Source: Chlamydiia bacterium (lineage in GTDB: Bacteria > Chlamydiota > Chlamydiia > Chlamydiales > Parachlamydiaceae). Taken from it: a DNA stretch of 18,374 nucleotides. The notes under the pieces were generated by a model. That model searched no databases, was not told the DNA's origin, and worked only from the letters and a program-made list of their open reading frames with translations. The position numbers and the translations under genes were made by a program. The DNA is taken from positions 1-18,374 of the forward strand of contig JBBSJT010000041.1 in the NCBI GenBank assembly GCA_038257035.1, written 5' to 3'. Positions 1 through 18,374 of this stretch are shown piece by piece. The first letter of the stretch is position 1. Each line of letters starts with the position of its first letter.

Positions 1-2
1 AA

Positions 3-431
3 AATGCAGCTTATCTCTTTTCAAAGTTTCAATTACCTGATCAAGTGGATATTCTTATCAATAAAATATCTGAAGATCATATTCGAAACCGAATTCCAAA
101 GACTATTGCAATCCAACAAGAAAGTACGCTTAAAACAGAGCGTGAGACTGCAAGAAAATTAATGGTTTCTAATATGGAATCTGAAAATCCGGGTGAGGGG
201 GAGCTTATTGTAGGGATGATGGAAGGAATGATGGCAAAAATGAAACTTTTTCAGAAAATAGAAGAAATAATGAAAAAACAAAAAGTTAAATCTGATAATC
301 CGGACGATAAAGAATTCTTCATGTGGTTGATGGATAAAGTCGACAATGCCGAAAAAATGGAAGAAAACGAGATTAAGGAAATACTTGAGTTAGTAGAACA
401 AAGAGTCCTCAAAAATAATTCCAGCAGTTAA
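3..431 (+). CDS. Hypothetical protein, 3' part (5'-truncated by window edge)
   Basis: The frame of the 45..431 ORF stays open back to position 3 (NAAYLFSKFQLPDQV...), so the GTG at 45 is probably internal. Charged E/K/M-rich sequence with no recognised motif. Confidence 0.7.
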   Translation, partial: NAAYLFSKFQLPDQVDILINKISEDHIRNRIPKTIAIQQESTLKTERETARKLMVSNMESENPGEGELIVGMMEGMMAKMKLFQKIEEIMKKQKVKSDNPDDKEFFMWLMDKVDNAEKMEENEIKEILELVEQRVLKNNSSS

Positions 432-493
432 GCTTTTCATAAGGTTTGTCAATTGATATTGCGAATTAAAGGTAAGTATTCGATAGAAAATTA

Positions 494-2134
494 TCAGCTC
501 TCGTTTAGCTGTGTACTAAGAACAGAGATAAACCTTTCTGATGTGACCTCTTCATCGCAAATAACTGTGATACCCTTCCAATTATTGCATAGGTCAGACT
601 TAAAACGTAATCTAGCTATAATTTGAATAAGCGGATTTGTTTTTTTTACTATTTGAATAATAGTTTGGGTAGCTGAAAGATCAGGGATGGAAATAACAAT
701 TAATTTAGTTTGATTAATTTGTGCTTTTTCTAAAATATAGGATTGAGTAGCATCCCCAAATATTGTTTCAACTTCTTTTCCTTTCATGGAAGATATCGTA
801 TCTATATTTTGATCAATAATAAGGACATGATATCCTTTTTTCAACAAATGCTTAGAAACTTTTTTGCCTATGGGACCGAAACCAACCACAATAGCCCTGG
901 GAAGCAACAAAGAAATATCTTTCTTCTGTTCATTTGACAATCCAATGGATGATTTAAAAAATTGTTTATATTTTTTTAAAATTTGGAAAAAAATCGGATT
1001 TAAGCCAATGGTAATAAAGGCACTAGCAACCAATATATCAAAGGCATTATCGGGAAGAATGCCAAGCTGATCACCAGCTTCTGCAATGATGAAAGAGTAT
1101 TCGCCAATTTGTGCGAGCGCGAGTGAAACGGTTAAGGCTACGACTGTTGGATAATTAGCTAGCTTCACTATGGAAAATGCAATTACAGGACGAATAAGAA
1201 GAATAATGATTAAAACACCAAAAAGTAAGGAAAGATTATCCATAACAGATATGGGGTTAAAAAGCATTCCAATTGAAAGAAAAAAAATGACGGCAAAAGT
1301 ATCGCGTAAAGGTAAAGCATTCGCATAAGCTTGATGGCTCATATCTGTTTTACCGATTATGGTTCCTGCAATAAAAGCGCCCAGAGCAAGAGAAACGCCA
1401 AATAAATAAGAACTACCGATTGCGATTAAAAATGTGCTGGCTAAAATAGCTAAAGTAAATAATTCATGGGATCTCACTCTAGCAATGATTTTTAAAATCT
1501 TTTCTATTATTTTCTCGCCAAAAAAATGAATAAAAAAGCCAAGCATAGCTACTTTTAATATAACCCATACTATTTTATAAATAATGTCTAAGCTTGACGT
1601 GTCAACAGAAACTTGAGTAACAGCCAATGTAGGTAATAAAATAAGTCCGAAAACAGATACTAAATCTTCCACGATTGTCCAGCCAACTACAATATGCCCA
1701 TTTTGGGTATGAATAAGTCCTTGATCTGTTAGAACGCGTACAATTACAACGGTACTAGAAACAGAGATAGCAAGTCCTACTACAAATCCTGCAAGTAAAG
1801 TTTCCCCTAAGTATAGACTGTAGATTATCCCAGTTACTATCGAAATAGTACAAAGAACTAAGGCTCCCGGCAAAGCAAGCCTTTTAACAGACAACAAATC
1901 TTTCCAGTTAAAGCTTAAACCCACAGCAAACATGAGAAGCGTCACTCCAATATGCGCTAATTCCTCTGCGATATAGGAGTCCCCCACAAAACCCGGAGAG
2001 TTAGGTCCGATTAGAAAACCGGCTAATAAATATCCAATTATAGGAGATTGCTTAGCTTCTTGTGCTAGATACCCAAAAAAACAAGCTAATCCTAGTCCTG
2101 CCGCTAAAAGCCATATAATTCTTAATTCTTCCAT
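494..2134 (-). CDS. Cation:proton antiporter, CPA2/Kef family (YbaL/RosB-like), with C-terminal TrkA-N (KTN/RCK) domain
   Basis: Many TM segments with CPA2 motifs (IIGYLLAGFLIGP, LLMFAVGL, SSTVVI, VEDL, LAQIGEYSF). C-terminal Rossmann motif VVGFGPIG and IFGDAT. Purine-rich GAAGGATGAAG upstream of the ATG. Confidence 0.92.
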   Translation of the reverse strand: MEELRIIWLLAAGLGLACFFGYLAQEAKQSPIIGYLLAGFLIGPNSPGFVGDSYIAEELAHIGVTLLMFAVGLSFNWKDLLSVKRLALPGALVLCTISIVTGIIYSLYLGETLLAGFVVGLAISVSSTVVIVRVLTDQGLIHTQNGHIVVGWTIVEDLVSVFGLILLPTLAVTQVSVDTSSLDIIYKIVWVILKVAMLGFFIHFFGEKIIEKILKIIARVRSHELFTLAILASTFLIAIGSSYLFGVSLALGAFIAGTIIGKTDMSHQAYANALPLRDTFAVIFFLSIGMLFNPISVMDNLSLLFGVLIIILLIRPVIAFSIVKLANYPTVVALTVSLALAQIGEYSFIIAEAGDQLGILPDNAFDILVASAFITIGLNPIFFQILKKYKQFFKSSIGLSNEQKKDISLLLPRAIVVGFGPIGKKVSKHLLKKGYHVLIIDQNIDTISSMKGKEVETIFGDATQSYILEKAQINQTKLIVISIPDLSATQTIIQIVKKTNPLIQIIARLRFKSDLCNNWKGITVICDEEVTSERFISVLSTQLNES

Positions 2135-2212
2135 AAGTCTTCATCCTTCATCCTTCTTTGCTTTTGGAAATGGCTTTTTATTCCATTCTAAAGACACCCT
2201 TTATCAAAATCT

Positions 2213-2587
2213 TTATCTTAAAAAGATCAACAAAAATACACCGACAGATACCAAAGCTGTAGTAACAAATGCACAAAGAAAAGTTGATGGAAAATAAGTA
2301 TTCTCATGAATTTCTTTGGCCACTCTTTTAAATTGAAGGAAAGCAATAAAACTCATAACCATAGCAAGAGCTATTAGGAAAGAACCCAAATGAGTAGAAT
2401 AACCGTCAAAATACAAAAGGGTGGGTGTGATCAAAATAGATTCATTCGCCCCTTCCACAGACATAATCTCTTTTAAAAGAGCAAATTTTTCTATTACAAA
2501 TCCAAGAGCCATAATTCCAACACTTGTCCGTACCCAAGAAAGAAAAGTTCTTTCATTTGATAAGTAGTCACTAATATCATCAATCAT
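2213..2587 (-). CDS. DUF202 / YidH-family inner membrane protein
   Basis: N-terminal DYLSNERTFLSWVRT signature, three hydrophobic segments, AAGGAGA RBS just upstream of the ATG. Confidence 0.88.
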   Translation of the reverse strand: MIDDISDYLSNERTFLSWVRTSVGIMALGFVIEKFALLKEIMSVEGANESILITPTLLYFDGYSTHLGSFLIALAMVMSFIAFLQFKRVAKEIHENTYFPSTFLCAFVTTALVSVGVFLLIFLR

Positions 2588-2675
2588 TTGATCTCCTTTT
2601 AACTATTTGCCAATTTCATTCATTTAACATATGAATCTCACTTCTGAAACTGCTCTTTTAGGCCATTTTCGACAC

Positions 2676-2765
2676 TTATTTATTTGAGGATTGAGCTGCA
2701 ACGACAAACGAAGGCAATAAACAACCAAAATATAGAAAGAATAGAATTTCATGATCTATTCTCAT
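2676..2765 (-). CDS. Possible 29-aa hydrophobic small protein (MRIDHEILFFLYFGCLLPSFVVAAQSSNK)
   Basis: Hand-translated. ATG at 2765 preceded by AAAGGAAG, TAA at 2676-2678. Single hydrophobic stretch, same strand as the downstream DUF202 and antiporter genes. May be spurious. Confidence 0.25.
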   Translation of the reverse strand: MRIDHEILFFLYFGCLLPSFVVAAQSSNK

Positions 2766-2915
2766 TTAAAACTTCCTTTTATCGTTTTTTCACAAAAGTT
2801 GCAACCCCATATTTCAACAGGAATATCTCGAAGAATTTTTGATTCTAATCAATTCGGTTGTCATTAATTAAAATCTTATTTACGTTGGTTTTTTATCCAT
2901 TCTAAAAGAGGGTTT

Positions 2916-3920
2916 ATGGGCAGGATTCTTTTTTTTCTTTTTTTAACTTACATGAATCTTAGTGCAAACGAACCATTTTATGCTTTATCTTCTCTAAAAT
3001 TTTTCATAGAAGAAGGGCAAGATTCAGCTATTCATTTTGAAGAATCGGATATTCACAATTTATGGGAAAAGGCTTTGTTAAGTGTAGATCCTAAAATTGG
3101 AAAAGCATGGGATTTTTATCCCTACGATAAGCTTGAATGTTTAAAATTGTTGAAAGAAGTTTGGCTTGAGTCACAACTAAAAAAAACTCAATCCATTCAG
3201 TCTAAATCTGATTATTTACATTTAGATGACAATGCAACTCAAAATAAAAAATTAAATAAGAAAATTAAACCCTACCTAATTCCTAATTCACATTCGATTA
3301 AACCTATTCTGGACTCCATTTTTTGTAATCAAGCAACTCTTAATGAATCAAATTTTAATGCTGCAAAATTTATCACCCTAGGAATTTCTCATGCCAATTT
3401 TCTTCGTATTGCACTTCATCCAAACTTGCCGGGATATCTTTTTAAAATCTATCTGGATGATGAAACTCGAACAAGAAATCAAAAAAAAACATGGGAATGC
3501 TTAGTTGACCGTTGTATTGGTGCTGAAAACATTCGTAATTTAATAAAAAAGGAAAAGTTGCGCCATTTTATAGTACCGGATAAATGGATTTATCCCCTTC
3601 AAACAAATAATAAGGCAAAGAAAGGAGGCCACCCCGTAGTACTTGTTGAAACCTTCTTTGACCTTGCAAGCCCTTATGAGTGTATAGAGGCATGGAAACA
3701 AGCGACACCTGATGTGCTTGATGAGCTTTACTGTATTTTAAGCCATGGGTATGCATCAGCTTATCTTGGAGCTAATATACCTTATACCAAAAATGGAAAG
3801 TTTGCCTGCATCGACACCGAATATCCCAAAAGAAAAATTAAATATGGGCAGGCTCGTCAATTTTTCTCTGAAAACATGCAAATATATTGGGACAATCTTG
3901 TTAAAAAGGGCGGAAAATAG
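2916..3920 (+). CDS. Hypothetical exported protein with remote protein-kinase-like fold motifs
   Basis: 334-aa ORF with GAGGG RBS and signal-peptide-like N-terminus (MGRILFFLFLTYMNLSA). Motifs YLFKIY, VPDKWIYPL and NIPYTKNGKFACIDTE. The CDS is secure; the fold call is inference. Confidence 0.75.
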   Translation: MGRILFFLFLTYMNLSANEPFYALSSLKFFIEEGQDSAIHFEESDIHNLWEKALLSVDPKIGKAWDFYPYDKLECLKLLKEVWLESQLKKTQSIQSKSDYLHLDDNATQNKKLNKKIKPYLIPNSHSIKPILDSIFCNQATLNESNFNAAKFITLGISHANFLRIALHPNLPGYLFKIYLDDETRTRNQKKTWECLVDRCIGAENIRNLIKKEKLRHFIVPDKWIYPLQTNNKAKKGGHPVVLVETFFDLASPYECIEAWKQATPDVLDELYCILSHGYASAYLGANIPYTKNGKFACIDTEYPKRKIKYGQARQFFSENMQIYWDNLVKKGGK

Positions 3921-4061
3921 TTGTTACAACTTCTCATTTATTAAATATTTTGCATGATTAAAAATTCTCCTTACAAGATCTTACTAGCCTTAAGTATATG
4001 TTAGTGCTCTTCAATCTGAAATTTTTTATGCATTAGTCATTTATATGGTTTAAGGATGATA

Positions 4062-4160
4062 TTTTTAACGCAAAGGCGCAAAGGCGCAAAGTTACAATAC
4101 CCTTTCAGAGTTCAAAGACTTATTTTTACTCTTTGCGCCTTTGCGTCTTTGCGTTAAAAA
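4062..4160. repeat. Palindromic REP/MITE-like element A: 30-bp arms of 3x CGCAAAG, 39-bp spacer
   Basis: Left arm 4062-4091 TTTTTAACGCAAAGGCGCAAAGGCGCAAAG. Right arm 4131-4160 is its reverse complement with 1 mismatch. Lies between convergent genes. Confidence 0.9.
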
Positions 4161-4239
4161 AAGGTGAAAAAAACGGTTATAATTTAACTAAATTTAAAAA
4201 TCATAACTAGTAGAATTCATAAATTTCATATCTTCATTT

Positions 4240-4860
4240 TTAGTTTGTAGAGATGAGTTTTTGGTAGTCTAGTGAGCCCAACTTGATGATTTCCAGAGCA
4301 TCTTCACGCCCATAAATATGCGTGATCTCAACCGTTCTATTTTGCATACCAGGAACATCTTTGTAGGTCAGAAAATAATGTCTTAATCGCTCTATAAATG
4401 CATGTGGGCAGTCTTCGATGCTGCTCATTTCACCATAAACTAAATCATCTGCTAAAACCGCAATGATCTTATCATCCACTTCATTGCCATCAAGCAGTCG
4501 AAATCCACCGATCGGTATTGCTTTTAGAATAATGTCTCCGTGGGCAATCACTTTTTCTGTCAGAACACAAATATCTAGAGGATCCCCATCGCCAATAAGC
4601 CCTTTTTTCCCTGTTTTTTCCATGCAAAATTTAGCTACTTCTTCACCTGCATAAGTTCTTGGAAGAAAACCATAAAGTGATGGGCAAAGACTTGAATACT
4701 TATGGGGCCTGTCGACCTTTAAAATTCCTGTTTCTTTGTCCATTTCATATTTGACAGTATCTGTCGGAACGATTTCTATATAGCAATTGACAATAGCGGG
4801 GGCTTCATTTCCCAAAGTTAAGCCATGCCAAGGATGGGAGCGATACATCTCGTGTTTCAT
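4240..4860 (-). CDS. ppa: Family I soluble inorganic pyrophosphatase
   Basis: HPWHG, KYE, DR, YGFLPRT, DGDPLD and DDKIIAV motifs; AGAGG RBS. Confidence 0.95.
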   Translation of the reverse strand: MKHEMYRSHPWHGLTLGNEAPAIVNCYIEIVPTDTVKYEMDKETGILKVDRPHKYSSLCPSLYGFLPRTYAGEEVAKFCMEKTGKKGLIGDGDPLDICVLTEKVIAHGDIILKAIPIGGFRLLDGNEVDDKIIAVLADDLVYGEMSSIEDCPHAFIERLRHYFLTYKDVPGMQNRTVEITHIYGREDALEIIKLGSLDYQKLISTN

Positions 4861-4910
4861 GTTTGGACCTCTTTCTTTTAAAATTTTAATTTTCTTAAAG
4901 CAGCAGAGGT

Positions 4911-5726
4911 CTATTGCCTCATTTGACGCAAATTTTTAGGGGCTTTTTCAAAATTTGAGCGAAAAGGATTAATGTCCAATCCACCTCTTCTTGTATATCT
5001 TGCAAACACAGTGAGTTTTGAGGGATTGCATCGATTTAAAATGTCGTTAAAAATTTGCTCTACACAATGCTCATGAAAGCCTTGATGATTTCTATAGGAA
5101 ATAATGTATTTCAATAACCCTATCTCATTTATTTTTGGACCCTTATAGCGAATTAAAATCGATCCCCAATCGGGCTGACCTGTTGCAAGGCAATTGGATT
5201 TTAGTAAATTGCTATAAAAAGTTTCTTCCACATACTCTTCAGAATCATTTTTTAATAAATTCGGTTCCACCTGATAACAATTCGTTTCAATATCGAGATT
5301 GTCAAGACAAGTGCCATCAAATTCTGTCAGCACATTTTCTAAAAAATGGTTCGGTGAATAAAGATTTACAGAAACCGGAGAACCTATTATTTTAGTTAAA
5401 TCATTTTGAATAAGCGTTTTAACAGATTCCATGCAATCAAAAGGCGTTTGATTAAAAGAATTAAAATAAAGTTTTAACGATTTTGACTCCACAATATTTG
5501 CAGATTCAGCATCGTACTCAATTACAATTAAAGCAATTAAAGGCTTTCCTTTTAAATCCAACCAAGAAAGCTCATACCCATTCCAAAGATCAATTCCATG
5601 GAAAGGCAGATTTTTAGTTAATCCAATTTTATCTCTTCCAAGGCTTCTTGAAATAGGAAATAAAAGGTCTGAGGAATATTTTTCTACATAAAGTGTAGGT
5701 TGTCCAAGGGGGGAATTCGTTAACAT
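4911..5726 (-). CDS. queF: NADPH-dependent 7-cyano-7-deazaguanine (preQ0) reductase, bimodular type
   Basis: ESKSLKLYFNSF QueF motif, LKSNCLATGQPDWG (catalytic Cys/Asp), FHEHCVE, RYTRRGGLDINPFR. Start moved to ATG 5726 (MLTNSPLG), 1 nt after the upstream stop codon. Confidence 0.95.
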   Translation of the reverse strand: MLTNSPLGQPTLYVEKYSSDLLFPISRSLGRDKIGLTKNLPFHGIDLWNGYELSWLDLKGKPLIALIVIEYDAESANIVESKSLKLYFNSFNQTPFDCMESVKTLIQNDLTKIIGSPVSVNLYSPNHFLENVLTEFDGTCLDNLDIETNCYQVEPNLLKNDSEEYVEETFYSNLLKSNCLATGQPDWGSILIRYKGPKINEIGLLKYIISYRNHQGFHEHCVEQIFNDILNRCNPSKLTVFARYTRRGGLDINPFRSNFEKAPKNLRQMRQ

Positions 5727-5727
5727 T

Positions 5728-7557
5728 CTAAGCCTTATTTTCAATGGATCGCGATAATAGATGATCATTTGTATGATCACAAGTAGGCTCCATATGGAAC
5801 TCTAAAGGACATGTAGAGCTTTTAATTTGTTCGCCGAATGTGACAGATGCAGGCACATGAATTTTTTCCATCACCTTAGTAAAAAACCTGGAATGTTTAT
5901 TTTTTTGTCCTTTATCAATAATGACAGGAATCATAGGTGCGTCAGTTTCTTCCAAAACCTCACAAAATGAATAAGACTCTTTTAGCTTTTCCACTTCTTC
6001 TTTAATATTTGGATTTTCAACAAAAATACAGACGGAAATGCCTTTTTTCAAAGTATTTTTGATAACCGTTAAACAAATTTGACTATTTTCAAGGGGTTCA
6101 ATGGAAGGAACGCGCACAATTCTTAGCAAGTGATAAAGCCTTTTCAACCACTTGGTATGGGTCTGTTCATTCTGAATAAAAAAGCGCATTCTGCGTCTTT
6201 GAGCTCCTAGCATTAGCAATGTGTCATTCCAGGCAGTGTGGTAACAAACATAAATGGCAGGGGTTTCCGGAATATTTTTTTGTCCAGAAAAAGTGCATCT
6301 AAAATGTAACCTCGAAAGGATCATGCAAATAAACCGACAGATATAATCAAAAAATTGGTAACTAATCACGATTGTCACAAATAAAGTAATTGTTCCGATC
6401 ACTTCAAAACCCCTATGAGCTTTTAAATGAAAAACTTCAGAAAGCAAAAAAAGTAACCCAGAAGCCATTAAAACGCCTACAAAACTTAAAAAGTTTGTAG
6501 CTGCAACAATTTGCCCCCTAAATTTATTGGGACTTTTTAATTGGATATAGGAATCAAGGGGGATTTCGAACATTCCTCCAAAAAAACCAAGCAAGGTCAC
6601 AAGAGGAACTACTGCAAAAAGATGAGTTGATGTTACATTTAGGGAGTAGCTACAAATCACAACACCAACCCCTGCTATTGGAACAAGCCCAAGCTCAACT
6701 GTTTTACCTGAAATTTTCCCGGCAGTCATGCAACCGGCTCCAATCCCTAAAGCTGTTAATAAAAAGAGGTATCCTCCTTGAACGTCAGTTAAACCAAGGG
6801 ATTCAACTGCAAAGGGAATCATATTCAACTGAAAAAAAGCTCCAAGAAAAAGAAAAAAAGCAGAACCGATGATGGCTGCAAGTAGTGAGGGTTCTTCACT
6901 TGCAACTTTTAAAGAAAAAAAGATATCTGATAAAAATTTTGGATTGAGCTGTTTATCTGAGCCTGAAGGCGGTGTATATTCGATACAAAAACTTGTGATG
7001 AGCCCGATAACAGAAATAACAGTACAAAAAATAGAGGCAATGATAAAATCTCTTCCTGTAACATCCAGAATAAATGAAGCAAGAAACGTACCTAAAATGA
7101 TGGCAAGAAAAGTAAAGGATGTCATCAGTCCGTTTGCACCTGAAATTTTTTCAGCAGAGACTAATTCAGGCAATATTCCATATTTGGACGGACCAAAAAA
7201 AGCGCTTTGGGCGGCAAGCAAAAATAGCACGATGTAAGCCCCGATGCTACTTTCAAAGCTGAAGGCAATAATACCACCCACCATAATGACTAACTCAAAA
7301 ACCTTTGTCCAGTAAATGATATTTCGTTTACTATAGCGATCGGCAAGAGTTCCGGATGGCGCTGAAAATAAAAGAAATGGCAAAACAAAAATAGCCCCTG
7401 TCGTTGCCAAAATCATATGGCTATTTTCAATTCCTTGAATGGTGATTAAAAAAAAGACGATCAAAAGCTTATAGATATTATCATTCAAAGCACCAAGAAA
7501 TTGTGTAATATTTAAATATGTAAAAGAGGACCATTTACGAATAATATTAGTTAGCAT
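5728..7557 (-). CDS. LplT/YgeD-type MFS transporter fused to a C-terminal PlsC-like acyltransferase domain
   Basis: TQFLGALNDNIYK, GTLADRYSK and FFGPSKYGILPE motifs with about 12 TMs. C-terminal YHTAWND (HxxxxD). Start chosen at ATG 7557 after GGAGA; the ORF track starts at 7587. Confidence 0.85.
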   Translation of the reverse strand: MLTNIIRKWSSFTYLNITQFLGALNDNIYKLLIVFFLITIQGIENSHMILATTGAIFVLPFLLFSAPSGTLADRYSKRNIIYWTKVFELVIMVGGIIAFSFESSIGAYIVLFLLAAQSAFFGPSKYGILPELVSAEKISGANGLMTSFTFLAIILGTFLASFILDVTGRDFIIASIFCTVISVIGLITSFCIEYTPPSGSDKQLNPKFLSDIFFSLKVASEEPSLLAAIIGSAFFLFLGAFFQLNMIPFAVESLGLTDVQGGYLFLLTALGIGAGCMTAGKISGKTVELGLVPIAGVGVVICSYSLNVTSTHLFAVVPLVTLLGFFGGMFEIPLDSYIQLKSPNKFRGQIVAATNFLSFVGVLMASGLLFLLSEVFHLKAHRGFEVIGTITLFVTIVISYQFFDYICRFICMILSRLHFRCTFSGQKNIPETPAIYVCYHTAWNDTLLMLGAQRRRMRFFIQNEQTHTKWLKRLYHLLRIVRVPSIEPLENSQICLTVIKNTLKKGISVCIFVENPNIKEEVEKLKESYSFCEVLEETDAPMIPVIIDKGQKNKHSRFFTKVMEKIHVPASVTFGEQIKSSTCPLEFHMEPTCDHTNDHLLSRSIENKA

Positions 7558-7630
7558 GTAACTTTTGTCTCCAAAATATATATACATATAGTATGATTCT
7601 TAAAACTTTTCAACACAACCTTTTTTTTGT

Positions 7631-10600
7631 ATGAATATTTTTTTTAGCAACAGAATTGAAAGACTTTATCAGGAATTAAAAACGGGAATATTTTCTGAAG
7701 TCAATAATCCCTTTGAAAGACGCATGATCATTGTGCCAAGTCCAGCTATAAAATCATGGTTGATGCTTGAGATGGCAAAAGATCCCGATCTTAAAATTGC
7801 GATCGGCGTTGAAATTTTGCTGTTGGATGAAGCGATTGAAAAACTCATACCAAAACAAAAATTGCCTGGGTTACTTGAACTTTCTTTAACTATCGAAGTT
7901 GAAATTAAAAAAATGATTCATGAAGATTTGACCAAATGGCCAAAACTTATGAATTATCTCAAAATTTCGACAAACATAATTGATAGACGATCCCAAAAAA
8001 GATTGATTGCACTATCCGAAAAATTAGCCTCATTGTTTTTACAATATGGGACATTTGGCGGGGAAATGTTAAATGAACTAAAACTTGAAAATCCTTCTTT
8101 AGAGACAGATGATTTCCAAATTGAATTATGGAAAACTCTTTTTCAAAAAAAGAATTTACCCTACCTTTTAAATGAATTTAAAGAAAACTCTTTACACTAT
8201 AGCTTAAAAAACTCTTCTCTTGTTAACATTCATCTTTTTTCTTTAAGTTTTTTATCCAAAGCACATTTTAATTTTTTTTCAAAAATCTCTAACGATCTTC
8301 CTTGTTTCTATTATTTTCTCTCTCCTTGCCAAGCTTTTTGGAGCGATATTCGCTCTGCAAAAGAACAATCCAGACTAAAATACCATTTAGAAAAAAAAGG
8401 AATTTCAGAAACTCAAAAATTGGAGTTGGATGAGTATCTTCGCGATCAAAACCCGCTTCTTGCAAATTTTGGCAAGATTGGTCGGGAAATGGCAAAACTC
8501 ATCGAAGAGAGTGAAGCCTTGACCGAATCCAACTATGTTGTCTCGGTGGGTATCGAAGATTATGCTCAATATGAAGATTTTTTATTTGATGATTTTGAAA
8601 CAGAAGAAGGCAATTTTAGCCTGCTAAAAGCAATTCAAGCAGATTTGACCTTCCTAAGAAACCCTTCCCATGCAGAAAAAATAGTACTGCCAAAATCGGA
8701 TAGATCCCTTCAAGTACATGTTGCAAGCTCAAAAGCTCGTGAAGTTCAAATTCTTTACGATAACCTTTTAAAAATTATTTCAGAAAATGAAAACGATAAT
8801 CCGATCAAACTCAATCAAATTATTGTGATGGCACCTGACATCATGGACTATGAACCCTACATTCATTCAGTCTTTGGAAGTGATTCAAGTGTGTTGAAGT
8901 ATCATCTGATGGATTTGGAAATGCCTGCAAAAAATCCGCTCATTCGTGAATTTTTAAATTTAATTCAATTGGCAAAAGAAAAATTTTGTGCCAAATCCCT
9001 TTTAAAATTATTTAATGGGGCTTATTTTCAAAAATGTGCACAATTGAGTGTTGAGGATGTAAGCCACATTCAAACTTGGCTCATTAAAGCTGATTTACGT
9101 TGGGGCCATGGTATTGATGATCGAAACGAATGGCTAAGAATGAATGGCTGTAAACAAGAGATGGTTGAAAGCATTGAAGGCGGCACTTTAAGTCATTGCA
9201 TTGAGCGCTTTATTGCATCCTTAGCGGTTGTTAAAAATGAAGATGATGCATTAAATGCAGATCTAGAAAGACTCCCACTTGAAAATATTGCTCCCTCCGA
9301 TGCTCTTGTTTTAGGTAAATTTATTGCCCTGTCAAATTCCTTGAAATACGATTTAAAAATACTTGTGGATGGCACCAAAATGAGCCTTGCTAATTGGGCC
9401 TCATACCTTGATTGCCTTTTACAAGGCTATTTTGGAATAGATGAAACAGACTTGAAGCTAAATGATGATGAACTTTTGCTGCTAAATCAATTTGATGAAT
9501 TCAGAAAATATTCAACAAATTTTAAATCGGAGCTATTTTGTTTTGAAACCATTCACTCTAAGTTAAAAGCTGCTTTTGAAAGAGAACGAGTCGATTTCCA
9601 AGAAGCTGAATTAAATTCCGTACGCTTTTGTTCCATGCTGCCGATGCGGGCAATTCCGGCTTCAATCGTAGTCTTAATGGGTATGAACGAGGACGAATTT
9701 CCAAGAACTGATTCCAAGAACTCTCTTGATTTATGCCAAAACAACACCAATTGCGATTATCGCCCTTCAAAGACCGATTATGACAGGTATTTATTTTTAG
9801 AAAGCTTACTATCAGCAAGAGATTATTTTATTTTAAGCTATATCGGATACTCTCTCACTGATGCATCTCTGAAATCAAGCTCCTTGATTATAACAGAATT
9901 AATCAGCGCAATTGATGATGGATACTTAATCGAAGATAAAAAATTTAGTGAAGTGGGTATTCAAAATCATCCCTTTAACGCTTACGACAGAAAATATTTT
10001 GAAGAAGGCAGCGATTTTGTCAGTTATTCCGCATTTAATTACAATCTTGCGACAAAATTTTACAATTTTGAAAAAACAAAAAAACATCAGTTCATTCCTC
10101 ATTTTACCCCTACTGTTCCAATAAATTTTGACCTACCCGAATTAGTGATCGATTTAAAAGAGCTAATAAGCTTTGCAAGAAACCCACTCAAAACATATTT
10201 TAATAAATCTCTTGGCATTTATCTTAATAAAGATTCTGAATTTAAAAGTGATGAGGATTTTACTCTTTCACCGCTTGATCTTGCAATCATCAAAAAATCT
10301 AGCTTGAACATTCAATTAAAAGATGTTTTTAGCCTTGCGACAAAAAAAGGGATTATGCCGGGAGGCGTTTTTAAGGAAGTGGCAAAGGAAAAAATTTCTT
10401 CTGGTATTACAACGATTAAAGATAATTTGAAAGAATTACAAATCTTACCACAAGACTTTTTTAAAGTTGAATTTGGCTTAAACTTTGACAAACCGATTAA
10501 GAAACCAAATGGAGATTGGCAACTCCCTGCCTTGAAAATCAACTACCAAAATAAAATTCAAATTCAAATTGTGGGAAATTTTCAGGATGTTTGTAGCCAA

Positions 10601-11044
10601 GGACTCGTTGTACACGCGAAAAGTGACAAAGTAGATGTCATTAAAATTTGGCCACAATTTTTGGTGTTTGCAATTCTTGTGGGAAAATATGCAGTTGCAT
10701 CAAATAATTTAATTTTTGCCAAATGCGGAACTCTTAAAACTTACTCTTTTGATGAGCCTCAAAATTTATTGATTAACTATTTATCCTATTATTTTAAAGG
10801 GTTAAAAAATCCATCACCATTAATACCTGAATGGGTATTTGATTTTGTTTATCAAAAAGATGACTCGCTGCAAAAAAAAATAGATGCCAGTTTAGACAAT
10901 GATTTTTCCCCTCTATATAATGACTACCTGGATTGGATGCGAAATCAAGGGAAAATTCTTCCTTGCTTAAGTTTTAATGAGGAATGGAAAATAAATGCTG
11001 AAGAGCTTTATTTAGAACTTTATGAAAAATGGTTTGCCAAATGA
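7631..11044 (+). CDS. recC: Exodeoxyribonuclease V gamma subunit
   Basis: FSNRIERL start, NPLLANFGKIGRE, SLQVH...REVQIL, VMAPDI, PMRAIP, DRYLFLESLLSAR. 1137 aa, directly upstream of recB. Confidence 0.95.
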   Translation: MNIFFSNRIERLYQELKTGIFSEVNNPFERRMIIVPSPAIKSWLMLEMAKDPDLKIAIGVEILLLDEAIEKLIPKQKLPGLLELSLTIEVEIKKMIHEDLTKWPKLMNYLKISTNIIDRRSQKRLIALSEKLASLFLQYGTFGGEMLNELKLENPSLETDDFQIELWKTLFQKKNLPYLLNEFKENSLHYSLKNSSLVNIHLFSLSFLSKAHFNFFSKISNDLPCFYYFLSPCQAFWSDIRSAKEQSRLKYHLEKKGISETQKLELDEYLRDQNPLLANFGKIGREMAKLIEESEALTESNYVVSVGIEDYAQYEDFLFDDFETEEGNFSLLKAIQADLTFLRNPSHAEKIVLPKSDRSLQVHVASSKAREVQILYDNLLKIISENENDNPIKLNQIIVMAPDIMDYEPYIHSVFGSDSSVLKYHLMDLEMPAKNPLIREFLNLIQLAKEKFCAKSLLKLFNGAYFQKCAQLSVEDVSHIQTWLIKADLRWGHGIDDRNEWLRMNGCKQEMVESIEGGTLSHCIERFIASLAVVKNEDDALNADLERLPLENIAPSDALVLGKFIALSNSLKYDLKILVDGTKMSLANWASYLDCLLQGYFGIDETDLKLNDDELLLLNQFDEFRKYSTNFKSELFCFETIHSKLKAAFERERVDFQEAELNSVRFCSMLPMRAIPASIVVLMGMNEDEFPRTDSKNSLDLCQNNTNCDYRPSKTDYDRYLFLESLLSARDYFILSYIGYSLTDASLKSSSLIITELISAIDDGYLIEDKKFSEVGIQNHPFNAYDRKYFEEGSDFVSYSAFNYNLATKFYNFEKTKKHQFIPHFTPTVPINFDLPELVIDLKELISFARNPLKTYFNKSLGIYLNKDSEFKSDEDFTLSPLDLAIIKKSSLNIQLKDVFSLATKKGIMPGGVFKEVAKEKISSGITTIKDNLKELQILPQDFFKVEFGLNFDKPIKKPNGDWQLPALKINYQNKIQIQIVGNFQDVCSQGLVVHAKSDKVDVIKIWPQFLVFAILVGKYAVASNNLIFAKCGTLKTYSFDEPQNLLINYLSYYFKGLKNPSPLIPEWVFDFVYQKDDSLQKKIDASLDNDFSPLYNDYLDWMRNQGKILPCLSFNEEWKINAEELYLELYEKWFAK

Positions 11045-14000
11045 ATGTTTTAGATCGAAATTTAAACGTCCAAGATAGTTACTTATTAGAAGCCTCTGCG
11101 GGAACAGGAAAAACATTTTCTATTGAAAATATTGTGGTGAGGATGCTTATTGAGCATGAAACACCTCTTCTTTTAGACCAAATTCTTATTGTTACTTTTA
11201 CAAAAGCTGCAACTTCCGATCTAAAAAAACGAATTCGTCAAAACATAGAAAAAGTGTTGCAAATTTTTAAAAATCCAAAAAATTGCGCTCAAAATCCCGA
11301 TTACATCGAAGCGCACCTTGAAAAAGGGGAAACAGCAATTAAGACTGCTATTTCAAAATTAAAAACAGCTCTTTTTACTTTTGATGATGCTCAAATATTT
11401 ACAATCCACTCCTTTTGTTCAAAAATGCTTCATGACAATATCATTGAAGGGGGCATCTCTTTGGGAAGTAAAGAGACTAATAGTTCTTTAATGAATACAG
11501 AAGTAATCGATGTGATCCGCAATTTTTTTAGAACGGAGCTAACGGCAAAAAAATTTAGTCAATCTCAAATCAATATTGTTTTAAAAAAACATAAATCCAA
11601 TATCGAAAAAGTTGAAAAAGCGCTCCTTAAATGGATTCTTAAAGGTCTTGAAATTAAAAAAACTACAGATTTCTCTGATCTTTTTAAAAAATTTGTTCAC
11701 ATCATCGAAAATCTACCTTTTGAAAAAGAAAAAATCATTGCCGATTTTGAAAATCAGATTATTAATTACAAAAAATTAAAAAATCACGAAACAGGTCTAG
11801 AAAAAGTTACTGAGTTTGCCAATCTTTTTGAAAAGGATTCTTTTGTTGAAGATGATTTTGATCGTTTAATTCAAAATGATCTTTACCTTTTAGAAGCATT
11901 AGATCCAAAGCAGTTAAAAGTTAAGGTTAAACCACTGGAAAAACCGCTTTTTTATCCTGATCTAATTTCCCAATTAAAAGAAGAACTTTTGCCTCTCGTT
12001 GAAGAGGCTGGTAGCTATGAATGCATTTTTGCCCGAATGGCACATGATGCGGCCCATTTGCTTCAAAATTATTTAATTGAGGAAGAAAAATTTCGCTTCG
12101 ATGACCTTTTAAAGTATATGAAAGAAGCCTTAAAAAATCAGCAATTCCTTGATTCGGTCAGAAAAAGGTATAAAGCTGCTATTATTGATGAGTTTCAAGA
12201 CACAGATCAAATTCAATGGGAAATTTTTAATGGCCTCTTTACTGGCGTTTCACCTATCTATTTAGTGGGTGACCCGAAACAATCCATCTACTCCTTTAGA
12301 CAAGCAGACATTTACACCTACTTGCAAGCTGCAAATACAATTCAAGAAGATCATAAACTTTCTTTGGACACAAATTTCAGATCACAACCTTCTTTAACTT
12401 GCTGCTTAAATGCATTATTTGAAAAACTTTTAAGTCCTGAATTTATTGCGTTACCAAAACTTGAAATTGTTTTAGATTTCTTAAAAGTCAAATCTCCTTC
12501 TACAATTTCAGAATATTTATTTACAGATAACCTTGGAAGTGTTCACTTTTTTATAGCGGAAGCTCAAAATAAATTTGATTTAGATGAAATTGAAAAATAT
12601 TATTTTCCTTTTATTGCCGATCAAATACAAAGTCTTCAAGCTCAAGGTTTTAAACCATCACAAATGGCCATATTGGTCAAAGATCAATTTCAGGCAAATC
12701 GAATTCTTAATTATATGCAGGAAAAAGGCTTTTCATTAGAGCTTCAAAGACTTTCCAATATGTCAGAATCTGCTGTTTTGCCAAATTTGATTGATTTGCT
12801 TAACGCCATTTTGCAGCCTCGCGATGAAAGTTTCTTAAAAAAAGCTCTTGGCAGTCAGTTGATAGGGTTTACCGCCCAAGATATTTTATCCTTAAAAGAT
12901 CCATTATTTTTTGAAAACATCCTGGATAAGTTTCTTTATTTAAAGTCTTTGCTCTTTAATTTTGGCTTTTCAAGCTTTTTCCAAGCTTTTCTTAAAAGTT
13001 CTTTTTTAGCAAATTTAAACGTTGCAGAAGCGCTGATGCAAAAAGAAAATGGTGCTGATATTTACGATGATCTTTTGCAAATCAGTGAGCTTTTAAGTGA
13101 ACATCAAAGCCAGACAAAAGCTACTGTTGATGATTTATTATGTTTTTTAAAAGAATTTGATATTTTAAGCTTTGATTCTGACGATCGCATGAAAAAATTA
13201 AAAGATCCAACCCTAGAAGCTGTCAAAGTATTGACCATCCATTCAAGTAAAGGTCTTGAGTTTGACATCGTTTTTGCTTTAGGACTCATTAACCGTACAC
13301 CCCTTCCTGACACGCTGATCCCTGTTCAAATAGATTCTAAAAATATTTTAGAGCCTCTAACCAACAAATCTTCAAAAAAATATTTAGACCATTGTCAAGA
13401 ACTTGACGCTGAAAAATTGCGTCAATTGTATGTGGCGATGACCCGGGCAAAATACAGGCTTTATGTTCCTGCTGCTTTTTGTTTAAAAGGTAAAGAGATT
13501 GAAGCTCCAAGCGCCTCTTGCATGGAGCTATTTTTAGCAAAGATGAAACCGTTTCGAAATCATGATATAAGCCTCTATGAAAACATTCAAAACTTGAAGT
13601 CAGAAGACTTCATCTCTTTACTTGAAACTCTAAAAATTAATTTGAAATTTACTTATTCCAAATTAAATGAGATGAGCTTTTCATTTAAATCCCAAGAAAA
13701 ACAACATGCCAACCTAACTTGTCCAAAAGTTGTTCAGATTTTAGATGAATCGATCTTCATGACTTCATTTACAAAATCTTCTACAAAAAAATATACTCCT
13801 TTAAAACCTCTTGAAATGCCTCATGATTTTAACCTGGAAGAAAAAAACAAACACAAACTTCCAACAGGAAGAAAAACAGGCATCCTTTTTCATTCCATTT
13901 TAGAGTCATTTCCTTTTGACAAATTTACCGAAATCAACCAACCTGATGAACTCAACTCCTTTACACATCCCTTTCTTAACGGGACAAAATTTGAAAATTG

Positions 14001-14430
14001 GCAAAAAATCTTTAATGAAATTCTTTTTAACCTTCTAAATTGTCAATTGGATTCCTTTAAATTTAAGGAAATTGATCCATATAAAATCTATCGGGAGCAA
14101 GAATTTATTTATCCTCAGTCAGACGTTAATGGATACATGAATGGTATCATTGACTTCATGTTTATGCATGACGGTAAATATTACTTTATTGACTGGAAAA
14201 GCAATTGGCTTGGGGTTACTGATGATGATTATCGTGAAGAAAATTTAAAGCAAGCCATGTTGGAAAATGACTATTACCTGCAAGCAACTATTTACAAGCA
14301 AGCTATTGAAAGATTTTTATCGATCGTTGATCAAAGAACTTTCGAGGAATGTTTCGGTGGCATCTTCTATGTCTTCCTAAGAGGCTTAACAGTTGACAAC
14401 CCCCAAAACGGTGTCCTCTTCTTTCAATAA
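11041..14430 (+). CDS. recB: Exodeoxyribonuclease V beta subunit (SF1 helicase plus nuclease)
   Basis: EASAGTGKT Walker A, DEFQDTD, VGDPKQSIYSFR, TIHSSKGLEF, YVAMTRA and nuclease GIID...IDWKSN. Start placed at the ATGA overlap with the recC stop. Confidence 0.96.
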   Translation: MNVLDRNLNVQDSYLLEASAGTGKTFSIENIVVRMLIEHETPLLLDQILIVTFTKAATSDLKKRIRQNIEKVLQIFKNPKNCAQNPDYIEAHLEKGETAIKTAISKLKTALFTFDDAQIFTIHSFCSKMLHDNIIEGGISLGSKETNSSLMNTEVIDVIRNFFRTELTAKKFSQSQINIVLKKHKSNIEKVEKALLKWILKGLEIKKTTDFSDLFKKFVHIIENLPFEKEKIIADFENQIINYKKLKNHETGLEKVTEFANLFEKDSFVEDDFDRLIQNDLYLLEALDPKQLKVKVKPLEKPLFYPDLISQLKEELLPLVEEAGSYECIFARMAHDAAHLLQNYLIEEEKFRFDDLLKYMKEALKNQQFLDSVRKRYKAAIIDEFQDTDQIQWEIFNGLFTGVSPIYLVGDPKQSIYSFRQADIYTYLQAANTIQEDHKLSLDTNFRSQPSLTCCLNALFEKLLSPEFIALPKLEIVLDFLKVKSPSTISEYLFTDNLGSVHFFIAEAQNKFDLDEIEKYYFPFIADQIQSLQAQGFKPSQMAILVKDQFQANRILNYMQEKGFSLELQRLSNMSESAVLPNLIDLLNAILQPRDESFLKKALGSQLIGFTAQDILSLKDPLFFENILDKFLYLKSLLFNFGFSSFFQAFLKSSFLANLNVAEALMQKENGADIYDDLLQISELLSEHQSQTKATVDDLLCFLKEFDILSFDSDDRMKKLKDPTLEAVKVLTIHSSKGLEFDIVFALGLINRTPLPDTLIPVQIDSKNILEPLTNKSSKKYLDHCQELDAEKLRQLYVAMTRAKYRLYVPAAFCLKGKEIEAPSASCMELFLAKMKPFRNHDISLYENIQNLKSEDFISLLETLKINLKFTYSKLNEMSFSFKSQEKQHANLTCPKVVQILDESIFMTSFTKSSTKKYTPLKPLEMPHDFNLEEKNKHKLPTGRKTGILFHSILESFPFDKFTEINQPDELNSFTHPFLNGTKFENWQKIFNEILFNLLNCQLDSFKFKEIDPYKIYREQEFIYPQSDVNGYMNGIIDFMFMHDGKYYFIDWKSNWLGVTDDDYREENLKQAMLENDYYLQATIYKQAIERFLSIVDQRTFEECFGGIFYVFLRGLTVDNPQNGVLFFQ

Positions 14431-14448
14431 TCTAAGGTTTTTCACCGC

Positions 14449-14478
14449 AAAGGACGAAAACTGTATACCGTCTTTTTT
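14449..14478 (+). terminator. Weak putative intrinsic terminator after recB
   Basis: (AAAG)GACG 14449-14456 can pair with CGTC(TTTT) 14469-14476 around a 12-nt loop, with T6 at 14473-14478. The stem is short and the loop large. Confidence 0.35.
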
Positions 14479-14481
14479 ACA

Positions 14482-14681
14482 TTTTTTTACCGCGAAGGAC
14501 GCGAAGAAGCGCAGCTTACGCTGCGGGAAGAGGCGCGAAGTAGCGCGCTAAAGCGCGAAAGGCAATTAGAGAAATGGTTTTAAAAATTTTTCCTTTTTTC
14601 TTATCCGCGCTTTAGCGCGCTTCTTCGCGTTTCTTCCCGCAGCGTAAGCTGCGCTTCTTCGCGATCTTCGCGGTAAAAAAA
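14482..14681. repeat. Palindromic REP/MITE-like element B: 76-bp arms with nested hairpins, 48-bp spacer
   Basis: Arms 14482-14557 and 14606-14681 are reverse complements with 5 mismatches. Repeated CGCGAAG units. Internal hairpins CGCAGC-TTAC-GCTGCG and CGCGC-TAAA-GCGCG. Confidence 0.92.
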
Positions 14682-14794
14682 GCTGAAGACCGTTTATCCC
14701 TTCTCTCTTATTCTCTATTGTCAAAAAATCGAAGACGCATGAATTGTATCGCAATTTGAAAGATCATGGTTTAGTATGACCTTAATTAGATTGG

Positions 14795-16474
14795 ATGGTA
14801 GGATTCATGGGATTTCAATATAAAGACTTTATTCCCAAAAGCATTAGTTGCTTTAAAGAAGGTTATTCAAAAAAAATTCTCTTTCATGATCTTTTTGCAG
14901 GAATTAGTATCGGTGTCATTTCCCTTCCCCTTTGCTTGGCTTTTGCAATCGCATCAGGAGTAACACCTGATAAAGGGCTGTTTACGGCAATTGTTGCAGG
15001 CTTTTTAATTTCACTTCTTGGTGGAAGTCGCGTACAAATTGGTGGACCAACGAGTGCATTCGTTGTTGTCATATACGCAACTGTTGAAAAACATGGTTAT
15101 GTAGGGCTTGCACTAGCGACACTAATTGCTGCCGTGTTACTCATTATCATGGGATTGGCACGCTTTGGCATATTGTTAAAATTTATTCCATTTTCTGTAA
15201 CTACGGGATTTACAACGGGTATTGCTTTTCTATTGGTTTTTTCCCAAATTAAGGATTTTTTTGGTTTGCAAGCAGATATTGTTCCACCCACCTTCCTCGG
15301 TAAATGTGATCTATATTGCCATATCGTCCACACGTGGAACATATGGGCACTCTTTGTTGCCTTATCAACCTTAATCCTTATTTTTATTCTACGCCATTTT
15401 CTTCCAAAATGGCCGGGACCCGTTTTTGCCATCGTTTTAGCGACCCTTGCCACCCATTTTTTTAAATTACCGATTGATACTGTAGTTTCAAAATTTGGTG
15501 AAATATCCACAGGACTTCCCTACATATCTTTACCATTTTTTTCTTATGAACTTTTCAAAAATGTCTTTCCGGATGCCATCACAATTGCTTTACTTGGCGC
15601 TATAGAATCTCTTTTATCAGCCTCTGTTGCCGATGCACTCATCGGAACAAAACATAGATCCAACATGGAACTTGTTGCCCAAGGTTTTGCAAATATCGGC
15701 TCAGTTCTATTTGGTGGTATTCCGGCTACCGGTGCTATCTCTCGGACAGCTGCTAATATCAAATTTGGGGCAAAAACTCCTGTTGCAGGCATGATTCATT
15801 CTTTAACAGTTTTACTTCTTATACTTTTTTGCTCAGAAGTTGCAGGAAAAATTCCTCTTGCTGCCCTTGCAGGTGTTTTAATCTTTATTGCATGGAATAT
15901 GAGTGAACTTCATCATTTTGTAGAAATTATAAGAGGAAATAGAACGGATGCAGTTATTCTTTTAACCACATTTTTTTTAACTGTTTTCATCAATCTTTCA
16001 ACAGCTGTACAAGTCGGTATCATCTTGGCGGCAATGGACTTTATTAGGAAGATGACAAATGAAACATCTGTAAAGATTTATAAAGAATTAATTTACGAAA
16101 ATGAACATGAATCTACACAAAATGATTCAACACCTTACGATCTACCTGAAGATGTTGTTGTTTTTGAGATTTCAGGTCCATTTTTCTATAGCGTGGCCGA
16201 TCTTTTAGATGAAGCACTTCAACAACTTGACCAAAACCCACGAGTTTTTATCCTGCGCCTTAATAAAACCTCTTTAATTGATTCCACAGGCCTTCGTGCC
16301 ATCAAAAAATTTGCCCTAAAATGCAAATCTAAAGGCATTCAGTTTCTGATTTCCGATCTTAGTGAAAAATATAGCAAACTCTTCAAAAAAATCAACATCG
16401 AAGAACTTATCGGTCCTAACCGCCTATTTAAAGACTTCAACTCCGCCCTCGCCCACGCCAAAACAACAACTTAA
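14795..16474 (+). CDS. SulP/SLC26 family anion transporter (YchM/DauA-like) with STAS domain
   Basis: DLFAGI...LPLCLAFAIASGV, GGSRVQIGGPT, IESLLSA, ELVAQG, PATGAISRT; STAS domain GPFFY...IDSTG. The start may be 14807. Confidence 0.93.
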   Translation: MVGFMGFQYKDFIPKSISCFKEGYSKKILFHDLFAGISIGVISLPLCLAFAIASGVTPDKGLFTAIVAGFLISLLGGSRVQIGGPTSAFVVVIYATVEKHGYVGLALATLIAAVLLIIMGLARFGILLKFIPFSVTTGFTTGIAFLLVFSQIKDFFGLQADIVPPTFLGKCDLYCHIVHTWNIWALFVALSTLILIFILRHFLPKWPGPVFAIVLATLATHFFKLPIDTVVSKFGEISTGLPYISLPFFSYELFKNVFPDAITIALLGAIESLLSASVADALIGTKHRSNMELVAQGFANIGSVLFGGIPATGAISRTAANIKFGAKTPVAGMIHSLTVLLLILFCSEVAGKIPLAALAGVLIFIAWNMSELHHFVEIIRGNRTDAVILLTTFFLTVFINLSTAVQVGIILAAMDFIRKMTNETSVKIYKELIYENEHESTQNDSTPYDLPEDVVVFEISGPFFYSVADLLDEALQQLDQNPRVFILRLNKTSLIDSTGLRAIKKFALKCKSKGIQFLISDLSEKYSKLFKKINIEELIGPNRLFKDFNSALAHAKTTT

Positions 16475-16503
16475 AAGCAATCTGGCACTTAAGAGATATA
16501 CAT

Positions 16504-16691
16504 TTGCTAATTTGGAGTGCTGTGCCCTGGCACAGCTTTGTTGCTCAAATCGACCTGGCGATTTGTAAGCCCGATTTATCGGGGCTTTAAGACTTCCTTC
16601 AAAAAATACAAATCGACTTTGTCGATTTAGCAGCCTGCCAGGTCAGGCTGAAAACAAAGCTGTGCCAGGGCACAGCACTCCAAACTAGCAA
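16504..16691. repeat. Palindromic REPIN-like element C: 39-bp arms enclosing four further hairpins
   Basis: Arms 16504-16542 and 16653-16691 (1 mismatch), each containing the hairpin GCTGTGC-CCTG-GCACAGC or its reverse complement. Inner hairpins at 16546-16565, 16567-16587, 16610-16628 and 16631-16650. Lies between convergent genes. Confidence 0.92.
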
Positions 16692-16694
16692 TTT

Positions 16695-18077
16695 TTATTT
16701 CGTTGAGGAAAAAAAATCGCTACTTTGTATTTTATTTTCAAGCTTTTGATAGGCAATTACTTCACCGACAACATAACCAAAGAGAGATAAAAGAATACTT
16801 GCCAACTCTTTTGGAAATGCAATTGGATAAATGCGAAAAAGTATAAATCCAATAACTCCAAAGATCATTGCAAGGCAAGCAGAAATAAAGTTTCCTCTTT
16901 TTTTGAATAAAGCGATGAATATAGGTATGAAAAGACAACTGACTGAAAGCTCATAACTTTGCATCAATATGTCTAAAATATTATCAAGAAAGAAGGCAAA
17001 AATGATGGCTGCAATCGAAATTGTGCAAGTGATTCCTCTCACAAGTTTCATGCTACTGCATTTGAACCCTGACATGTTAAAATCACTCGATATATTAGAG
17101 CTGATTGCATTGATGAGTGCTGTAGCTGTTGAAATAATTGCAGCCAAAACCGCGCACCCAACCATTGCTGATATAATAGGGTTTGTGGTTTGAATGATCG
17201 CACTCATTAGTACGCTTCCACCATCCGGTACTTTTAATTGCATCGTTTGGGCTAGAATACCAAAAAATAAAGGAACAATGGAAATGATGATTGTACAAAA
17301 TCCTGCCGCCATTGTCGCTTGAGATACAATTTTTGGAGAAGCTCCAGCAAAGCAACGTTGACCAATGCTTTGCTCAATTAACATAAAAAGAAGCGGCATA
17401 AGCAACCAACGGTTAAGTTTTGAAGAAACTAATCCCAAATTTTCTACATTAGGCATTGGGATTTCAGAAACCATAGGCTCATAAAAAATCACATATCCAA
17501 AACAAAGTAGAAACACTCCCATAAAAAAAAGTGCTTGAACAAGATCTGTAGAAATGACAGCTTTTAAGCCCCCTTGCACTGTATAAATTATTACAATTGC
17601 CCAAAACAGTACAAAGAGGGGTGTGTTTTCAAGTCCAAGGCTTACAAGAAATTTACTTGAACCTATTATTTGTCCTACAAGGATCATAAAAAGAGAACAA
17701 ATTGAAAGAAGAGATGCTGCTTTTTTAAGCATTGATGATTTGTAAGCCACTTCACAAATTTCAGCAACCGTTGAAACCGGAAAATCGGCCAATCGTTTTC
17801 CGATGCCGGCACCTAACACAATCAGGCCAAGTGCCCCTCCAAGCGGGTAAAGAAATATCGACCAACCGTAAAGGTAGGCCTCTTCAGCAGACCCAAGCAC
17901 CATACCGCCTCCAATCACAACTCCGATAAAGGTCATCATGAGCGGGAAAAATTGAACATTTTTCCCAGCAAGGAAATAGTCTTTTTGATCAGCAATTCCT
18001 TTAGAGGAATAGCGACCCACTACGAAATAGATCAATTGCAGCACAAACAGCATGCAAATAAAAATTTTAAAATCCAT
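16695..18077 (-). CDS. Sodium:solute symporter family protein (PutP/PanF-like, substrate unknown)
   Basis: DYFLAGK, YTVQGGLKAVISTDLVQ, QRCFA and LAAIISTA motifs; many TMs. Start reassigned to ATG 18077 after GGAGA. Confidence 0.92.
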   Translation of the reverse strand: MDFKIFICMLFVLQLIYFVVGRYSSKGIADQKDYFLAGKNVQFFPLMMTFIGVVIGGGMVLGSAEEAYLYGWSIFLYPLGGALGLIVLGAGIGKRLADFPVSTVAEICEVAYKSSMLKKAASLLSICSLFMILVGQIIGSSKFLVSLGLENTPLFVLFWAIVIIYTVQGGLKAVISTDLVQALFFMGVFLLCFGYVIFYEPMVSEIPMPNVENLGLVSSKLNRWLLMPLLFMLIEQSIGQRCFAGASPKIVSQATMAAGFCTIIISIVPLFFGILAQTMQLKVPDGGSVLMSAIIQTTNPIISAMVGCAVLAAIISTATALINAISSNISSDFNMSGFKCSSMKLVRGITCTISIAAIIFAFFLDNILDILMQSYELSVSCLFIPIFIALFKKRGNFISACLAMIFGVIGFILFRIYPIAFPKELASILLSLFGYVVGEVIAYQKLENKIQSSDFFSSTK

Positions 18078-18113
18078 GATAAATTCTCCAAAAAAAAATA
18101 ATAGTACGCGTTT

Positions 18114-18190
18114 AAGCCCATGCCGATTCAATAAAAATCGTTCCGACTTGGAGGCTTGTAATTAGTTGCAATCTACGATTGAACTAACAA
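18114..18190 (-). promoter_or_regulatory. Candidate structured 5' leader of the symporter gene
   Basis: Two adjacent stem-loops: UUAGUU-CAAUC-GUA-GAUUG-C-AACUAA, and AAGCC...GGCUU enclosing mutually exclusive inner hairpins. No known riboswitch consensus recognised. Confidence 0.35.
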
Positions 18191-18284
18191 AAAAAATAAT
18201 GGCGATCTGAAATAAAAGGGTGTAAATGCTATTTAGCTAATATTCTAAAATTTCAAGATCAAAAAAACTAACAAGGGGATAAAT

Positions 18285-18374
18285 TTAAGCTGAATGCTTA
18301 TGATGATGGAAAGAATGATGGGTAGACAAATTGACATTGGAACGATTTACCGGCATTAGCCAAGGCTTTCCTGT
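18285..18374 (-). CDS. Possible 3' end of an upstream gene with a His-rich tail (...THHSFHHHKHSA*)
   Basis: Frame open from the window end to TAA at 18285-18287. A second minus frame is also open to about 18298, so the frame is ambiguous. Confidence 0.3.
   Translation of the reverse strand, partial: TGKPWLMPVNRSNVNLSTHHSFHHHKHSA

Follow-up and report, generated by a model that had tools for sequence, protein, structure and literature searches.

A chlamydial family of probable REP/BIME/REPIN-type palindromic repeats associated with a single-copy RAYT gene

The window (the whole 18,374-nt stretch of DNA analysed here) belongs to a Parachlamydiaceae-like genome assembly (2.37 Mb in 210 contigs) and contains two convergent genes, namely a SulP/STAS sulfate permease gene (positions 14795–16474, + strand) and a sodium:solute symporter gene (16695–18131, − strand), both called as ORFs. 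Between them lies element C (16503–16691, not assigned to a strand), a ~190 nt-long palindromic dimer of two inverted half-elements, as delineated by inverted-arm complementarity, BLAST searches of the genome and a single-stranded DNA (ssDNA) fold with a z-score of about −15. From the SulP stop it is 37 nt to the TTTGGAGTGC box, which starts at 16511, and ~28 nt to position 16503; from the symporter stop it is 11 nt to the right box, which ends at 16684, and ~3 nt to 16691. The outer arms of the element (16504–16542 and 16653–16691) are 39 nt long and 97% complementary.

Each half-element has four parts. A conserved box (TTGGAGTGC) is followed by hairpin H5, and a linker, GCTTTGT, leads on to a second hairpin, whose stem is AAATCG (type H3) or GCCYG (type H4). 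In the left half (+ strand), half-element alignment placed the box at 16512–16520, its final GC being the foot of H5 (16519–16536; GCTGTGCC-CT-GGCACAGC), which we take to be the REP hairpin proper. H5 is followed by the linker TTTGTTGCT (16537–16545; family consensus GCTTTGT..., CTTT being nearly invariant 3′ of H5) and by a second hairpin of type H3 (16546–16565; CAAATCG-ACCTGG-CGATTTG). The right half, on the − strand, comprises a second hairpin of type H4 (16631–16650; CAGCCTG-ACCTGG-CAGGCTG), its own H5 (16659–16676; assigned from sequence, arm complementarity and a scan for terminator-like patterns) and a box with terminus (16675–16691; GCACTCCAAACTAGCAA on the + strand; assigned from sequence, arm complementarity and flank alignment). 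The types of the second hairpins follow from sequence together with module counts across the family (see below). Two inner hairpins on the + strand are variable modules: H1 (16567–16587; AAGCCCGA-TTTA-TCGGGGCTT) has a GCCCG stem in common with H4, and H2 (16610–16628; AAATCGAC-TTT-GTCGATTT) an AAATCG stem in common with H3.

A sequence-only reading of this locus had described the hairpin at 16546–16565 as CAAATC-GACCTGGC-GATTTG and the reverse complement of 16631–16650 as CAGCCT-GACCTGGC-AGGCTG, with four of six stem positions changed and pairing preserved, and had pointed to the two inner hairpins and to CCTGGC in the arm hairpin. This description is accurate for element C, CCTGGC sitting in the tip of 16519–16536. 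Since a seventh G-C pair closes both stems, a 7-bp stem capped by a 6-nt loop (ACCTGG, or CCAGGT for the mirror copy) describes H3 and H4 more accurately.

Within the host genome, BLAST searches with element C yielded 65 matches, or 72 matching pieces, that merged into ~41 places, and ~72 of the 98 exact TGGAGTGC anchors corresponded to half-elements of the family. Among these copies were 24 dimers with exact termini, 140–210 nt in size, as well as single-hairpin minimal forms, and some copies carried H1-like hairpins in place of the outer terminus. The window as a whole harbors three palindrome families, occupying ~41, 46 and 157 places in the genome; no BLAST match of elements A and B of the window lay within 1.5 kb of any Y1 gene. 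A further repeat is inserted into the H5 tips of some copies, its interior being absent from the host assembly; no link to this repeat was seen for the single IS110-family gene, on contig C109. Among public sequencing runs, three contained the sequence at a low share, none of them listed as RNA; their contigs were short unitigs drawn from many family copies, and no contig spans element C.

We aligned 58 half-elements, picked via the anchor TGGAGTGC, and the TTGGAGTGC box was unchanged in all members of this anchor-chosen set. The stem difference between H3 and H4 is not a compensatory event private to element C and reflects two recurring module types, as the second-hairpin stem was of the AAATC type in 24 and of the GCCY type in 32 of the 58 half-elements. 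Likewise, the supposedly invariant 8-nt core is constant within a subfamily but differs between subfamilies: second-hairpin tips were GACCTGGC in 24 half-elements, GACTCTGGC in 12, GACTTGTC in 5, GGCTCCGGC in 5, GACTCGTC in 3 and others in 9. In 46 of 58 halves, H5 and the second hairpin fell into the same tip class (21 CCTGN, 17 CTCYG, 8 CTYGT), with one clear cross-class case. The second hairpins of a dimer differed from each other in 18 of 24 dimers and were alike in six. Inner hairpins were present beside H3 in only ~9 of the 24, the other dimers having a different centre sequence. Copies lacking the inner hairpins or the GACCTGGC core, which the sequence-only reading had named as evidence against its proposal, are thus numerous.

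The same reading had named a lack of covariation as a further counterargument, and here the result was the opposite. Over the 58 half-elements, 90.5% of stem cells were paired, as compared to 77.0% in shuffles, and 150 cells were changed on both sides, as compared to 58.2 in shuffles (0/500 in either case), while slid controls paired in 25–50% of cells. Nine of 17 stem pairs were altered on both sides, comprising four of eight in H5 (94.8% of cells paired) and five of nine in the second hairpin (86.7% paired). The shuffle control leaves kinship among the copies in place, and tip agreement and paired stems could in part be a legacy of a few master copies instead of a product of ongoing selection. 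The earlier suggestion that both structure and loop sequence are under selection holds in part: pairing and tips are maintained across copies and genomes, yet any one tip is invariant only within its subfamily.

When folded in silico as ssDNA, the 196-nt stretch with element C reached −72.1 and −71.7 kcal/mol (z = −15.9 and −14.5), and none of 200 shuffles was as stable. In the predicted minimum-energy fold, the 3′ arm of H2 pairs with the 5′ arm of H3, and H4 was predicted to form a local hairpin with probabilities of 0.98 (+ strand) and 0.96 (− strand). Across the family, a local second hairpin was predicted with a probability of 0.55 for dimers whose second hairpins differ and of 0.00 for the six dimers in which they are alike; several differing dimers scored near 0 because of alternative pairings. 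Differing second hairpins of a dimer cannot pair mutually, and upon fold-back each would be predicted to stay extruded locally. We infer that the difference between the two second stems is selected.

Neither a target-site duplication nor a sharp boundary was found in 55 aligned flanks, in which the outer flanks bear a further, loosely conserved module (AACGAAAT...). The junction between the SulP and symporter genes is not kept in two genomes of the same genus (G001 and G002), where only the symporter was matched, at 69% identity in G001. On a related metagenome contig, the orthologous site holds a remodelled, partly deleted copy, which shows turnover of the element, by whatever mechanism.

The sequence-only reading had further proposed assays with any linked HUH nuclease. 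Such a gene does exist: a 176-aa ORF on contig C68 (12093–12620, − strand) matched the NCBIfam model NF047646 (REP_Tyr_transpos) with 85.8 bits (cutoff 80) and scored 19.4 bits against the NCBIfam IS200 model, i.e. below its cutoff of 55. It is present in single copy, is the sole gene of the genome to pass NF047646, and is bracketed by inverted half-elements identified by sequence, the left one at 11985–12048 and the right one, truncated by an inserted repeat, at 12792–12830 (neither assigned to a strand). The tips in these flanks are GGCCTGGC and GACATGGC. HYH and YVMQNPVKH of the encoded protein aligned with HMH and YIYINPVKH of E. coli TnpAREP (PDB 4er8, chain 4er8_A), indicating a putative HUH motif and catalytic tyrosine, albeit with only distant similarity between the two proteins (E = 0.018). 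Homologues of the C68 protein include proteins from Acidobacteriota at 53–54% identity. Three tip subfamilies thus face one RAYT of this clade in the host genome, and either this RAYT serves all three or partner enzymes have been lost. In total, nine Pfam Y1_Tnp matches were found in the genome; the hairpins flanking the other Y1 genes belong to families of their own, distinct from that of element C.

Orthologues of the RAYT gene (48–52% identity) are present in six other Chlamydiota genomes (G012, G033, G019, G006, G015 and G031), and in all six inspected cases the flanks carry the box and a hairpin with a different, still-paired stem. Across genomes, 94.1% of H5 cells were paired, and 30 were changed on both sides as compared to 7.9 in shuffles (0/500). 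The pattern TTGGAGTGC-N10–20-GCTTT occurred in 20–238 copies in eight of 41 related genomes (reversed-pattern control: 0–1), with 114–238 copies in genomes such as G019, G021 and G033, and seven of these eight possess a RAYT orthologue. Box copy number thus follows the presence of the RAYT gene, with exceptions in both directions. G010 has 43 pattern matches and no RAYT orthologue at E ≤ 1e-10, and G006, G007 (broken gene) and G029 (28% identity) have the RAYT gene and at most eight pattern matches, G006 bearing a variant box. Inspection by eye revealed agreement between the tips of both hairpins, with other tips than in the host, in G001, G004, G005, G031, G033 and G037, the last with GGCTTGAC on both hairpins. 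The sole dimer inspected in G005 has two alike second hairpins.

Taken together, the family of element C is a new family, found across Chlamydiota, of the known REP/BIME/REPIN-RAYT kind, rather than the undescribed system previously suspected. Element C itself is probably a non-autonomous palindromic repeat of this type that is likely recognised as folded ssDNA and cut and rejoined by the C68 RAYT. Its basic unit is the TTGGAGTGC box plus H5 plus GCTTTGT, followed, in the host and several relatives, by a second hairpin with the same 8-nt tip. The fold most likely matters as single-stranded DNA, which a single RAYT (REP-associated HUH/Y1 tyrosine transposase, on C68) would recognise, cut and rejoin. 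Under such a mechanism, stems would drift or be swapped because pairing alone is required of them, whereas the box and the hairpin tips would stay constant within a subfamily, and change together, because they are read by sequence. The AAATCG and GCCYG stems are two alternative modules and resemble, in this respect, the y and z REPs of E. coli BIMEs. GTAG is absent from the foot of H5, where the TTGGAGTGC box stands in its place and might fill the role that GTAG has in classical REPs. That the C68 RAYT binds and cuts these hairpins, and that the hairpin tips are its contacts, is our inference.

Alternatively, the element might be kept mainly as a two-way transcription terminator or mRNA 3′-end protector of the host, with the inward H5 and its T-rich GCTTTGTT tail stopping or stabilising the transcript of the adjacent gene. 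This would be compatible with a RAYT origin and competes only as the main reason for conservation, in which capacity we consider it possible but somewhat unlikely. Indeed, H5 plus TTTGTTGCT on the + strand (after the SulP stop) and H5 plus TTTGTTTTCA on the − strand (after the symporter stop) match a terminator-like pattern, and five terminator-like sites were found as compared to 0.6 expected. Of 21 dimers away from contig ends, scored with a crude ORF caller and with locus C22 counted twice, none lay inside an ORF of ≥100 aa and none between divergent genes, while 11 were located between tandem and ten between convergent genes. Gaps of the convergent kind account for 15% of all intergenic gaps when counted and for 21% when weighted by length, and the chance of at least ten of 21 dimers falling into them is 3.5e-4 and 5.6e-3, respectively, with the crude ORF calls and the doubled locus tempering this excess. 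In addition, roles in transcription termination and mRNA stabilisation have been hypothesised for REPs, as listed in the introduction of Di Nocera et al. (PMC3733652). However, the T tails are short and interrupted, the 5′ box, common 8-nt tips and second hairpins have no role in intrinsic termination, and the association with RAYT genes across genomes would be left unexplained. Far less plausible, and in our view extremely unlikely, is an RNA reading of the element, in which it would give rise to a discrete, structured transcript of ~190 nt that has kissing loops and serves as a small RNA or cis-regulator. The ACCTGG and CCAGGT loops are complementary on one strand, but this complementarity arises automatically because the two halves are in mirror orientation; and the stretch folds far better than shuffles, but it is a near-palindrome that occurs in both orientations in ~41 places, always at gene ends, and the centre between its hairpins is not conserved among copies. 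Moreover, the whole window had no Rfam match at gathering score, and the sole promoter-like matches in our scan fell outside the element, on the − strand.

A partner other than the RAYT is likewise conceivable, in that the element might be the miniature of a conventional insertion sequence (IS), mobilised by a multicopy TnpA in the case of an IS200/IS605 element, or by a DDE transposase in the case of a MITE with terminal inverted repeats (TIRs). Its long terminal inverted repeats, its size range and the number of Y1_Tnp matches in the genome would suit such an origin, as would an IS200-like ORF on contig C48 with a half-element ~100 nt upstream. Yet a sequence read of the C48 protein revealed neither a clear HUH motif (HIQ instead) nor a tyrosine motif, and the hairpin families at the other Y1 genes are not this one. 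By contrast, the sole gene bracketed on both sides passes the RAYT model, fails the IS200 model and is single-copy. Given that target-site duplications were also not seen in the aligned flanks, we regard a miniature IS as very unlikely; a classical TIR-MITE moved by a DDE transposase was rejected, as there was no duplication or sharp boundary and no full-length IS with the same ends. A further explanation concerns the modules rather than the mover: the H3/H4 difference and the common tips might be functionless, inherited from a few founders and shuffled by recombination among family members. In line with this, the three subfamilies have terminus type and tip travelling together, the family has a mosaic look, with modules H1 to H4 recurring in varying positions, and kinship persists in the shuffle control. 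On the other hand, matched tips with different sequences recur in at least six other genomes, which belong to several families, three of four dimers inspected in G033 combine differing second hairpins with a common tip, and five dimers of the host keep differing second hairpins despite unique, perfectly palindromic centres and matching outer arms. We consider inheritance from founders rather unlikely.

If the RAYT-linked repeat is taken as the preferred reading, a more specific and decidedly tentative extension would be that the GGAGTGC-box repeats are two-hairpin REPs, in which the RAYT reads one 8-nt tip sequence twice per half-element, once on each hairpin. Second hairpins might then be kept non-complementary in order for the dimer to form a multi-arm junction displaying its tips, and not one long duplex, and the tip switches (CCTGG, CTCTG, CTTGT, GGCTTGAC) may mark separate populations that co-evolve with, or outlive, their enzymes. 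Were this true, the recognition architecture would be more elaborate than in REP systems as described in the available portions of the literature cited here. Matched tips on two hairpins, together with usually differing second stems, offer a testable hypothesis on the bases read by such enzymes. More generally, a striking class of palindromes between genes of environmental chlamydiae can be explained within a known framework. The signature of TTGGAGTGC plus hairpin plus GCTTT tracks a specific RAYT clade and can serve annotation, help to account for assembly breaks and aid comparisons of REP-RAYT co-evolution outside Proteobacteria.

In the literature searched, we found no description of REPs in chlamydiae, the only relevant study being that of Di Nocera et al. 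(2013). As far as the available portions of the cited papers go, the closest parallel is the E. coli REP/BIME and TnpAREP 'REPtron' (Ton-Hoang et al. 2012, PMC3333891; Corneloup et al. 2021, PMC8266576; PDB 4er8), with which the chlamydial family shares high-copy, short extragenic palindromes, a conserved motif 5′ of the hairpin foot, a prevalence of two inverted units with a variable linker between them, and a single-copy HUH/Y1 gene with repeats on its flanks. In addition, both have two unit types, the inverted y and z REPs of E. coli BIMEs differing at positions where complementarity is kept (PMC3333891). According to the sections available of PMC8266576, REP recognition by RAYTs is strand-specific, acts on folded ssDNA and uses the 5′ motif together with loop or bulge bases, and some loop positions tolerate no change; what is thus published for known REP systems, folded-ssDNA recognition with a contribution of loop bases, would apply to the chlamydial repeat by analogy. 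Unlike in E. coli, the chlamydial tag is TTGGAGTGC instead of GTAG, the half-element comprises a pair of hairpins sharing one tip sequence, dimer length is greater, and the enzyme, only distantly similar to 4er8, resides in a member of the Chlamydiota. The REPINs of Pseudomonas fluorescens (Bertels and Rainey 2011, PMC3116915), again judging by the part of that paper available, similarly consist of two inverted REPs forming one long hairpin and are non-autonomous, associated with a single-copy RAYT and mostly lineage-specific, whereas the chlamydial elements have a mosaic make-up, in which additional inner hairpins occur and centres vary, and their three tip subfamilies contrast with the one RAYT found. 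The TIRtrons and their TIRYT proteins (Di Nocera et al. 2013, PMC3733652), as presented in the available text, resemble the chlamydial system in having a RAYT-like gene flanked by long inverted repeats other than GTAG REPs, GTAG thus not being universal among RAYT-linked repeats, and in having repeats that constitute moderately abundant families organised as dimers. One of the sharply defined protein groups described there comes from Acidobacteria, the phylum also represented among homologues of the C68 protein, while the GGGGWSAS motif shared by many TIRtron TIRs was not seen in the chlamydial repeat termini. Finally, the ends (LE/RE) of IS200/IS605 elements have subterminal hairpins that differ at the two ends and are read on ssDNA by a Y1 HUH enzyme, as we propose for the chlamydial family; in contrast to that group, the C68 enzyme falls short of the IS200 model and is encoded once, and the chlamydial element is near-palindromic and usable on either strand.

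Element C, a palindromic dimer of two inverted half-elements (16503-16691), is placed where two convergent transporter genes end, between the stop codon of a SulP/STAS gene (14795-16474, + strand) and that of a sodium:solute symporter gene (16695-18131, − strand). The sequence-only reading had described a hairpin at 16546-16565, CAAATC-GACCTGGC-GATTTG, and a mirror hairpin at 16631-16650 whose reverse complement is CAGCCT-GACCTGGC-AGGCTG. Both descriptions match the sequence and, once the closing G-C pair is included, each hairpin comprises a 7-bp stem and a 6-nt loop. The outer arms of the enclosing near-palindrome (16504-16542 and 16653-16691; 39 nt) are 97% complementary, and ssDNA folding of the 196-nt stretch gave −72.1 kcal/mol (z = −15.9) for one strand and −71.7 kcal/mol (z = −14.5) for the other; none of 200 shuffles was equally stable. 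The described pair corresponds to H3 (left half) and H4 (right half), the alternative second hairpins of one dimer. The inner hairpins H1 and H2 share their stems with H4 and H3, respectively, and the fold predicted for the window copy joins the 5′ arm of H3 to the 3′ arm of H2. Beyond the termini (16692-16730 in the window, and in many other copies) lies a loosely conserved module, AACGAAAT(A/G)TAAAA, at times after ACGTTATTTTCC; this leaves the outer limit of the element ill-defined.

The window corresponds to contig C41 in a 2.37 Mb genome (G000; 210 contigs, 36% G+C), whose proteins have their closest named homologues in Parachlamydiaceae and Chlamydiota metagenome-assembled genomes. Searching this genome with a 206-nt query returned 65 matches, and BLAST yielded 72 pieces merging into 41 places, counts that are lower bounds because the assembly is fragmented. 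Comparing copies by reading revealed a modular half-element, consisting of a terminus (TTTGCTAATT- or GTAAAAGTAAAATT-), the box TTGGAGTGC, the hairpin H5, the linker GCTTTGT and a second hairpin with either the H3 stem (CAAATCG...CGATTTG) or the H4 stem (CAGCCYG...CRGGCTG). Two half-elements in inverted orientation form a dimer. Minimal members (C3:18096, C12:29590, C22:5611) have only box, H5 and inverted box, i.e. a single long hairpin, and the form at C63:12636 consists of box and a short stem with H3 at its tip.

For a quantitative comparison, all exact matches to the anchor TGGAGTGC across the genome were collected (96 plus 2 at contig edges), without using a hairpin criterion. Exclusion of 5 minimal single-hairpin members, 2 C63 forms, 5 halves broken up by a different repeat, 2 located at contig edges, 2 doubtful cases and ~24 unrelated chance matches left an alignment of 58 half-elements. 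Across its two helices, 90.5% of 980 cells held standard pairs as compared to 77.0% after shuffling, and changes on both sides of a pair occurred in 150 cells versus 58.2 in shuffles (0/500 shuffles equal in either case); 9 of 17 pairs were changed on both sides, and sliding the partner by 1-3 columns lowered pairing to 25-50%. Pairing has thus been retained throughout the family; how many independent events lie behind this does not follow from the values, as the shuffles preserve copy relatedness.

The 8-nt core, previously taken to be invariant, in fact differs among the 58 halves: the second-hairpin tip is GACCTGGC in 24, GACTCTGGC in 12, GACTTGTC and GGCTCCGGC in 5 each, GACTCGTC in 3 and another sequence in 9, yet it co-varies with the H5 tip. 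H5 and second hairpin carry the same tip class in 46/58 halves (21 CCTGN, 17 CTCYG, 8 CTYGT), the exceptions being one clear cross-class half and 11 degenerate ones, and tip class goes together with terminus type. Second-hairpin stems are of two recurrent types, AAATC (24 halves) and GCCY (32 halves; CAGCCC 15, CAGCCT 11, AAGCCC 4, TAGCCC 2). What had been read as compensatory change within the window copy is therefore the difference between two recurrent stem modules, with one H4 pair alternating between C:G and T:A.

Dimers with exact termini numbered 24 (the C22 locus being counted twice), comprising 18 H3/H4, 5 H4/H4 and 1 H3/H3. The inner hairpins noted earlier are present in the window copy, H1 adjoining H3 and H2 adjoining H4, but just ~9 of the 24 dimers carry them. 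Five dimers (C1:4243-4383, C29:6113-6259, C30:697-843, C115:295-439, C131:5118-5256) instead have a perfect AT-rich palindromic centre, unrelated in sequence from one to the next, and still retain H3 and H4 on opposite sides; the centres of the remaining dimers are yet other sequences. In predicted ssDNA folds of whole dimers, the mean probability of a locally formed second hairpin was 0.55 when the two second hairpins differ (18 dimers, 36 strands), several such dimers also being near zero in this thermodynamic prediction, and 0.00 when they are alike (6 dimers, 12 strands), the copies then pairing mutually.

The genome has nine Pfam Y1_Tnp matches. A single-copy 176-aa ORF (C68:12093-12620, − strand) scored 85.8 bits on the NCBIfam model NF047646, 'REP-associated tyrosine transposase' (RAYT; cutoff 80); with the IS200 model it reached just 19.4 bits (cutoff 55). 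E. coli TnpAREP (4er8; E = 0.018) was its only relative in the PDB, HYH aligning with HMH and YVMQNPVKH with YIYINPVKH. Half-elements bracket this candidate RAYT in inverted orientation, with box, H5 and H4 at the left (C68:11985-12048) and H4′ and H5′, truncated by an inserted repeat, at the right (C68:12792-12830); a decayed inverted unit lies between the two flanks. This is the layout described as REPtron in the available text of PMC3333891.

Further Y1/HUH genes or remnants lie at C29:9113-9457, C119:363-704, C105:2280-2621, C7:10608-10945 and C25:9991-10328, the C119 gene containing an in-frame TGA and those on C7 and C25 being broken. The first four have their own distinct GC-rich hairpin repeats at both sides, with GTAG adjoining the hairpin in the C29 and C119 flanks; C25 has a downstream hairpin only, and its outer flanks share an inverted match. 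Thus, the genome appears to harbour several distinct REP-RAYT-like systems. On C48 (13969-14277; L036:1396-1842, − strand), a 148-aa IS200-like ORF has HIQ in place of HUH and no recognisable tyrosine motif. A CTCTG-subfamily half-element lies ~100 nt upstream of it and none matching downstream; the ORF may represent a partner of that subfamily that has decayed.

Among 40 relatives, BLAST with the 206-nt element gave short, weak matches in five, strong ones being confined to its own genome. RAYT orthologues of 48-52% identity were present in G012, G033, G019, G006, G015 and G021, besides a partial match in G031 (57% identity) and a broken copy in G007. At all six orthologue loci inspected, the flanks carry the box and, after it, a hairpin whose stem differs: GCGCCGGC-TCC-GCCGGCGC in G012, GCGAAAG-TCCT-CTTTCGC in G019, GCGAAGGC-CCT-GCCTTCGC in G015, GCGGTGAC-TC-GTCACCGC in G031 and GCTGGGAC-NN-GTCCTAGC in G033, the box of G006 being a variant (TTGGAATGC). 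In 17 hand-picked representatives from 12 genomes (1-4 per genome), chosen by box and GCTTT rather than by pairing, H5 was paired in 94.1% of cells, and changes on both sides numbered 30 versus 7.9 in shuffles (0/500). The pattern TTGGAGTGC-N10-20-GCTTT, summed over both strands, matched 238 times in G019, 124 in G021, 114 in G033, 95 in G015, 44 in G000, 43 in G010, 37 in G012, 20 in G031 and 19 in G009, with at most 10 matches in each of the other 32 genomes and 0-1 for the reversed-pattern control. Seven of the eight genomes with at least 20 matches have a RAYT orthologue, a proportion given without a formal test as the genomes are related; in the eighth, G010, none was found at E ≤ 1e-10. 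Matched-tip two-hairpin halves also occur in G001, G004, G005, G031, G033 and G037 (in the latter with GGCTTGAC on both hairpins), a G002 half being omitted from this tally for its decayed H5. The left and right second stems differ in three of four G033 dimers inspected, the tip GAC-NN-GTC being common to both; the single G005 dimer inspected has the same second stem on both sides.

Other repeats were noted as well. One with the terminal sequence CCTTACAGTCGGACACATCTTTTTCTT directly follows the 8-nt H5 tip in 8/8 occurrences, in both orientations (C1:60317, C30:20942, C54:15459, C65:135, C65:13656, C68:12836, C81:231, C84:9535); its interior is unassembled because each of these lies ~135 nt from a contig end. 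It recurs in relatives (L087 of G040, 1500-1808; L086 of G007, ~1521-1548), and a GGAGTGC-box hairpin of G040 contains a ~310-bp miniature element whose inverted ends are of the CCTTACAGTCGGACACATCTTTTTCTT type. The repeat looks like an element targeting REP hairpin tips. Within the window, element B (14482-14681; ~157 genome places) is a palindrome with 76-nt arms and CGCGAAG-like units, one bearing a GTAG tag; in a related metagenome contig (L095, ~2190-2440), the orthologous RecB-SulP gap holds a palindrome that shares the TTTTTTTACC...GGTAAAAAAA ends of element B and has CAGTGAG-like inner units. Element A (4062-4160; ~46 places) is a palindromic repeat with GCAAAGGCGCAAAG arms, 97% complementary, for which no partner gene emerged from a search of the 1.5 kb around each Y1 gene.

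Two metagenome contigs encode a 91% identical SulP together with the same convergent symporter. Their junction carries the box and an H5 that belongs to the other subfamily (GCGGTAAC-TCT-GTTACCGC), then the first bases of H3, a ~90-nt deletion and a decayed but alignable right arm. Given this remnant, the common ancestor already carried an occupied site, which later underwent remodelling, and the 97% complementarity of the window-copy arms points to recent homogenisation or replacement. This remodelling comes closest to being evidence of activity, and is silent on mechanism. As to genomic position, none of the 24 exact-terminus dimers falls in an ORF of at least 100 aa or between divergent genes; 10 occupy convergent gaps, 11 tandem gaps and 3 contig ends. 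With gaps defined by a crude ORF caller, convergent ones account for 15% of the number of intergenic gaps and 21% of their length, giving chances of 3.5e-4 and 5.6e-3, respectively, for at least 10 of 21 convergent, and of 0.02 and 0.003 for 0 of 21 divergent. The two H5 hairpins facing inward, together with the TTTGTT tails that follow them, fit a terminator-like pattern, and an additional host role at transcript 3′ ends, besides the RAYT link, is therefore plausible.

The repeat family is of the REP/BIME/REPIN-RAYT kind. As described in the available text of PMC8266576, RAYTs act strand-specifically on folded single-stranded REPs, using a conserved 5′ motif and unpaired loop or bulge bases, and in one RAYT group certain loop positions tolerate no change; E. 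coli BIMEs join REP types y and z, which differ where complementarity is preserved (available text of PMC3333891). By analogy, the box TTGGAGTGC and the hairpin tips may be the bases that the C68 enzyme reads, stems would need only to pair, and H3 and H4 would be counterparts of the y and z types. From the dimer types, the G033 dimers and the predicted folds, we infer that differing second stems may be retained to keep the tips displayed. A similar layout is that of the TIRtron/TIRYT (Di Nocera et al. 2013, PMC3733652); the available text of that study reports GTAG repeats in the PVC superphylum and does not mention the box. Among the papers listed in literature searches on extragenic palindromes, REPINs and RAYTs in chlamydiae, none was found to describe such repeats, the study of Di Nocera et al. 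being the only relevant one on REPINs; supplementary tables might list chlamydial genomes. We rate the repeats as a new family within the known REP-RAYT kind, the two-hairpin, matched-tip design being the one feature that goes beyond the published descriptions compared.
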